This document shows, piece after piece, positions 1 through 56,481 of a stretch of DNA of 56,481 bases. The DNA is from a virus: IMG/VR virus record IMGVR_UViG_3300047494_000053, positions 1-56,481 of that record; one strand, given 5' to 3'. The first letter of the stretch is position 1. Each line of letters opens with the position of its first letter. The position numbers and the translations under genes are program-made. The notes under the pieces are model-generated. The model was given only the letters and a program-made list of their open reading frames with translations, was not told the origin of the DNA and ran no database searches.

Positions 1-127
1 ACGCCGGCGCCCATCACAGGTGCCGGCGATGTTCTTTTTTGAAAAAAAGAAGCAAAAAACTTTTGCTTTAGTGCCCGTCAACGGCGAGAGGAACGGGCGG
101 CGCGGGGTCTGGCACTTTGAAGGCTAC
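1..127. repeat. Terminal direct repeat, left copy (circular-assembly overlap)
   Basis: Bases 1-127 are identical to 56355-56481 when read side by side. Confidence 0.95.
32..67 (-). terminator. AT-rich hairpin plus T-tract immediately after the stop of CDS 68..700
   Basis: Minus-strand RNA reads AGCAAAA-GUU-UUUUGCU (pairs 51-57 with 61-67) followed by UCUUUUUUU. The stem is weak (7 bp, AT-rich). Confidence 0.4.
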
Positions 128-700
128 GCCAGGCACCGGCGGGGGCGCCCGGGAAACGATAACTGGCGCATCGGGCGCCGGCTGATCTCGTCCGCCTTGG
201 AGCGACGCGACGAAATCGCCCCACCATCCGCCGTCGTTCTGGAAGATCGACTGCCAGAAGCCGCAGTTATCGTGCTGGCGCGATTGATATATCCAGCCTG
301 CGCCGGCTTCGAGCGGCGCGGGAATATTGACGATAAGGCCGAATGACCGGTGGCCGAGGTCATCATTAGCGATGCCGCGCTCGCGGATCGGCATGGCGTA
401 TTTCACAAGGTGCGTGCCAGGCCAGAACTGCACGATCCGGCGGTCAACATAGGCGCCTTCGCAGGGCTTTGCCGTTCGAGTGTTATCGACGTCGACCACC
501 ATGACGGAGCCATAAGCGACGGCGGAGTGCGCCTCGCCGGACCGGTAGGAGACCCGATACCGCTGGGTTTCGTAGACGCCGTAGCTGCCGAAGGTGAACA
601 TCGCGCCCAGGGTCAGCAACAAAAGCCCAGGCACAAACCAGCCCAAGAGAGCGCCGATGGACCGGTCATGAAGCAGGAGCTGCTGCATTTCCTTGACCAT
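68..700 (-). CDS. Membrane-anchored hypothetical protein (210 aa)
   Basis: ORF 68..835 with the start moved to ATG 700 (TAATG overlap with the upstream stop). N-terminal TM helix GALLGWFVPGLLLLTLGAMFTF. No family recognised. Confidence 0.55.
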   Translation of the reverse strand: MVKEMQQLLLHDRSIGALLGWFVPGLLLLTLGAMFTFGSYGVYETQRYRVSYRSGEAHSAVAYGSVMVVDVDNTRTAKPCEGAYVDRRIVQFWPGTHLVKYAMPIRERGIANDDLGHRSFGLIVNIPAPLEAGAGWIYQSRQHDNCGFWQSIFQNDGGWWGDFVASLQGGRDQPAPDAPVIVSRAPPPVPGVAFKVPDPAPPVPLAVDGH

Positions 701-1083
701 TATTTTTCCACTCCTATCCAGCCGAACGGCCAGAGGCTCCGGATCAGTTGAAGCGCCGGCGCTGCCCAATCTTTGAGTGCCCATACCGCAAGCCCTCCAG
801 CCATGCTTAGCGACATACGCACAAGCTGCGACCATCGTCTCGCGCGCCGCAGCTTGCGACTTGTCCTGGCTTCGACCTGCTCGCGGCCAAAGTCAATTAT
901 GGCCTTGAGATTCTCGACGTCTTTCCAGGTCACGTCCTGGCCGGTGGGTGGCAAACCCATGAGAAAACAAACGGCTGCCTCCATGAATGCCTGCCGCCGT
1001 CGCAGGTATTTTACCTCCTCGATCATCGAACCTTCGAAGGCGGGCATCGGCAGATTAGCGCCGCGGTCGGAAGGTTCGGTCAT
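700..1083 (-). CDS. Hypothetical protein (127 aa) with hydrophobic C-terminus
   Basis: ORF track. Lies directly downstream of the tail tip gene in the same orientation. Confidence 0.5.
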   Translation of the reverse strand: MTEPSDRGANLPMPAFEGSMIEEVKYLRRRQAFMEAAVCFLMGLPPTGQDVTWKDVENLKAIIDFGREQVEARTSRKLRRARRWSQLVRMSLSMAGGLAVWALKDWAAPALQLIRSLWPFGWIGVEK

Positions 1084-1126
1084 CAGGTTCGCCCGGCTGT
1101 TGCTTCGTCTTCACACCATTGCAGTA

Positions 1127-3748
1127 TCACGTCGTCGCGCAGGTGGCTTTTGCAGAGGTCACGGGCTGATTTGATGGCGGTGCGGCGAATGTGTCGGCGG
1201 TGCCTGCTGCATTGTAGGTGACAGCGGAGAACGTCACGCTCGCGCCCGATGGCAGGCCAGTGATCGAGGCGGAGCTGGCCGGCGCGGCAAAATCCTGATG
1301 CTGAAAAAGCGTGTAGCTGCCAGGGGAACCGATCCAGCAGAAAACCCGGTAGAAGGTCGGCGCCGGGCCCGATTGCGGCGTCCAATTCAGGAGCACCGCT
1401 CCGGTGCCGCTCGGCGCGGCCGTCAATGCAGGCAGCAACGCCGGATAGCTCGGGCCGCCCGTCACGGTGAAGGGCGCCGAGACGGCGGAATAGGTCTGCC
1501 CGAAAGCCGCCTGCATGGCGCAGGTGTTTGCGACGCCGCTGCCCGATCCGGCTTGCACTGTGGCGGCTGGCACGAGCATGCGCGTCGAGCCCGCCGGCGC
1601 CGTGGTCGAATCCGTGCCATTCCAGCCGATGGTGAAGCTAGTCGGCACCGGACCGGCCGGCTGCGACCATGTCACCAGAAGGCCGCTGTACGAGCCGTCA
1701 GGATTGTAGACATTGACCGCGGAGGCGATGACCGGCGCCGGCGGCGCGGTGGGCGTGTATTCGTAGGTGACGCAATCCGCCAGGCTTTGCGGCATAGAGC
1801 CGAACAGGTTAACGGTCGGAAACTGGAAATAGATCGGCTGGCCGACGTACTGCGGCGGCAGCGTGTATTGAAACACCTTCGACGGATCGATGCGCGCGAA
1901 AGGTGCGCCGACGGCGTGCGCGGCCGGCGCTGTGCCGTACAGCCCGCGTTCGAGGAACGTCAGGTTCGCGGTGTATTCGCCGGTCGGCACCACATTGCCG
2001 TACGCGAGCAGCTCGCCGTCGATCATGCAGAGCGTGCGGTAGGCCGCCGCATCCGCCTCTGTGGCCGTGGCCGGGATGACGCCAAGGCACTCGCTGAGGT
2101 CGATCGCCAGCGTGTTCGTGGTGTCCAGGCCGGTCGCCAGCGGCAGCGCGGCGGTGAGCGTGCCCTGAAGGCTGGGCGTCGCCGACTCGCCGATCTGGGT
2201 AAAGGTGGTGTCATCGAAAGAGACGAACACGCCGGCCCCGCCGACATTGGCGCCGCCGCTGAGGGCGATCCAGATTTCGGGCGTGCCCCCGGTCAGGGAA
2301 GGATCGGGCTGCATGATGGCGGGCGGATTGATCGGGCCCGGCGGCGTGGTGGCATTGTAAGGGGCCATGCCGGCGCCAGGCTCGAATTCCTGGATATTGG
2401 CTGTGCCGATCCCGTAGACGAACTCCTCGGCAACGAACGCCAGGTTGCCGGTGTTATCTTCGTCGACCTGCTTTATGCGCACCGGGAATTTCGACAGGCC
2501 AAGGTTCGGATCGGTCAGGGTGACAATGTCGCCCGGCAGGAGGAGCAGAAAGTAATACCCGAGCTTGAATTGATACTCGTTCCGAATGTACTGGGCCCGC
2601 TGGCCGATGAGCGCCACGGCCACACTTGCACTCTCGACGTTGCAAATCTCGGTCGAGCTGATGTTATTCGGGGCCTGCACGCCGATGTGGTCGATCGACG
2701 AGGAATCCTGCCACCGGAAAGGCGTGTCCTGGTAGGCCGGCGAATTGGCGACGCCGCCGTTCGTGGTGCGGATCGAGCAATTGAGCTGCACCTGATTGAA
2801 GCCGTCGGCCGGGTCTTTCCGATTGACGGTGACAGGCGGCGACGCCTGGCGGCCGTTCTTTTCGACAACGACAAAATCGTCAGGGCCGAGGTCATAAATG
2901 GGGGTGACGTTCGGCACGTAATTGACGCCGTGCGCGCTGATGGGCGCATCGCCCAGCGGCACCACGATAATCGCCGTGCCTGACCAGAATATCCAGAAAT
3001 TCCCGACGTTGGCCCACCGCTGCAGGATGCTTTGTACCTGCTCGGCATCCTTGAGCAGCGGCGAGACGAATATGCCGGCGGCCAGGTTGTACACCAGGAG
3101 CGTGCTGGAGCCGGCGAGGCCGCCCTCATTACAATTCTGGATGAGCGACGGGTCGAGGTTTACTCCGTAGCGCGGGTTCGTCAGGAAATCCGGGATGATG
3201 TCGCCGAAATTTGCGTCCGGGAGGTTCGTGTTGGCATTGTCGCAGTGGACGCCGGTGAAGGTGCCGAACAGCTCGAAATTGATATTCGGCAGGGTGGCGC
3301 TTCCGCCCAGGTCGAGGTTCGCGTGGGCATAGTAGGTGGTGTAGGCATAGGCCATGTCCTGGCCGTTCTCGGCGCCGTATGCCCATGGCGCCTGGTCGGC
3401 GGTGCCGGGAAAGATGCCGCCGCCGTAGCCCGCCAGCGTGGTTTCGCTAACGCCCACCCAGATGCGGCCAACGCCTGTCGTGTGGCCTGCGGTCGATCCC
3501 TCCGCCAGGGCGATCACAACCGAGGCGGTGTAATCGTTCGGCGTGTTTGACTTTCCGCCCTTCCCCCCAGACCCCTTTTTATTGTTCGTGCCCTGGAAGC
3601 CGAAATAGCCGATGCAGTTTCCGGCGATCTTTTGGGCGCCCCAGAAAATGGGGATCGGCAGGCCGTACGCGCTCGTTTGAATTTGCAGGCAGGTATAGAC
3701 CGGCGGCTTGCTCGATTTGACGCCGGTTGAGCCGCCGAGCATTCCCAT
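1127..3748 (-). CDS. Central tail fiber / host specificity protein (lambda gpJ / GTA g15-like), 873 aa
   Basis: Glycine-lysine N-terminus (GSGGKGGKS). FLTNPRYGVNLD resembles the gpJ THPRYG motif. C-terminal FN3-like repeats (LLVTWSQPAGPVPTSF, LLNWTPQSGPAPTFY). Last gene of the tip module. Confidence 0.8.
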   Translation of the reverse strand: MGMLGGSTGVKSSKPPVYTCLQIQTSAYGLPIPIFWGAQKIAGNCIGYFGFQGTNNKKGSGGKGGKSNTPNDYTASVVIALAEGSTAGHTTGVGRIWVGVSETTLAGYGGGIFPGTADQAPWAYGAENGQDMAYAYTTYYAHANLDLGGSATLPNINFELFGTFTGVHCDNANTNLPDANFGDIIPDFLTNPRYGVNLDPSLIQNCNEGGLAGSSTLLVYNLAAGIFVSPLLKDAEQVQSILQRWANVGNFWIFWSGTAIIVVPLGDAPISAHGVNYVPNVTPIYDLGPDDFVVVEKNGRQASPPVTVNRKDPADGFNQVQLNCSIRTTNGGVANSPAYQDTPFRWQDSSSIDHIGVQAPNNISSTEICNVESASVAVALIGQRAQYIRNEYQFKLGYYFLLLLPGDIVTLTDPNLGLSKFPVRIKQVDEDNTGNLAFVAEEFVYGIGTANIQEFEPGAGMAPYNATTPPGPINPPAIMQPDPSLTGGTPEIWIALSGGANVGGAGVFVSFDDTTFTQIGESATPSLQGTLTAALPLATGLDTTNTLAIDLSECLGVIPATATEADAAAYRTLCMIDGELLAYGNVVPTGEYTANLTFLERGLYGTAPAAHAVGAPFARIDPSKVFQYTLPPQYVGQPIYFQFPTVNLFGSMPQSLADCVTYEYTPTAPPAPVIASAVNVYNPDGSYSGLLVTWSQPAGPVPTSFTIGWNGTDSTTAPAGSTRMLVPAATVQAGSGSGVANTCAMQAAFGQTYSAVSAPFTVTGGPSYPALLPALTAAPSGTGAVLLNWTPQSGPAPTFYRVFCWIGSPGSYTLFQHQDFAAPASSASITGLPSGASVTFSAVTYNAAGTADTFAAPPSNQPVTSAKATCATT

Positions 3749-3783
3749 GCAGGTTCGCCTATCGAAATATGAACGGGGCTCTG

Positions 3784-4209
3784 ATGCCGGACTGGAAAAT
3801 CACGCGGTGGTCGCCAGGTCCGGAGACCGAATGGGACCGGCTCGCGTGCAGGTGCGGTCGGCTACCGGAAATGCTGGAGGCGCCGCGCGCGTTCCAGGTT
3901 TCCTGCAGCCGCTGCGGGCGGCAAGGCCCCCAGAGCCGCAGCAAGGCCGCTGCAGCGCGCGCGTGGCGCGCCGATATCTGCGGCTTCCCGGTGACCTGCG
4001 ACCCGATGAACATGCTGGAGGTCGAGATACCGGGCGAGATACCGGCCGGCATGGCGCCAGAGGGCGCGTTCTTCCAAATCGTGAAGGCCGAGGACGGCAA
4101 GGTCTGGCTCACCGGGCCGGTGGCCGCGCCGACGCATGTGGCGAACGGGCAGGCCAGAACCCAGAAAAGCGAAAGGGCCATCCCAGCGTCCCGGAATGGC
4201 CCCCTCTGA
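3784..4209 (+). CDS. Lar-like zinc-ribbon protein (restriction-alleviation family-like N-terminus) with C-terminal extension, 141 aa
   Basis: CRCG-x17-CSRCGRQGP...AAAARAW matches the Lar pattern CxxC...CxxCGxxGP...AxxAWN. GC3 of this frame is about 85% by hand count. Encoded opposite to the tail operon. The ORF track starts at TTG 3727; ATG 3784 is preferred. Confidence 0.5.
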   Translation: MPDWKITRWSPGPETEWDRLACRCGRLPEMLEAPRAFQVSCSRCGRQGPQSRSKAAAARAWRADICGFPVTCDPMNMLEVEIPGEIPAGMAPEGAFFQIVKAEDGKVWLTGPVAAPTHVANGQARTQKSERAIPASRNGPL

Positions 4210-4360
4210 TCGGTGCAGGGCTTCGCGCCCGACCGGCGCCTCTCTGACCGCCCCTGCTACTACCCGCTCGACAAGCCGATTTTTAGAACGGGAAAAGTCA
4301 ATTCTGGCCCTAACGGGAGGGCGAGCCCGGCGACTTTCGAAGCCGGCACCGTCGCGCCAA

Positions 4361-4486
4361 TTATCGGCAGACGCAAGGGAAAACTCCCACCGGCGCCAAT
4401 GGCGATGCCTCACGCGCGAACAGCGCTGCAATGAGCAGCAAAGCGCCAAATGTGGCCAGCGCGATCGCGGCCACGTCTCGCCACAT
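4361..4486 (-). CDS. Possible 41-aa single-TM micro-protein
   Basis: ATG 4486 overlaps the NlpC/P60 stop as TGATG. Sequence is MWRDVAAIALATFGALLLIAALFAREASPLAPVGVFPCVCR. Below the ORF-track size cutoff. Confidence 0.3.
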   Translation of the reverse strand: MWRDVAAIALATFGALLLIAALFAREASPLAPVGVFPCVCR

Positions 4487-5019
4487 CAGGTCCGCAGCCT
4501 CGCCCAGAAGTCATAGTAAAGCGGCGCGTGGCCGGTGCGCGTTAGGTCCGGCCAGGTCCGCTCGGTTCGCCGGCATTTCCGCTGATCGGCGAAGGCGTGC
4601 ACGATATAATTATCGTCGATGATGATGCCCGAGTGCGCGTAGCATCGGCCATAATGGAACACCATGACGTCGCCGGGCTGTGGCGTCTCGGTTTGCTCGC
4701 CGATCGTGCCGAGCCACGCCAAGTATTTCTCCTCGCTGCGCGCGAGGAACCACGTCGGGCTGTACGGCCGCGGATCGAACGGTTCGAACACGCGGCCCTC
4801 GACGAGTGCAGCCACCAAAAGCATCGAGCAGTCGACGGCGCCCTGCGGTCCCTTCGTGTAGCCGAGCTGGCGGTATGGCGTGCCCACCCATGACAGCGCC
4901 GCCTCAATGACGCGGGCGCGCTGGAACCGCTCCAGCGCCGCATCCACGCAGGCGTGAACCGGGACCGGAAAGAACGGCTTAGGCTCGCTATCCGCCGGCT
5001 TGTCCCGGGTCACCTTCAT
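4486..5019 (-). CDS. NlpC/P60 family cell-wall peptidase (lambda gpK / GTA g14-like tail protein), 177 aa
   Basis: Motifs WVGTPYRQLGYTKGPQGAVDCSMLLV (catalytic Cys) and GDVMVFHYGRCYAHSGII (His). Start moved to ATG 5019 (MKVTRDK), because the upstream part of ORF 4486..5313 overlaps the preceding gene. Confidence 0.85.
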   Translation of the reverse strand: MKVTRDKPADSEPKPFFPVPVHACVDAALERFQRARVIEAALSWVGTPYRQLGYTKGPQGAVDCSMLLVAALVEGRVFEPFDPRPYSPTWFLARSEEKYLAWLGTIGEQTETPQPGDVMVFHYGRCYAHSGIIIDDNYIVHAFADQRKCRRTERTWPDLTRTGHAPLYYDFWARLRT

Positions 5020-5027
5020 GGCAGCTC

Positions 5028-5939
5028 CTAAGCGCCGAAATCTGCCGGCGGCACGTATGGGAATCCGCGGTTGTGCTGGAGGTTGTCGAAGAACGCGCAG
5101 CCCTTGGCGCCGCGCGTGCGGTCGCACCCATAGGTCACGGTGAAAGTGTCGCCGGCCGCCGGCGTCTCGCCCACCGGATAGGCCAAGCCAACGCCGGCGG
5201 CGGTGGCCTGGCCGCCCGGGATCGTCCGCACCGCGCCTTCGTTGGCGCCGCTGGTGAAGGTGATATAGCCGAGCGCGAAATTGGCGTAATTCGCCGGCGG
5301 GGTCGCGCCCCAATTTATAAAGAACCGGGTCGAGCCCGCGCCGACGCTATTGGCAACCGTGTAAGCGGAGCGGGCCGGGCCACCCCCTGGCGCGCCGGGA
5401 TCTGGCGCGCACCCGTCGTCATAAACGCTGTGGATGCACGAGGTCATATATTGGTTGCGCGGCATATACTGCGCGAGCGCCACGTTGGCGCCTTTGACGG
5501 TCAGCTTGATACCGATGGCGTCGATCGACGTCTGCGCCACATTCCCGCCGAAAAGAGGCACGGCGCCGAGGCTGGTGTCGCCTGGTGTAGGCATGAACAC
5601 GCGGGAGAGGAGAACGGTCGCATAATCGAACAGGCCGTTGCAGACCGCCGCTTTCAGGTTGGAGCCGTCCGGCATGTCCATGCCGTCGGAATTGATCGTG
5701 ATATCCATAGATGGAACGTCGATCGTGTTTTTGACGCTCCATTTTTGCCGGGAAATGAGTGGACCGCGGCCGGTGGCGAACAGCGGCGAATATGTGTAAG
5801 GCGCGGCGAAAAGCGTTTGATCCCACGACGTCCAGGCGTAAACAGTGCCGTCCGCCAGCGTGATTAGGAAAAGGTCCGCCTGATGCGCGTTCCGGCGCGA
5901 GGCCAGGAATGCGATCAACGCGGCGTTTGCTGGGCGCAT
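5028..5939 (-). CDS. Tail tip protein, DUF2163 / BR0599-like (GTA g13-like), 303 aa
   Basis: N-terminus LFLITLADGTVYAWTSWD and C-terminus TYGCDRTRGAKGCAFFDNLQHNRGFPYVP fit the TIGR02218 plus BR0599 pattern. Synteny with the neighbouring tip genes. Confidence 0.75.
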   Translation of the reverse strand: MRPANAALIAFLASRRNAHQADLFLITLADGTVYAWTSWDQTLFAAPYTYSPLFATGRGPLISRQKWSVKNTIDVPSMDITINSDGMDMPDGSNLKAAVCNGLFDYATVLLSRVFMPTPGDTSLGAVPLFGGNVAQTSIDAIGIKLTVKGANVALAQYMPRNQYMTSCIHSVYDDGCAPDPGAPGGGPARSAYTVANSVGAGSTRFFINWGATPPANYANFALGYITFTSGANEGAVRTIPGGQATAAGVGLAYPVGETPAAGDTFTVTYGCDRTRGAKGCAFFDNLQHNRGFPYVPPADFGA

Positions 5940-5940
5940 G

Positions 5941-7317
5941 TCAGTTTTTCAGGGAGAAAATTGTGGCCTTTTCGAGCGCCCAGAGGCCGGTTGAGAATTT
6001 CGAGTATTCCAAACTATCCTCCTTGAGCCGGACGAAATAGCAGAACGCGAAGTCCGCGGTAACCGGCTGGCCGGCCGGCGGTGCCATGGCAAAGGTGACA
6101 GTATTCCCATAGGGAACGCTTGTGTCGATCGTGAAGCCGCTGCTCTGCGCGATGCCGGCGATATAAACAACGGGCGCTATCACACGTTCGTCGACGTTTC
6201 CCACTGGCTCGGTGCCGGTGAAGGGCCCGAGCGTGCTGAGGCCGTAGGTGCGCACGAAGACGAACGTTTTGGTCACCCCGTCGCCCATGCCGATGGCCTG
6301 GCCGGTGACCTGGTTGTCGTCAGGGTCCCGGAAATAGAACGGCCAGAAGGTGCCCACCCGGCTGAGGAAAAACCCGATCATGGTCTTTATGTCGGATTGC
6401 GTGTTCGACCCGACATTCTGCCCGGTATCGCCGAGCACTTCGTAGGTGAGGTCCCATTCCCATTGCGGGTTCGCCCAATAATTGACGGCGATTTCCCGGC
6501 CTGATGACCCTGTGGCGCGGCCGACCGATTGCTTCGGCGTCTTCTTGAGCGGAAGCGCGAGAGCGACGAGGTCCGGATAATACGGGATCACAGGCAGCTC
6601 CGTGTACGGGACGAGCACCTCGATGACGAGCTGGCTCGCCCGCACGAAGGCCGGGTTCGATTGCTTGTAGAGCGCCTCGGTGACGATCTGGCTGGCCCTG
6701 GCGCCGGCAGGGTCCTTTGTCAGCGCCTCCAGGATGATTTGAGAGGCGCGCAGGCCAGCGGGGCTTCTCGCCAGCGCCTCGGCCACGATTTGGCTTGCGC
6801 GGGGCGGGAGATTTGTGCCGCCGCCGTAGCCGAATAGGAAGCGGTTCTGCCGGCGGCCCGCGTAGGGCCTCGCGTCGAAAAAGGCATTGAAGCGGTGGAG
6901 CGCCTGGCGGACGCCGAACGCCTTTGCCGGCGAGGGCGGCATTGGCGGCACGCCACGGGCTACCTGCTTTGCCGCCCGGCCGGCGAACGGCGTCTCGAAA
7001 AAATGAGCCGCAATGGTGCGCGCCAAGCGGCTTTGCGATGGAAGCGCGCCAGCGGGCGGCGGGACAAATGCGGGAGCGGCTGCTGGGCGAGCGCGGCGCC
7101 CTTGAAAGCTCTCCTGCGCATGTGCCGCAAACATGACGTGAGCACGATTGCCGACCGGCAGCGGCGTGGGAGGCGCCGAGCCGCCGATCGCAACAAACAT
7201 GACCTGTTTGCTGACTTTGGCGGCCGGGTTTACCAAGGCGACGAATTGGACCTGCTTACTGACGGACATGCCAATGCCGACAGTCGCAACGAATTGGACC
7301 TGTTTCGAAACCTCCAT
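5941..7317 (-). CDS. Distal tail protein, DUF2460-like (GTA g12-like) with repeat-containing N-terminal extension, 458 aa
   Basis: The C-terminal half (NYWANPQWEWDLTYEVL...FWPFYFRDPDDN) fits the TIGR02217/DUF2460 pattern. The ORF-track start at 7347 is TTG and overlaps the upstream gene; ATG 7317 is preferred. Confidence 0.7.
   Translation of the reverse strand: MEVSKQVQFVATVGIGMSVSKQVQFVALVNPAAKVSKQVMFVAIGGSAPPTPLPVGNRAHVMFAAHAQESFQGRRARPAAAPAFVPPPAGALPSQSRLARTIAAHFFETPFAGRAAKQVARGVPPMPPSPAKAFGVRQALHRFNAFFDARPYAGRRQNRFLFGYGGGTNLPPRASQIVAEALARSPAGLRASQIILEALTKDPAGARASQIVTEALYKQSNPAFVRASQLVIEVLVPYTELPVIPYYPDLVALALPLKKTPKQSVGRATGSSGREIAVNYWANPQWEWDLTYEVLGDTGQNVGSNTQSDIKTMIGFFLSRVGTFWPFYFRDPDDNQVTGQAIGMGDGVTKTFVFVRTYGLSTLGPFTGTEPVGNVDERVIAPVVYIAGIAQSSGFTIDTSVPYGNTVTFAMAPPAGQPVTADFAFCYFVRLKEDSLEYSKFSTGLWALEKATIFSLKN
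6613..6801 (-). repeat. Four in-frame RASQ(I/L)VxE(A/V)L repeats inside CDS 5941..7317
   Basis: RASQIVAEAL, RASQIILEAL, RASQIVTEAL and RASQLVIEVL, spaced 17-19 aa apart. Confidence 0.8.
7189..7311 (-). repeat. Three in-frame VSKQV(Q/M)FVA repeats (16-aa period) at the N-terminus of CDS 5941..7317
   Basis: VSKQVQFVA, VSKQVQFVA and VSKQVMFVA. The DNA repeat aaacaggtccaattcgt recurs. Confidence 0.8.
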
Positions 7318-7321
7318 TTTT

Positions 7322-8332
7322 TTAGTCCGCTTGGTAGCCGGCTTCAAAAGAAGTATTCAATTCCGCGGGCATCCAAGCGACACCGCTGGCCGGGGAATTG
7401 GGCTGCACATACAGTACCCCGGGATAAGAAAAAGCGCCCGGCGGGGTTTGGGCGGCCGTCAAATACTGTGTGCCGCCGATGAGTTGCGCCACCTTCAAAT
7501 TCGATAGTGTGCCCTGTTCGGCCCTTAATTCCGTGAATACCGCCAGCACAATGCCAGAAACGCCGCTGCTCATCGCGTAACGCTGGGCGTCGCCCGCGCT
7601 GCCCGCTGCATCGAAATTCGCGTCGTTTACGGTCTCTTGCGCGGCATTGGTGTACGCCCCGGTCCATTGGTCCAAGGTGCCAGCCCCGGTCGCATTCATG
7701 GTCTTCAACCCAAGGAAAGGAAGGGTTGAAGCGCCTGCGTCCGTGTAATGCTCTGACCAAGAACACAATGCGCCAAAAGACGGCGCCCAAGCGCCGTGAT
7801 ACGTCCCGGCCAAGGCGCTCACGCCGTCTGTGGTAATGTCACCCGAGTATGAGAATATCTGCGTTCCATTAACGTAAAGGTTTAGGTGTCCGCTTGTGCT
7901 ATAATTGAAATCCGCGTCGAACTTATCCGGCACCGATGGCCCATAATTGAAGCCGCCGGTGGTTGTCCCCAGCAGTGTCGTCGCGCCGACCGAGTTGACC
8001 TTATACACATAAAATGGGCCGCCGGGGCCATCGCCCGCGCTATTCAAGATGATGTAGAGCCTTAAATTGCTTGAGGCGTCGACCATTCCCCACATTTTTT
8101 GGGTGCCGTCGCCGCTGTCCGCATTGCACCAGACCCGAGCCGTGGCCCACCCGCTCGAAAGGGTTCCCTGCGGCCAAATACGGATGTCATAGCCGCCGCC
8201 ACTATAGCCCCGCCCGTAACGGGAATATGCCGGGCGATACCGGTTGCTGGCGGTTTGCATGCTCAAGCCGCTGCCGCTGCCGTACACGAACTGACCGTCT
8301 TCGCCGCAGCCGTCCCAAGGAATAGAAGCCAT
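7322..8332 (-). CDS. Hypothetical tail/baseplate-associated protein with jelly-roll-like N-terminal part, 336 aa
   Basis: ORF track. Shares apparent architecture with CDS 8836..9954 (HLNLYVNGTQIFSYSGD versus SFDIHVNGNSAFSMSGV, and similar C-terminal W...D.D...GG...W.P..N pattern). Confidence 0.6.
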   Translation of the reverse strand: MASIPWDGCGEDGQFVYGSGSGLSMQTASNRYRPAYSRYGRGYSGGGYDIRIWPQGTLSSGWATARVWCNADSGDGTQKMWGMVDASSNLRLYIILNSAGDGPGGPFYVYKVNSVGATTLLGTTTGGFNYGPSVPDKFDADFNYSTSGHLNLYVNGTQIFSYSGDITTDGVSALAGTYHGAWAPSFGALCSWSEHYTDAGASTLPFLGLKTMNATGAGTLDQWTGAYTNAAQETVNDANFDAAGSAGDAQRYAMSSGVSGIVLAVFTELRAEQGTLSNLKVAQLIGGTQYLTAAQTPPGAFSYPGVLYVQPNSPASGVAWMPAELNTSFEAGYQAD

Positions 8333-8355
8333 AGCCGAAACCTTTCATAAGCGGC

Positions 8356-8823
8356 TTAGAACACTTCCTCGAAAGTTATCGTCCCGCTCATGAACTGGGC
8401 GGCACCGCTCGGCGCGGCATCGAGCGATACGACGAGGGCTTCGCCCGGGCCAACCACGATGCGGTCTTCGGCCGGCGGGAGATACAGGTAGCCGTTAACC
8501 ACGTTCAGCACGTCGGCAATCAATGTCTGGACAGCGCCCGACGTGGTTGTGCGCCCGGTGTCATTTGCGTGCGCCGTCACGGTGGCCGCAGCATCGTTCA
8601 AGCTGACCGGGACCGGTGTGGGCGCGGTGCCGCCGCTGCCGGGCGTCACGGTGGCCGCCAGGCGCTTGATGCTGATAGGCAGGTTGCCCACCGCGGTCGC
8701 CGTGATCTGCCCCAGAATGACGCTATGCACCTTGATCGCTCGAGCGCCGGTGAAGATCGTCAAAAGGTCCTGCACGGCGCTGACAGACACGCCAGCGAAT
8801 TGAACGGTATAAACGCGGCTCAT
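8356..8823 (-). CDS. Hypothetical structural protein, 155 aa
   Basis: ORF track. High-GC3 frame within the tail operon. Confidence 0.55.
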   Translation of the reverse strand: MSRVYTVQFAGVSVSAVQDLLTIFTGARAIKVHSVILGQITATAVGNLPISIKRLAATVTPGSGGTAPTPVPVSLNDAAATVTAHANDTGRTTTSGAVQTLIADVLNVVNGYLYLPPAEDRIVVGPGEALVVSLDAAPSGAAQFMSGTITFEEVF

Positions 8824-8835
8824 CGGGTTGTTTCC

Positions 8836-9954
8836 TTAACTGTTGAGAGTATAGCTGGCGAGAAGCGCATTGACCGCGCTCGGCAGCCACGTGGCGCCGG
8901 TGTGCGGATCGACCGTGAAAAGGTCTGTCGTGTACATATAGCCGAGGCTGAGGTGCCAAACCGCGCCACTGGACGAAGTGCCGCCCGAAACGATGCCCTG
9001 CAAAATGGTCTGGTCGCTGGCGTCGAGCTTGCGATACGCGCCGGTGACCTGCACGCCGAGCACTGCGGAGACGGTGGTGGGCAGCGTGGTGAAGCTGAAA
9101 ACATCCTTGTTTCCGACCGCCGTGGCGAAATTGTAGGTGACGTCCGCGTCGAACTGGACCTCGCCGACCTCCTGCCAGTTGGCATTTGCCAGCGGCGTCC
9201 ATTGGACCGAGGAATTGGCGGCCGTCTTAAGGGTGCGCGTTGCCACGTCGCCAAGGAAGCTGTTGCACGGGTAGGTGCCTGGCCCTGTGGTGGTGTCGTT
9301 CAAATTGAAATCGTCGAGATACGCGAATGGCTCGGAAACGCCGCTGCCCTGCACGCGCACCTTGAAGCCGTTGAACCATGTGTTCGGGCTGGGCGTCTGT
9401 GACGTCGGCGCGATAGTGCGCACGCCGGACATGGAAAACGCCGAATTGCCGTTCACATGGATGTCGAACGATCCCGCCGTCCCCATGACGGCGCTAACCT
9501 CGATTTTGTTCCAGACATAGGGCGCAAAGGCATTAGGCGGCGAGGAGCCGAGGAGCACCGCCGTCGTGGTCGGCGTGCCGATATCCGGGTCGCCGGCATA
9601 GGCCAGGATGATGCCGGAATCGGTGAAGCACCGCAGCGTCAATTGCGCGATCTGGTTCGCATAGTCCATCAGCATGTAATCGACGATGCCGACGAGGCCC
9701 GAGACCATGAGCGTCGCGATCGACGGGAAGCCTGCGGTGTAATTCGCGTTGAAGGAAGCGCCCACGCCCACAGGCCCAAAATCCGACGCTTGGAGCGCGG
9801 CAGCGTTGCCGATGCCACCGCGGCCAGGAACGAACGTCACGACGGGGTAAGAGGCACCGCTTATGTCGTTCCAGGCCAGCGGGCCCGGCGCGCGGGCCTG
9901 CATATCCGCCTGCGCCGCATAATGGTCGAAGCCGTCGAATACGATCAGGCTCAT
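8836..9954 (-). CDS. Hypothetical tail/baseplate-associated protein (apparent paralog-like of 7322..8332), 372 aa
   Basis: Start moved to ATG 9954 (MSLIVFDGF), which forms an ATGA overlap with the upstream stop. Confidence 0.6.
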   Translation of the reverse strand: MSLIVFDGFDHYAAQADMQARAPGPLAWNDISGASYPVVTFVPGRGGIGNAAALQASDFGPVGVGASFNANYTAGFPSIATLMVSGLVGIVDYMLMDYANQIAQLTLRCFTDSGIILAYAGDPDIGTPTTTAVLLGSSPPNAFAPYVWNKIEVSAVMGTAGSFDIHVNGNSAFSMSGVRTIAPTSQTPSPNTWFNGFKVRVQGSGVSEPFAYLDDFNLNDTTTGPGTYPCNSFLGDVATRTLKTAANSSVQWTPLANANWQEVGEVQFDADVTYNFATAVGNKDVFSFTTLPTTVSAVLGVQVTGAYRKLDASDQTILQGIVSGGTSSSGAVWHLSLGYMYTTDLFTVDPHTGATWLPSAVNALLASYTLNS

Positions 9955-10175
9955 GCGTTCCCCCGGGCATATTCGATCGCGCAAAGCTCACGCGCCTGGG
10001 AAGCGACCAGGTCCTGCAGCTTGGCGAGCGCCGCCTCATCCTGCGCGATGGCGCCGACACGGCGCGCGGCCACGAAAAGCGCGGCGGAAATGGCCGTCGC
10101 TTCGTCGACGCCGGTCAGCGCAAGGACTGCCTCCATTGCCGTTGCGGCGGAATCGAGCGCCTGAAAATCCGTCAC
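9951..10175 (-). CDS. Hypothetical protein, 74 aa
   Basis: GTG start at 10175 overlaps the tape-measure stop (GTGA). Confidence 0.45.
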   Translation of the reverse strand: MTDFQALDSAATAMEAVLALTGVDEATAISAALFVAARRVGAIAQDEAALAKLQDLVASQARELCAIEYARGNA

Positions 10176-13042
10176 TTCCGCACCTGGCGCCCAGGAAGGG
10201 TCGCCGTGCCCGTGTTGCCGTACCAGTGCTGAAGGTTGCTGTGCACGAGCGCCGCGGATTTCTCGCGCATATCGTCCTCGGTATCGGCGCCGCTGCCGTG
10301 GAAATGATTGGTCTGGGAGAACGCCGCGCTGTGGGAATTCCCGCCCAGATTGTTGATTGTCGACGAGCTGCTCGCGGCGTTGCTCGCGCTGGCCTGTGGC
10401 GGCGCCGCCCGGCTTGCCGCCATGTCGCGAACGGAGTCCGCGATATTCCGCGGCAGCACCATTTCGTCCTTATGCAGGTTCGTCGGATAATTGTCGTATG
10501 GGACTTGGTCCCAGCCGCCCTCAGCACTGGCAATCGTCTGGTAGGCGGCCACCGCCACATAGGCCGCGGCCGCCGCCGGCGGGGCCAGGAGCCAGCCGAC
10601 ATAGGGGATTTGGGCCACGGAGGCGTAGGTGCCTGCCGCCGCCTTGCCGGCAGCCGCCAGGACCGTCGTGGACCCGGCGGAGGCCTCTGCTGCCTTGGCG
10701 GTGGCGGCGCCGGCGGTGGTTGCCGCGGTCCGGATGGTGACGCCGGTCACCGTAGCGCCCGTCTTAGCCGCTTCCACCGAAATGTGCTTGCCCAGCATTG
10801 CCGCGAGCTGGGCTATGGTGGCGGCCTCCTCGGGCGAAGCTGCGACCACACGCGCGGCCGATCCTGAAGCGGAGGCCGCCGTCATGCCGAGCTGCGTGGC
10901 CACCCAGTGGGCCAGCATTTCGATGCCGCTTTTGGCCCAGCTCTGCACCACGCCGATCGCGGCCTTTTCCATGGCCAAACCGGTCTGCCGGCCGCCACCG
11001 ATGGCCGCGCCGGCGATCTTCGAGAAGGCGCCCTCGATGGGCGCGCCGATCTTGGCCCACGATTGCTGCACGGCATTGGCTGCCTGCTGGTTTAGCTCGG
11101 CGACCTTGGCGACATATTCCTGCAGGGCGGCCGTCGCCTCCTTGTAATCGCCCGCGGCCGCGACGGTGTCGCCGAGGTCGATCTTGTCCTTTTCGTGGGC
11201 GGCCAGCTCCGCAAGCTGCTCATCGAGCACGGCGCGAAGCTGCGCCACCTGCGCGGTCACCTGGCTGTTCATGGCCGAGCTGTCGAACGCCAAGCCCACG
11301 CTCGGCTTGAATTCGTTTTTGTTCGAGCCCTCGCCGATTTTTGCGAGGTTCGCCTGCGCCTCAGCCATTTCCTTCGAGATTTCGAGGTTCTGCTCGGCCT
11401 GCTGGCGCTTGAGGTCGTTCTGTTCCTTCAGCGCGTCATTGTACTGCTTGCTGTCGACCTTATAGAGCCGGGCGGCCTCGGCGACCCATTGGCCGGCGAG
11501 CGCGATTTGCAGGTCAAGGTGGCCCTTGTCGGCGTCGATCTTCTCCTTGATCGACGCGGAATACTCCTGCCACTCGTCGCGGATCGCCTTGGACCCGGCA
11601 CGGGCGCCCTCGCTCTGCGCGCGCCGGCTGGCGTTCTCGAATTCCTGAAGGACCTCGCGCTGCTCATCCGAGCCGGCTTTCGTGAGCGCGATTTTGGTCT
11701 GCCAGAACGCCGCCTCCTGCGCCGCCGACATGGCGTGGAACTGGCCTTCGACAACTTGCTTTTGGAGCAGCTCGTCCTTCCAGGTTTTCAGGTCATTGCC
11801 GGATTTGTCGCTGATCGGCGGCGCCGGCACGCTGTCGGGTTTGGGCCGGTCGCCAGTCGAAGCCTGGAGCTTTGCCTTCTGCGCCTCCAGAGCGGCAAGC
11901 TGCGCCTGAAGCTGCGACAGGCCAGGCGTATCCGTGAATAGCTGCCCGACAATCGGCTCGGTTGCCAGGATGTCATGCGCCAGGTTCCAGGTGCTCGAAA
12001 AGTCCCTGATCTGCTCTTTGGTTCGCGCGATCTCCTGGTCGAGATTAAGGCCGATATCGAACGCGACGGCCATGTGATCCAAGGCAGGGATGACCTTGCC
12101 CATGATCGTGTTTTCGATCGAAATAAATTCTTCTTCGACGTTGTGCAGGTGGCCGATGTAGGTCTCGGCCGCCTCGGTGCTCTCGCCGGACAGGTTCTGG
12201 TTGAGCTGGCGGGCGTGCTCCTCGGCGGTGGCGAAGCCCTGCTGACCGAGCGTGTTTAGGACGGTGGTCAGATCCTCGCCGGACCTGCCAAACAGCGCCA
12301 TTTCGATGTTCGACTTGTTTTGGCTGGCCGTGTAGCTGGAGAGCTTCTCGGCGACCATGTCGATTTTTTCGGCAAGCGTAGCGTTCTTGAAGCCCGCTTC
12401 CTGCGCGTTGATGCCCATGGCGGAAAGGGCCCGGGACGCTTTGCCGTCGGCATTATCCGCCGCGTCCTGCATTGCCCGCGCCACCTTGGCGAGGTCGCCC
12501 TGGATGACCTCGAACGGCGTGCTCGTCTCAAGCGCGATCGTCTTCAGGGCGTAAAGCTGGCTCGTCGTCAGGCCGGTGGCGGCCGACAGCTTAACCATTG
12601 CCTCGGCGCCCTCGGCGTATTTGTTGATCGCCTCCGCCGCGCGCTCGAGGCCCAGTCCGGCCAGCGCAAACTCACCCACGGACTTCGCTGCATCCGAAAA
12701 TACCGATAGGGAAGAGGTCAAGTGCTCAAAGCCTTCGCCGGCGAGCTTCACGCGCTCATGCAGGCTGCCGAGGACGCCGGCGTGGTGCTCGGTCGCCGCC
12801 GCGCTTTTCTTGATTTCGGCCGTAGTCTTGGCGACCGTCGCCTGCAATTCCTTCTGCTGTGCAGTAAGCGCCTGGAGTGCTTCGAGCGCGGGTCCTTTCG
12901 CCTCGTCGCTCGCAGCTTGAAACGCCGACACCTGCTCCCGCACCGCCGCGTTGACGTCGGACAGCTCCGCCTTGGCGATCGCAGATTTCGTGCGGAGGTC
13001 AGTGACGTCCGCCAAATAGGCGATGGTGACATTCGAGGCCAT
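10172..13042 (-). CDS. Tail tape measure protein, 956 aa
   Basis: Long Ala/Gln/Glu/Lys-rich coiled-coil protein with a hydrophobic Gly/Ala-rich C-terminal third. Sits directly after the chaperone pair. Confidence 0.85.
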   Translation of the reverse strand: MASNVTIAYLADVTDLRTKSAIAKAELSDVNAAVREQVSAFQAASDEAKGPALEALQALTAQQKELQATVAKTTAEIKKSAAATEHHAGVLGSLHERVKLAGEGFEHLTSSLSVFSDAAKSVGEFALAGLGLERAAEAINKYAEGAEAMVKLSAATGLTTSQLYALKTIALETSTPFEVIQGDLAKVARAMQDAADNADGKASRALSAMGINAQEAGFKNATLAEKIDMVAEKLSSYTASQNKSNIEMALFGRSGEDLTTVLNTLGQQGFATAEEHARQLNQNLSGESTEAAETYIGHLHNVEEEFISIENTIMGKVIPALDHMAVAFDIGLNLDQEIARTKEQIRDFSSTWNLAHDILATEPIVGQLFTDTPGLSQLQAQLAALEAQKAKLQASTGDRPKPDSVPAPPISDKSGNDLKTWKDELLQKQVVEGQFHAMSAAQEAAFWQTKIALTKAGSDEQREVLQEFENASRRAQSEGARAGSKAIRDEWQEYSASIKEKIDADKGHLDLQIALAGQWVAEAARLYKVDSKQYNDALKEQNDLKRQQAEQNLEISKEMAEAQANLAKIGEGSNKNEFKPSVGLAFDSSAMNSQVTAQVAQLRAVLDEQLAELAAHEKDKIDLGDTVAAAGDYKEATAALQEYVAKVAELNQQAANAVQQSWAKIGAPIEGAFSKIAGAAIGGGRQTGLAMEKAAIGVVQSWAKSGIEMLAHWVATQLGMTAASASGSAARVVAASPEEAATIAQLAAMLGKHISVEAAKTGATVTGVTIRTAATTAGAATAKAAEASAGSTTVLAAAGKAAAGTYASVAQIPYVGWLLAPPAAAAAYVAVAAYQTIASAEGGWDQVPYDNYPTNLHKDEMVLPRNIADSVRDMAASRAAPPQASASNAASSSSTINNLGGNSHSAAFSQTNHFHGSGADTEDDMREKSAALVHSNLQHWYGNTGTATLPGRQVRK

Positions 13043-13051
13043 GCGGAGCTC

Positions 13052-13273
13052 CTAATGGCCATACCGTTTCCGGTATTGCTCGCGCGTCATCGGAACCTCT
13101 GTCGGCTCCGGCTTTTTGAAATTCAGGAAATGCGCGACCATATCATCGACGAAGGGGATTTCAGCCCACTCCGCCTCATAGGCCTGCCAACGCTCCATCG
13201 TGACCGTTTCCTCGATCACGTCCCACGGCAGGTTGAGCCGTCGCGACAGGCGGGCCGTGATCTGGAAAAAGTC
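13052..13273 (-). CDS. Putative -1 frameshift extension of the tail assembly chaperone (gpT-like), or a small independent ORF
   Basis: The -1 frame relative to CDS 13273..13668 is open from 13411 to stop 13052-13054. It has an internal ATG at 13198 and fills the gap before the tape measure start at 13042. Confidence 0.4.
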   Translation of the reverse strand, partial: DFFQITARLSRRLNLPWDVIEETVTMERWQAYEAEWAEIPFVDDMVAHFLNFKKPEPTEVPMTREQYRKRYGH

Positions 13274-13668
13274 TAAGGGCTCTCCGTCGCCGCGGATTCC
13301 CCCGGCTTGGTTTCCTTTTTCCGGCCTGACGCTGCGGTGATGATCGGCATGAACGCGAACACCAGCTCTTGCCGATCGGTGCCCGTGTCCTCGAATTCGT
13401 CCATGGTCAGGTCAGGGTGCGCGCGGGTGAGCGCGACATAGGTCACGTAGCCGAGGTCCTCCCAATCTTGGTCGGACAGCGTGTTCATCGGCGCCTGATT
13501 CGTGATGAGGATTTCCCAGAGGCGATCAAGCTTCGTGTTGATGAGCTTGAGCTGCTTGATCCCGAGTTTTGGCACCGGCCACGCCTCGCCGCCGAACCGG
13601 ATAACCGAGATTGATGCATCGATCGCGGTGTCGTCTGTCTTCAACAGTTTCCGGTCCGGCTTAACCAT
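13273..13668 (-). CDS. Tail assembly chaperone (gpG-like), 131 aa
   Basis: Acidic 131-aa protein located between the major tail protein and the tape measure. Confidence 0.65.
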   Translation of the reverse strand: MVKPDRKLLKTDDTAIDASISVIRFGGEAWPVPKLGIKQLKLINTKLDRLWEILITNQAPMNTLSDQDWEDLGYVTYVALTRAHPDLTMDEFEDTGTDRQELVFAFMPIITAASGRKKETKPGESAATESP

Positions 13669-13687
13669 GGATTCCCCCGTTCAATTG

Positions 13688-14443
13688 CTACGCGCCGGAG
13701 GGCGAGTAGCTCTCCAAATAGACCTGCCCTGCGGCGTTTTGCGCCATCAGGAAGTCGATTTCCGGCATCATGAAATCGGTCAGCTTGAAGCCGCGGCCGA
13801 GTTTCGTCGAAATGCAGTTGTAGAACCGGCAATAGAAGCTGCCGCCAACCGCGTCGACGGTGACGTATATCAGCTCGAAAACCGGCATCGTGCCGATCGG
13901 CTTCGCGATGGTGGTTTTGGTGAAGCCGCCGTGCGTCGTATCCTTATAGGAATAATTGAGGAGCGCAGCAGCGCCGGCGTCGACGCTGTCGAATGTATAG
14001 GTTCCGCCCGTGCTGACCTCGTACTGGCCGGCCGCCGTGAGCGTGCCTACCAAGGTCATCGGATTCTGGGTCGCGCCATAGAGCGCGCCGAGGTCCTCGT
14101 CGAAATTCGCGCCATTGGCCGCGACCACGGTGAAAGGCGCGCTGGCCGGGATCGAAACGGCCTCTCCCTGCGCGACGAGGACCTGCGATCCGGCGACAAT
14201 GGTGTTGCCGTTGAACAGGTTGATAGCCTGCGCCGACATGAGCGCGGCCTTGGCCTTGCCGCTCGTTTTCACCGTGCCGCGGCGCACCGCCAGCGCATAG
14301 TCCGTCGACCCGTACAGACTTTTTGCCTCGCCATCTTCGTCGAACGAAAATTCGTTGACCTTGCCGATGTTGATGGGCGTGGCCATCGGGATATCGATGC
14401 GCTTCGCCCAAAGGGCGCCAGGACCGTACGTGATCTGACCCAT
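13688..14443 (-). CDS. Major tail (tube) protein, 251 aa
   Basis: Position upstream of the chaperone and tape measure. Beta-rich sequence. GGAG RBS upstream (ggagcctttatcATG). Confidence 0.7.
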   Translation of the reverse strand: MGQITYGPGALWAKRIDIPMATPINIGKVNEFSFDEDGEAKSLYGSTDYALAVRRGTVKTSGKAKAALMSAQAINLFNGNTIVAGSQVLVAQGEAVSIPASAPFTVVAANGANFDEDLGALYGATQNPMTLVGTLTAAGQYEVSTGGTYTFDSVDAGAAALLNYSYKDTTHGGFTKTTIAKPIGTMPVFELIYVTVDAVGGSFYCRFYNCISTKLGRGFKLTDFMMPEIDFLMAQNAAGQVYLESYSPSGA

Positions 14444-14560
14444 GATAAAGGCTCCATCTTTGGCCGAGCACGGCCTTTGGGATGCGGCGTCTCACGACGC
14501 TGCGGGAAGCCCTTGCCAGGGGCGTTCTATGGCTACCGGCCGCGCGGGGCCGGCATCTGG

Positions 14561-14794
14561 TCAGGCAGCTTCGAGCCGCCGGATAAGCTCGGGGATGGCG
14601 TCGCCCGTAAGGTGGTTGAACCCGGCCGTGTCCGCGGAGGAAGGCGTGTTCATGATTTTGTCGTTCACCCATGCCGCCACGATCTTCGCGTAATCGGGCT
14701 TGCTGGCGTGCGTGGCGTCCAGTGCCGCATGCACGGCCCTTTCGATCGCGGCATCGGCCGTGGTCTCCACTGGCGTCTCTGCTTCGTCTGCCAT
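14561..14794 (-). CDS. Hypothetical protein, 77 aa
   Basis: ORF 14561..14851 trimmed to ATG 14794 (MADEAETPV), just after the stop of the upstream gene. Confidence 0.45.
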   Translation of the reverse strand: MADEAETPVETTADAAIERAVHAALDATHASKPDYAKIVAAWVNDKIMNTPSSADTAGFNHLTGDAIPELIRRLEAA

Positions 14795-14798
14795 GCGC

Positions 14799-15590
14799 TC
14801 ATGCTCCGGGCGGATTGACGGCGATCGCTTGCGGCAGGGCGCCGGCAACAAGCGTGAGGTCTGCGGTTTTGCCGTACTGGTCGACCACGGTGGCGCCGTT
14901 CAATTCGATTCCGGTCACCGATAGGAGCGTCGCAGTGTCACCGGCGCCGACCGTGTAATCGAACTGGAACGTGGTGCCCCGCGCCGGCGGGGCCGGCAGC
15001 AGTGCCGCCGTGCCGCCGCTGTTGAGCTGCAGGACCGGCACGCCGCCGGCGATCGTGACGCCGACATTGAACACGACGGAAAGCGGCAGCACGTCTCCGG
15101 TGATGATCGACGCCGGCGCGCCGGTTGCCACGGTGCCGAGCGCCTTCGCGCGGGGAACGATCAGGTCTCGCACGAGCATTCGGATCGGCATCACGGCGAC
15201 CGATTGGCTCTGCGGCTCGCCAGTGGCGACGATGGTGCGGCCTTCGCGCCAGGCGTGGAACACCAGCCCGCCCAGCGTTTGCCGGCCATCGGTGGTCAGA
15301 TACGCCGTGAACAGCGCGTCGATCAGATCCATCAGATCGGTAAGGTTCGTCGATGCAGGCCCGTCGCCGTTCTGGCAGTAAATCCAGATTTGCGCGGTCA
15401 TTTCCGTGTTTGGGTTTATGCCGAACGAGGCCGGCGGGATTGCCTCCTCCTCGAACGGCCGCACGAAAATCGCCGGCTGGCCGGGCGTCTTAGACCAGTG
15501 CGCAAGCCGGCGGTCCTTCGTCGACCAGATAGGCGAGCCGCTTACAAACTGGAACAGCGCCTCCAGTATTTCCTCGCGGTTGACGGGCAT
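14799..15590 (-). CDS. Tail completion/terminator-like protein with C-terminal Ig-like domain, 263 aa
   Basis: The N-terminal part resembles DUF3168/gp11-like tail components. The C-terminus (LQLNSGGTAALLPAPPARGTTFQFDYTVGAGDTATLLSVTGIELNGATVVDQYGKTADL) fits a bacterial Ig-like repeat pattern. Confidence 0.55.
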   Translation of the reverse strand: MPVNREEILEALFQFVSGSPIWSTKDRRLAHWSKTPGQPAIFVRPFEEEAIPPASFGINPNTEMTAQIWIYCQNGDGPASTNLTDLMDLIDALFTAYLTTDGRQTLGGLVFHAWREGRTIVATGEPQSQSVAVMPIRMLVRDLIVPRAKALGTVATGAPASIITGDVLPLSVVFNVGVTIAGGVPVLQLNSGGTAALLPAPPARGTTFQFDYTVGAGDTATLLSVTGIELNGATVVDQYGKTADLTLVAGALPQAIAVNPPGA

Positions 15591-15593
15591 CGG

Positions 15594-15812
15594 CTACCAG
15601 GGCCGCCGGGAATATTCGAGGAAGATGACATGCTTTTGCATGTCATTTGCTGCCACCGTGCAGCCAGTTTGTGCCTGGATCATGACCACCGTGCCTGCCT
15701 CCATCTGGTTTGCCAGATCGCGCAGCGCCTCGATCGCCGCCGCGCTATCGCTGCAAATGCCGAACGGCAGCGTATCCGCGCCGGTGTGCAGAAAATCGCC
15801 GGCATCAAGCAT
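15594..15812 (-). CDS. Hypothetical head-tail joining region protein, 72 aa
   Basis: ORF track. Overlaps the upstream gene by 8 nt. Confidence 0.45.
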   Translation of the reverse strand: MLDAGDFLHTGADTLPFGICSDSAAAIEALRDLANQMEAGTVVMIQAQTGCTVAANDMQKHVIFLEYSRRPW

Positions 15813-16311
15813 CGTTGGTTTTCCGCACTGCGGCCTCCACGGCCTCGTTCAAGCTGTCCAGCACGGAACCGGCTGTCTCGTGATAGGGCCCGTGCAAATA
15901 ATCGAGCTGCGCCAGGCCGCCGGTGCGCGAGTATTCGTCGACCACGATGTCCATTGGCTGAATGAACAGCGAGAAAATATGGTCCAGCGTGCGGTGATGC
16001 GACTGAACGATGAAGCTCTCGCCGCGGCTGCCGTACTCGAGCGCGGCGGCCTGCTTCACGACGGCCGCCGGAGCGCCGGCGAGCGAAACCCAGCCGCGGA
16101 TCCGGTCGTTGCTGTCCTCGGTGCCGCTATGGATCGCGGAAGCCACCGCTCCGGTTTTGCCGCGCGGCACGAGCGCCTCGACGGCGCCCTCCAGCTCGGC
16201 GGTGACCTCTACCATGCGCTCGCGCAGGCCTGCGTGGGCCAACTCCGGAAATTGGTCGAACCGCAGCGCCGCGCGATTATCGCCGATGACGCGGGCGCCA
16301 TAGCCGATCAT
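15805..16311 (-). CDS. HK97 gp10-like tail-component protein, 168 aa
   Basis: Start moved to ATG 16311 (MIGYGARV), giving an ATGA overlap with the upstream stop. Position and size are typical of the gp10 family. Confidence 0.55.
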   Translation of the reverse strand: MIGYGARVIGDNRAALRFDQFPELAHAGLRERMVEVTAELEGAVEALVPRGKTGAVASAIHSGTEDSNDRIRGWVSLAGAPAAVVKQAAALEYGSRGESFIVQSHHRTLDHIFSLFIQPMDIVVDEYSRTGGLAQLDYLHGPYHETAGSVLDSLNEAVEAAVRKTNDA

Positions 16312-16982
16312 GGGATAACCGGCACGCGGTAGCGGTCGATCAGCTCCAGCACGCTCGGCGGGAACGCGCCTTTCGGGCCGTCCGGAATCCAGTATTCGAT
16401 TTCGCCAACGCCGCCCATCTGGTTCGTGCGCTTGGCAAATGGGTCGCGCGCCCGCTGATAAAAGGCGCCGGTCACCAGCTCCAGCGTGGCTTGCACCAGG
16501 CCTCCCGGGATGGTGGCGTGCCCGGCCACATATTCGACGGTGGTCGGAAGCGAGAAGAACTTGCGCGGGAAGCCGGTGAGCGCGCTGAGGCCGATGACTT
16601 GGCCCGGTATCGGATTGAGCACGTAATCCGTGCCCTGGGTCAGGGTGACGTTGTCGGCAAGATTCGGGTCCACCTGTATGACGATCGACGAGACGGAGGC
16701 GACCGGGAAGCGCGAGAGCTGTAACGGATTGAAGCTGCCTAGGGACCAGAACGGTTCGAAGTCGCGGTCCGGGTAAAACAGGTCCTGCACCGTTTCGACG
16801 GCAAAAATCCGGTTGCAATATTCCTGGATCATTGAGGACGCGATCGAGATTTTGCCTTGAAGATAGGCGTCCTTCGTCGTGTCGGCCGTTGGAATATTCA
16901 GCTCGGCTTTCACAGTCGGCAGGTCCGTCAGATCGTAGCTGGCCGCTGGTGTGATAACGGTGGTTATGACCTGGATGCCCAT
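16308..16982 (-). CDS. Head-tail connector (gp6-like), 224 aa
   Basis: YDLTDLPTVKAELNIPTADTTKDAYLQGKISIASSMIQEYCNRIF matches the gp6-like connector N-terminal pattern. Confidence 0.7.
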   Translation of the reverse strand: MGIQVITTVITPAASYDLTDLPTVKAELNIPTADTTKDAYLQGKISIASSMIQEYCNRIFAVETVQDLFYPDRDFEPFWSLGSFNPLQLSRFPVASVSSIVIQVDPNLADNVTLTQGTDYVLNPIPGQVIGLSALTGFPRKFFSLPTTVEYVAGHATIPGGLVQATLELVTGAFYQRARDPFAKRTNQMGGVGEIEYWIPDGPKGAFPPSVLELIDRYRVPVIP

Positions 16983-16995
16983 GGGCCGGGCCCCT

Positions 16996-17334
16996 TTAGA
17001 TCACGGGGACGCTGGTGACGGTCAGCGTGGTGTTATTGGTCTGGGCGACGGCCGAGACGATCTTGATCGCGCACAGGCCGCGCAGCGGGCTCGGGTCGAA
17101 CGAGAGGTAGGAGGACGCCGCCAGGTTGCCGCTGAAAAGCGCGCCGGCGGCGCCGACGACGGGGAAAAAATTGGTCCCGTCGATCGAGCCGAGAAGGCTA
17201 ATGGATTCGGCGGTCCAGTTTGCGTCCGTCAGGATGCCGCACGGGCAGAACGGGGCCAGGTTGATCGCAGTCGACACGGTCCCCGCCGCTGCGAACGTCC
17301 CCGTCGCGGTGTTGACATTGTTCTCCAACGCCAT
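16996..17334 (-). CDS. Hypothetical beta-rich protein, 112 aa
   Basis: ORF track. Lies between the capsid and connector genes. Confidence 0.5.
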   Translation of the reverse strand: MALENNVNTATGTFAAAGTVSTAINLAPFCPCGILTDANWTAESISLLGSIDGTNFFPVVGAAGALFSGNLAASSYLSFDPSPLRGLCAIKIVSAVAQTNNTTLTVTSVPVI

Positions 17335-17400
17335 CGGTCGGCCCCCTGTTCGGTAGGTTCCGCGATCGCTCCATGCGGTCGCGGCCTGGTTTCTTCAGCA

Positions 17401-18138
17401 TCAGACCCGGTTGGCCCAGGTGCGGAAGTAATCGATCGCCAGCTCGCCATTGCCCGCGCCGGACGCTTTGTAGAGCGAGAGGTAGGGCTGCATGACGGCC
17501 AGGGTGCCGGAAGGCGCAAAGGTCATGGCGAGAGCGTTGTTTTCCACGCCGTCGATCCAGACATGCGCCTTGCCATCGCCCGGCCAGTCGACGCGCAGGA
17601 TGTGCCATTCCGTGGTAGTGCCAATGGTCAAGCCGACCTGCTCGGTGTTGCGGGTGGTGCCATCGTAGCTTTCCGCAAGAAGGACGCCGTTTCCACGCAG
17701 GCCGAACCGCACGTAGGCGGTGTTATTGTCAGGCCCGGAAACGTAGCTTGACGCTAAGCCGAGCACCGCCTGCACGGCGCCGTTTGGAAGCACCGGGCAC
17801 TGTAGCCGGACCTCGAAACCGCCGATCTTGCTCGCGTCGATGCTCAGGTTGTCGAGGAAATATAGAACCGCTTCCTGCGCTTCGCTCGTGGTGTCCAGCA
17901 GGATTTCGGCCTGGCCGCCTACGCCGTTGGCAATCTGGCCGACTATCGGCGTGCCGGCGGTCTGCACCAGTTTCTTGCCCCACAGCGTTCCGGCCGTGGC
18001 AGCGGTAGGGAAAACCTTCGAGCCCGCGCCGATGAAGTCGTCCTCGAAAAACAAGGCCGCCATCGGGAAAATGGTTTCGTTTGTTGCCAGGTCCAGGAAG
18101 TGCAGGACGCCGGCCTTGTATTTGGAAGTGGTGGTCAT
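17401..18138 (-). CDS. Hypothetical protein with ConA/LamG-like jelly-roll features, 245 aa
   Basis: Start moved to ATG 18138 (MTTTSKYK). The C-terminal WHILRVDWPGDGKAHVWIDGVENN...LAIDYFRTW is lectin/glucanase-fold-like. Confidence 0.55.
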   Translation of the reverse strand: MTTTSKYKAGVLHFLDLATNETIFPMAALFFEDDFIGAGSKVFPTAATAGTLWGKKLVQTAGTPIVGQIANGVGGQAEILLDTTSEAQEAVLYFLDNLSIDASKIGGFEVRLQCPVLPNGAVQAVLGLASSYVSGPDNNTAYVRFGLRGNGVLLAESYDGTTRNTEQVGLTIGTTTEWHILRVDWPGDGKAHVWIDGVENNALAMTFAPSGTLAVMQPYLSLYKASGAGNGELAIDYFRTWANRV

Positions 18139-18206
18139 TGTCCGCAGCTCCAGTTGGGACCCGGCGTCAAAGCCGGGCCCGTTGTCGAGGGATCCTACCG
18201 CGCGCC

Positions 18207-18704
18207 TTAAACGACGGCGGACGGGGGGAGCTGTTGCTGGAACCGGCCGGGGATCAGGAAGTAATCCGCCTGCGTGATGTTCGCGGCATTGGACGCGCTG
18301 GTGATGACCTGCACGTAACAGAAGCCGTTGTTGATATCGAGGCAATCTTCAAGGATGACCTCGAAAATGACCTTTTTTGCAGCAATCGCCGCCGACGTCG
18401 CGAACGACGCTGCCGACGTTTGCTGGGTAAGGGTGTCGCCGCCGGCGGCCTGTGCCTGCGCCTGGTTTGCCCAGATGAACGCCGAACCGGAGAGGGCTTT
18501 TGCGCCGGCGCCGGCGGCCGAGGTCGCCTGCTGGAATGTGAGGGTGACGGGCGCGGCATTGCCCTGGTTCACGTTCACAACGACGTAGAGCTTATGCGTG
18601 TTTTTGACGCCGACCCACTGGCCGGAGCGACCCGCGGCGTCGGCCGCGGGTGCAAGCGCCATGACGGGATGACCGTCATAGACGAGGTTGAACTTATTCG
18701 CCAT
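18207..18704 (-). CDS. Putative head decoration / capsid-associated protein, 165 aa
   Basis: Immediately downstream of the major capsid gene. Ala/Gln-rich beta protein. Assignment is by position only. Confidence 0.45.
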   Translation of the reverse strand: MANKFNLVYDGHPVMALAPAADAAGRSGQWVGVKNTHKLYVVVNVNQGNAAPVTLTFQQATSAAGAGAKALSGSAFIWANQAQAQAAGGDTLTQQTSAASFATSAAIAAKKVIFEVILEDCLDINNGFCYVQVITSASNAANITQADYFLIPGRFQQQLPPSAVV

Positions 18705-18767
18705 TTTTCAGAACCTTTCGAGAGGCCTTCCGGCCTGAATGAAGAAAACCGTAGCCGTGCGCAGCGA

Positions 18768-20024
18768 TTAACGCTGCGCGAGCACCACGAACGGGCTCTT
18801 GGTGTTGGCGCCTTTGAAGGGCGTCAACGGGGCGTTCCACATCGGCTGGCCGTCCACACGGTAGATCATGCGGAAGGCCATCTGATCGGTCAGGAACTGC
18901 ACGTGCATCGAGGATGCGGCCTGGATGCCGCCCTTCTCGGCAACGGTGTACTGGCTCATATCGGCCAGCATGATGTCACCAGGCGTGCCCAGCGTGCTCG
19001 CATATTCGACCGGGATAACCGGCCGGCCGAACAGCGTGCTGTAGGGGGCGCTGGAGACGCCGCCCGGCGGCAGGTAAACCGGGACGCCGGCGGTGCCGAT
19101 GACCTGATTGAGTGCGAAAAGCTGCGGCTCGATATCCTGATTGATATACCAGACCGCTTTCGCGCGCGACCGGGCCCACATGCGAGACCACATATTCAGA
19201 ACGTTCGAATAGGTCAGCGTTGCCGCGGCCTGGCCGTTGTCCTTGGGCACCGTGATGAGGCAATTGGAATTCATGATGCCCTGCGGCATGCCGGCGCCGG
19301 TGCCTTCCCAGACCGCGTCCTCGAACATGAACTGCAATTCTTCGCCGAACGCCTGGGTGGCGATCGCGCCGAACAGGTTGGTGTCCTGGAGCAACTCGTC
19401 GGAGGCGTAATAGACCGCCGCCAGTTTCTTCAGGTCCAGAAGCATCAAGCGGAATTTCGGCTTGCTGGCGTTGATCTGGTCGCCTTCACCGATCCAAAAG
19501 GCCTGCACGCCGCCCCAGCGGCTGCCAGTCACGCGGCTCGTTTCGTCGACGGCCGGGATTTTGATGCTGTTACCGGACAACGGCGGCAGGCGGAGGACTC
19601 GCTGGGCGACCTCGCCGATGTCATACATCTTCGTCAGCACGGTGTTGGCAAAATCGGTCTGGACGAGAAAGCCACCGCCGGACGGGTCGATTTCGCCGGA
19701 GCCGACCGGCGCGCGGGTCAAGCGCGCGTCCACAGCGCCGTCCACGCGGGCGGTCATGATGGCCTTGAGCTGCTCGCCGAAATTACGGAAGCCGGTGGCC
19801 GGGTCGCCCGCGCCCTGGCCCGGGTCGCCTGCGCCGTGCGGCGCGGCGAGGCTGCGCTGCGCTTCTTCGGCGATCATTGCGCGCTTGAGCTGGCCCTGCA
19901 GATCGGTGACCACGCCGTGCGCGCGGGTGAACTCGGTTTCGTTGTCGAGATAGTTGGACAGGTCTTCAGACGCCACGCGCAGCGCCTGGCGGATCTCCGG
20001 GATTTTCATGGTAAAAAGCTCCAT
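18768..20024 (-). CDS. Major capsid protein, HK97 family, 418 aa
   Basis: Coiled-coil N-terminal delta-like region followed by an HK97-fold-like body (GGFLVQTDF...WGGVQAFWIGEGD...). Follows the protease. Confidence 0.9.
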   Translation of the reverse strand: MELFTMKIPEIRQALRVASEDLSNYLDNETEFTRAHGVVTDLQGQLKRAMIAEEAQRSLAAPHGAGDPGQGAGDPATGFRNFGEQLKAIMTARVDGAVDARLTRAPVGSGEIDPSGGGFLVQTDFANTVLTKMYDIGEVAQRVLRLPPLSGNSIKIPAVDETSRVTGSRWGGVQAFWIGEGDQINASKPKFRLMLLDLKKLAAVYYASDELLQDTNLFGAIATQAFGEELQFMFEDAVWEGTGAGMPQGIMNSNCLITVPKDNGQAAATLTYSNVLNMWSRMWARSRAKAVWYINQDIEPQLFALNQVIGTAGVPVYLPPGGVSSAPYSTLFGRPVIPVEYASTLGTPGDIMLADMSQYTVAEKGGIQAASSMHVQFLTDQMAFRMIYRVDGQPMWNAPLTPFKGANTKSPFVVLAQR

Positions 20025-20143
20025 CAGGGGGATGCGGCGTCATCGCGACGCGGAAGGCGGCCAGCCCACGGCCTGTCTTGGGCAGCGACCGGCCTTGGCC
20101 GGTATGCGTTCGAGCCGCTCCAGTATTCAGAGAGGCCCGGAAA

Positions 20144-21601
20144 TTATTCGGCGGCGGCTGCCACGGTGGCCGCGGCGATCGCGGCGCGCGCCATGCGCCC
20201 GCGGGCTTGCCTGGCGGCGTCGTCAGGGTCCGGCTGTTGCGTGACCGTGGGCGGGTCGAGCGCGGCCAGCGGATCGAGTGCGGAATCCGGCGCGTTCTGC
20301 CCGACCACGGAGGCAACGCCGTCGGCAGCGGCCCGCATGTGATCGTGCGCGGCGCGCAGCGCGGTCTCGTTACTGGCCGACAATGTCTTGCCGGCGCGGG
20401 CGAGGATCATGTCGGCGAGCACGGCTTGGCCGGCGGCGTTCAACATGCCGCGCCTCAGCAGGGCGGCCATCGCATCGATTTGGAGGCCTTCGACGTTGCG
20501 CACGCGGGCGGCGGCTGCCTGCGGGGCAACGCTGCGGCCGGCGATCATCATCACCGCCGCACGAAGCGCCTGCGCGCCCGTCAAGGCATCCGTGGGCGCA
20601 GCGCGAAGGCTGCCATCCTCACCGCTGAGGCTTTCGATCAGCTCGCCGACCTCCTCGGCCGTGCTTTCGACTAGGAGCTGCCCGGCCGCTTTGATGATGT
20701 CGAGGAGGCGGTCCGGCAATGGCGAGCCGTCGCCTTCCCAGGCGGCCTCCTGCGCCATGCACCATTGTACGAACGACAGGCTGGAAATCAGCGAGGCGAG
20801 CGAGGAGACGTCGTAAAGGTCCCGCACAAGCGGCGCGGCCGGCATCGCGGAGCGCGGCTGCGGAACGTAGGGCGGAATGACCACAGGCGCCGGCGGATCG
20901 GCCGTCACTCCCGGCGCGGGATCGGCGGCGGTGCCGCGGCTGTTTCGTGGCATTTTTGCCTCCCTGCGTAGGTTTTCCAGCTCGCCGCGCGGAATGAGCA
21001 CGGTGTCGCCGCTGTCCAGAATTCGCTCCGCCCATTCGTAGAGCGGCCCGGTATCAATGCCGGAGGCGCGGGCGGTGGCGATCGCGGTGACGTCCGCCGG
21101 CACGGGCACCTGGCTGACCTCGCGCAGCTCCTGCTCCAGGAAGTCGATGCCGCCGGGCCGGCTGCGATCGGTCGAATAGCTCCAGCGTATCGGGTCCCAG
21201 GAGACGGAAACCGAATTCAGAAACCCCCCTTTCACCAGCCGGAAGATCGTGTCCGCGAAGGGATAGGTGTCGGCGTCCGCGTATTCGACGATGCCGCGCA
21301 GCGCGCCGTTCGCCACCGAAACATCGGTCAAGCGGCCGATCGGCGGCTCACTGGATTCGTGCGCCCAGAGAAAAACCGGGTTCGAGCGGAAATTGGTGAG
21401 CTGCCAGCCCGCCGGCGCGATGGTGTGACCGTCACGCGCCACCGCGCCCGTGCTGAGGATGTAGGGGATGACGCGGCCGGCCTGGCGATCGACGGCCGCA
21501 GGGTCAGCGGACGCCAGCCTGAAGATGGAAGCGGCCGGAGCACCGGCATGGTCGGCCACCGCCGTCGCGAATTGCTCGGCGGTGAGAAGGCTACGGGGCA
21601 T
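20144..21601 (-). CDS. Prohead serine protease (HK97/S78-like) with long C-terminal extension, 485 aa
   Basis: ARDGHTIAPAGWQLTNFRSNPVFLWAHESSEPPIGR fits the HK97 prohead protease pattern. About 290 aa of Ala-rich helical sequence follows it. Confidence 0.8.
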   Translation of the reverse strand: MPRSLLTAEQFATAVADHAGAPAASIFRLASADPAAVDRQAGRVIPYILSTGAVARDGHTIAPAGWQLTNFRSNPVFLWAHESSEPPIGRLTDVSVANGALRGIVEYADADTYPFADTIFRLVKGGFLNSVSVSWDPIRWSYSTDRSRPGGIDFLEQELREVSQVPVPADVTAIATARASGIDTGPLYEWAERILDSGDTVLIPRGELENLRREAKMPRNSRGTAADPAPGVTADPPAPVVIPPYVPQPRSAMPAAPLVRDLYDVSSLASLISSLSFVQWCMAQEAAWEGDGSPLPDRLLDIIKAAGQLLVESTAEEVGELIESLSGEDGSLRAAPTDALTGAQALRAAVMMIAGRSVAPQAAAARVRNVEGLQIDAMAALLRRGMLNAAGQAVLADMILARAGKTLSASNETALRAAHDHMRAAADGVASVVGQNAPDSALDPLAALDPPTVTQQPDPDDAARQARGRMARAAIAAATVAAAAE

Positions 21602-21612
21602 CGTGATTCCTC

Positions 21613-23007
21613 TCAGGCCACGCTCTGGTCTGGGTCGGGGTTCGCAGCATCCGGCTGGCCGGCGCCCGGCGGCGCCACGCCTGTTTGATCCGAGCCCGGG
21701 CCGGCCGGGTTCTGGCCGCCCGGAAGCTCGACGCCCTGGAAAACGTCGCTGTCGATCGCCGCCATGTTGACCGGGCGAAAAACCTTGTCGCCGGCGGACA
21801 CGTCTTCGCCTTCCAACGCCGGGCCCAGCTTCTCGAACCGGCGAGCTTCGTTCGTGGTGAGCACGCCCTGCAGACCAAGGCGATACATCTGGAAGCGCGC
21901 CAGAACGTCGCCTTCGAGCAGGATGGCCCGGTCGAAATCCAGCTCGCGGCCATCGGGAATCGCGAAGTGAAACGCCCAGCGGGTGCGCCAGATTTGGATG
22001 TAGGTCGAAAGAGTATTGTTGAAATAGTCCTGCGATTGTTGCGTGATGTTCTGGTTCTGCCCGCGGGTCGTAATCCCGATCATGTGCGGCGGCACCCGCC
22101 AGAGCGCGGCGATTTCCTCTTTCTGGAAATTGCGGCTGGCGATGAACTCAATGTCCTGCGCCGTCATCGTGAGCGGCTGCCATTTGAGGCCCATTTCCAG
22201 CACGGCCGTCTTGCCGGAATTCAGCAGGCCAGCTTGAGCCTGCTGCCAGGACGCCTTTACGCGCTCCGAAACCCCCGGGCCGAGCTTTTGGTCCGTGGTC
22301 AGGATCCCGCCTGGCCGCGCGCCTGACCCCATCCACCGCGCGGCCTGCTGTTCCTGCGCCAGCGCCAGGCCGATCGCTTCGCGGTTGAGCGCGATTTTCG
22401 AAAACCCGAGGAGGCCGTTCGCGGACAGACCCTTCAGGTGGAAGATGTCGTAATCCGGAATGAGCATCGGCTCGTCCCGCAGCACGGCCATTTCGTGCAG
22501 GCCGGCGCGGGTGACGTTCCAGAAAAGGCTACCGTCCGGCGACTCCCAAAGCGAGACGCGGTCGGGATTGATCGGCACGAGATACGCCGGCAGGCCGCCG
22601 CGATCGCGGACGATGACGGCGTAGGCGTTCCCCCGTAGGAGAAGCCCCATCATCATCTGCCCGCAGAACTCCATCCAGGTCTGCCAGGCGTTCGGCGCGC
22701 GGAGAAGCTTCGCCGACGGGTCCCGCCGGTTCACCGTCCTCGCGCCGCTCTCCTGCACGTCCCATAGGGCGGCCGGCAGCTTGGCCAAGTCCTCCGCCAG
22801 GATCGAAACGCACGCCATGACGGCGACGCACGACATGGCGGTCTGCTGGTTGATCTGGATGCCAGTGGCGCTCGGCGAGCTCCAGGTCTGGCTTATCCAG
22901 TTTTCGCCGTCGAAGGTATCGTCAGACGCCCGCCACCGCGTGGAGCGGCTGCCGCCGCCCGCCATGAAGGCAGCCGCCGCGCCGCGAACGGCGGATAGGA
23001 AAGACAT
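21613..23007 (-). CDS. Portal protein, HK97 family, 464 aa
   Basis: Sits between TerL and the protease. Portal-like motifs are present (GNAYAVIVRD, PINPDRV, GILTTDQKL, FIASRNFQKEEIA). Confidence 0.9.
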   Translation of the reverse strand: MSFLSAVRGAAAAFMAGGGSRSTRWRASDDTFDGENWISQTWSSPSATGIQINQQTAMSCVAVMACVSILAEDLAKLPAALWDVQESGARTVNRRDPSAKLLRAPNAWQTWMEFCGQMMMGLLLRGNAYAVIVRDRGGLPAYLVPINPDRVSLWESPDGSLFWNVTRAGLHEMAVLRDEPMLIPDYDIFHLKGLSANGLLGFSKIALNREAIGLALAQEQQAARWMGSGARPGGILTTDQKLGPGVSERVKASWQQAQAGLLNSGKTAVLEMGLKWQPLTMTAQDIEFIASRNFQKEEIAALWRVPPHMIGITTRGQNQNITQQSQDYFNNTLSTYIQIWRTRWAFHFAIPDGRELDFDRAILLEGDVLARFQMYRLGLQGVLTTNEARRFEKLGPALEGEDVSAGDKVFRPVNMAAIDSDVFQGVELPGGQNPAGPGSDQTGVAPPGAGQPDAANPDPDQSVA

Positions 23008-23016
23008 CGGCGGCTC

Positions 23017-24726
23017 CTACCAAACTTGAATGTCGAGAACCTGCCCTCCGCCATCGGCCTGCCAGCGCATGAGCAATCCCATCGCAGACATCAGCGCCAC
23101 GGGATTATCGATTTTCAGCTCGGGCTTTTGCTTGGCCGGCTTGACGTTGTCATTGCCATCCGGAATGCCGATCACGTTCGACATCTGCCACGTCATCGGA
23201 TCGGTCGGCCCGCAATCGTGCTCGAGCTTGCCTTCCTGGATGAGCGCGTCGAGCTGCTTCATCGGCTCGGAAACATTGGCGAAAAGCGGCCGGAACTCCT
23301 GGCATGGCACTCCGGCCTCCACCAGGTTCGTTATCAGCATGTGGGCCTGCCACGGGTCATAGGCGAGGCCCTCCACCTGGAACCGCCCAAACAGGTCCTT
23401 CACATCGGCTTCGATGCGGGAATAATCCGTCATGTCGCCGGGCGTCACCACAAGCCGGCCGGCCAGATCCCATGCGCCGTAGTGTTGCAGCGCCGGGTCA
23501 TGCGCCTTGGCCTCCGGCAGGTAGGAAAATCCGTGGCGGGCGTAGCGGCCGTCCTCCAGCGGGAAAATCAGCTCGAGCGCGGCGATGTCGACCTTGGCCG
23601 CCAGGTCCAGGCCGAGGAAGCAAGTCTGGCCTTCCAGATCCTCCAGGCTCGGCGCCTTCGGGCACTCCGCCCATTTCTGCATGTTGAAGTAGCCGCTTCG
23701 GCTGTTCACCCAGACATTCAGGTGCTTCGTCTTGAACACGGCCTGCTTGCGGGGATTTGTCATCGCCTCCCGCTGGCGCGCGATCAAGAAGTCAGCCTTT
23801 ACCGAAATCCCGAAATTCGGATTCGCCTTCCGCAGGACGTCGGGCGAGGTCCAATCGTCGCCCTCGTCGATGGTGTAGATGATGCCCCAGAACTCATCGT
23901 CCTCGATCGAGCCCTCAAGGATCTTCTGGAGCGTGAGCTGCTCGTCGTAGCAGGGCCCGGATATGTTATCGCCGGCGGTGGTGATGATCCATGCGAGCGG
24001 CTGCTGCCGGGCGCCCATGCCCGTCACCATGGTATCGAGCTGCTCGGACGTTTGGTGCTCGTGGTACTCGTCGATGATGGAGCAGCTCGCCGAGGCGCCG
24101 TCGCCAGGCTTGCCGATCAGCGGCTCGAATTTGCTGGCCGTCTTCGGGATGCTGATATTCGAGACGTTCACGACCATGCCGAAAAACCGCCGCATGTCCG
24201 GGCGGCCGTTGGCCATGATCTTCGCGGGCGTAAAAACCTCGCCGGCCTGGATTTTCGACGTAGCGCCTGAGTAGACCTCGGCGCCGTGCTCGCCATCCCC
24301 GGCCAGCATGTAAAGCCCGACGGCCGCGCTCTCGGCGCTTTTGCCGTTCTTCCGCGGCACAACGGTCATTGCCTTGCGGAACCGGCGGAAGCCGGTGTCG
24401 CGGTGCACCCAGCCGAAAATGCAAGTCAGGCGGAAGCACTGCCAGCCCTCAAGGTGGAGCAGCTCCCCGGCCTGGGCCCACTCGCCCTTCGTGTGCGGGA
24501 GCTTCTCGACGAAATTGCAGACCTTCTCCGCCTTTTTCGAATCGAAGGTGAACCGCCAGCCCTTTGCGGCCCGCGCCAGGTCTCGCCGGTGGCGCTTGAT
24601 GGCCAGGTGTACAAATCGGCCGGCAGGTATTTCGCCGGTGAGCACCGCGTCGCCATAAGCGATCGCGGCGGCTACGTGCGGATATTCAGGTGTCTCCGGC
24701 GGGGGCGTGCGTTTGGCCGGCGGCAT
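23017..24726 (-). CDS. terL: Terminase large subunit, 569 aa
   Basis: Terminase_1-like. ATPase region VVPRKNGKSAESAA (Walker A-like) and IIDEYHEH (Walker B). Nuclease-like C-terminal half. Confidence 0.95.
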   Translation of the reverse strand: MPPAKRTPPPETPEYPHVAAAIAYGDAVLTGEIPAGRFVHLAIKRHRRDLARAAKGWRFTFDSKKAEKVCNFVEKLPHTKGEWAQAGELLHLEGWQCFRLTCIFGWVHRDTGFRRFRKAMTVVPRKNGKSAESAAVGLYMLAGDGEHGAEVYSGATSKIQAGEVFTPAKIMANGRPDMRRFFGMVVNVSNISIPKTASKFEPLIGKPGDGASASCSIIDEYHEHQTSEQLDTMVTGMGARQQPLAWIITTAGDNISGPCYDEQLTLQKILEGSIEDDEFWGIIYTIDEGDDWTSPDVLRKANPNFGISVKADFLIARQREAMTNPRKQAVFKTKHLNVWVNSRSGYFNMQKWAECPKAPSLEDLEGQTCFLGLDLAAKVDIAALELIFPLEDGRYARHGFSYLPEAKAHDPALQHYGAWDLAGRLVVTPGDMTDYSRIEADVKDLFGRFQVEGLAYDPWQAHMLITNLVEAGVPCQEFRPLFANVSEPMKQLDALIQEGKLEHDCGPTDPMTWQMSNVIGIPDGNDNVKPAKQKPELKIDNPVALMSAMGLLMRWQADGGGQVLDIQVW

Positions 24727-25286
24727 TAACCGAATTCAGCCCACGGGCTTACCTTGTTGCCCGCGCCAACGTTGCCTGCGCCCGGTTCGCCCACTGAAAT
24801 GCGGCTGCGGCTGGACGGCGTGAAGCCCATCTCGGCGCCGGCCTTCATCATGATTTCGGCCTGCCGATTAAGGATTGCCAAGCACGGGTGCTGATAGGGC
24901 GTGCCGCCTTCCTTGCTTTTCAGCAGCAAATCCTCGCGGGCCAGCGTTTCATTGCACTGCCGGTGAATGCCGCGGGCTATGACCCAGATCGCCAGAACGT
25001 CCCGATCAAGCATCGTCAGAAGGCCTGCAGGCGCGTTCGCGATCGCGTAGGTCCAATCGAGCGATTGGCTTTCGGTCAGATGGGCCGGCGGCTCGAACAG
25101 ATCGCCTGCAGGCAGCGGCTCACTGAGGTTGATAGGCCGCTTGCCCGCGTTGCCCTGCAGCAACCGCAGCGACGTCGGCTTTGGCTTTCGGCCCTGACCC
25201 GCCACAGATGTTCCCCAGTGATGTGTAAGCCGCAGTGCGGCGGTCGCCCCCCAGCCGTCAGTGCGGCTTGCGGAAGCACTGGCCAT
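24726..25286 (-). CDS. terS: Terminase small subunit, P27 family, 186 aa
   Basis: GRKPKPTSLRLLQGNAGKRPINLSEP is the P27-family N-terminal signature. Its stop overlaps the terL start. Confidence 0.85.
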   Translation of the reverse strand: MASASASRTDGWGATAALRLTHHWGTSVAGQGRKPKPTSLRLLQGNAGKRPINLSEPLPAGDLFEPPAHLTESQSLDWTYAIANAPAGLLTMLDRDVLAIWVIARGIHRQCNETLAREDLLLKSKEGGTPYQHPCLAILNRQAEIMMKAGAEMGFTPSSRSRISVGEPGAGNVGAGNKVSPWAEFG

Positions 25287-25303
25287 GTGTGGATAGTGTG
25301 CAC

Positions 25304-25516
25304 ATGACAGCCAATCGACTCGTCGAAATCCTCGACGCCTTGCACTGGACCGTGCGTGGCCTCTCTGTAATCCTCGGCGAGCACCAGACGACGGTGCAGC
25401 GGTGGAAAGAAGGCCGCACGCAGATCCCAGACCCGGTCGCCGCGTGGCTTGAAGCTCGCGCCAGAATTGCGTTCGCCCGTCCGCTGCCGGACGGCTGGCC
25501 CCGCGCTAAGGGGTGA
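25304..25516 (+). CDS. Small HTH-like DNA-binding protein, 70 aa
   Basis: LDALHWTVRGLSVILGEHQTTVQRWKEGRTQIPDPVAAWLE fits a common prophage HTH pattern. GC3 is about 76%. Oriented against the surrounding operon. Confidence 0.55.
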   Translation: MTANRLVEILDALHWTVRGLSVILGEHQTTVQRWKEGRTQIPDPVAAWLEARARIAFARPLPDGWPRAKG

Positions 25517-25545
25517 CAGCGATCTCCCAAAAAACGGCGGATCGG

Positions 25546-25776
25546 CTATTTGAATGTGGCGGCGACGGCGTCCGCGATAAGCTCCTCAACGGATTCGCCT
25601 TTGATATAAACGCGCACGCCAATTTTGATGGCCCTCAACCGACCTTCTTTGAGGTTGCGGTAGATCATGCTCCGAGAAAAGCCATGGGACTCCGCCAATC
25701 CCTGGATCGTGTAAAGCCGAGGCTGTTCGGATGACTTCTGCATGCTCATCGTTCCGTGATGTTTCAGGAACGCCAT
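25546..25776 (-). CDS. Excisionase-family (MerR/AlpA-like) HTH protein, 76 aa
   Basis: LYTIQGLAESHGFSRSMIYRNLKEGRLRAIKIGVRVYI matches the HTH_17/excisionase-type motif. Confidence 0.65.
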   Translation of the reverse strand: MAFLKHHGTMSMQKSSEQPRLYTIQGLAESHGFSRSMIYRNLKEGRLRAIKIGVRVYIKGESVEELIADAVAATFK

Positions 25777-25797
25777 GATGCATGAGCAGACGCAGAT

Positions 25798-26736
25798 TTA
25801 TAGGGAAAGACGGCCCGGCTGTTCTTTCCCTGTTTCGGGCGACGTACGTCGCCTTTGAGCAAGGGGATTACGGTGCACTTCGGGGCGCCCGAATCCTGGC
25901 AATATCGTCTGGCCGCCGGCGCCAGCACATTTGCGGCTGTTACAATCGAAGCACGCGCACTGCACGTTGCCGTAGGAATGTGAGCCGCCCTTCGACAGCG
26001 GCACGATGTGGTCGAGGGTGGGCGACCTCGGGTGCGGATGCTTGGCGCGGCGCAGGGTCTTCTTTCCGCAGAGCCCGCACATGAACCCATCGCGGGCGAA
26101 GACCGCCGCGCGGTTGATTGGCTCGTAATCGCAGCCGTATTTCCGTGCCCGGCTTCGATAGTTGCCGCACTTCGTCGCCTTGTTCATGCAGGCGGTGCCG
26201 CAATAAATCCGATACCTCCCTCGGCGGGTCTCTGTGAACGTCACCCCACACATTTGGCAGGGCTTCGAGGTCGGACCCCAAGCCTCCGAAGCGGCGGTTT
26301 TGGCGGCAGCCCTCGCTGCTTTCGAAATGGCCCGTTTCTCGGCGCCGCGCTTCTTGGCTGCCTTAGTCTTGCATTCGGTCCCACAATACTTCGTGGCGCC
26401 AGCGCCCAGAATTTCGCCGCTGCAAAACGCGCAGGCGCGAACTTGAGCGGCCGATCTGGGACCGGGTTTCGGATGCTGCGCCCGTCCCGCGCATGTCTTC
26501 GAGCAGAAAAAATGCGTCATCCTGTTTGGCTTGAATTCGGTTCCGCAGACTTTGCAGTCACGGGGGCCGCCGCGTGTGCCGGCGGCAGCATGCTGGCAAT
26601 CCGCGGAGCAGAATTTCGGAGCGAGCTTCCGGCTGGTGTAAGCCGCGCCGCACTGACTACACGAACGCACGATGCTGCAACGGATGACGCGGCCTGAGGA
26701 GGCAGCTACGCGATCTGCGGGCGGCAAATTGGTCAT
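25798..26736 (-). CDS. HNH endonuclease with four tandem FCS-type zinc fingers, 312 aa
   Basis: C-terminal TLDHIVPLSKGGSHSYGNVQCACFDCNSRK is an HNH motif. The N-terminus carries four repeats of CxxC-x(11-16)-(F/Y)C(S/G)xxC. Confidence 0.85.
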   Translation of the reverse strand: MTNLPPADRVAASSGRVIRCSIVRSCSQCGAAYTSRKLAPKFCSADCQHAAAGTRGGPRDCKVCGTEFKPNRMTHFFCSKTCAGRAQHPKPGPRSAAQVRACAFCSGEILGAGATKYCGTECKTKAAKKRGAEKRAISKAARAAAKTAASEAWGPTSKPCQMCGVTFTETRRGRYRIYCGTACMNKATKCGNYRSRARKYGCDYEPINRAAVFARDGFMCGLCGKKTLRRAKHPHPRSPTLDHIVPLSKGGSHSYGNVQCACFDCNSRKCAGAGGQTILPGFGRPEVHRNPLAQRRRTSPETGKEQPGRLSL

Positions 26737-26990
26737 CTGACCCCCCCACCCTCGTTTACGCGTCCAAAAAAGTTTGTTCCAAACACGCTTGCTGGGACAA
26801 TACCCAATCCGTGCGAACCCCCTTGGCAGGGGGGCGGTAGGGGCACGCCTCTGCTGGGTATCTCAACTCGGGCTCGACGCGTAGGTGCGAGGCAAAGCGG
26901 CGCGGCGTGCTTGTGTGGCGAGGCTGGGCGCCGTTGCGGCTGGGTGGCCGCTGGGGTGGCAGCGGCTCGGTGGCAGGCTGGCGTCCAGCC

Positions 26991-27320
26991 TCAACGTAGC
27001 GTCGTTTTTCCGTAGCCTTGCTCGCGGGCGGTGCGGCGCGAGTGGCACGAGTGGCAGAACGGGCGAAGGTTTGACCACGAAAGCCGCAGGCCCGGGTGGG
27101 CGCGCGCGGACAGGACGTGGTCGGCGTCGGTTGCCGGCTTGCCGCAACCCACCGCGCAGCAGATCGGGTTCGCCGCAAGGAACTGTTTTCGGACGGCCCG
27201 CCAGGCGGCATCGTAGGTGGTATTGTCGGCGGTTTGCTTGGCTCGTCGGGCAGTAGCAGCCGCAACCGGGTCTCTAGGGCGCCATCCGGGCGGGCGAAAC
27301 ATGGGGGGTTTGGTTGGCAT
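26991..27320 (-). CDS. HNH endonuclease (HK97 gp74-like, terminase-associated type), 109 aa
   Basis: YDAAWRAVRKQFLAANPICCAVGCGKPATDADHV...NLRPFCHSCHSRRT fits the phage HNH pattern. Confidence 0.8.
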   Translation of the reverse strand: MPTKPPMFRPPGWRPRDPVAAATARRAKQTADNTTYDAAWRAVRKQFLAANPICCAVGCGKPATDADHVLSARAHPGLRLSWSNLRPFCHSCHSRRTAREQGYGKTTLR

Positions 27321-27404
27321 CGGTCAGCCAATGCCGTCTCGGTTTTGAGCGCGCCGCCCAATTACTCGACGATGACGAAGTGACACCACAGGTTTGTCAA
27401 ACCG

Positions 27405-28118
27405 TCAACACGTTTTTGCGATTGCGGTCGCCACCCGGCCGACGATCGTGGGCGTGTAGACTTCGATAAGCCGATCGAGGACCTGCAGCAGCCGGCCCTT
27501 GGCGGTGTGGTCGGACATGGCGTTTGCCCGCGCGTAGGCGCCGAGCGTCATGGTCACACCGGACGCATCGCCGACAAGCATGGCCAGCAACAGGCGCTCG
27601 CCAGATTTGCCGATCATTCGATGCACGTCGCGCAGGGTGTCCATCGCCACGAGCTGCATTTCCGCTGGGCCGCCGCCTGCCGAACTGCCGCCGCGCACGC
27701 CGGATAGGTCCAAGCCGCTGCCGAACACACCGCGGGCGTGGTCGTAATCGTCGAGGTAGAGCTCGCATACGGCGACGTGCTTCGGGGTGACCTGGTTCGG
27801 GCTGGTTTTTGAGAGGTAAAGCACCGGGTTCGCGCGGCGGAAGCCGTGGCGTTGAAGCGGCTTTTTGGCCTTGGTGTGCACGGATTCCGGATCGTCCCAT
27901 TCGTCGCGCTGCACGAGCGGGCCGCGGATGACGCGCTGCACCGCCTTGCGCCGCTTGACGGGCTTCTCGCCAGGCGCGCCGGCGGTGATGACGTCCTCAA
28001 GCACGTCGCCCACGATGGTTTCATGCTGGACCTCGGGCAGGATCGTCCCGGCAGGCAACTTGGCGATGACGGGCTTTGACTTGATGAGATGGACGGCCTT
28101 ACGCCTGCGCTTGGTCAC
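27405..28118 (-). CDS. Hypothetical protein, 237 aa
   Basis: ORF track. Basic N-terminus. No confident family. Confidence 0.55.
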   Translation of the reverse strand: MTKRRRKAVHLIKSKPVIAKLPAGTILPEVQHETIVGDVLEDVITAGAPGEKPVKRRKAVQRVIRGPLVQRDEWDDPESVHTKAKKPLQRHGFRRANPVLYLSKTSPNQVTPKHVAVCELYLDDYDHARGVFGSGLDLSGVRGGSSAGGGPAEMQLVAMDTLRDVHRMIGKSGERLLLAMLVGDASGVTMTLGAYARANAMSDHTAKGRLLQVLDRLIEVYTPTIVGRVATAIAKTC

Positions 28119-28627
28119 TCGGCACCGCCTTCTCGGTGCAGCGGCTTCACACCCCCGCGCTCGCGCGCTGCTGCCAAGACGGGGCCAATCAACGACACGT
28201 CACGGAGCACGGTTTTCGGTTCATCCGGCTCGGCCCTGCGCGCGCCCAGGCCGGCATTTGCGAGCAGCTCCTCAATCCGGCGAATTTCATCGGCATCTGG
28301 CCGGTGGTGTTCGACGGGCGCTGGCGCCGGCAGGGCGTTGCCGTTGATCGGCCTGGCGTCATTCACGGCCTTGCGCAGAATCGGCGCGATTTTGTCCCAT
28401 GACGGGCACGGTCCATGGCGCTCGGCTTCGGCGACGGCCCTGGCTGTCTCGGCCGTGAACGCCGAATCCGCGAAGGTCTCCAGGTGTGGCCGCAGGGCTT
28501 CCATGGGTTTCTTCAACGCCATGGGCATCGCCGGCGATAGCAGCGTGGTCAGCGTGATAACCCACTGGTCCCGGATATTGCCGCGCGGCCTGCCGGCAGC
28601 CGGATCCTGGATCGCCGGCGTGTTCAT
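28115..28627 (-). CDS. Hypothetical protein, 170 aa
   Basis: ORF track. 4-nt overlaps with both neighbours. Confidence 0.55.
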   Translation of the reverse strand: MNTPAIQDPAAGRPRGNIRDQWVITLTTLLSPAMPMALKKPMEALRPHLETFADSAFTAETARAVAEAERHGPCPSWDKIAPILRKAVNDARPINGNALPAPAPVEHHRPDADEIRRIEELLANAGLGARRAEPDEPKTVLRDVSLIGPVLAAARERGGVKPLHREGGAE

Positions 28628-29532
28628 TGCAGCGCCCCCGTGTCAGCAGCCCAATCCCGGAGCTGGTCGTATTGATCGTCGATGCGGCCCTGCATGCCGG
28701 TGGCGGCGCGGTTCTGGAGCGCAGCCGTGATCCAAGCCGCCGGATCGACGGGGCGCAGGTCGGCGGCTTGGCGCAGCGTGGCCAGCACCCGCGGGCAATC
28801 GTCCCGGCCGTCGCGCAGGAAACGGCCCAGGATTGATCGACTGGCGGGCTCGGATTTGCCCAAAAGCTGGCGGACGAGCGGCAATCCGTAAGCCCAAAGT
28901 TCGGCCCTGGCGTCTACGGCGGGCGGCGTCGGCGCGACAGTCCGCAGGACTGAATCTTCTACCCTGTGATTGTGATTGTAACGCGTGCGCGCGTGTGTCT
29001 GCTCTAGGTTGTGCTCTTGCTGACCTAAAGTTGGTGCATCTGATGGTGCAAATAGGTCTGCATCTGCACCGACATGTGCTTGAGCATTTGTTGCAGCAAT
29101 TGGAATTGCATTTGCAGCCTCGTTGCCGCCAGTGCCGGGTGGCTTTTGCGGACCTCGTGCTGGCGGTTTGCCGCCGCCATCGCCACCTTCGCCACCGCCG
29201 CCGCGGCGCTTCTTTTTGGCAGCATCCGAGCGCGTGGCGCTGAGACCAAGCCGTTTTTCGCGCTCCTGGTCGATCCGCTTTTGATGCAGCAGGCCGTCCT
29301 CGCCGACGGTGAAATACCGCTGCAAAGCCGGCCACACGCCGCCAGACCAGACCTTCGGGTCATAAACGCCGGCTACGTTGGCGAGCTGTCCATGGTCCTG
29401 CGGCAGCGGCCCCTGGCGCCAGTATTCGAACAGGAGAAGCAGATACGCGCCGTGCTGGAGCGTGTTGAGGCGCATGGTGTCCCCCAGATAATCGCCGATA
29501 TACACCGGCATCCAAAGGTCAAGGCGGCTCAT
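28624..29532 (-). CDS. DUF1376 (YdaU-like) replication-associated protein, 302 aa
   Basis: WMPVYIGDYLGDTMRLNTLQHGAYLLLLFEYWRQGPLPQD is the DUF1376 signature. Confidence 0.7.
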   Translation of the reverse strand: MSRLDLWMPVYIGDYLGDTMRLNTLQHGAYLLLLFEYWRQGPLPQDHGQLANVAGVYDPKVWSGGVWPALQRYFTVGEDGLLHQKRIDQEREKRLGLSATRSDAAKKKRRGGGGEGGDGGGKPPARGPQKPPGTGGNEAANAIPIAATNAQAHVGADADLFAPSDAPTLGQQEHNLEQTHARTRYNHNHRVEDSVLRTVAPTPPAVDARAELWAYGLPLVRQLLGKSEPASRSILGRFLRDGRDDCPRVLATLRQAADLRPVDPAAWITAALQNRAATGMQGRIDDQYDQLRDWAADTGALQ

Positions 29533-29693
29533 GCGGCGATGCTTTCAGCTCGGCAGATCAAAAGGGTTTGATATTCGATTTCGGTACGCTCGGCGCAGGT
29601 GCCGCATGCATCGCGGCGCGGCTTGCCGCTCACGTGTAGCCAGATGAAGCCATCGCCGCGGCATTGCGTGCATGGAAGTATTTCCGGGGTCAT
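29529..29693 (-). CDS. Small CxxC...CxxC zinc-ribbon protein, 54 aa
   Basis: MTPEILPCTQCRGDGFIWLHVSGKPRRDACGTCAER... with ATGA overlap to the downstream start. Below the ORF-track cutoff. Confidence 0.45.
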   Translation of the reverse strand: MTPEILPCTQCRGDGFIWLHVSGKPRRDACGTCAERTEIEYQTLLICRAESIAA

Positions 29694-30203
29694 CTAACCG
29701 TCCCGGTCGATCGCGCGCTGCGCCAGGCGTATGCGCTTAGTGGTTGCGACGGCATAATTCCAGAGCACCAGCGCATCGCCGGCGTTATGGTCCCTCGTGC
29801 GGTAGCCCATGACGCCGCACCACGCGAGAACGTAGTCCTTGGCGGTGCCTTTCGGGAAACGATATTGCCCGAGCACCAGTTTGCGGGCGGTGCCGGCATC
29901 TTGCGCGAGCCGCTTTACGCCGTGGCAGTGCCCGACGTGCTGGGTGGCGCACACGAGGCCCATCTGCATGAGCGCCGTCGTATCCGGGTTTTGGCGATGC
30001 AGGCTGAGGTCGCATTCGTAGACGATGAGGCTGGGCTTAAAGAACGAGACGTGGTTGGTGAGCGCGGCATAGAAGCTGTCGATCAGCGCACCGCAATCGC
30101 CGTTCTCGATCTTCGCCAGCTCCCATACGCCGAACGTCGGCGCGCCGTTAGGCCCCCCGACTGCCCAGCCGCAATGCGAACTCAAATCGAGCGCGAGTAT
30201 CAT
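29694..30203 (-). CDS. RuvC-like Holliday junction resolvase, 169 aa
   Basis: N-terminus MILALDLSSHCGWAV (catalytic Asp) and C-terminus DHNAGDALVLW fit the phage RuvC-family pattern. Confidence 0.75.
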   Translation of the reverse strand: MILALDLSSHCGWAVGGPNGAPTFGVWELAKIENGDCGALIDSFYAALTNHVSFFKPSLIVYECDLSLHRQNPDTTALMQMGLVCATQHVGHCHGVKRLAQDAGTARKLVLGQYRFPKGTAKDYVLAWCGVMGYRTRDHNAGDALVLWNYAVATTKRIRLAQRAIDRDG

Positions 30204-30805
30204 TACGCGGGTGCTTGTTCCGGCGGTGCCGCTGGGTTGCCGCGCGGTTTACGGCCGGCAGGGCGCGTGACGGTGGCAGCGTCGCCGCTATTTTCCTTCG
30301 ACCGCTTGTAGAATTCGTTCCCGCGCTTCCATCCTTTGTGCCAGGCGACGTGCACGGCGAGGCCGCCCTGGTGCGGGTTTTCGTCCATCGAATCGCCGGC
30401 TACGCCGCGGTAATAGCCGGTCTGCTCGGCGTCGATGCACGCGCCTTCCTCGGCCCCCTCGGGCGTTTGCTCCTCGGCGGCGTCGTCCTTGAACATATCG
30501 GTCTGCGTGAACATCGGCATGTTCATGAATTTGCCGTATCGCGCGGTGTGCTTCAGCATGAGCATGGCTTCATCGCCGTCCATTTCGCGGACTTTGATGA
30601 GCAGCGCGAGCGACTCCTTGTTGACACCCAGGTCCTTAATGATGCGCTTGTGCTCGTTCCGAACGAGCGCATCACGCTCCTTGGCCTCGGCGCGCGCTTC
30701 CCTGGCGTCGAGCCGCAGCTTCATCAGCCCGGCGAAAGCGCCGCGGAATGTGGCGCCGGTCAGATTTGTCGCGCCGGCGGCGCTCTGTGACAGTTTTTCA
30801 ACCAT
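30203..30805 (-). CDS. Hypothetical protein, 200 aa (coiled-coil N-terminus; Rmf/CrpP-like GY..G..G...W..GW..G segment)
   Basis: ORF track. GYYRGVAGDSMDENPHQGGLAVHVAWHKGWKRG loosely resembles the Rmf/CrpP motif. Confidence 0.5.
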   Translation of the reverse strand: MVEKLSQSAAGATNLTGATFRGAFAGLMKLRLDAREARAEAKERDALVRNEHKRIIKDLGVNKESLALLIKVREMDGDEAMLMLKHTARYGKFMNMPMFTQTDMFKDDAAEEQTPEGAEEGACIDAEQTGYYRGVAGDSMDENPHQGGLAVHVAWHKGWKRGNEFYKRSKENSGDAATVTRPAGRKPRGNPAAPPEQAPA

Positions 30806-30810
30806 GAAGA

Positions 30811-30852
30811 CCCCCCAAAAAAGGAAGGCCTCGCGCCGTGAAGCGCGAGGCC
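30811..30852 (-). terminator. Strong rho-independent terminator (minus strand)
   Basis: Perfect 10-bp GC stem (GGCCTCGCGC 30827-30836 with GCGCGAGGCC 30843-30852) and a 6-nt loop. On the minus strand it is followed by TTCCTTTTTTGGGGGG. The T-tract ends 5 nt before ATG 30805. Confidence 0.8.
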
Positions 30853-30865
30853 AGATTATGCCGCG

Positions 30866-31444
30866 CTAGACGGGCGTGCTCGGCACGGCCGGCGCGCCGG
30901 TCCATGCGCCAACGGCGCTTGCGGGATCGATAGACTCGGTTTCGCCGCTGCCCGAGATCAGGAAATCGAACTCGAGCGTGGCGCCATCCGGCAGCGTGGC
31001 CGTGACGGTGACAGCATCATTGGTTTCCGGCTGCGTATCGACGGGATAGACGCCGAACGTGAACTGGTTTCCGTTAATGCCGGTTAGGCTGGTGCCGGCG
31101 ACGAGCGCCACGAGCGCGGCGTTGCCGGCTGTAACCGATAGGGAGGGCAGCGCGGTGCCATTGCTGACGTCGATGACGCCGAGATAGCGCGTGGCCGCTG
31201 CCGGATTAGTGGCATTGGTTAGCGTGATGGGGGATTGAGAACCGGACATGGTAACGATAGCTCCTGTTTGGGCGTTGAAGACGATGCCCGCCGCCAGCCT
31301 CATGCCGTGCGGCGGGTCCAGCCGGTCGGCAATGCGCCTGACCGTGCCAGCTATGTAACCGTCCGTGCCGATCAGCGAGCCGCAGCGGCGCGCTATGGTC
31401 AGCAACAATTCACGGTCTGATTTGAATTCGAGGTCGTCGGTCAT
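30866..31444 (-). CDS. Hypothetical beta-rich (Ig-like?) protein, 192 aa
   Basis: Start moved to ATG 31444 (MTDDLEFK), giving an ATGA overlap with the methyltransferase stop. Thr/Ala/Gly-rich beta-strand pattern. Confidence 0.55.
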   Translation of the reverse strand: MTDDLEFKSDRELLLTIARRCGSLIGTDGYIAGTVRRIADRLDPPHGMRLAAGIVFNAQTGAIVTMSGSQSPITLTNATNPAAATRYLGVIDVSNGTALPSLSVTAGNAALVALVAGTSLTGINGNQFTFGVYPVDTQPETNDAVTVTATLPDGATLEFDFLISGSGETESIDPASAVGAWTGAPAVPSTPV

Positions 31445-31983
31445 ACGTGGCCAAGCTCCGCTTTGCCGTTGAACCCGTGCTGCCAGACGAACCACGCGTA
31501 CGCGATGGTGCCGCCGGTGGCTTTGACGTCTGTTCCACCCGGCGGCATCGCCATACGGCGGCTGGATACCCAAACGCGTGCGAGAGGCGTGGCTCCCCAA
31601 AACGCGCGCCGGCCTTGGCCCTCGAGCAGCGCCAGGCGGCCGAGAATGATGACGCGGTCGCTGGCCAGGGTTAGCGCGTGGCGAACCCATTCCTCCATGA
31701 TGCGATATGGCGGATTGCTGATGATGACCTCGGCCATGGTGTTGCCTTCGCCATCCCATTTGAAAAAGTCGGTTTGCTGGCCGAAGCCGCGATCGACGAT
31801 GTCACTGGCGAAGCATTCGACGCCGCGGGCGCGCAGCACGCGCGGGATATTGCCGCCGCCGCATGCCGGGTCCCAGCACGTTACGGTGCTGTCGAGGCCT
31901 TCGGCGCTGGCGATCGCTTCCACCGTCCACGCCGGTTCGAGATACCAATCGTCCTGTGCACGGTCATACCCGCTCGCGCGCAT
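31441..31983 (-). CDS. N6-adenine DNA methyltransferase (small, orphan-type), 180 aa
   Basis: Motif I is WDPACGGGNI and motif IV is IISNPPY. Confidence 0.8.
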   Translation of the reverse strand: MRASGYDRAQDDWYLEPAWTVEAIASAEGLDSTVTCWDPACGGGNIPRVLRARGVECFASDIVDRGFGQQTDFFKWDGEGNTMAEVIISNPPYRIMEEWVRHALTLASDRVIILGRLALLEGQGRRAFWGATPLARVWVSSRRMAMPPGGTDVKATGGTIAYAWFVWQHGFNGKAELGHV

Positions 31984-31986
31984 GGC

Positions 31987-32172
31987 CTATCTCCCGTGCG
32001 CTGCGACGGCGATGCCGGCGGTGGTGAGGAACAGCCAATGCCGGAACGACGGCAGGAATCGACGCTCTGGCCACACGGTGCGCGGGCGCTGCAATTCCGC
32101 CTCGGCATCATCGATCGGGATGGCGTTTTGCGCGAGGGCGAGCCCGACGAGGTATTCGCGCGGAATGCTCAT
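31987..32172 (-). CDS. Hypothetical protein, 61 aa
   Basis: ATG 32172 forms an ATGA overlap with the HNH stop. Hydrophobic C-terminus. Confidence 0.4.
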   Translation of the reverse strand: MSIPREYLVGLALAQNAIPIDDAEAELQRPRTVWPERRFLPSFRHWLFLTTAGIAVAAHGR

Positions 32173-32636
32173 GGGGCGGCTACCCCGTTGCGTAGCCGTT
32201 TCGCACGTCGCCGCATTGGGTGACCGTCGCCCTTCGGATAATGGCCGGCGGAATGGCGATCGAGCATATTGTCGCCGTGCGATCCGGCGCGCAGATGGGC
32301 CGGGTTTACGCAACCCGGATTGTTGCAGGAATGCAGGACCAAATGCCCCGTTAAGGACCCGCCTGCCAGCCGGAACGAGACACGATGGGCCCGCTCGGTC
32401 GGTTTGTCAGTCCTGAAGACGCCGTAACCATTCTTGTCGACAGCGCCGGTCCACTGCCAGCACTCGCCATCGGGGCGCTTTTCGACGTGGCGCCAGAACC
32501 GCTCGGCCACCGTGCCATGCAACCGCGGACTAGCCACCAAATGCGTGCCCAGCCGCCACGTCCGCTGATAATGCAGATTGCACATCGCTCGGCAGCGGGC
32601 CGGCTGGCCGCAGCCGGGGATCGAGCACGGGGTCAT
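32169..32636 (-). CDS. HNH endonuclease (HNH_3 type), 155 aa
   Basis: AHRVSFRLAGGSLTGHLVLHSCNNPGCVNPAHLRAGSHGDNMLD. Start moved to ATG 32636 (ATGA overlap). Confidence 0.8.
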   Translation of the reverse strand: MTPCSIPGCGQPARCRAMCNLHYQRTWRLGTHLVASPRLHGTVAERFWRHVEKRPDGECWQWTGAVDKNGYGVFRTDKPTERAHRVSFRLAGGSLTGHLVLHSCNNPGCVNPAHLRAGSHGDNMLDRHSAGHYPKGDGHPMRRRAKRLRNGVAAP

Positions 32637-33484
32637 TTGCCGTGACCGGTAAAAACGATGCGCTCGGCATCGAAGGATGGCGCCCAGCAAAGGCCGCAAG
32701 TACCGCAGGTGGCGGTTTTTTCCATGCTCTGCGGGCACATCGTGCCCTCTGGCTGCGCGGGGCCATCGGGCTGCCGCCAAATGGTGGTGACCTGCATCGG
32801 CGCAATCCGAGTATCGCCCGCGACCGAGCACCGCATGCGCCAGCGCGCGGGATATTCGGCGGCCAGGTCCTGGAGAGCGTCGCCGATTTCAGTGCCTGGC
32901 AGTCGGGCCGTGTAGCCCCACACATGCAGCGCAGGGAAACCCGCCATGAAGAAGCGCCATGCCCGTACATAATCGGGCGCATAAAAATCGCCGAGAATAT
33001 GCAAACGGACGGCAAAGCCGCGCGGGTAAGCGGCCTGAAACGCGCCCAGCTCGCGCCGTAGCCGGTCGATCAGCTCGGGGCCCGGCTTGATGCGCCGGGG
33101 CAGATGCATGGCGTTGCCGTAACACTGCCGCCAGACGTCGCATGTCCGCGGGCAGGTGGCGCGCTCCTCCAGCGTGAGCGTGAAGATGGGCATGCCGGCC
33201 CACGCGCCCTTCTCGACCTTTTTGCCGATCTTGGCGTTATTGATTCCGGAAATGAGGATGCGCTTCAGGCCGGGCGCGTCTGCCGCCACAACGCGGGTGC
33301 GGAATATCGAATAACCTTCGACGACGGCGGGGTTATCCGCACGCAAGCTGGCGCGGTCCTTGTCGCCGTGGTGGCCGGTGCCCTTGAACCGGGTTCGCGA
33401 ACCGCCGTGCTCCCGCCGGTTGCTGCCGACGCGCGGGTTGACGGCGTTCGGGCCGGTGCGCGGGACACTGAAATCCCGGCTCAT
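32633..33484 (-). CDS. Cys-rich hypothetical protein (possibly GP88-like), 283 aa
   Basis: INNAKIGKKV...FTLTLEERATCPRTCDVWRQCYGNAM and C-terminal CPQS...CGTCGLCW. The family call is tentative. Start at ATG 33484 (ATGA overlap). Confidence 0.5.
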   Translation of the reverse strand: MSRDFSVPRTGPNAVNPRVGSNRREHGGSRTRFKGTGHHGDKDRASLRADNPAVVEGYSIFRTRVVAADAPGLKRILISGINNAKIGKKVEKGAWAGMPIFTLTLEERATCPRTCDVWRQCYGNAMHLPRRIKPGPELIDRLRRELGAFQAAYPRGFAVRLHILGDFYAPDYVRAWRFFMAGFPALHVWGYTARLPGTEIGDALQDLAAEYPARWRMRCSVAGDTRIAPMQVTTIWRQPDGPAQPEGTMCPQSMEKTATCGTCGLCWAPSFDAERIVFTGHGK

Positions 33485-33711
33485 GGCGCCGCGCCCGCGC
33501 GGCCGCCCGCCGTCCAAACCGCGCGCATCCGCACCCAGCGGGCGGCCTCATCGACCACGGCCGCCCAAAGCGAGTGCGAAAGTGGCGGCTTGGTCACAGC
33601 ATGATAGGAGCAGAACTGCGTCTCGCCGGGCGCGATCGGATTGCTGCAGAAGAACCCGCAGTCAGTCCGCGAATTGCGCGATTTCAGCCATGTGCAGCCA
33701 TGTATTAACAT
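33481..33711 (-). CDS. Small Cys/His-rich protein, 76 aa (first gene of the leftward arm)
   Basis: ORF 33481..33801. ATG 33711 is preferred because the low-GC sequence upstream looks like leader or promoter. Confidence 0.45.
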   Translation of the reverse strand: MLIHGCTWLKSRNSRTDCGFFCSNPIAPGETQFCSYHAVTKPPLSHSLWAAVVDEAARWVRMRAVWTAGGRAGAAP

Positions 33712-33976
33712 CGAACACACACTTTCGAGGCGGTGGGACAGCGCGAACGTCACAAAACACACGGCGAATTTTACTTTTTTGAACACTGTTTCTGGTTGCA
33801 TTCGCAGAAACGGGCCGTTAGGCGTTCCGGCGAAATGAGAAAGCCTTTGAATACCAAGCGAAGTTTCCGAGCCCGCCTGCTTGCACGCGGTGCGTGCATT
33901 GCCGGTCTCTTGGCCGCGCGGCGCCGTGCTAGGCCGGCGCCTGAATCAATTTCGAGAAATGCTGCGGGTGCGGTCA

Positions 33977-34072
33977 TCACCGTGAACACCACGCGAACGC
34001 GGCGAGGATCGGGCACCAGACGGCGACCTCAAGGGCCAGCACAGCGGCTGCCAGGCGCGCCGCGCGGGCCAT
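33977..34072 (-). CDS. Possible 31-aa hydrophobic micro-ORF
   Basis: MARAARLAAAVLALEVAVWCPILAAFAWCSR. GC3 is about 84%. AAGGCGG lies 7 nt upstream of the ATG. Speculative. Confidence 0.2.
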   Translation of the reverse strand: MARAARLAAAVLALEVAVWCPILAAFAWCSR

Positions 34073-34137
34073 CACGTTGCCGCCTTGACAGGGCCGGCGC
34101 GCCGTGACGCCGTCGCACGTTTCAAATGGAGAAGAAA

Positions 34138-34548
34138 ATGCGGTTCTCGACGCTCTTGGCGATCGCCATCGTCGCGATTGTGGCCGTGGAGCTGGCCGAG
34201 AAGATGCCGGCGCCGGCCACAGATTCCGGCCCCTCGCCGGGCGATGCATGCCCGTTGGAAGGAACGGACAGAGCCCACTGCGCGGACGAGATCGCGCACA
34301 CCGTCGGCGCCATGACCGGATACGAACTGCAATGCGCCGGACCGAGCCCTCGGGTCGGCAGGTTTTCCGACAAGGTCGACATGCTCCTTGCAAAGTGGAG
34401 CCTGACCGACAAGCAGCGGGTGGCTGCGCAGGCGTCCTACAAATCGACCATGCAGCTCGTCGAAATGCTGCCTCGGCGCGATGCCAGCGAGTGCTCGACT
34501 GCGATGGCGACGTTCGACAGCCTGGCGAACAGGCTGGGTGCAGACTGA
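34138..34548 (+). CDS. Membrane-anchored or secreted Cys-containing protein, 136 aa (immunity-region moron)
   Basis: MRFSTLLAIAIVAIVAVELA signal/TM segment. GGAGAAG RBS before ATG 34138 (ORF track starts at ATG 34126). TTGACA at 34085-34090. Confidence 0.6.
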   Translation: MRFSTLLAIAIVAIVAVELAEKMPAPATDSGPSPGDACPLEGTDRAHCADEIAHTVGAMTGYELQCAGPSPRVGRFSDKVDMLLAKWSLTDKQRVAAQASYKSTMQLVEMLPRRDASECSTAMATFDSLANRLGAD

Positions 34549-34553
34549 AGCCA

Positions 34554-34775
34554 TTACGCAGCTTGCGACGCGCCGCCCGCGTCCTTTTTGGCCTTCTCCT
34601 CGTCGAGGAAAGCCTTTGCTTTCTCGAGGGTGGCAAGCGTCATGTTCTCGGCGCGGCGCAGACGGCCGACGAATTTTCCGTCGTTCACGGCCATCTTGCC
34701 GAAGGTCGTTTCAGCGATGCCGCGCTCGGGGAGGAATGCCTCGATCTCGCCCAACAGGTCGGTTTGAATGCTCAT
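34554..34775 (-). CDS. Small regulator-like protein, 73 aa (divergent from the XRE gene)
   Basis: MSIQTDLLGEIEAFLPERGIAETTFGKMAVNDGKFVGRLRRAENMTLATLEKAKAFL resembles small prophage HTH-like regulators. ATG 34775 chosen. Confidence 0.55.
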   Translation of the reverse strand: MSIQTDLLGEIEAFLPERGIAETTFGKMAVNDGKFVGRLRRAENMTLATLEKAKAFLDEEKAKKDAGGASQAA

Positions 34776-34790
34776 GCCTGCCAGGGTTGA

Positions 34791-34804
34791 TGGGATGCAT
34801 CCCA
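34791..34804. promoter_or_regulatory. Operator-like palindrome TGGGATGCATCCCA (core of 18-bp perfect palindrome 34789-34806)
   Basis: Read directly from the sequence. Fits the consensus TGGGA-N4-TCCCA. Confidence 0.6.
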
Positions 34805-34812
34805 TCTGTCAA

Positions 34813-34826
34813 TGGGATATTTCCGC
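34813..34826. promoter_or_regulatory. Degenerate operator-like site TGGGATATTTCCGC
   Basis: Left half-site is perfect; right half matches 3 of 5. Confidence 0.3.
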
Positions 34827-34848
34827 CCTGCACAAAGCGCGCACGGGG

Positions 34849-34862
34849 TGGGATAATTCCCA
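34849..34862. promoter_or_regulatory. Operator-like palindrome TGGGATAATTCCCA, ending 2 nt before the XRE start codon
   Basis: Read directly from the sequence. Confidence 0.55.
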
Positions 34863-34863
34863 A

Positions 34864-35235
34864 ATGGATACCCTGCCCGACAGAGTGCTCGCAGCGCTTG
34901 CGCGTGTCGGGATGAATCCGAAAGAGGCGTCTCTAAAAGCTAAACTCAGCGCCACTTATGCGAGGGACTTGGTCAAATCTAAGTCCAAAAACCCGAGGAT
35001 GGACCACCTTCGGCGCTTCGCAGCGGAATTGGGGATGACTGCAGAGGAGCTTATGTTCGGCCCCAGCTCATCCGAGGCCCGCGCCGCTCGGCTTTTGCGC
35101 GCCTACGACGCCATGACCGGCCGTCAACAGGACCTGCTCGTCTCTTTTGCTGAGATGGTTCTCGCCAAGACAGAGACGGTTGAAGATGCCGGCCGCCCAG
35201 GCCAAGCAGACGGGATCACCACCATTGGGGCCTGA
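34864..35235 (+). CDS. XRE-family (Cro/CI-type) HTH transcriptional regulator, 123 aa
   Basis: LAALARVGMNPKEASLKAKLSATYARDLVKSKSKNPRMDHLRRFAAELGMTAEELM fits the HTH_3 pattern. No S24 peptidase domain. ATG 34864. Confidence 0.75.
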   Translation: MDTLPDRVLAALARVGMNPKEASLKAKLSATYARDLVKSKSKNPRMDHLRRFAAELGMTAEELMFGPSSSEARAARLLRAYDAMTGRQQDLLVSFAEMVLAKTETVEDAGRPGQADGITTIGA

Positions 35236-35378
35236 CAATATTCTGACGATCCCGGCCAACGCAGCCTGGTCCGTATTTGTCGGCGGACTCCCCATTCCGC
35301 CCGGGTAGCTCTTTAGCATAGAGCCCTCCAGTTTCACGTATTGGTGAATCCCTATCCGCCAAAGGAACGAAAGTCTAG

Positions 35379-35392
35379 TGGGATAAGTCCCA
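35379..35392. promoter_or_regulatory. Operator-like palindrome TGGGATAAGTCCCA
   Basis: Read directly from the sequence. Confidence 0.55.
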
Positions 35393-35401
35393 TTTTTCTT
35401 G

Positions 35402-35430
35402 TTGACAGGATGGGATGCGTCCCATCATAA
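35402..35430 (+). promoter_or_regulatory. Candidate rightward early promoter (TTGACA-N17-TCATAA) with an operator in the spacer
   Basis: TTGACA at 35402-35407. The 17-nt spacer contains TGGGATGCGTCCCA. -10-like TCATAA at 35425-35430. Lies 47 nt upstream of ATG 35477. Confidence 0.5.
35411..35424. promoter_or_regulatory. Operator-like palindrome TGGGATGCGTCCCA
   Basis: Read directly from the sequence. Flanks (GA...TC) are the same as at site 34789-34806. Confidence 0.6.
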
Positions 35431-35476
35431 AACCCCAGCCGAGGCAGCCATTCCGGCCGCTGGGGAGTAGCAAGCC

Positions 35477-35803
35477 ATGCCACAGATCAAGAACGCCGCC
35501 GTCGCCGCTTACCGCGCTGGCATCCTAAAAATTGCCGAGACCGCGCCGGAACCGACCCGGGCCCAGCTTTGCGAGCTGGCGCAAGCCGGAGCGCCCCGCG
35601 CGCCGGATAGTCGCCGTAAGGTGGCCGTGCTGGTCGGCTTTTTCCGCCCCCGTTTCCGCGTGCTCGGCGATTGCGCCGGCGTGGCCGGGCTGGAATTCGC
35701 GCTGCTGGCGGCGGCGCTGGCGGTGTTCATCGGCGCCGCGTTCCAGCATCTGGGGCATTTCATCGGCGCGGCCGTCCTCGGCATCCACGGTGCGGGCCTG
35801 TGA
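35477..35803 (+). CDS. Hypothetical protein, 108 aa, with hydrophobic Flp-pilin-like C-terminal segment
   Basis: GGGGAG RBS. C-terminus GVAGLEFALLAAALAVFIGAAF. High GC3. Confidence 0.55.
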   Translation: MPQIKNAAVAAYRAGILKIAETAPEPTRAQLCELAQAGAPRAPDSRRKVAVLVGFFRPRFRVLGDCAGVAGLEFALLAAALAVFIGAAFQHLGHFIGAAVLGIHGAGL

Positions 35804-35970
35804 TCGCCGCCCGCGCGCCGGCGGCGGCCGATTGGATCGACGAAGCCTATGCGGCGTGCCACGCCGAGCACCTTGCCGCCGACGCGCTTCCGCTGGCCGA
35901 GGCGAAAGCTGCGCATGATGCGGCCGACGCCAAATTGAAGGCGGCGCTTGCCGCCGGTGGCGCGCCATGA
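35800..35970 (+). CDS. Hypothetical protein, 56 aa
   Basis: GTG start in a GTGA overlap with the upstream stop. Below the ORF-track cutoff from this start. Confidence 0.4.
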   Translation: MIAARAPAAADWIDEAYAACHAEHLAADALPLAEAKAAHDAADAKLKAALAAGGAP

Positions 35971-36170
35971 AATCGGCAATGAAGAACGCCATGCTGATGG
36001 CGGAAGCATTCCGCCAGCGCGGCACCGTCGCCCACGCTACCAATCGCGAGCTTGCTGCGGCGCTGGACGTACTGGTGGCCAATGGCGATGCGGACGGCGC
36101 GGATTGCCTGCGGGCAGAACAGCGGCGCCGTGCGGTGGCTCTGGCCAATCTGACGGCGGCGTTGGCGTGA
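35967..36170 (+). CDS. Hypothetical protein, 67 aa
   Basis: ORF track. ATGA overlap. Confidence 0.5.
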   Translation: MKSAMKNAMLMAEAFRQRGTVAHATNRELAAALDVLVANGDADGADCLRAEQRRRAVALANLTAALA

Positions 36171-36346
36171 TGCCCATGTTCACCATCGAAGTATTCCGCG
36201 GCGGCGCATGGACCCTGCGTGGCCAAGTGGACAGCACGCAGGAAGCCGTCCTGGCCGCGCTTCCCGGTTATTGCCTGCAATACCCGCATCGCGCGCTGCT
36301 GGATGGCGTGGTGGTGGGCGAGTGTCAGCCGAAGGGGCGCGTTTGA
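36170..36346 (+). CDS. Hypothetical protein, 58 aa
   Basis: ATG overlaps the upstream TGA (TGATG). Sequence MPMFTIEVFRGGAWTLRGQV... Confidence 0.45.
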   Translation: MPMFTIEVFRGGAWTLRGQVDSTQEAVLAALPGYCLQYPHRALLDGVVVGECQPKGRV

Positions 36347-36347
36347 T

Positions 36348-37319
36348 GTGCCCCGCGCTTACTACAATGAACGCGACAAAAAAGCGGCGCAGCATTTGCG
36401 CAACGCCATTTCAGCGGGACTTGTTTTCGACGGCGATGTTGACGATCGAGACGTGCGCGACGTCCTTCCAAGCGACCTCGACGGATACGATCAACACCAT
36501 TTCTTTGCCGGCATCGGTATCTGGAGCCTCGCCCTTCGCTGGGCCGGATGGCCTGACGATCGCCCGGTCTGGACCGGCTCCTGCCCATGCCAGCCTTTCA
36601 GCGGCGCAGGCAAAGGGCTTGGGTTTGCTGATGAGCGGCACGTATGGCCGTTCTGGCACTGGCTCATCGCGCAGCGAGGCCCTGACACGATCTTTGGAGA
36701 ACAGGTTGCGAGTGCTGACGGCCTCGCGTGGTTCGACCTTGTATCGTCTGACCTGGAAGCATCGGGCTACGCCATCGGGGCGAGTGATCAGTGCTCTGCG
36801 GGCGTTGGCGCTCCGAACATCAGGCAGCGGCTCTACTGGGTGGCCGACGCCGACCGGCAACGATGCGCTGAAGGGGGGCAAAATAACCCCGCGCCCCGGC
36901 ATGATCTGTCTGACGGCAGCGGCGCAGATGGCCGAGTGGTCAACGCCGGCGGCATCGGACGGCGAAAGGTCCGGCACGATCACGGATCAGATGACCGGGC
37001 AATCTTTGACGCAGCAAGCCACGTTGGCCGGCTGGGCGACGCCCACGACACGGCATTACCGCACGCCGAATCACCGGACCCTGCGGGAGCGCGGCGGGGA
37101 GGCGAAGGGCGAGCAGCTTCAGAACCAAGTCGCCCACCTGATCCCTGGCGCGAGCTTGAATGGATTGCCTGCCGAGACGGAAAGCAAAGGCCTACTAAAC
37201 CCGGTCTTTTCCCTCTGGCTCCAAGGCATCCCGGAGACGTGGGCATCCTGCGAACCGCGGGAAACGCGATCAACCCGTACGTCGCGGAAACCTTCATCCG
37301 CGCGTTCCTCGAAACATAG
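36348..37319 (+). CDS. DNA (cytosine-5) methyltransferase, frame-0 reading (323 aa from GTG 36348; alternative ATG 36303)
   Basis: AYYNERDKKAAQHLRN N-terminus, HFFAGIGIW (motif I), GSCPCQPFSGAGK (motif IV), IFGEQV (motif VI), APNIRQRLYWVA (motif VIII) and GNAINPYVAETFIRAF (motif X). The central 36860-37230 segment looks non-coding in this frame (see findings). Confidence 0.7.
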   Translation: MPRAYYNERDKKAAQHLRNAISAGLVFDGDVDDRDVRDVLPSDLDGYDQHHFFAGIGIWSLALRWAGWPDDRPVWTGSCPCQPFSGAGKGLGFADERHVWPFWHWLIAQRGPDTIFGEQVASADGLAWFDLVSSDLEASGYAIGASDQCSAGVGAPNIRQRLYWVADADRQRCAEGGQNNPAPRHDLSDGSGADGRVVNAGGIGRRKVRHDHGSDDRAIFDAASHVGRLGDAHDTALPHAESPDPAGARRGGEGRAASEPSRPPDPWRELEWIACRDGKQRPTKPGLFPLAPRHPGDVGILRTAGNAINPYVAETFIRAFLET

Positions 37320-37335
37320 GCAGGAGGCGGCATGA
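36841..37335 (+). other. Alternative +1 reading frame inside the C5-methyltransferase gene, carrying TRD/motif-IX-like sequence
   Basis: Part of ORF 36208..37335. Contains WPTP (36841), WSTP (36937), WATP (37033) and LNPVFSLWLQGIPETW (37195-37242). GC3 is higher than frame 0 across about 36900-37230. Its stop forms ATGA with the next gene. Confidence 0.45.
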
Positions 37336-37490
37336 CGGCGACGCACGCGCAGCTTAATCGCATTCTTGATCACATCGGCAAGGCGCGCACGTCCGCGTTG
37401 CTCGAAGGCCAGTTCACCGTGCTCGGCCTTCTCGACGTGCTCTACATCGAAACGGAAGCCAAGCGCGACGCGGCGAAGGTGACGGCATGA
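37332..37490 (+). CDS. Hypothetical protein, 52 aa
   Basis: AGGAGG RBS at 37322-37327. ATGA overlap with the downstream start. Confidence 0.5.
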   Translation: MTATHAQLNRILDHIGKARTSALLEGQFTVLGLLDVLYIETEAKRDAAKVTA

Positions 37491-37726
37491 CGAAACCACC
37501 GCGCGAACCGGGCAGCCCGCGCGCCGCCGCCGCGCCGAAAAGGGTAGGCGCCACGCGCGCCTGCATCGGCTGCCTTCATTCCGTTCAAACCGAGAACGGC
37601 GCGCTGGAGTGTCACCGCTTCCCGCCGGCGGCCGGCCGCATGGCCGACACCGCCGGGCGCTGGCCGCTTGTGCGGGAAATGGAAGCGTGCGGCGAGTGGA
37701 AGGATATGCGCCATGGCCACGGATAA
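37487..37726 (+). CDS. Small Cys-rich hypothetical protein, 79 aa
   Basis: ORF track. CIGC...ECH...ACGEW pattern. Confidence 0.5.
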   Translation: MTKPPREPGSPRAAAAPKRVGATRACIGCLHSVQTENGALECHRFPPAAGRMADTAGRWPLVREMEACGEWKDMRHGHG

Positions 37727-37970
37727 ACCGCGCTTCCAGATCGTTGTGCAGGAGGTCTACAAGCAACACCATTTTTGCAAGCTCTACACGTTTCCGTCGC
37801 TCGTGCAGCGGCGGCAGCTTGCGCAGGACCAAGCTGACTTTCGGTTAGCCGCGCTGGATATCGCGATTGAGACCTTGCAGGCGGTGTATGACGGAAAGCT
37901 GATCGCGGCGCCCGGCATGGAGGCGCAGCTCGCCCATCTTGGCATACCGTCACTCGGCGGCGCGCCATGA
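37713..37970 (+). CDS. Hypothetical protein, 85 aa
   Basis: ORF 37668..37970 trimmed to ATG 37713. Confidence 0.5.
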   Translation: MATDKPRFQIVVQEVYKQHHFCKLYTFPSLVQRRQLAQDQADFRLAALDIAIETLQAVYDGKLIAAPGMEAQLAHLGIPSLGGAP

Positions 37971-38209
37971 GCGGCTACGATATCAACACCTGCAAGGACC
38001 CGGCGCTGATCGCTGCGCACAGGCTTTGCAACGCCATTTGCCGCGAGAATACCGCGCTCGAAGCTGCAATTCGCCACGAACACGAGCTGGTCGATCGCCG
38101 CTTCCTGCCGCGAGTGCGGGACCTCGATGCACGATACCAGGCTGCAGAAAATGAATTCATGCGCCTGCACGATCTGTGGGCGGCGCGGCAGCGGGAGAGG
38201 GCAGCATAA
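37967..38209 (+). CDS. Hypothetical protein, 80 aa
   Basis: ORF track. ATGA overlap. Confidence 0.5.
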   Translation: MSGYDINTCKDPALIAAHRLCNAICRENTALEAAIRHEHELVDRRFLPRVRDLDARYQAAENEFMRLHDLWAARQRERAA

Positions 38210-38403
38210 TGGGTGACATTGCTGATATGGTCCTCGAAGGCATCCTCAGCGAGGACGGCGAATTCATCGGCGAGGAGCACGTCGACGAGACGGTTGCGCC
38301 GCCGGTGAAGCATGGGCGCAGATGGATGAAAAACCGCCGTAAGCGCCAGCGCCGCAAAGCGAAGATCGCTGCCGCCAAGCGCCCGGGCCCGGTCGATGCG
38401 TGA
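38209..38403 (+). CDS. Hypothetical protein, 64 aa (acidic N-terminus, basic C-terminus)
   Basis: ORF 38176..38403 trimmed to ATG 38209 (TAATG overlap). Confidence 0.45.
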   Translation: MGDIADMVLEGILSEDGEFIGEEHVDETVAPPVKHGRRWMKNRRKRQRRKAKIAAAKRPGPVDA

Positions 38404-38596
38404 TCGCGCACCGCTTCCGCCCTGCACCGTCATTCCGCCATGGCGCGAGCGCGAGGCCATGTTGCTGGAGCGCGCGCAGCCGGCCCGGCGCAGGGCTCGG
38501 GAAATTTGGCGCCGTGCGCTGGCGATTTTCGCACTCGTCGGCGCCGGCATGCTGCTTTCGACGGGCTGCGCCAGCATGCCCCGGCCCCCGCAATAA
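38396..38596 (+). CDS. Small membrane or lipoprotein-like protein, 66 aa (alternative start 38459)
   Basis: RRRAREIWRRALAIFALVGAGMLLSTGC then ASMPRPPQ: a signal-like segment with an imperfect lipobox near the C-terminus. Confidence 0.5.
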   Translation: MRDRAPLPPCTVIPPWREREAMLLERAQPARRRAREIWRRALAIFALVGAGMLLSTGCASMPRPPQ

Positions 38597-38620
38597 ACAC
38601 GGCTTAATCAAGGACGCACG

Positions 38621-38833
38621 ATGACCGAGGCGCAAATGGCCAACGCATTCAACGAATGGATGCGCGAATACACCGAAGACCCGTCGGCCTTTGAAGCGAC
38701 CTTCAAGACCGTCGAGAAATTCTTGGCAGCCGGCCGCGCCGGTTTACCGCCTTCGTACGGCACCGAGTGCCTCGGATTGTTGAAGGCATATCACCGCAAG
38801 CTCACCGCGCCCGCAGCCTCCGCCGCCGCTTAA
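38621..38833 (+). CDS. Hypothetical protein, 70 aa
   Basis: ORF track. Confidence 0.5.
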   Translation: MTEAQMANAFNEWMREYTEDPSAFEATFKTVEKFLAAGRAGLPPSYGTECLGLLKAYHRKLTAPAASAAA

Positions 38834-38847
38834 CGAAAGCTCGCATC

Positions 38848-40434
38848 ATGAACCAGATAATTGACCATGAGCCCGACGCCTCGGACCACGCGCCGGCGGC
38901 GGCCTTCGAAAAGGCATCTTGCACCGAGCTTGTTCTCGCGCGGAACGCCGCGCCGTCGATCATCAAGGCCGACCGGGAGGACGAAGACCTGCTCGGCAAG
39001 CTGGCCGCCGAAATCGAAGCGTTCAAGCCGGACATTTCGACGGCGTCTGGGCGCGAGGCGATCAAGAAGCTGCGCCGAAAGGTCTCGTTCACCAAGGCGC
39101 GGCTCGTCGAGAAGGCGAGCGCGATGAAGGCGGACGCGCTCAAATTGCAGCGCGCCGTGAATGCCGAAGTGAACGTGCTCGAGGAGCGCATGGACGCGCT
39201 GCGCGATCGCGTGGGGCTGGAGCTGGACGAATGGGAGCAGATCGAAATCGATCGGGTTGCCACGCATGAGCGGCTCGTCGCGGAAATGGCGGCGCTGCGG
39301 GAATTCGGCGGGGTTGATCCGACGCCGGCGCAAATCAGCGACCGGCTGGACGCGCTGACCAAGCTGCGCGATCGAGACTGGCAGGAATTCAGGGCGCGCG
39401 CCACCGAAGCTTATACCGACAGCTTCGACAGGCTGGGCTCGATGATGCAGGCCGCGCAGCGCCGGGAGCGCGAGGCTGCGGAGCTGGCCGAGCTGCGCGC
39501 GCACAAGGCTGAGGCCGACCGTATACGGGGCCACCGCGATGCCCTGGCGCAGCTCGCATTGGTCGCCGTTATTGATACGGGCAGCGGGCCCGATGGCGCA
39601 GTCACCGCCATGGACGCCAAGCTGCGCATCGACCTGCTCAACAAGCCGTCGACCCGCGATTGGCAGGAATATGCCGTGCAGGCCAATGAGACGCGCGCCA
39701 TGGCGGTGCAGCGGCTTACTGCGCTGCATGCGAAGCTGGAGGCCGCAGAGGCGGCCGCGCAGGCCGAGCGCGACCGGAAGATTGCCGAGGAGGCCGCTGC
39801 GGAGGCGACGCGCCAGGCCGCGGAGACCGCCGCCCGGGTGGCCGCGGAGACCGCCCAGCGTGAGGAGCGGCAGAAGCAGGAGCAGGCCGCGGCGGAAGCC
39901 CGCGCCGACCAGGAACGGCAGGCCCGAGAGGCGTCAGAAGCCCGGCAGGAACAGCGGCGTAAGGCCGACCACGAACAGGTCATTGCCGCCATCCGCGCGG
40001 CTGCCGAGCGGGGCATCACGCCCACCACGAACAGCCAGGTTCTGGCGAACGGCATTGAGCACGTCACGAACCTTTTTGCCCGCGATTGGGAGGAATACTT
40101 CGACGAGGCCGAGGCGGCGCGGGCTGCCGCGGTGGGAAAGCTCACCGGCCTACGCGAGGCGGCGATCGCCCGGGAGACGGCTGCACGCGAGGCGGCAGAG
40201 CAGCAGGCGCGCGAGGAGGAGCGGAAAAAGCTTCTGGCGCAACAGGCGCAGGAACAGGCCGCCGCATCAGCAGCCCAGAAGAAGCGTGAGGCCGATCGGG
40301 CGCACCGCGGGAAGATCAACCGCAAGGCAACCGACGCCCTGATGGTTGCGGCCGCACTGACCGAGGAGACCGCGCAGGCGATCGTGGTGGCGATCGCGCG
40401 CGGCGAGATCCCCGCCGTGTCGATCGCCTACTGA
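38848..40434 (+). CDS. Large coiled-coil protein, 528 aa (recombination-module associated)
   Basis: ORF 38767..40434 trimmed to ATG 38848. Extended Ala/Glu/Arg/Gln heptad-like sequence. Directly precedes the ERF gene. Confidence 0.6.
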   Translation: MNQIIDHEPDASDHAPAAAFEKASCTELVLARNAAPSIIKADREDEDLLGKLAAEIEAFKPDISTASGREAIKKLRRKVSFTKARLVEKASAMKADALKLQRAVNAEVNVLEERMDALRDRVGLELDEWEQIEIDRVATHERLVAEMAALREFGGVDPTPAQISDRLDALTKLRDRDWQEFRARATEAYTDSFDRLGSMMQAAQRREREAAELAELRAHKAEADRIRGHRDALAQLALVAVIDTGSGPDGAVTAMDAKLRIDLLNKPSTRDWQEYAVQANETRAMAVQRLTALHAKLEAAEAAAQAERDRKIAEEAAAEATRQAAETAARVAAETAQREERQKQEQAAAEARADQERQAREASEARQEQRRKADHEQVIAAIRAAAERGITPTTNSQVLANGIEHVTNLFARDWEEYFDEAEAARAAAVGKLTGLREAAIARETAAREAAEQQAREEERKKLLAQQAQEQAAASAAQKKREADRAHRGKINRKATDALMVAAALTEETAQAIVVAIARGEIPAVSIAY

Positions 40435-40444
40435 GGCCGCCGGC

Positions 40445-41230
40445 ATGAGCGAAATCGCAATTCAGGACCGGCCCGTGCCCACCGGCGCCGTGACGCGCGC
40501 CGGCGAGCAAAGCCAGGCCGTTCTCACCATGATCGACCGGGCTGCGCGCGATCCTTCCGTCGACGTCACTAAGATGCAGGCGCTCCTTGATATGCAGGAG
40601 CGCGTCATGCGCCGGCACGCGGAGGTCGAATTCACCGAAGCTTACTCCCGGCTCTCCTCCGGTCTTCCGCGCATCAAGAAAAACGGGGCGCTCGAGTATC
40701 CGATCAACAAAAACGACCCCGATGGCCCAAAGCGGAAGATCGCCAATTTTGCCCGCTGGGAAGATATCGACGCCGTCATTCGGCCGCTTCTGGTTGCCGA
40801 GGGCTTTTCGCTGTCGTTCGAGAGTGCGCAGCGCCCCGGCGATGGCGGCGGCCTGCTCGTGACAGGGCATTTGAACCACGTGGGCGGCCACCGGCAATCG
40901 GCAACGATACCGCTGCCGCTCGACAGCTCCGGCGGCAAGAACAACCTCCAGGGCTACGGAAGCACGTTCACCTATGGCAAGCGTTACACCGCTACCATGC
41001 TCCTCAACCTCATTTTCGAGGGCGAAGACGATGACGGGAAGCGCGGCGGCGACGAGTTTATCAACAGCGTGCAGGCCGCCGAACTCCGGCAGCTCATCGA
41101 AGATGGCAAGGTGCCTCTTGATGGCTTCCTTGATTACATGGGGACGCGCTCGATCGACGAAATCCAGGTGGCCGATTTTCCGCGCGCCATGAACGCGCTT
41201 CGCAAGCGGAAGCCGGGACCGCGGCAATGA
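40445..41230 (+). CDS. ERF-family single-strand annealing protein, 261 aa
   Basis: FTEAYSRLSSGLPRIKKNG...WEDIDAVIRPLLVAEGFSL...GHLNHVGGH...NNLQGYGSTFTYGKRYTATMLLNLIFEGEDDDG fits the ERF pattern. Confidence 0.75.
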   Translation: MSEIAIQDRPVPTGAVTRAGEQSQAVLTMIDRAARDPSVDVTKMQALLDMQERVMRRHAEVEFTEAYSRLSSGLPRIKKNGALEYPINKNDPDGPKRKIANFARWEDIDAVIRPLLVAEGFSLSFESAQRPGDGGGLLVTGHLNHVGGHRQSATIPLPLDSSGGKNNLQGYGSTFTYGKRYTATMLLNLIFEGEDDDGKRGGDEFINSVQAAELRQLIEDGKVPLDGFLDYMGTRSIDEIQVADFPRAMNALRKRKPGPRQ

Positions 41231-41949
41231 TAATCCACGACGTCCAGCAAGGCTCTGCGGAGTGGCACGCGCTGCGGCTGGGCATCCCGACAGCCAGCGA
41301 ATTCCACCGGATTATTACGCCGACCGGGCAGCCGAGCGGCCAGCGAGAACGCTATATGGCGCGCCTGGTCGCCGAGCGCGTCCTACGGGAGCCGATGGAG
41401 AACGTCGACGGCCTGCGTTGGATCGAACACGGCAAAGAACAGGAGCCAATCGCCGCCAAGACGTTCGAGTGGGAAAATAGCTGCGTCACCCAGAAGGTCG
41501 GGTTCGTGACCACCGATGACGGCAAATGGGGCGCGTCGCCGGACCGGCTCATCAGCGGCAAAGGCGGCTGCCTGGAAATCAAATGCCCGGCGCCGCAGAC
41601 GCACACCTACTATCACATCAAAGGCTTCGGCGGGAACTACAAGGTTCAGGTCCAGGGGCAAATGCTGGTGTGCGAGGAGGAAAAGGCGATCCGCTATTCC
41701 TGGCACCCGCGGATGCCGTCGCTCCAACAGGACTGCCACCGCGACGATATGTTTATTCGCACGCTGCGCGAGGCGCTGGAGCTTTTCAGCGAGGAGCTGG
41801 AAATGCACACCGAGCGCATGCTGGCGATGGGATATTTCGCCGCCAACACCGGGCCGGTGACGCCGACAGACACCGCCTATGACGGCTCGCTCGCGGACTG
41901 GACGATCGTGGGCCCGGATGAACTCGATAACCCAATGCGCGCAGGATAG
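41227..41949 (+). CDS. YqaJ-like (lambda Exo-type, PD-(D/E)XK) recombination exonuclease, 240 aa
   Basis: QQGSAEWHALRLGIPTASEFHRIIT...ASPDRLI...GCLEIKCP...Q(V)Q(G)QM fits the YqaJ pattern. Confidence 0.8.
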   Translation: MIIHDVQQGSAEWHALRLGIPTASEFHRIITPTGQPSGQRERYMARLVAERVLREPMENVDGLRWIEHGKEQEPIAAKTFEWENSCVTQKVGFVTTDDGKWGASPDRLISGKGGCLEIKCPAPQTHTYYHIKGFGGNYKVQVQGQMLVCEEEKAIRYSWHPRMPSLQQDCHRDDMFIRTLREALELFSEELEMHTERMLAMGYFAANTGPVTPTDTAYDGSLADWTIVGPDELDNPMRAG

Positions 41950-41952
41950 ACG

Positions 41953-42372
41953 ATGCCCCCCTTATTGACCCCGGGCATGGACCCGATTCAGCAGCAGTGG
42001 CGTGAGAATATGCAGGCCTGCATGGCGGCGCTGACCGAGGCGATGCCGGGCGTCGGCATGTGCCTGTTCCTTTTCGGTCAGGAAGGCACGGGCGGCCGGG
42101 TGAATTATATCGCGAACACCGAGCGCTCCGTTACCGTCGGCGCTGTACGTGCTTGGCTTGAGCGCCAGGTTGCCCACATGCCGCCCGCCGACATACCGCG
42201 ATCAATGCCGGCGGGGACGACACCACAGCGCGCGGCTTTCGAGGCCATGGTGCGTGCCGGGCTGAAACTGCCGAGCGGGCACGAGGGCCAGGGCCAAACG
42301 CGAAAGATGCAGATTTTGCAGGAGGTCGCGGACACCGTGGCGCGGGCCGTGCTGGAGGCCGCCGCGCCATGA
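41953..42372 (+). CDS. Hypothetical protein, 139 aa
   Basis: ORF track. Confidence 0.5.
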   Translation: MPPLLTPGMDPIQQQWRENMQACMAALTEAMPGVGMCLFLFGQEGTGGRVNYIANTERSVTVGAVRAWLERQVAHMPPADIPRSMPAGTTPQRAAFEAMVRAGLKLPSGHEGQGQTRKMQILQEVADTVARAVLEAAAP

Positions 42373-42545
42373 AACGCTACCTGACAATCGCGATCAGCGA
42401 GCAGCACTACCGCGCGCTCATACTCATCGCCGAAAGGAATCTCAGGACTGTCGAATGGGCGGCAGCGGGCATCCTGGAAGTCGAGGTCGCCACCATGGCG
42501 GAATTTCGAGAGGTCGCGCCGCCGGCGCAGGTCGGCGGCAAATGA
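42369..42545 (+). CDS. Possible ribbon-helix-helix (CopG/Arc-like) protein, 58 aa
   Basis: MKRYLTIAISEQHYRALILIAERNLRTVEWAAAGIL. ATGA overlaps at both ends. Confidence 0.4.
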   Translation: MKRYLTIAISEQHYRALILIAERNLRTVEWAAAGILEVEVATMAEFREVAPPAQVGGK

Positions 42546-42739
42546 CAAGGGAGCAAGCGGCGGCGTTCGTGTTCTCGCAATCGGTCGCCGCGCTGGCCGA
42601 GATAGCTGCGATGCAGGCCGCAAACTCGCAATTTCCGAGCGATCAACCTTACGGAGAGGCGGCCTTTCGCGCCGTGCCGGATCAATTCTCCCTTGGCCAC
42701 AACGCCGTGCTCACGCTGATGCAGGACGCCAATGGCTGA
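42542..42739 (+). CDS. Hypothetical protein, 65 aa
   Basis: ORF 42455..42739 trimmed to ATG 42542. Confidence 0.45.
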   Translation: MTREQAAAFVFSQSVAALAEIAAMQAANSQFPSDQPYGEAAFRAVPDQFSLGHNAVLTLMQDANG

Positions 42740-42932
42740 CCTGTTCGCCGGCGCGGTGCCGCTTTCCGACCAGATCGCCGAGGCCGAGCGCGAGCTGGCG
42801 ATGCGCGAGCGGGTGTACGCCTCATGGGTTGAGGCCGGCCGGCTGACACGGGACCGCGCGGACCTGCAGACAGCGCGCATGGCGGCGATCCTAAAAACGC
42901 TGCGCGGCCTGGAGAAAAGCAATGGGGGCTGA
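42732..42932 (+). CDS. Hypothetical protein, 66 aa
   Basis: ORF track. Confidence 0.5.
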   Translation: MADLFAGAVPLSDQIAEAERELAMRERVYASWVEAGRLTRDRADLQTARMAAILKTLRGLEKSNGG

Positions 42933-43113
42933 CGTGTGCCCCGTGAGCCGATACCGCTGCACCACGCTCGCGGCGTGCACCGAGGGCTCATGCTGGCGGC
43001 AGAGCAGCAGCTCGAACATGAAGCCGATCTCCGAAACGCGCCTGTCGAAGAAAGAGCAGTATTGGCTTGCCATGGCGGACAAGCGCGCGGCCCAGGAGAA
43101 AAGCGATGTCTGA
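42922..43113 (+). CDS. Hypothetical Cys-rich protein, 63 aa
   Basis: ORF track. GC3 is about 85%. Confidence 0.5.
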   Translation: MGADVCPVSRYRCTTLAACTEGSCWRQSSSSNMKPISETRLSKKEQYWLAMADKRAAQEKSDV

Positions 43114-43420
43114 GCCGGAAAAGAAGGACGCGCGCTACGTCGTGATATTGACCAATGGCGCCGCGGAAAACGCCAAGGCCGGCCACGGGTATTACGACAT
43201 ATTGGCGGACGCATTGGTGCGGGTCCAGCACGCCGGCGGCCAGGACGCGCTCCCGAACATGCTTATGCGGAACGGCAAAGTCATCATCCTGCATGGGCTG
43301 CACAATATCGCGTGGAAATACGGCGAAAAGCGCCGCGCCATCTGGAACGCGGCTGAGAAAGAACTGCGCGACGCCTTTCCAGAACCCCCCCCCCCTATCC
43401 TGGTGACCGCCAATGCCTGA
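43106..43420 (+). CDS. Hypothetical protein, 104 aa
   Basis: ORF 43067..43420 trimmed to ATG 43106. Confidence 0.5.
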   Translation: MSEPEKKDARYVVILTNGAAENAKAGHGYYDILADALVRVQHAGGQDALPNMLMRNGKVIILHGLHNIAWKYGEKRRAIWNAAEKELRDAFPEPPPPILVTANA

Positions 43421-44021
43421 CGCACCCAGCGCCTATCCGCTGACCTGGCCTCCCCATTGGCCACGCACGGCATTCCGCGATCGTAAACCGCCTCAATTCC
43501 TGTCGGTTAAAAAGCGGGCCGATGGCAGCAAGCTGCGGGTCGAAATTCGCTTGGCAGATGCACGCGACCGATTGGCGGACGAAATCGACAAGCTGCGCGG
43601 CGCCGACGTGCTTTTGAGCACGGACATACCGCTGCGCGCGAACGGCCAGCCGCGCCTCGATGCGGAGGCGCCGGGAGACCCGGGCGCCGCGGTCTATTTC
43701 GACCTGCACCGCCGACCGCTGGTGCTGGCGTGTGACCGCTGGAATACCGTGGCCGGCAATGTCGCCGCCATCGCCGCCCACATTGGCGCCCTGCGCGCGC
43801 AAGAGCGGTGGGGCGTGGGCAGCATCGAGCAGGCGTTCACCGGCTACCAGGCGCTGCCGGCGCCGGAAAGCTGGCGCGCGGTGCTCGGTATCTCCCAAGG
43901 CGAAGGCATCGAAGCCGCACGCGCCGCGTGGCTGGGCAAGCTGAAAGCGTGCGGGAATCAGGGCGACGAGGCCGTGCGGTTGAACGCCGCCATGGCGCGG
44001 GCGCGGCAGGAAATCGGCTGA
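43413..44021 (+). CDS. Hypothetical protein with degenerate J-domain-like C-terminus (no HPD), 202 aa
   Basis: YPLTWPPHWPRT...DPGAAVYFDL...LACDRWNTVAGNVAAIAAHIGALR then WRAVLGIS...LNAAMARARQE. The family is recalled from prophage proteins; tentative. Confidence 0.5.
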   Translation: MPDAPSAYPLTWPPHWPRTAFRDRKPPQFLSVKKRADGSKLRVEIRLADARDRLADEIDKLRGADVLLSTDIPLRANGQPRLDAEAPGDPGAAVYFDLHRRPLVLACDRWNTVAGNVAAIAAHIGALRAQERWGVGSIEQAFTGYQALPAPESWRAVLGISQGEGIEAARAAWLGKLKACGNQGDEAVRLNAAMARARQEIG

Positions 44022-44221
44022 TGGCCATCGCATTCGTCAATTTCCGCGGCGACCAATGGGAGGTCGAATACTGGGCGGAATACAGCCCGGAAATCGGCGT
44101 CGATGGTGTCACCGAATGGGGCTTTGTTCGGCCCGACGCGCCTACGCCGACGCCAGAGGAGGAGCAAGGTATCATGGATCAGCTCTACGAGGCGTGGAAC
44201 GCGCCGGCGGACGGCTGGTGA
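44021..44221 (+). CDS. Hypothetical protein, 66 aa
   Basis: ORF 43808..44221 trimmed to ATG 44021 (TGATG overlap). Confidence 0.45.
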   Translation: MAIAFVNFRGDQWEVEYWAEYSPEIGVDGVTEWGFVRPDAPTPTPEEEQGIMDQLYEAWNAPADGW

Positions 44222-44400
44222 TGCCGCATGACCCGAAATGCTACGAGCTGGCAGTCTATTTCCTGCCGAGCACCGCCAGCGAGAGGCTGAAAATCGGCAT
44301 GGCGGAAGCGATCCAGGATGCGGTCGAGGAATATCTGCTGACCGAGCTGGCGGCCAAAACCGAGCGGCAAAAGGAGCGCAAGCGTGGAAAGCCAAACTGA
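44221..44400 (+). CDS. Hypothetical protein, 59 aa
   Basis: ORF 44056..44400 trimmed to ATG 44221 (TGATG overlap). Confidence 0.45.
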   Translation: MPHDPKCYELAVYFLPSTASERLKIGMAEAIQDAVEEYLLTELAAKTERQKERKRGKPN

Positions 44401-45031
44401 GGATCTGTCTCGATCGACGGCAAAGCCACGGTGGCGCCACGTGAAGCGCGGCACGGTCTACACCGAGCTTGCGACCGCCGAACTGCAAATGTCCGGGACG
44501 TTGGTCGATGGCGCCACCATGGTCATTTATCAGGGCGACGACGGGCGCATCTGGGTTCGCGAAATAGGAGAATTCACTGACGGGCGCTTCGTTCCCGCTG
44601 ATGGCGAAGCTCATGGCCGCTTTCAAAATGAGCGAGTTGGAGACTGGCATTTTCGGGTCAGGCCGTGCCGGGAGCCATCACTTTGCGGGAAATTTCTCGG
44701 ATGGTGCGCCCGCACTCCTGATTTGGGCACAGGGCCTACCGGCGTTACGGGTGACCAGCGCCAGGTGCATTTTCACTTTGCGGACACTGCCGAGGAATGC
44801 TTTGCCTTCCTCAAACGCGAGGTCCTCACGCCGGCTATGCGCTCCGGCGACCATGTCCATCACTGGCCCACCGGAGAAGATTGGGTGCTCGGCCGCGTCG
44901 AGGATGAGCACGTCTATCCGATGGGCTGGCCGCCAAGCCGAGCACTGCGCGCCGATTGCATGGTCATCAAGCCCTGCACCGATGAGGAGCACGCGAAGGC
45001 CGCGGCAGATGGCGAAAGGCTCCCCCGATAA
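44384..45031 (+). CDS. DUF1653-like domain protein, 215 aa
   Basis: GTG start. RWRHVKRGTVYTELATAELQMSGTLVDGATMVIYQGDDGRIWVREIGEFTDGRF fits the DUF1653 pattern. Confidence 0.55.
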   Translation: MESQTEDLSRSTAKPRWRHVKRGTVYTELATAELQMSGTLVDGATMVIYQGDDGRIWVREIGEFTDGRFVPADGEAHGRFQNERVGDWHFRVRPCREPSLCGKFLGWCARTPDLGTGPTGVTGDQRQVHFHFADTAEECFAFLKREVLTPAMRSGDHVHHWPTGEDWVLGRVEDEHVYPMGWPPSRALRADCMVIKPCTDEEHAKAAADGERLPR

Positions 45032-45258
45032 TGATGACCGTGCTCGCCACGCGCGACGGCGCCACCTACGAATTCGGCAGCAACGCAAACGAGTTTCTCG
45101 ATGCGAAGATGATAATTATGGCGCTGACGAAGGGCGGCTATTCGACGGCATTCGTGAAGCCAGGCTCGCGCCCGGAACGCACCGCCGCGCCGGTGACACC
45201 AGAGGAGCGCGAGGCCATGGCGGCTATCACCCAGAGCGTCACGAGGACCATGGGGTGA
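45031..45258 (+). CDS. Hypothetical protein, 75 aa
   Basis: ORF track. Confidence 0.5.
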   Translation: MMTVLATRDGATYEFGSNANEFLDAKMIIMALTKGGYSTAFVKPGSRPERTAAPVTPEEREAMAAITQSVTRTMG

Positions 45259-47774
45259 TGCTCGACCGCGTGGCCTATCTCAATTTTTTGCAAAGCAAGT
45301 TCTGCTTTCAGCAGCAGCATGGATTCGAGGTCGATCAATCGGCCATGCATCCGTCGCTGTCACCGCACCAGCGAGACATAATTCAATGGGCGTGCCGGCT
45401 GGGGCGCGCCGCTATTTTCGCATCCTTCGGCCTCGGCAAGACCCGAATGCAGCTTGATTTGCTTCGTCTCATTCTGGAGCGCCACCCCGGCCGCGCGCTT
45501 ATAATCATGCCGCTCGGCGTTCGTCAGGAATTCATTCGGGATGCCGCCGCGCTCGGCGTCCCAGTTAGCTTCGTCCGCACGAGCGACGAAACAAAGGGCA
45601 CCGGGGTTTACCTGACCAATTATGAAAGCGTGCGGGATGGAAAGCTCGACCCGACCTTGTTCGACGCGGTGAGCCTTGATGAGGCCAGCGTGTTGCGGAG
45701 CTTTGGCAGCAAGACCTACCAGAAATTCTTGACGCTATTCGCTGCGACGCGCTTTCGCTTCGTCGCTACGGCCACGCCCAGCCCAAACAGCTACAAGGAG
45801 CTGATCCATTATGCTGGGTTCCTCGGCGTCATGGACACTGGCCAGGCGCTGACACGGTTCTTCCAGCGCGATAGCGAAAAGGCCAATAACCTGACGCTCT
45901 ACCCGCACATGAAGCGAGAATTCTTTTTATGGCTGCACTCATGGGCCGCGTTTGTACAGAAGCCGTCGGACCTCGGGCACAGCGACGCAGGATACGACAT
46001 GCCGCCCTTGATCGTGCGGTGGCATGAAGTGCCGGCCGTCGACCTACGCGGCGGCGTCGACCGCGACGGCCAACATTTGATGATCAAGGATGCCGCCCTC
46101 GGCCTGCCGCAGGCGGCGGCGGAGAAACGCCTCAGCATTCGAGCGCGCGTGGCATGTATGGCCGGCATCGTGGCGGCGGCGCCCGATGATCATTTCATCG
46201 TCTGGCACGATCTTGAAGACGAGCGCCGCGCCATCAAGGCGGCGGTACCCGACGCCGTCGAGGTCTACGGCTCACAGGACCTCGACGAACGCGAGCGGCG
46301 CATCCTGGCATTTGCTGACGGCGAAAGCAGGATCCTGGCGACAAAACCATCGCTAAGCGGGTCTGGCTGCAACCTCCAGCGTCATTGTCACCGGGCCGTG
46401 TTTCTCGGCGTGGGCTACAAGTTTAATGACTTTATTCAGGCCATTCATCGCATCCTTCGCTTTCAACAGCCCCAACAATGCGAGATCGACCTAATATTCT
46501 GCGAAACCGAGCGCGAGGTCCGCCGCGAACTGGAACGCAAATGGCACGAGCATATGGAGCTAACAGCCATCATGAGCGATCTTATCCGAGAGCACGGCCT
46601 GTCCACGCTCGGCATCGAAGCGGAGCTGGCTCGCACCATCGGGATTAACCGCATCGAGGAATCGACCGAGCATTACCTAGTTGCCCACAACGATTGCGTA
46701 ATCGAGGCGGCGAGCATGCAGACCGACAGCGTAGACCTGATCGTAACGAGCATCCCATTCGGAAATCACTACGAATATACGACCAGCTATGAGGACTTCG
46801 GGCACAACGACAATAACATTCGGTTCTTCGAGCAAATGGACTTCCTGACGCCGAACCTGCTGCGCATCCTTCGACCCGGCCGTGTGGCAGCCATCCACGT
46901 CAAGGATCGCGTGAAATTCGGCAACGTCACCGGTCTCGGTATGGCGACGATTGATCCATTTCATGCGGACTGCATCGCCCACTATCGGCGCCACGGATTT
47001 GCCTATTGCGGCATGATCACGATCAATACCGACGTGGTGCGCGAGAACAATCAGACCTATCGCCTTGGTTGGTCCGAACAGTGCAAGGATGGCTCCAAAA
47101 TGGGCGTCGGCTGCCCAGAATACGTGCTGCTGCTCCGCAAGCTGCCGACTGACACCAGCACGGCTTATGCCGATGTTCCGGTGGTCAAAAGCAAGGCCGA
47201 GTACACGCGAGGCCGGTGGCAAATCGACGCACATGCTTTCTGGCGGAGCAGCGGCGATCGCTTCCTGACGGCATCTGAGCTGGAGGGTTTGGGTCCGGAC
47301 CGCTTGGCCAAAGCCTTCCCTGCTATGACGTTGCGCACGATCTATGACTTCCGAGAGCATGTGAAGCTGGCGGAGGCGCTTGACGACGCCAACCGACTGC
47401 CCAGCACCTTCGGCGCTGTGCTGCCCGGTGCCCACGATGCGTGGACATGGTTCGACGTAAATCGAATGAGAACACTGAATGGCGAGCAGGCCAGCCGTAA
47501 TCTGGTCCAGCACATTTGCCCGCTCCAGTTCGATATTGTGGACCGTCTTATTGAGCGGTTCACCAACCGTGGCGAGATCGTTTTTGATCCGTTCGGCGGT
47601 CTATTCACGGTGCCATTCTGTGCGATCAAACTGGGCCGCTTTGGGAGGTCCGTCGAGCTCGCCGCGGATTACTACAAGGACGGGCTTCGCTATCTTCGCA
47701 GCGCGGCCCGGGACGCCGCGATGCCAACGCTGTTCGGGTTGGAGGCGGCTGATCGGCCGCCGGAGGCCGCGTGA
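45258..47774 (+). CDS. SNF2/DEAD-like helicase fused to a beta-class (N4/N6-type) DNA methyltransferase, 838 aa
   Basis: Helicase motifs: FGLGKT (I), SLDEAS (II), ATATPSPN (III), QAIHRILRFQQ (VI). Methyltransferase motifs: DLIVTSIPFG (motif IV variant) followed by VFDPFGGLFT (motif I). ORF 44601..47774 trimmed to ATG 45258 (TGATG overlap). Confidence 0.8.
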   Translation: MLDRVAYLNFLQSKFCFQQQHGFEVDQSAMHPSLSPHQRDIIQWACRLGRAAIFASFGLGKTRMQLDLLRLILERHPGRALIIMPLGVRQEFIRDAAALGVPVSFVRTSDETKGTGVYLTNYESVRDGKLDPTLFDAVSLDEASVLRSFGSKTYQKFLTLFAATRFRFVATATPSPNSYKELIHYAGFLGVMDTGQALTRFFQRDSEKANNLTLYPHMKREFFLWLHSWAAFVQKPSDLGHSDAGYDMPPLIVRWHEVPAVDLRGGVDRDGQHLMIKDAALGLPQAAAEKRLSIRARVACMAGIVAAAPDDHFIVWHDLEDERRAIKAAVPDAVEVYGSQDLDERERRILAFADGESRILATKPSLSGSGCNLQRHCHRAVFLGVGYKFNDFIQAIHRILRFQQPQQCEIDLIFCETEREVRRELERKWHEHMELTAIMSDLIREHGLSTLGIEAELARTIGINRIEESTEHYLVAHNDCVIEAASMQTDSVDLIVTSIPFGNHYEYTTSYEDFGHNDNNIRFFEQMDFLTPNLLRILRPGRVAAIHVKDRVKFGNVTGLGMATIDPFHADCIAHYRRHGFAYCGMITINTDVVRENNQTYRLGWSEQCKDGSKMGVGCPEYVLLLRKLPTDTSTAYADVPVVKSKAEYTRGRWQIDAHAFWRSSGDRFLTASELEGLGPDRLAKAFPAMTLRTIYDFREHVKLAEALDDANRLPSTFGAVLPGAHDAWTWFDVNRMRTLNGEQASRNLVQHICPLQFDIVDRLIERFTNRGEIVFDPFGGLFTVPFCAIKLGRFGRSVELAADYYKDGLRYLRSAARDAAMPTLFGLEAADRPPEAA

Positions 47775-48076
47775 GCTATCGGCCCATCACCGATGTGTGG
47801 ATCCTGGCCAGGGCCAAGCTGACCGGCGGCCACAAGCTCTACGGCGCGTTCCCTGGCGGATTTGGCGAGCGGGCCCGCGATCTGCTCGGCGTGCACATTG
47901 ACGATCCCGTGCTGCATGTCTGCGGCGGCCGAACTTGCCGCCATGAGTTCTATATCGGCGTCGACGGCGATCCAGACGCGCGGCGCCGTTTGCCGAGCCG
48001 CGTTTTCTTTCTGCCTGGACACGTCTCGGCTTCCTGCTTCCGCCGCGCGCTCGACGCCGCCACGGGGGCGCCATGA
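47771..48076 (+). CDS. Hypothetical protein, 101 aa
   Basis: GTG start in a GTGA overlap with the helicase-methyltransferase stop. ITDVWILARAK...YGAFPGGFGERARDLLGV...VLHVCGG is reminiscent of N-termini of small phage methyltransferases, but no catalytic motif is present. Confidence 0.45.
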   Translation: MSYRPITDVWILARAKLTGGHKLYGAFPGGFGERARDLLGVHIDDPVLHVCGGRTCRHEFYIGVDGDPDARRRLPSRVFFLPGHVSASCFRRALDAATGAP

Positions 48077-48333
48077 GGGCCGACAACCCGATCTATTGGG
48101 CGAACGACAGCTTCGAGGTCCTGCACGAGGCGGTGCAGGCGTACCAGGCTGGCCACAATCTGACGAAGGGCCAGCTCGGCGCGCTGCGGGTCTATTTCCG
48201 CAAATGGATGGGCCAGGACTGGCACGGAAGCGAAATCGCGGCGCTTCGGGCTCGGATCGATCATATCTGGTCCCGCGGCGACATCACGACGTGGCTGCGC
48301 TTGGCGGCCAAGCAGGGGATCGATCCGCTATGA
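48073..48333 (+). CDS. Hypothetical protein, 86 aa
   Basis: ORF track. ATGA overlaps at both ends. Confidence 0.5.
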   Translation: MRADNPIYWANDSFEVLHEAVQAYQAGHNLTKGQLGALRVYFRKWMGQDWHGSEIAALRARIDHIWSRGDITTWLRLAAKQGIDPL

Positions 48334-48632
48334 ACGAGCGCCCGACGCTTCGCTCCAGGATCATCGAATACAATCGGGCAATGCGGTTGGCGACGGACGG
48401 CCTGCCGACGCGCGAGGCTGGGAGAGGCCCGCTTTCGCCTGGATACCCGTGCATGTGGACCTTGAAAGAACAAGCGCGCCGGCTCGGAAAAACGCAGCAG
48501 TGGGTCAAGGAGGCCGTGCAGGCCCACCGGATTCAGGTGCCCCGGGTAGGCGTTGGATTGCGTTTCACCGCCAAGGAACACGAGGCGCTTGCCGCGATCG
48601 CCGCCAAGCCTTCCGAGCAGGTGCCAGAATGA
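48330..48632 (+). CDS. HTH-like DNA-binding protein, 100 aa
   Basis: ORF 47862..48632 trimmed to ATG 48330. WTLKEQARRLGKTQQWVKEAVQAHRIQVPRVG is HTH-like. Confidence 0.5.
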   Translation: MNERPTLRSRIIEYNRAMRLATDGLPTREAGRGPLSPGYPCMWTLKEQARRLGKTQQWVKEAVQAHRIQVPRVGVGLRFTAKEHEALAAIAAKPSEQVPE

Positions 48633-48898
48633 ACGCGCTGCGGCCGGCGGAGCTGCCGGGCTGGCCGGGCGGCATGCCCGCGGATCTGGCCGCCGCCTAT
48701 GTCGGGCTCGGCGAGTCCAGCATGAAAGCCCTCGTCGGGCAGCGCCTTTTCCCCCGGCCAATCAAGCTCAGTGCCGGCCGCATCGGCTGGCGCAAGTCGG
48801 ACCTCGATCGCTGGCTCGAAGCCGGCGGCGTTGACGGCTGGACCGAAAGCACCGCTACCGTAACCGCTGAAACCGCTGACCCATGGATGACCCGATAA
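48629..48898 (+). CDS. xis: Excisionase / AlpA-family HTH protein, 89 aa
   Basis: MPADLAAAYVGLGESSMKALVGQRLFPRPIKLSAGRIGWRKSDLDRWLE fits the AlpA/Xis pattern. Immediately upstream of int. Confidence 0.65.
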   Translation: MNALRPAELPGWPGGMPADLAAAYVGLGESSMKALVGQRLFPRPIKLSAGRIGWRKSDLDRWLEAGGVDGWTESTATVTAETADPWMTR

Positions 48899-49941
48899 TG
48901 CCCCCGGTGCACCCGCCTTACCTGCATATCTTCGAGAGCGACGGGAAGCGGTTTGCCTACTACCGGCGGGACGGCATCCGCATCCGCCTGGCCGAGGCGA
49001 ACGTGCGGGCTGAGGCGTTCCCTGGCGCATACGAGGATGCGCGGCGCAAATGGGAGGCGAAGCGCAACGCCAAGCCAGCCGAGGCCGCCATCAAGGCCGG
49101 CACGCTGGCCGCGCTGATCGCCGGCTACCGGGCCGCGCCTGAATTCCGCAAGCTGGCCGTTAAGACCAAGGCCGATTACGGCCGCGTGCTGACCCTGCTG
49201 GAGACGAGGTTCGGTGACCTGCCGGCGGCGGCGGCGAACCGAGCCTGGGTGATACGGCTGCGCGACGAGTGCCAGGATACGCCGCGCACGGCAAACTACC
49301 GGGTGGCCATCATCGGCGCACTGATGGCCTACGCGATCGAGCGCGGGCTCCGGGCCGACAACCCGGCGTTCAAGATCAAGAAGCTGGAGACCGGAGCGGG
49401 CCACCGTATCTGGACGGCGGCGGAGATCGCGGCGATGACAGGGCCCGCCGCCGGCGACGTCGAACTGCCCGTGATGCTGGCCCTCCACACCGCGCAGCGC
49501 CAAGCCGATGTGCTTCGCCTGCTGTGGAGCGCCTACGACGGCCGGGTGATACGGCTTCGGCAGGGCAAAACCGGCGCTGTGCTCGTTATTCCCGTATCGG
49601 CAGCGCTCAAGGCCAGGCTGGACCGCGAGACGCGAACTGGCGCGGTGATATGCCTCACGGCCGCCGGCAGCGCGTGGGGCAGCGATTACTTCCGCCACCG
49701 CTTCGCTGAGGTTCGCGCCAAGCTCAAACTACCGGCCGATTTGCATTTCCACGGGCTGCGCCACACAGCCGCCACGCGCCTCGCCGAAAGCGGCGCGACT
49801 GATCGGGAAATTATGGCAATGACCGGGCACAAGACGAGCTCGATGGTGACCCGATACACCCAGGGCGCCCAGCAAGAACGGCTCGCCAGCGCGGCCGTAA
49901 TTCGGCTCGGGAAACATGCCAAGAACAAGCGCAGTGGCTAG
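48898..49941 (+). CDS. int: Tyrosine integrase, 347 aa
   Basis: C-terminal catalytic region TAQRQADVLRL...HFHGLRHTAATRLAESGATDREIMAMTGHKTSSMVTRYT (R..HxxR..Y). The ORF track starts at 48883; ATG 48898 gives a TAATG overlap with xis. Confidence 0.9.
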   Translation: MPPVHPPYLHIFESDGKRFAYYRRDGIRIRLAEANVRAEAFPGAYEDARRKWEAKRNAKPAEAAIKAGTLAALIAGYRAAPEFRKLAVKTKADYGRVLTLLETRFGDLPAAAANRAWVIRLRDECQDTPRTANYRVAIIGALMAYAIERGLRADNPAFKIKKLETGAGHRIWTAAEIAAMTGPAAGDVELPVMLALHTAQRQADVLRLLWSAYDGRVIRLRQGKTGAVLVIPVSAALKARLDRETRTGAVICLTAAGSAWGSDYFRHRFAEVRAKLKLPADLHFHGLRHTAATRLAESGATDREIMAMTGHKTSSMVTRYTQGAQQERLASAAVIRLGKHAKNKRSG

Positions 49942-49989
49942 GAGCCTGATAGAAGATTGGCAAGGAGATAGCCGATTTCGGAAAAACCC

Positions 49990-50034
49990 TGGTGGGCGCA
50001 GTAGGATTCGAACCTACGACCCGCTGATTAAGAG
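49990..50034 (-). other. attP core: 3' 45 nt of a tRNA-Lys(CUU)-like gene (anticodon loop to CCA end)
   Basis: The minus strand reads CTCTTAA-TCAGC-GGGTC-GTAGG-TTCGAAT-CCTAC-TGCGCCC-A-CCA. No matching 5' acceptor, D-arm or 5' anticodon stem lies upstream, so it is not a tRNA gene. Confidence 0.7.
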
Positions 50035-50086
50035 ACTGCCGGGTTTTCAGGAGAAACAGCGGCTTAGTCTGGCAAGGAGACCCGTT

Positions 50087-50302
50087 ATGGACCATCCAGA
50101 ACCAAGCGACAATCGACCAGTGGCTAGGAATCCGGCGCCCCCCTGCCCCGCCGTGCCAACGCCGCAGGAGCGCCGCCCGAAGGCCCACGCTGGATACCGG
50201 AACGGCCAATGGTTCCCGCGCCTCGGCGCCGCCTGGATCGACTCGCCGGGCTTCGCCTTCGCCGCTGATGCCGTCGCCGCAGCCAAGGCGCACCGGGGTT
50301 AG
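50087..50302 (+). CDS. Possible small protein, 71 aa
   Basis: Internal ATG of ORF 49916..50302. GC3 is about 75%. GYRNGQWFPRLGAAWIDSPGFAFAADAVAAAKAH is loosely AP2-like. Weak. Confidence 0.25.
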   Translation: MDHPEPSDNRPVARNPAPPCPAVPTPQERRPKAHAGYRNGQWFPRLGAAWIDSPGFAFAADAVAAAKAHRG

Positions 50303-50304
50303 GG

Positions 50305-50508
50305 AAAACTCAAAGGATCAGGTGTGCAGCGGGTGGGTGCCGTAGCCGGCCGGACAGGGCACCCTATGACTTTGCAACGTTGCCCGGCTCCGCTCTTTCG
50401 AGTGCCGGGGCGTAGCCATCCCTTGCTGTAAGCCCGAGGCGTGGGGCGCGGTTTGGTCTCTGGCACACTACCCGCTACCCGCTGCACGCCTGATCCTTTC
50501 GAGTTTTT
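50305..50508 (+). repeat. Long-range inverted repeat (30-nt arms) enclosing a roughly 142-nt GC-rich segment; possible structured RNA, large terminator or invertible segment
   Basis: 50305-50334 (AAAACTCAAAGGATCAGGTGTGCAGCGGGT) pairs with 50477-50507 (ACCCGCTGCACGCCTGATCCTTTCGAGTTTT). There is one T/G position (a G-U pair only on plus-strand RNA) and a 1-nt bulge. A T5 run lies at the 3' end. Confidence 0.6.
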
Positions 50509-50513
50509 GGGGG

Positions 50514-50630
50514 TTATAGGGGGTAACCATCAAACGGCGCTTTCCTTTTCCAAAGCCGCCAGAACACGATGGCGAAAAACTCGACCAGAACAATCCCGAT
50601 CGGCAGCGCAGCAAGCCTGATCCAAAGCAT
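50514..50630 (-). CDS. Possible 38-aa single-TM peptide
   Basis: MLWIRLAALPIGIVLVEFFAIVFWRLWKRKAPFDGYPL. Last in the minus-strand mini-cassette. Below the ORF cutoff. Confidence 0.3.
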   Translation of the reverse strand: MLWIRLAALPIGIVLVEFFAIVFWRLWKRKAPFDGYPL

Positions 50631-50651
50631 TCCGGGGTCCGATCGGGGTTT

Positions 50652-50846
50652 CTAGGCGTAGTCGGCGGGGACGCGATTGCCGAGCCGCTTTTCGGCAGCG
50701 CGAATGATGGACTGCGCCGCTGCCACACTGGGCAACAGATCACCAAACCGCCCGTCATCAGCAAGAGCGTGCTCGACCTCCTGGCTCTCTGTCGCTTGCA
50801 TAATCCGGTCCATTGCGAACCGGATGGCGTCGCTGCGAGTGCTCAT
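50652..50846 (-). CDS. Hypothetical protein, 64 aa
   Basis: ORF track. Its start abuts the stop of the upstream ORF with no gap. Confidence 0.45.
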   Translation of the reverse strand: MSTRSDAIRFAMDRIMQATESQEVEHALADDGRFGDLLPSVAAAQSIIRAAEKRLGNRVPADYA

Positions 50847-51032
50847 CTAGCCCTCCACGCTGGCAGTGAGACGGTCCATACCGCGCGTCATCGGCTGACG
50901 GAACGCTGCCGCGCTCTGCGCGAACTGCCTTATGGCCTGGGCGATGGCGTTCTTTGCAGTGAAGCTGCGCCATGTACCGACCAAGTCGCCGTTTTCAGAC
51001 CGCACGGTAAAAATCTGTGATTGCTTGGCCAC
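50847..51032 (-). CDS. Hypothetical protein, 61 aa (faint DUF1508/YegP-like repeat)
   Basis: IFTVRSENGDLVGTWRSFTAKNAIAQAI loosely resembles one YegP repeat. Confidence 0.4.
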   Translation of the reverse strand: MAKQSQIFTVRSENGDLVGTWRSFTAKNAIAQAIRQFAQSAAAFRQPMTRGMDRLTASVEG

Positions 51033-51194
51033 GATCCACGTCCTTCTTTCTGCCGCCTTATTACCCGACGCTGTATTCCAATGTCAACACATACCTTGTC
51101 TCTTTTCTCGGTATCTTTCCTTGCCTTTCTTTGCGGGATCGGTCATGTGTAGCTGATGGATGAAACTGAGACTTGCACACCAGAGAAGCCGCAC

Positions 51195-51773
51195 ATGGTC
51201 GGCTATGCCCGCGTCTCGATGAGCGACCAGACGAACCAGCGCCAGGTCGATGACTTGCGCCGGGCGGGCGTTCACGACGACGACATTTTCAGGGACACGG
51301 CCAGCGGTAAGAGCATGAACCGGCCCGGCTGGAAGGCGCTGTGGCGGGACGTGCGGAAGGGCGATGTGGTCGTGGTGCTGTCCATCGACCGGTTGGGCCG
51401 CAACCTGATCGAAGTGATCCAGACGGTTGAGGCGCTAGAGAAGCGCGGGGTCGGGCTCAAGGTGCTGTCTGGCACCATCGACACCACGACGCCCAACGGC
51501 CGGCTGATGCTCGCCCTGGTGGCGGCGATGGCTCAGTGGGAGCGCGAGTTGATCGTGGAGCGCACCCAGCACGGCCTGGCACGGGCCAGGGAGCGCGGGA
51601 GGGTCGGCGGCAACAAGCGCAAGCTCAACGACAAACAGGTGGCCGACGCCATCAAGCGCGAGAAGAAGGGCGAGTTTTTGGCCGACATCGCCAAGGAATA
51701 CGGCGTGGGCCGGAACACGCTTTACAAAGAGGTTCACAAGGCCAAGGGCCTGAAAGGGAGCAAGCAGCCATGA
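51195..51773 (+). CDS. Serine recombinase (resolvase/invertase family), 192 aa
   Basis: MVGYARVSMSDQ (catalytic Ser), VVVLSIDRLGRN, GRLMLALVAAMAQWERELIVERT, and C-terminal HTH ADIAKEYGVGRNTLYK. The ORF track starts at 51156. Confidence 0.85.
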   Translation: MVGYARVSMSDQTNQRQVDDLRRAGVHDDDIFRDTASGKSMNRPGWKALWRDVRKGDVVVVLSIDRLGRNLIEVIQTVEALEKRGVGLKVLSGTIDTTTPNGRLMLALVAAMAQWERELIVERTQHGLARARERGRVGGNKRKLNDKQVADAIKREKKGEFLADIAKEYGVGRNTLYKEVHKAKGLKGSKQP

Positions 51774-51994
51774 CGGAAACCACCGAGGTCCTGTGGCTCA
51801 ACGACGCTTGGTTTATCAACAGTCCGGTGCGGGCTTTTCCTGATTTGACCGGTTTCGCGCCCAAAGGTCAGGCATGGATGGCGTATAACACTCAGACTTA
51901 CGATGGTTCACCCGATGCCGGGGAGCAGATTGTTGGGTGGGGGCCTAGTAAAAACGCTGCGATTAAAGATTATTACAATCAGGTGCTCGCATGA
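51770..51994 (+). CDS. Hypothetical protein, 74 aa
   Basis: ORF 51536..51994 trimmed to ATG 51770 (ATGA overlap with the recombinase stop). Confidence 0.5.
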   Translation: MTETTEVLWLNDAWFINSPVRAFPDLTGFAPKGQAWMAYNTQTYDGSPDAGEQIVGWGPSKNAAIKDYYNQVLA

Positions 51995-52161
51995 CTCCGC
52001 AAGAAATCGTCGATGAACAGGCTAACGATCCGATGCTCTGGTGCGTGCCGGGCACCATCGTGGAGGACGTTCTGCAAAAGGCGTTGCGACGGCTTCACGC
52101 CGCAGTTGAGAGAAGATCGTCGGAACAATGTGCAAGGGATGCAATCAATGCCCGTCTCTGA
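51991..52161 (+). CDS. Hypothetical protein, 56 aa
   Basis: ATGA overlap. Below the ORF-track cutoff. Confidence 0.4.
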   Translation: MTPQEIVDEQANDPMLWCVPGTIVEDVLQKALRRLHAAVERRSSEQCARDAINARL

Positions 52162-52344
52162 AACCACCAGCCGCACCCCGTTGCAGCAGGCCAAGGAAGC
52201 CACGGAAATTGCAGAGGCGGCGTTTGCTGCTGGCAACAAGGTTGTCGGCATCGCCGCAATCACACTAGCCGCAGAACTCACGCGTGTGCGCAGAGTGTGC
52301 ACACGCACCGAGGCAATTCCGCCCGGTTTTGGAGGCCACGCCCC

Positions 52345-52548
52345 ATGCACGATTTTTCCCTTGCCACCATCAAGCGCCTTGCGAAAAAGGGCATCCATGT
52401 TCGCGGCACCGTCGCGGTCCCGAATTACGCCTCGGATATGCCCTGGGCGTGCGCCGATCGCGGCTACTCGGTTGACGACAATGGCTGCGGCAAAGTCTGG
52501 ACGTTCGGCCAGGTGCTCGAGGCCGCCGGCCTGGAGCCAGTGGCATGA
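52345..52548 (+). CDS. Hypothetical protein, 67 aa
   Basis: ORF 52297..52548 trimmed to ATG 52345 (GGAGG RBS). GC3 is about 80%, versus 66% for the overlapping long ORF. Confidence 0.5.
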   Translation: MHDFSLATIKRLAKKGIHVRGTVAVPNYASDMPWACADRGYSVDDNGCGKVWTFGQVLEAAGLEPVA

Positions 52549-52796
52549 GCCGGCGCCAACCGGAAACCTACCTGCGCAACCTTTTCGAGGTCTGGGACAC
52601 CAGCGCGCGTCGCATGATCATGGTGACGTGCGCGCCAGACCTGGAACTGGCGCGCGCTCGCAGCCTCAACACGAGCAAGCTTTATCCGCAGGCAGCGTGC
52701 CGGCCGGAGAATATGCTGGTGACCGCTGCAACCGCCGAGAATGTCAGCCGCGATATCGCCGGCTCGGCCGACCGCTTTGGGGTGTGCGTACTATGA
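52545..52796 (+). CDS. Hypothetical protein, 83 aa
   Basis: ORF track. ATGA overlaps. Confidence 0.5.
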   Translation: MSRRQPETYLRNLFEVWDTSARRMIMVTCAPDLELARARSLNTSKLYPQAACRPENMLVTAATAENVSRDIAGSADRFGVCVL

Positions 52797-52981
52797 GCCG
52801 CCGCCCCGAAAAACTGGCAATCGACCGCGAGAAATTGGTGCACGATCTTTCCGCGGCCTTGATGGGCTTGCTGGCGTGCTCCGAGCTGAATTCGGATGAC
52901 CTTGAAGACGGCACGCTGGAGGCGATCAAGAACGCCTCCTATGCGCTTCACTTGCTCGGCCCTGGGAACCTGCCGAAATGA
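52793..52981 (+). CDS. Hypothetical protein, 62 aa
   Basis: Last 62 codons of ORF 52013..52981. ATG 52793 is in an ATGA overlap. Confidence 0.45.
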   Translation: MSRRPEKLAIDREKLVHDLSAALMGLLACSELNSDDLEDGTLEAIKNASYALHLLGPGNLPK

Positions 52982-53235
52982 CGCGCCAGGCCGTCCTTTT
53001 CCCGGCGCCTCGGTACGAGGCTTTTTACGCCCGCCGCAATGAACTCCGGAGCCAGCGCCGGCACCATACGGAGGCCGACTTGCCCGGCGAATTTAACCGC
53101 CTGACCGTGCATATTCGGCAGTCTTTGGCCGGGTGCGGGGAGAGCCATGCGGAAGGCGTGGCGCGCAGCTTCGGTGCCGAATATGGCTGGGACCCGGCCG
53201 ATCTTATGCGCGGCGCGCTTCGGGGCTTGCCGTGA
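52978..53235 (+). CDS. Hypothetical protein, 85 aa
   Basis: ORF track. ATGA overlap. Confidence 0.5.
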   Translation: MTRQAVLFPAPRYEAFYARRNELRSQRRHHTEADLPGEFNRLTVHIRQSLAGCGESHAEGVARSFGAEYGWDPADLMRGALRGLP

Positions 53236-53531
53236 GCAGCCGCTTCAGCACCGCGGGCCGCCAGAAGCCGCCGGCGCCCCGCATGGCGCCGGCCACGCGC
53301 GATCGTCTCCATTGGGTGCGGCGCGAGGAGACGGGCGAGCTGCTCGTCTGGAACTGGACCGCTGCAAGCGGGATCTGGCACGCCACGCCTTACACCGTCT
53401 TTTTCACGGCCGAGCAGGCCTTCGCCGCCGGCTACCGCTACCACGCCGTTGCCACGCCGCCGAGGGTGAAGGCCGGGGGCTCTGCCCCTGGGCCCCAAGG
53501 CGTGCTTCCGATCCCCTTCACGCTCGCATAA
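53232..53531 (+). CDS. Hypothetical protein, 99 aa
   Basis: GTG in a GTGA overlap (alternative ATG 53283). Lies within ORF 53133..53531. Confidence 0.45.
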   Translation: MSSRFSTAGRQKPPAPRMAPATRDRLHWVRREETGELLVWNWTAASGIWHATPYTVFFTAEQAFAAGYRYHAVATPPRVKAGGSAPGPQGVLPIPFTLA

Positions 53532-53541
53532 GGACGCCGCC

Positions 53542-54039
53542 ATGCCCCTCGCCGACCAAGCCTTCGCCACCGCCGCGGAAACGCCGGAGCTGCTCCAGCG
53601 GCCAGGCGCGTTCCGCATAAGCCGCGCGCTCCTGGAGACGGACCCCGAGGCGTTCCTAACCGCGATCGCCGGCGTCGCCATCGTGCGGTGCGAGTTTCTG
53701 CACGTTTACGATTGCATCGAATACGTCGGCTATTGCGCGGATTTCGAGCGGCAGGATTTCGGCAACGTCGCGCCGCGCTATGAATGCCTGCTCACGCTGC
53801 ATATCGATCCAGAGACCGGCGCTCGATCGGTGACGCGGGCGTGGAAGCGCGAGGGCGATCCGCTGCACAAATACGCGCCGGCGGATGGCTTTGCCGTGGT
53901 GCCTGTGGCGGCCGTGAAATTCCTGCTCGAAAGCTGCGCGCTCTGGGATGCCGGGCCGCCTGGCCAAGGCTGGCAATCGCCCGAAATGGAGAAGGCCGTC
54001 CAGGCGCTGGAGGCGGCGGTGGGGAAGCCCGTTGGCTGA
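53542..54039 (+). CDS. Hypothetical protein, 165 aa
   Basis: ORF track. Last gene of the rightward arm. Confidence 0.55.
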   Translation: MPLADQAFATAAETPELLQRPGAFRISRALLETDPEAFLTAIAGVAIVRCEFLHVYDCIEYVGYCADFERQDFGNVAPRYECLLTLHIDPETGARSVTRAWKREGDPLHKYAPADGFAVVPVAAVKFLLESCALWDAGPPGQGWQSPEMEKAVQALEAAVGKPVG

Positions 54040-54040
54040 A

Positions 54041-54075
54041 CGCAAAAAGGCCGCCGCCCTTTCGGAGCGGCGGCC
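54041..54075 (-). terminator. Rho-independent terminator at the convergence point of the two arms
   Basis: GGCCGCCGC (54049-54057) pairs with GCGGCGGCC (54067-54075) around a 9-nt loop. On the minus strand the stem is followed by CTTTTTGCG. Confidence 0.75.
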
Positions 54076-54148
54076 TCGCGTGGGCGGCAGCGAAGTGCAG
54101 ATTGGGGGTCTAATCCATCCTCTCCGCTACGGCCGACCTCATGGCGGC

Positions 54149-55048
54149 CTAAAGCAGCCCGGCCCATACCTCATCGGTCATCTGGCGCTGGTGCGCTTCG
54201 ATCCAGGCCGGCGCGTAGGCCGCGGCGTCGTTCAGTAGCGCCGTCCAATCCGCGGCCGTGCTGCCGCTGTCATCGAGCTGCAGGAACATGCTGCCGAGCT
54301 GGCCCATGGCGCGGGTGTAGATCATGTCGGCCGCCGGCAGCGTGGGCCGGAAATTGGTGTTGCCAGCGGCGAAGGGCGATACGCTCGTCACGGCGGCGGC
54401 GCAGACCTGGTTGAGCGCCCGCGCCATCGCACCGTGATCCCGCCTGGCCAGGATCGCCCCGCCGGCGCCGATACGCCAGTCCAGCGGGTCGAGCACTGAC
54501 AGGGAGACATATTTGCCCGGGAAGGCCTTGGCGCGGGCGCCGGCGGCGGCTGTCATGGCGGCGGTGTAGGCCACCGGCGTCAACCCGGCGTCCGCCCAAT
54601 CAAGCCAATAATTGCCGCTGCCGCTCGCTGGCGCCGAGTGCACACCAAGCTCGGCATCTCCATCGCCGCCGGTGGTGAAGCAGCACCGCAGGCCGTGGGT
54701 AAGTCCCATGAGGTTGTTTTTTGCGACGAAGGCCGCCAGCAGGTTCGTGACGTCCGCATCATCCTGGATGCAGTCCGGCTGCCAGAACAGCGGGCGAGCC
54801 TCCCCGTCGAGCGTGATGGAAGGCTGGCCGGCCAGCATGGGCAGCGGCGAGCTGGCCAGGTGCACCTTTTTGTTGAACTCGGCCGCCAGCGCGTACATGG
54901 CCGCGAGGGTCGAAAGGTTGCCGGAGACGATATCAACCGCCGTGACGTGCACGAGCAGGCCGGCGCAGCCTGGCGCACCGAGGCTGGCTTTCAGGCTGGC
55001 GGTGTCCTCCTGGTGCTCTGACATTACGAAAATCGGTGGCATGGTCAT
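54149..55048 (-). CDS. Hypothetical protein, 299 aa (last gene of the lysis-region operon)
   Basis: ORF 54149..55558 trimmed to ATG 55048 (AAGGAAT RBS). The upstream part of that ORF overlaps the endolysin gene. Confidence 0.6.
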   Translation of the reverse strand: MTMPPIFVMSEHQEDTASLKASLGAPGCAGLLVHVTAVDIVSGNLSTLAAMYALAAEFNKKVHLASSPLPMLAGQPSITLDGEARPLFWQPDCIQDDADVTNLLAAFVAKNNLMGLTHGLRCCFTTGGDGDAELGVHSAPASGSGNYWLDWADAGLTPVAYTAAMTAAAGARAKAFPGKYVSLSVLDPLDWRIGAGGAILARRDHGAMARALNQVCAAAVTSVSPFAAGNTNFRPTLPAADMIYTRAMGQLGSMFLQLDDSGSTAADWTALLNDAAAYAPAWIEAHQRQMTDEVWAGLL

Positions 55049-55059
55049 ATCTGATTCCT

Positions 55060-55578
55060 TCAAGCGGCCAGCGCGGCGAGCGCCACGGCAAGGGCCGCAT
55101 CGTTGCGGGTGAACCAGCCGCCTTCGTGCTCGGCGCCGGAAATCGAGGCGTAAAAATCGCGGTGCGCGGCGTGCAGCGCGGTGCAGAGCGCGGCCGGGTC
55201 GAAGCCCTGCGCGGCGTCTATGGTGAACTGCCCGACCTGGCTGTCGATTTTGACGTGCAAAATGCCCTGCAGAATGTCTACGGAACGCCAGGGCGCCGAC
55301 GTCATGGCGAAATCGAACACAAGCAGGTTTGCCGGCGATGGAAGGCCCGAGCCGGCCGGCATCCAGATTTCCGAATAGAGGCACGCGCTGATATCGCCTT
55401 TCGACGCGGTGGCGAGCGTTGCGCTCCGGCCGGTGTCCTTCGCGAATTTCGCCCAAACCGGCTCGGTGCAGCCCCAAGACGTCGGGCCGCCGCGATCGCC
55501 CGGCGTGACGTGATAGCCCTGGCCGTCGCGCCCGGGCTGCCACGCAAACGCCAGGCACTCCTTGAAGCCAAGCGGCAT
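55060..55578 (-). CDS. Endolysin, GH108-like N-terminus plus PG_binding_3-like C-terminus, 172 aa
   Basis: GYHVTPGDRGGPTSWGCT resembles GH108 EGGY..D.GG.T..GIT, but the canonical Glu context is altered. The C-terminal LQGILHVKIDSQVGQFTIDAA...HRDFY...GGWFTRN fits PG_binding_3. Confidence 0.65.
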   Translation of the reverse strand: MPLGFKECLAFAWQPGRDGQGYHVTPGDRGGPTSWGCTEPVWAKFAKDTGRSATLATASKGDISACLYSEIWMPAGSGLPSPANLLVFDFAMTSAPWRSVDILQGILHVKIDSQVGQFTIDAAQGFDPAALCTALHAAHRDFYASISGAEHEGGWFTRNDAALAVALAALAA

Positions 55579-56009
55579 CAGAAAAGAGCTGCCAGCGGAG
55601 CCACCGAGGCCGCGATCTGCGCGGCGCTTGTCAGTATCGTCAGGCCCTGCGTGATGTCTTGCTGCGTCTGGCTCGGGTTCGGGATCGATTTGCCGATGCC
55701 AGGCACCGTCGAGAGATAATTCAGATCCTGGAGCACGGCCGTAATCGTCGTGGGCGGGCTCGTCGATGAGAGGCCGGCGACAAGCGGGCCGTCCTGCGCT
55801 TCGATTTTCGCGATTTGCGCCTTTGTGGCGGAGGAGGCTAGCGTCGTGGCGCTGTAGGCATTCGCCGCGGTGGTGAGCTGGCCGTAATTCGTCTGGATCA
55901 TGCCGACGATGGATGAATAATTAGGGGCAGCGGCCGGCGCGGTGCCGGCGCTCCCAGTGCAGCCGGCAAGCAAGAGAGCGGCGCAGGCGAGCAACGCGAA
56001 TTTACGCAT
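55578..56009 (-). CDS. Lipoprotein with hydrophobic C-terminus (unimolecular spanin candidate), 143 aa
   Basis: MRKFALLACAALLLAGC is a signal peptide plus lipobox. The C-terminal LTILTSAAQIAASVAPLAALF is a possible TM segment. Lies between the holin-like and endolysin genes. Confidence 0.7.
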   Translation of the reverse strand: MRKFALLACAALLLAGCTGSAGTAPAAAPNYSSIVGMIQTNYGQLTTAANAYSATTLASSATKAQIAKIEAQDGPLVAGLSSTSPPTTITAVLQDLNYLSTVPGIGKSIPNPSQTQQDITQGLTILTSAAQIAASVAPLAALF

Positions 56010-56337
56010 GGGTTTTCTCCTCGGTGGGCGGTTTCATGAAAGGCGGGCTCGGCACAATGCCACCCGCCAATTCGAGCGAAGGCGGGACGGGCGCATTGTT
56101 ACGGTAGTTTCCCGTGTTCCGCGCAAGCACTCCATAAAAGCCCCTATACCAGCGGTCGGAGTTTGCGTCCGCGACGGGCAGGAAAGCCATAAAATCGCCG
56201 GCGAACGCCTTCACGAAGACGTAGAGGCCGACGGTCGAAGCAAGTATTTGCGACCAATGCGCGCTGATGCCGATGGCCAGGAAAATGGCGTGCGCCCAGC
56301 TCGCGGCGCTGACCGGGTCGGATGGAACAGGCTGCAT
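56002..56337 (-). CDS. Holin-like membrane protein, 111 aa
   Basis: Two or three hydrophobic segments (WAHAIFLAIGISAHW, ILASTVGLYVFVKAFAG, FMAFLPV). GGAGG RBS. First gene of the lysis cassette. Confidence 0.55.
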   Translation of the reverse strand: MQPVPSDPVSAASWAHAIFLAIGISAHWSQILASTVGLYVFVKAFAGDFMAFLPVADANSDRWYRGFYGVLARNTGNYRNNAPVPPSLELAGGIVPSPPFMKPPTEEKTHA

Positions 56338-56350
56338 ACTGCCTCCAACG

Positions 56351-56382
56351 AAAAACGCCGGCGCCCATCACAGGTGCCGGCG
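56351..56382 (-). terminator. GC-rich hairpin terminator between the tail-end genes and the lysis cassette (second copy at 2-28)
   Basis: Minus-strand RNA reads CGCCGGCACC-UGUGAUG-GGCGCCGGCG (10 bp with one mismatch) followed by UUUUUCG, then the GGAGG RBS of the holin-like gene. Confidence 0.6.
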
Positions 56383-56481
56383 ATGTTCTTTTTTGAAAAA
56401 AAGAAGCAAAAAACTTTTGCTTTAGTGCCCGTCAACGGCGAGAGGAACGGGCGGCGCGGGGTCTGGCACTTTGAAGGCTAC
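56355..56481. repeat. Terminal direct repeat, right copy
   Basis: Identical to 1-127. Confidence 0.95.

Follow-up and report, generated by a model that had tools for sequence, protein, structure and literature searches.

A nested gene pair conserved among bacteriophages and its likely product, a two-subunit C5-cytosine DNA methyltransferase

In a stretch of viral DNA of 56,481 nucleotides (IMG/VR record IMGVR_UViG_3300047494_000053, hereafter the window), we found that a methyltransferase locus is a conserved nested gene pair, which is real and widespread. One gene, alpha, is read in frame 0 (36348..37319), and the other, beta, is nested in it in the +1 frame (about 36625..37335, with a putative start); all features described here lie on the plus strand. 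Across the whole family, both frames are kept open and show purifying selection. We consider it likely that the two overlapping genes together encode a two-subunit C5-cytosine DNA methyltransferase. An earlier note on this DNA had described methyltransferase motifs split in an A-B-A order over two frames, and this description was borne out by ORF reading, by entropy and by comparison of close pairs. The genome is that of a tailed phage, in whose early/replication module this orphan phage methyltransferase is encoded. No new mechanism is involved, as the nested layout is already known from M.EcoHK31I.

Conservation of the layout and selection in both frames

A set of 87 loci was extended by 83 further loci, found via beta or phage matches, to 170 loci from cultured phages, bacterial genomes and metagenomes. 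N15, K1G, SEN5, Paenibacillus phage Jacopo and Mycobacterium phage OwlsT2W are among its members. In all 170 related phage and prophage loci the beta frame was open at +1 to alpha, and alpha itself was uninterrupted in 166 of them (86 of 87 in the first set). Among the 87 loci the +1 frame was open for 235-410 codons, versus 34-136 codons for the +2 frame. Beta was seen only within alpha genes at the loci examined (170/170). At no more than 50% amino-acid identity, phages of Proteobacteria, Firmicutes and Actinobacteria again show the same layout. The +1 peptide matches, in the +1 frame, the very DNA that encodes the annotated phage methyltransferases aligning with alpha (E 1e-18); SEN5 and AeroV_348 carry open +1 ORFs of 280-285 aa, and homologous nested ORFs are found as K1G gp34/gp35 and Jacopo gp56/gp57, both annotated, and as OwlsT2W gp71. 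In 82 related genes, the +1 translation has between zero and five W.TP matches per gene, as against none in frame 0 and a total of three in the +2 frame, so that this +1 pattern is far beyond chance.

The number of stop codons to be expected in these 82 genes was obtained by resampling of synonymous codons. No +1 stop was observed over 36625-37250, where about 250 were expected, and no frame-0 stop was observed in the central spacer of alpha, where about 280 were expected, this frame being open to its end in 82/82 genes. Selection was measured by codon-phase entropy and by the changed codons in 24 independent close pairs. It acts along the gene on frame 0 only, then on both frames, on +1 only, on both again, and finally on frame 0 only. 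Across these five segments, synonymous changes made up 69% of the changed codons in frame 0 and 9% in the +1 frame, then 45% and 29% (5' dual-coded segment, 36625..36830), 8% and 34% (central segment, 36830..37125), 40% and 46% (3' dual-coded segment, 37125..37250), and 41% and 15%. The two dual-coded zones comprise about 70 and 40 codons, so that about 110 codons are under selection in both frames.

In the 5' dual-coded segment, motifs VI-VIII of alpha lie over the beta pattern SLxxRLxxxTASxGSTLYxLTWKxxxTPSGRxxxALRASxRRTS, and the frame-0 third-position entropy drops there from 1.2-1.7 to 0.76-1.1. The central segment encodes the W-x-T-P region of beta in the +1 frame and an Arg/Gly/Asp-rich spacer in frame 0; the frame-0 alignment is ridden with gaps, and in the +1 alignment the W-x-T-P islands are conserved. 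Third-position GC within this segment (36900-37020), counted by hand in the earlier note, was recomputed as 0.60 for frame 0 and 0.78 for +1, and the reversal of this preference in the last 90 nt was reproduced at 0.80 and 0.59, respectively. The 3' dual-coded segment, where WxELEWIxCRDGKxRPxxPGxFPL of alpha lies over the motif-IX-like sequence of beta, has the lowest substitution rates of the gene (0.057-0.126 per site), and its entropy at 37189-37219 follows the +1 frame. In 37260..37316 the frame-0 third-position pattern is back, with an entropy of 1.24 and 0.289 differences per site. Of the five explanations offered in the earlier note, genuine dual coding is the one supported by this two-frame selection and by the conservation of both frames.

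The alpha and beta genes

Alpha starts with GTG at 36348, ends with TAG at 37317-37319 and has 323 aa. It is the catalytic large domain of a C5-cytosine DNA methyltransferase, with a candidate motif I (HFFAGIG, 36498-36518), motif IV (PCQPFS, 36585-36602), motif VI (GEQV, 36696-36707), motif VIII (RQRLYWV, 36822-36842) and a candidate motif X (GNAINPYVAETF and a C-terminal helix, 37260..37316), the last of which is coding in frame 0 only. PF00145 matched alpha with 29.6 bits (gathering cut-off 22) over residues 75-168, and the alpha profile matched residues 71-178 of M.HhaI (E 4e-15), with SCPCQPFS, GEQV and RQRLYWV aligned to PCQAFS, ENV and QKRERIY of M.HhaI. The catalytic motifs IV, VI and VIII are invariant or nearly so among 44 alpha homologues. 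Of the two motifs that would form the AdoMet site, I (FxGxG) and X (GNxV), HFFAGIG aligned weakly to motif I of M.HhaI (2.8 bits), and GNAI of the candidate motif X with its helix, which lies outside the Pfam and PDB alignments, is conserved and confidently modelled. The annotated SEN5 methyltransferase aligned with alpha from end to end (48% identity, E 4e-91). According to the earlier note, homologues that align in this way and have a closed +1 frame would speak for a compositional coincidence of the W-x-T-P matches; full-length alignment of homologues with frame 0 is indeed seen, but their +1 frame is open instead.

In the AlphaFold2 model of alpha, the pLDDT of residues 1-175 and 300-323 lay mostly at 85-97, dropping locally to about 55 in two places and reaching 92-94 in the motif X region, and a Foldseek search with this model returned M.HhaI and M.HaeIII. 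Residues 176-294 had a pLDDT mostly below 50. Neither a target-recognition domain nor motif IX was present in the alpha chain according to the homologue alignment and AlphaFold2, and residues 176-294 are unconserved. The central stretch of about 100 residues is an unconserved spacer, predicted to be disordered and kept free of stops.

The +1 ORF is open from 36208, and beta would have 236 codons if started at the TTG at 36625 or 234 if started at the ATG at 36631. Three W-x-T-P repeats (WPTP at 36841, WSTP at 36937 and WATP at 37033) and the motif-IX-like LNPVFSLWLQGIPETW (37195-37242; family pattern LNPxFSxWLQGxPxxW) are present where the earlier note had placed them. The predicted beta product also includes the peptide GLLNPVFSLWLQGIPETWASCEPR. 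A candidate internal ribosome-binding site with a start cluster, AAAGGG ... TTG CTG ATG, lies at 36612..36633, and the family consensus upstream of beta is a Shine-Dalgarno-like AAAGGAG, a spacer of 6 nt and TTG. A +1-frame start codon at columns 36619-36634 was found in 69 of 82 genes, ATG in 42; the other 13 have no start codon in the cluster, and the Shine-Dalgarno-like element is weak or missing in many homologues. Phe at 36624 is encoded by TTT in 55 cases and by TTC in seven, as compared with 20% TTT in the parts coding in frame 0 only. In N15, the listed nested ORF starts at this cluster with TTG ATG ATG. The start-codon cluster, the synonymous TTT bias and the N15 ORF start all coincide with the onset of +1 constraint, and we think that translation of beta probably begins at an internal TTG or ATG (36625-36631). 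In the roughly 160 nt upstream of the cluster, one +1 stop was observed versus 39 expected, and some beta chains may therefore start earlier.

The beta product matches the PHROG families 1008 and 31772, and 26,659 cluster representatives matched the beta profile. A search of the beta profile against PDB sequences gave no match at E up to 10, and no match was obtained with Pfam and NCBIfam models. AlphaFold2 gave a poor model of beta alone (pLDDT 63, pTM 0.24), in which a hairpin encoded in 36625..36830 was the sole high-confidence part (pLDDT up to 94). An hhalign comparison of beta with the M.HhaI C-terminus placed the motif-IX-like sequence in register on motif IX of M.HhaI with a non-significant E of 0.097, and the 'motif IX' of beta may be called a resemblance in pattern and spacing only. 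In the conceptual fusions, the PF00145 match did not reach this sequence. Among the best 120 beta matches and 10 long beta-like proteins, none was a single-chain relative with a beta-type domain in frame with PF00145.

At the 3' end, the beta stop overlaps the start of the next gene as ATGA (37332-37335), and AGGAGG follows the alpha stop (37322-37327), both as described in the earlier note. The beta stop lies 16 nt past the alpha stop in the window and 5-74 nt before it in most homologues. The CGCGGGAAAC reported at the second frame switch exists, at a position shifted by one base (37256-37265). The G6 tract noted at the first switch is likewise present (36873..36878) but is no functional switch. 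Constraint on +1 begins near 36625, about 210 nt upstream of the proposed switch, and overlaps motifs VI-VIII.

A proposed two-subunit enzyme and its alternatives

We propose that frame 0 would give alpha, an AdoMet-binding, catalytic large domain that carries motifs I-VIII and X, in which an unconstrained, stop-free loop predicted to be disordered would take the place of the target-recognition domain and motif IX. The +1 frame would give beta, of about 235 aa, from an internal start after the Shine-Dalgarno-like AAAGG(A)G; beta would consist of a conserved N-terminal hairpin region, the W-x-T-P repeats and LNPxFSxWLQGxPxxW. Beta would then associate with alpha and contribute in trans the small domain that recognises DNA, like the motif-IX-bearing beta of M.EcoHK31I. 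We infer beta's own initiation, its association with alpha and its role as target-recognition domain and motif IX from sequence patterns and from the analogy with that enzyme. Chances appear even for the wider proposal that a nested +1 gene gives the whole small domain in trans across a very large clade of orphan phage methyltransferases in phages of Proteobacteria, Firmicutes and Actinobacteria, with the alpha variable region a mere spacer held open by the overlap.

Beta might instead be an independent overprinted protein with a role other than methylation, such as DNA binding or anti-defence, with alpha working alone or with a host factor. This would agree with the lack of a significant match to a solved methyltransferase or to a Pfam or NCBIfam model, and of a fused single-chain relative tying beta to the methyltransferase fold among the best matches listed. 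We nevertheless regard it as unlikely, given that alpha has no conserved target-recognition domain or motif IX, which monomeric enzymes have in their small domain, that beta is confined to alpha genes at all 170 loci examined, that its C-terminal motif is spaced like motif IX in the hhalign comparison (E 0.097), and that M.EcoHK31I has the same layout. A single programmed +1 frameshift or transcriptional slippage in the 5' dual-coded segment, fusing the N-terminal half of alpha to beta, with or instead of free beta, would account for the scarcity of +1 stops upstream of the start cluster (1 versus 39 expected) and for the 13 of 82 genes with no start codon in it. But no conserved slippery site or homopolymer was found in the homologue comparison, the fusion would miss motif X, and the +1 amino-acid constraint sets in at the start cluster, where the N15 nested ORF is also listed to start, and not at a downstream junction; moreover, the beta of M.EcoHK31I is separately initiated (PMC2836561). 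We find this fusion quite improbable.

Two programmed ribosomal frameshifts (0 -> +1 -> 0) yielding one canonical chain, an option raised in the earlier note, would explain why the order of motifs I-VIII, W-x-T-P, the motif-IX-like sequence and motif X across the frames mimics a canonical enzyme. Such a product would not need frame 0 in the centre, yet this frame is kept free of stops there in 82/82 genes (none versus about 280 expected), which contradicts the double frameshift. Both transition zones are dual-coded (about 70 and about 40 codons), and the G6 tract is not conserved. Nor did the fused products gain coverage by PF00145, which scored 29.6 bits on frame 0, 27.4 on 0/+1/0 and 26.3 on 0/+1, and we thus consider a double frameshift very improbable. 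An artefact or a recent accident has a negligible probability. The G6 tract at 36873-36878 does exist, as phase variation would require, but a homopolymer of at least 5 is lacking from this interval in 62 of 82 homologues, and both frames are open regardless. All three variants of this reading are opposed by the identical two-frame layout in 170 independent loci, including the reference genomes N15 and K1G, and assembly indels and a recently compensated frameshift also by its recurrence in phages of the three host groups named above at no more than 50% amino-acid identity.

If the wider proposal of a small domain given in trans is true, the pair would rank with the longest and most widely spread gene overlaps of bacteriophages, thousands of database entries for a 'monomeric methyltransferase' or a 'hypothetical protein' would be halves of heterodimers, and the varying number of W-x-T-P repeats could open a route to new specificities. 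The NCBI pipeline annotated beta and not alpha in an Acidocella genome, and JGI called a 144-aa beta fragment in the present contig; pipelines call one frame or the other, and as a consequence the catalytic subunit or its partner is missing or labelled hypothetical. An annotation as 'Mte8-like protein' was followed up and was uninformative. Should beta be the specificity subunit, prediction or engineering of the target site would need both chains. As a deep and well-sampled case of long-term dual coding, the family is useful for studies of overlapping-gene evolution.

Comparison with known systems

The large domains of M.HhaI and M.HaeIII match the folded part of alpha, including PCQ, E-x-V and Q/R-x-R; these enzymes bear both a target-recognition domain and motif IX on that one chain, whereas alpha is without both. 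In the Rz/Rz1 spanin of phage lambda, one gene is fully embedded in the +1 frame of another, and the products form one complex; the function there, lysis, is unrelated, the embedded gene is far shorter, and no homology is known. The subunits of M.AquI come from adjacent genes that are not known to be nested. This enzyme occurs naturally as a heterodimer, divided around the variable region, which together with motif IX makes up the small domain of C5-cytosine methyltransferases, and its small subunit carries motifs IX and X (PMC3404938); motif X here stays on alpha.

Among phages, K1G gp34/gp35 and Jacopo gp56/gp57 combine a homologous alpha (PHROG 363) with a homologous +1 nested ORF (PHROGs 1008 and 31772). 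They are annotated merely as two 'DNA methyltransferase' genes, and their identity to the window is no more than 50%. We found no functional statement on these nested pairs, and the paper on Paenibacillus phage gives two methyltransferase genes and does not comment on them; literature searches on frameshifted or overlapping cytosine methyltransferase genes of phages turned up no paper that describes the nested gene of the alpha-beta family.

Nearest to the present pair in described layout is M.EcoHK31I, a two-polypeptide C5-cytosine methyltransferase of E. coli HK31 that recognises YGGCCR. Lee et al. reportedly described its nested layout in 1995, with subunits of 309 and 176 aa, sizes comparable to the 323 and about 235 aa here. 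Its beta lies wholly inside the alpha gene in another frame, both chains are required, and motifs I-VIII and X are on alpha and motif IX on beta (PMC2836561; PMC3404938). M.EcoHK31I belongs to a restriction-modification system, whereas the present one is a phage orphan. By published accounts, M.EcoHK31I has its target-recognition domain in alpha; here, in contrast, the conserved W-x-T-P region is in beta, and the variable region of alpha is unconserved and predicted to be disordered.

Two overlapping frames in the methyltransferase gene

On direct reading, all the methyltransferase motifs that the earlier note had divided between frame 0 and the +1 frame were present. The frame-0 gene, alpha, runs from GTG at 36348 to TAG at 37319 (323 aa) and carries motif I (HFFAGIG, 36498-36518), motif IV (PCQPFS, 36585-36602), motif VI (GEQV, 36696-36707), motif VIII (RQRLYWV, 36822-36842) and motif X (GNAINPYVAETF, from 37260). 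The +1 frame, which holds the nested gene beta, is open from 36208 to 37335 and encodes WPTP (36841), WSTP (36937), WATP (37033) and a motif-IX-like LNPVFSLWLQGIPETW at 37195-37242. The G6 tract (36873-36878), the ATGA overlap of the +1 stop with the next gene (37332-37335) and an AGGAGG 3' of the frame-0 stop were found as described, as was CGCGGGAAAC, which lies one base from its assigned position, at 37256-37265. Recomputed GC3 values agreed with the hand counts: 0.60 in frame 0 vs 0.78 in +1 over 36900-37020, and 0.80 vs 0.59 in the last 90 nt.

Alpha and the Salmonella phage SEN5 protein annotated as a methyltransferase aligned end to end (48% identity, E 4e-91), including the C-terminal block WxxxDWxxCRDGKxRPxxPG...GNAI. 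The +1 peptide had no match in that annotated protein; by tblastn it matched the same DNA in SEN5, AeroV_348, BcepC6B, N15 and about 100 other phages (best E 1e-18), by coordinates in the +1 frame of their genes. Open +1 ORFs with the same motifs span 280 aa in SEN5 and 285 aa in AeroV_348. From motif VIII to the C-terminal block, side-by-side alignments showed frame 0 to be unconserved and gap-ridden and +1 to be conserved. An alpha-profile search gave 80 viral contigs, on which 87 loci were scored. Both frames proved open in these homologues, a check that the earlier note had proposed: frame 0 was uninterrupted in 86 of the 87, and +1 was open for 235-410 codons vs 34-136 for +2. In a second set of 83 loci (80 from bacterial genomes, found by a beta peptide pattern, and 3 more phages), beta was +1 to alpha in all 83, and 80 kept alpha open throughout the beta part. 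At least 8,000 homologues of alpha reach E 1e-10 or better, and the beta profile matches 26,659 cluster representatives.

Stop codons in 82 distinct genes were compared with expectations from resampling synonymous codons with one protein held fixed. No +1 stop was observed over 36625-37250 (about 250 expected), and no frame-0 stop in the central 36830-37125 (280 expected; minimum 240 over 200 resamplings), while +2 counts matched expectation. Frame 0 is thus kept open there though its amino acids are unconserved. Nucleotide entropy by codon phase in the 82 genes and a comparison of 24 phylogenetically disjoint pairs (70-97% identity) agreed on the frame under selection. Changed codons were synonymous in 69% (frame 0) and 9% (+1) of cases over 36348-36625, where selection acts on frame 0 only; in 45% and 29% over 36625-36830 (both frames); in 8% and 34% over 36830-37125 (+1 only), with changes mostly at +1 third positions; in 40% and 46% over 37125-37250 (both frames), where substitution rates were the lowest of the whole gene; and in 41% and 15% from 37250 to the end (frame 0 only). 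The two measures therefore bear out the A-B-A pattern noticed earlier, but in place of switch points it has dual-coded stretches, about 70 and 40 codons long, and +1 constraint sets in some 210 nt further upstream than the G6 tract, which had been placed at the first switch. Taken together, purifying selection acts on each of the two overlapping frames, and both are conserved over phages of three bacterial phyla.

The two products and how they may be expressed

Alpha passes the Pfam PF00145 threshold, and a profile of 44 alpha homologues matches M.HhaI residues 71-178 (E 4e-15). Its AlphaFold2 model was confident at residues 1-175 and 300-323 (pLDDT mostly 85-97) and mostly below pLDDT 50 at residues 176-294; with it, Foldseek found M.HhaI and M.HaeIII over about 175-195 columns. 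These results indicate that alpha comprises the whole large domain, a loop standing in place of the small one.

Of the 82 genes, 69 have a +1 start codon at alignment columns 36619-36634 (ATG in 42), a position that coincides with the onset of +1 constraint. The family consensus here is AAAGGAG, 6 nt and TTG, which in the window takes the form AAAGGG...TTG CTG ATG. This TTG arises where Phe is encoded by TTT, as in 55 genes (7 have TTC); in other, frame-0-only parts, only 20% of Phe codons are TTT. In phage N15 gp58, the listed nested ORF starts at the same point with TTG ATG ATG. Judged from sequence, beta probably starts within this cluster. Many genes have a weak Shine-Dalgarno-like element or none. 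The 160 nt or so upstream of the cluster hold 1 +1 stop vs 39 expected, so translation of beta may in some cases begin further upstream. At 36344-36350, the upstream ORF stop, a +1-frame ATG (36346) and the alpha GTG (36348) overlap one another within TGATGTG. Since +1 is open from 36208 across the whole gene in the window, ATG 36346 could yield a 329-aa product; in most homologues +1 stops occur in the first 115 nt (181 over 82 genes), and such a long product is thus no family feature.

We infer that beta has its own translation start and pairs with alpha, supplying the small, DNA-recognising domain of a heterodimeric methyltransferase, a reading we consider likely. That beta is instead an unrelated overprinted protein appears unlikely. 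Beta had no match among Pfam, NCBIfam or PDB sequences and, modelled alone, was predicted poorly (pLDDT 63, pTM 0.24) except for a helix and hairpin over STLYRLTWK...ALRA. It matches PHROGs 1008 and 31772, which derive from annotated phage ORFs carrying the label 'DNA methyltransferase'. The LNPxFSxWLQGxPxxW of beta is spaced like motif IX, and hhalign set the LNP motif in register on M.HhaI RKLHPRECARVMGYPDSY, non-significantly (E 0.097). A single frameshift fusing the N-terminal half of alpha to beta is quite improbable, and the double frameshift raised earlier highly so; in the PF00145 comparison suggested with it, fusion brought no gain (frame 0, 29.6 bits; 0/+1/0, 27.4; 0/+1, 26.3). To an artefact, recent accident or phase variation we give practically no credence; the nested-frame feature is real, far beyond chance.

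The W-x-T-P repeats in beta are the conserved candidate recognition region. Their number ranges from 0 to 5 over the 82 genes and is correlated with the length of alpha (r = 0.54). In a metagenomic relative (L006 2997-4239), alpha and beta have exactly the same extent, each being 412 aa long, additional repeats in beta being mirrored by a longer alpha spacer.

Genome context and unusual relatives

The window is a tailed-phage genome, with large terminase, portal protein, head protein or protease, tape-measure protein and tail protein on the minus strand and a helicase on the plus strand. Small early genes surround the methyltransferase, and no adjacent restriction enzyme is evident, which makes it an orphan phage methyltransferase. 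A 1,057-aa helicase-like protein (44601-47771, PHROG 16) also has, in its C-terminal part, a less strong match to the DNA methyltransferase PHROG phrog_67.

Gene callers conflict at 36901-37335, where the JGI call on the window contig is a 144-aa +1 fragment (P0001), and at 2910-3926 of an Acidocella MAG locus (L003), where NCBI called only the +1 ORF (3001-3900) and no methyltransferase. Among the 120 top-scoring hits of window frame 0, none was identical to it (best 74%), so the frame-0 gene was perhaps not called as a single unit.

In Consotaella salsifontis (L090 1796-2971), an in-frame stop within the central spacer splits alpha into two same-frame ORFs (1796-2389 and 2495-2971), with nested beta (1818-2951) intact; this alpha is either a pseudogene or part of a naturally three-part enzyme. 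In a Mesorhizobium MAG (L141 1893-3683), beta lacks its usual stop and, running on for 596 aa, extends into the normally downstream gene. The annotated 'methyltransferase' of Gordonia phage GordTnk2 (L171 1294-1833), among lysis genes, is only 179 aa long, matches alpha residues 65-166 and looks like a truncated or minimal version.

Comparison with known two-chain enzymes

K1G (gp34/gp35) and Paenibacillus phage Jacopo (gp56/gp57; hhalign of the beta profile with gp57, 98% probability, E 2e-14) already have the nested ORF in their annotation; it is present but unannotated in N15 gp58 and Mycobacterium phage OwlsT2W gp71 (96%, E 3e-9). Our literature search found no paper on the nested gene of this phage methyltransferase family. 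The nested two-chain principle has been known since M.EcoHK31I. What is under-appreciated is how broad this family is, how long the overlap is and that the recognition domain probably sits on beta; these points lead to systematic mis-annotation.

In M.EcoHK31I, the beta ORF is contained wholly in the alpha gene in a different frame, alpha has motifs I-VIII and X, beta holds motif IX, activity needs association of both chains, and internal Met codons of the beta frame serve as start sites (PMC2836561; PMC3404938). The small domain of C5-cytosine methyltransferases comprises the variable region and motif IX and makes every specific DNA contact (PMC3404938). Compared by published description, our locus fits the same two-chain nested architecture. 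It differs from M.EcoHK31I in that the conserved candidate recognition region lies in beta, whereas the variable region of alpha is an unconstrained spacer.
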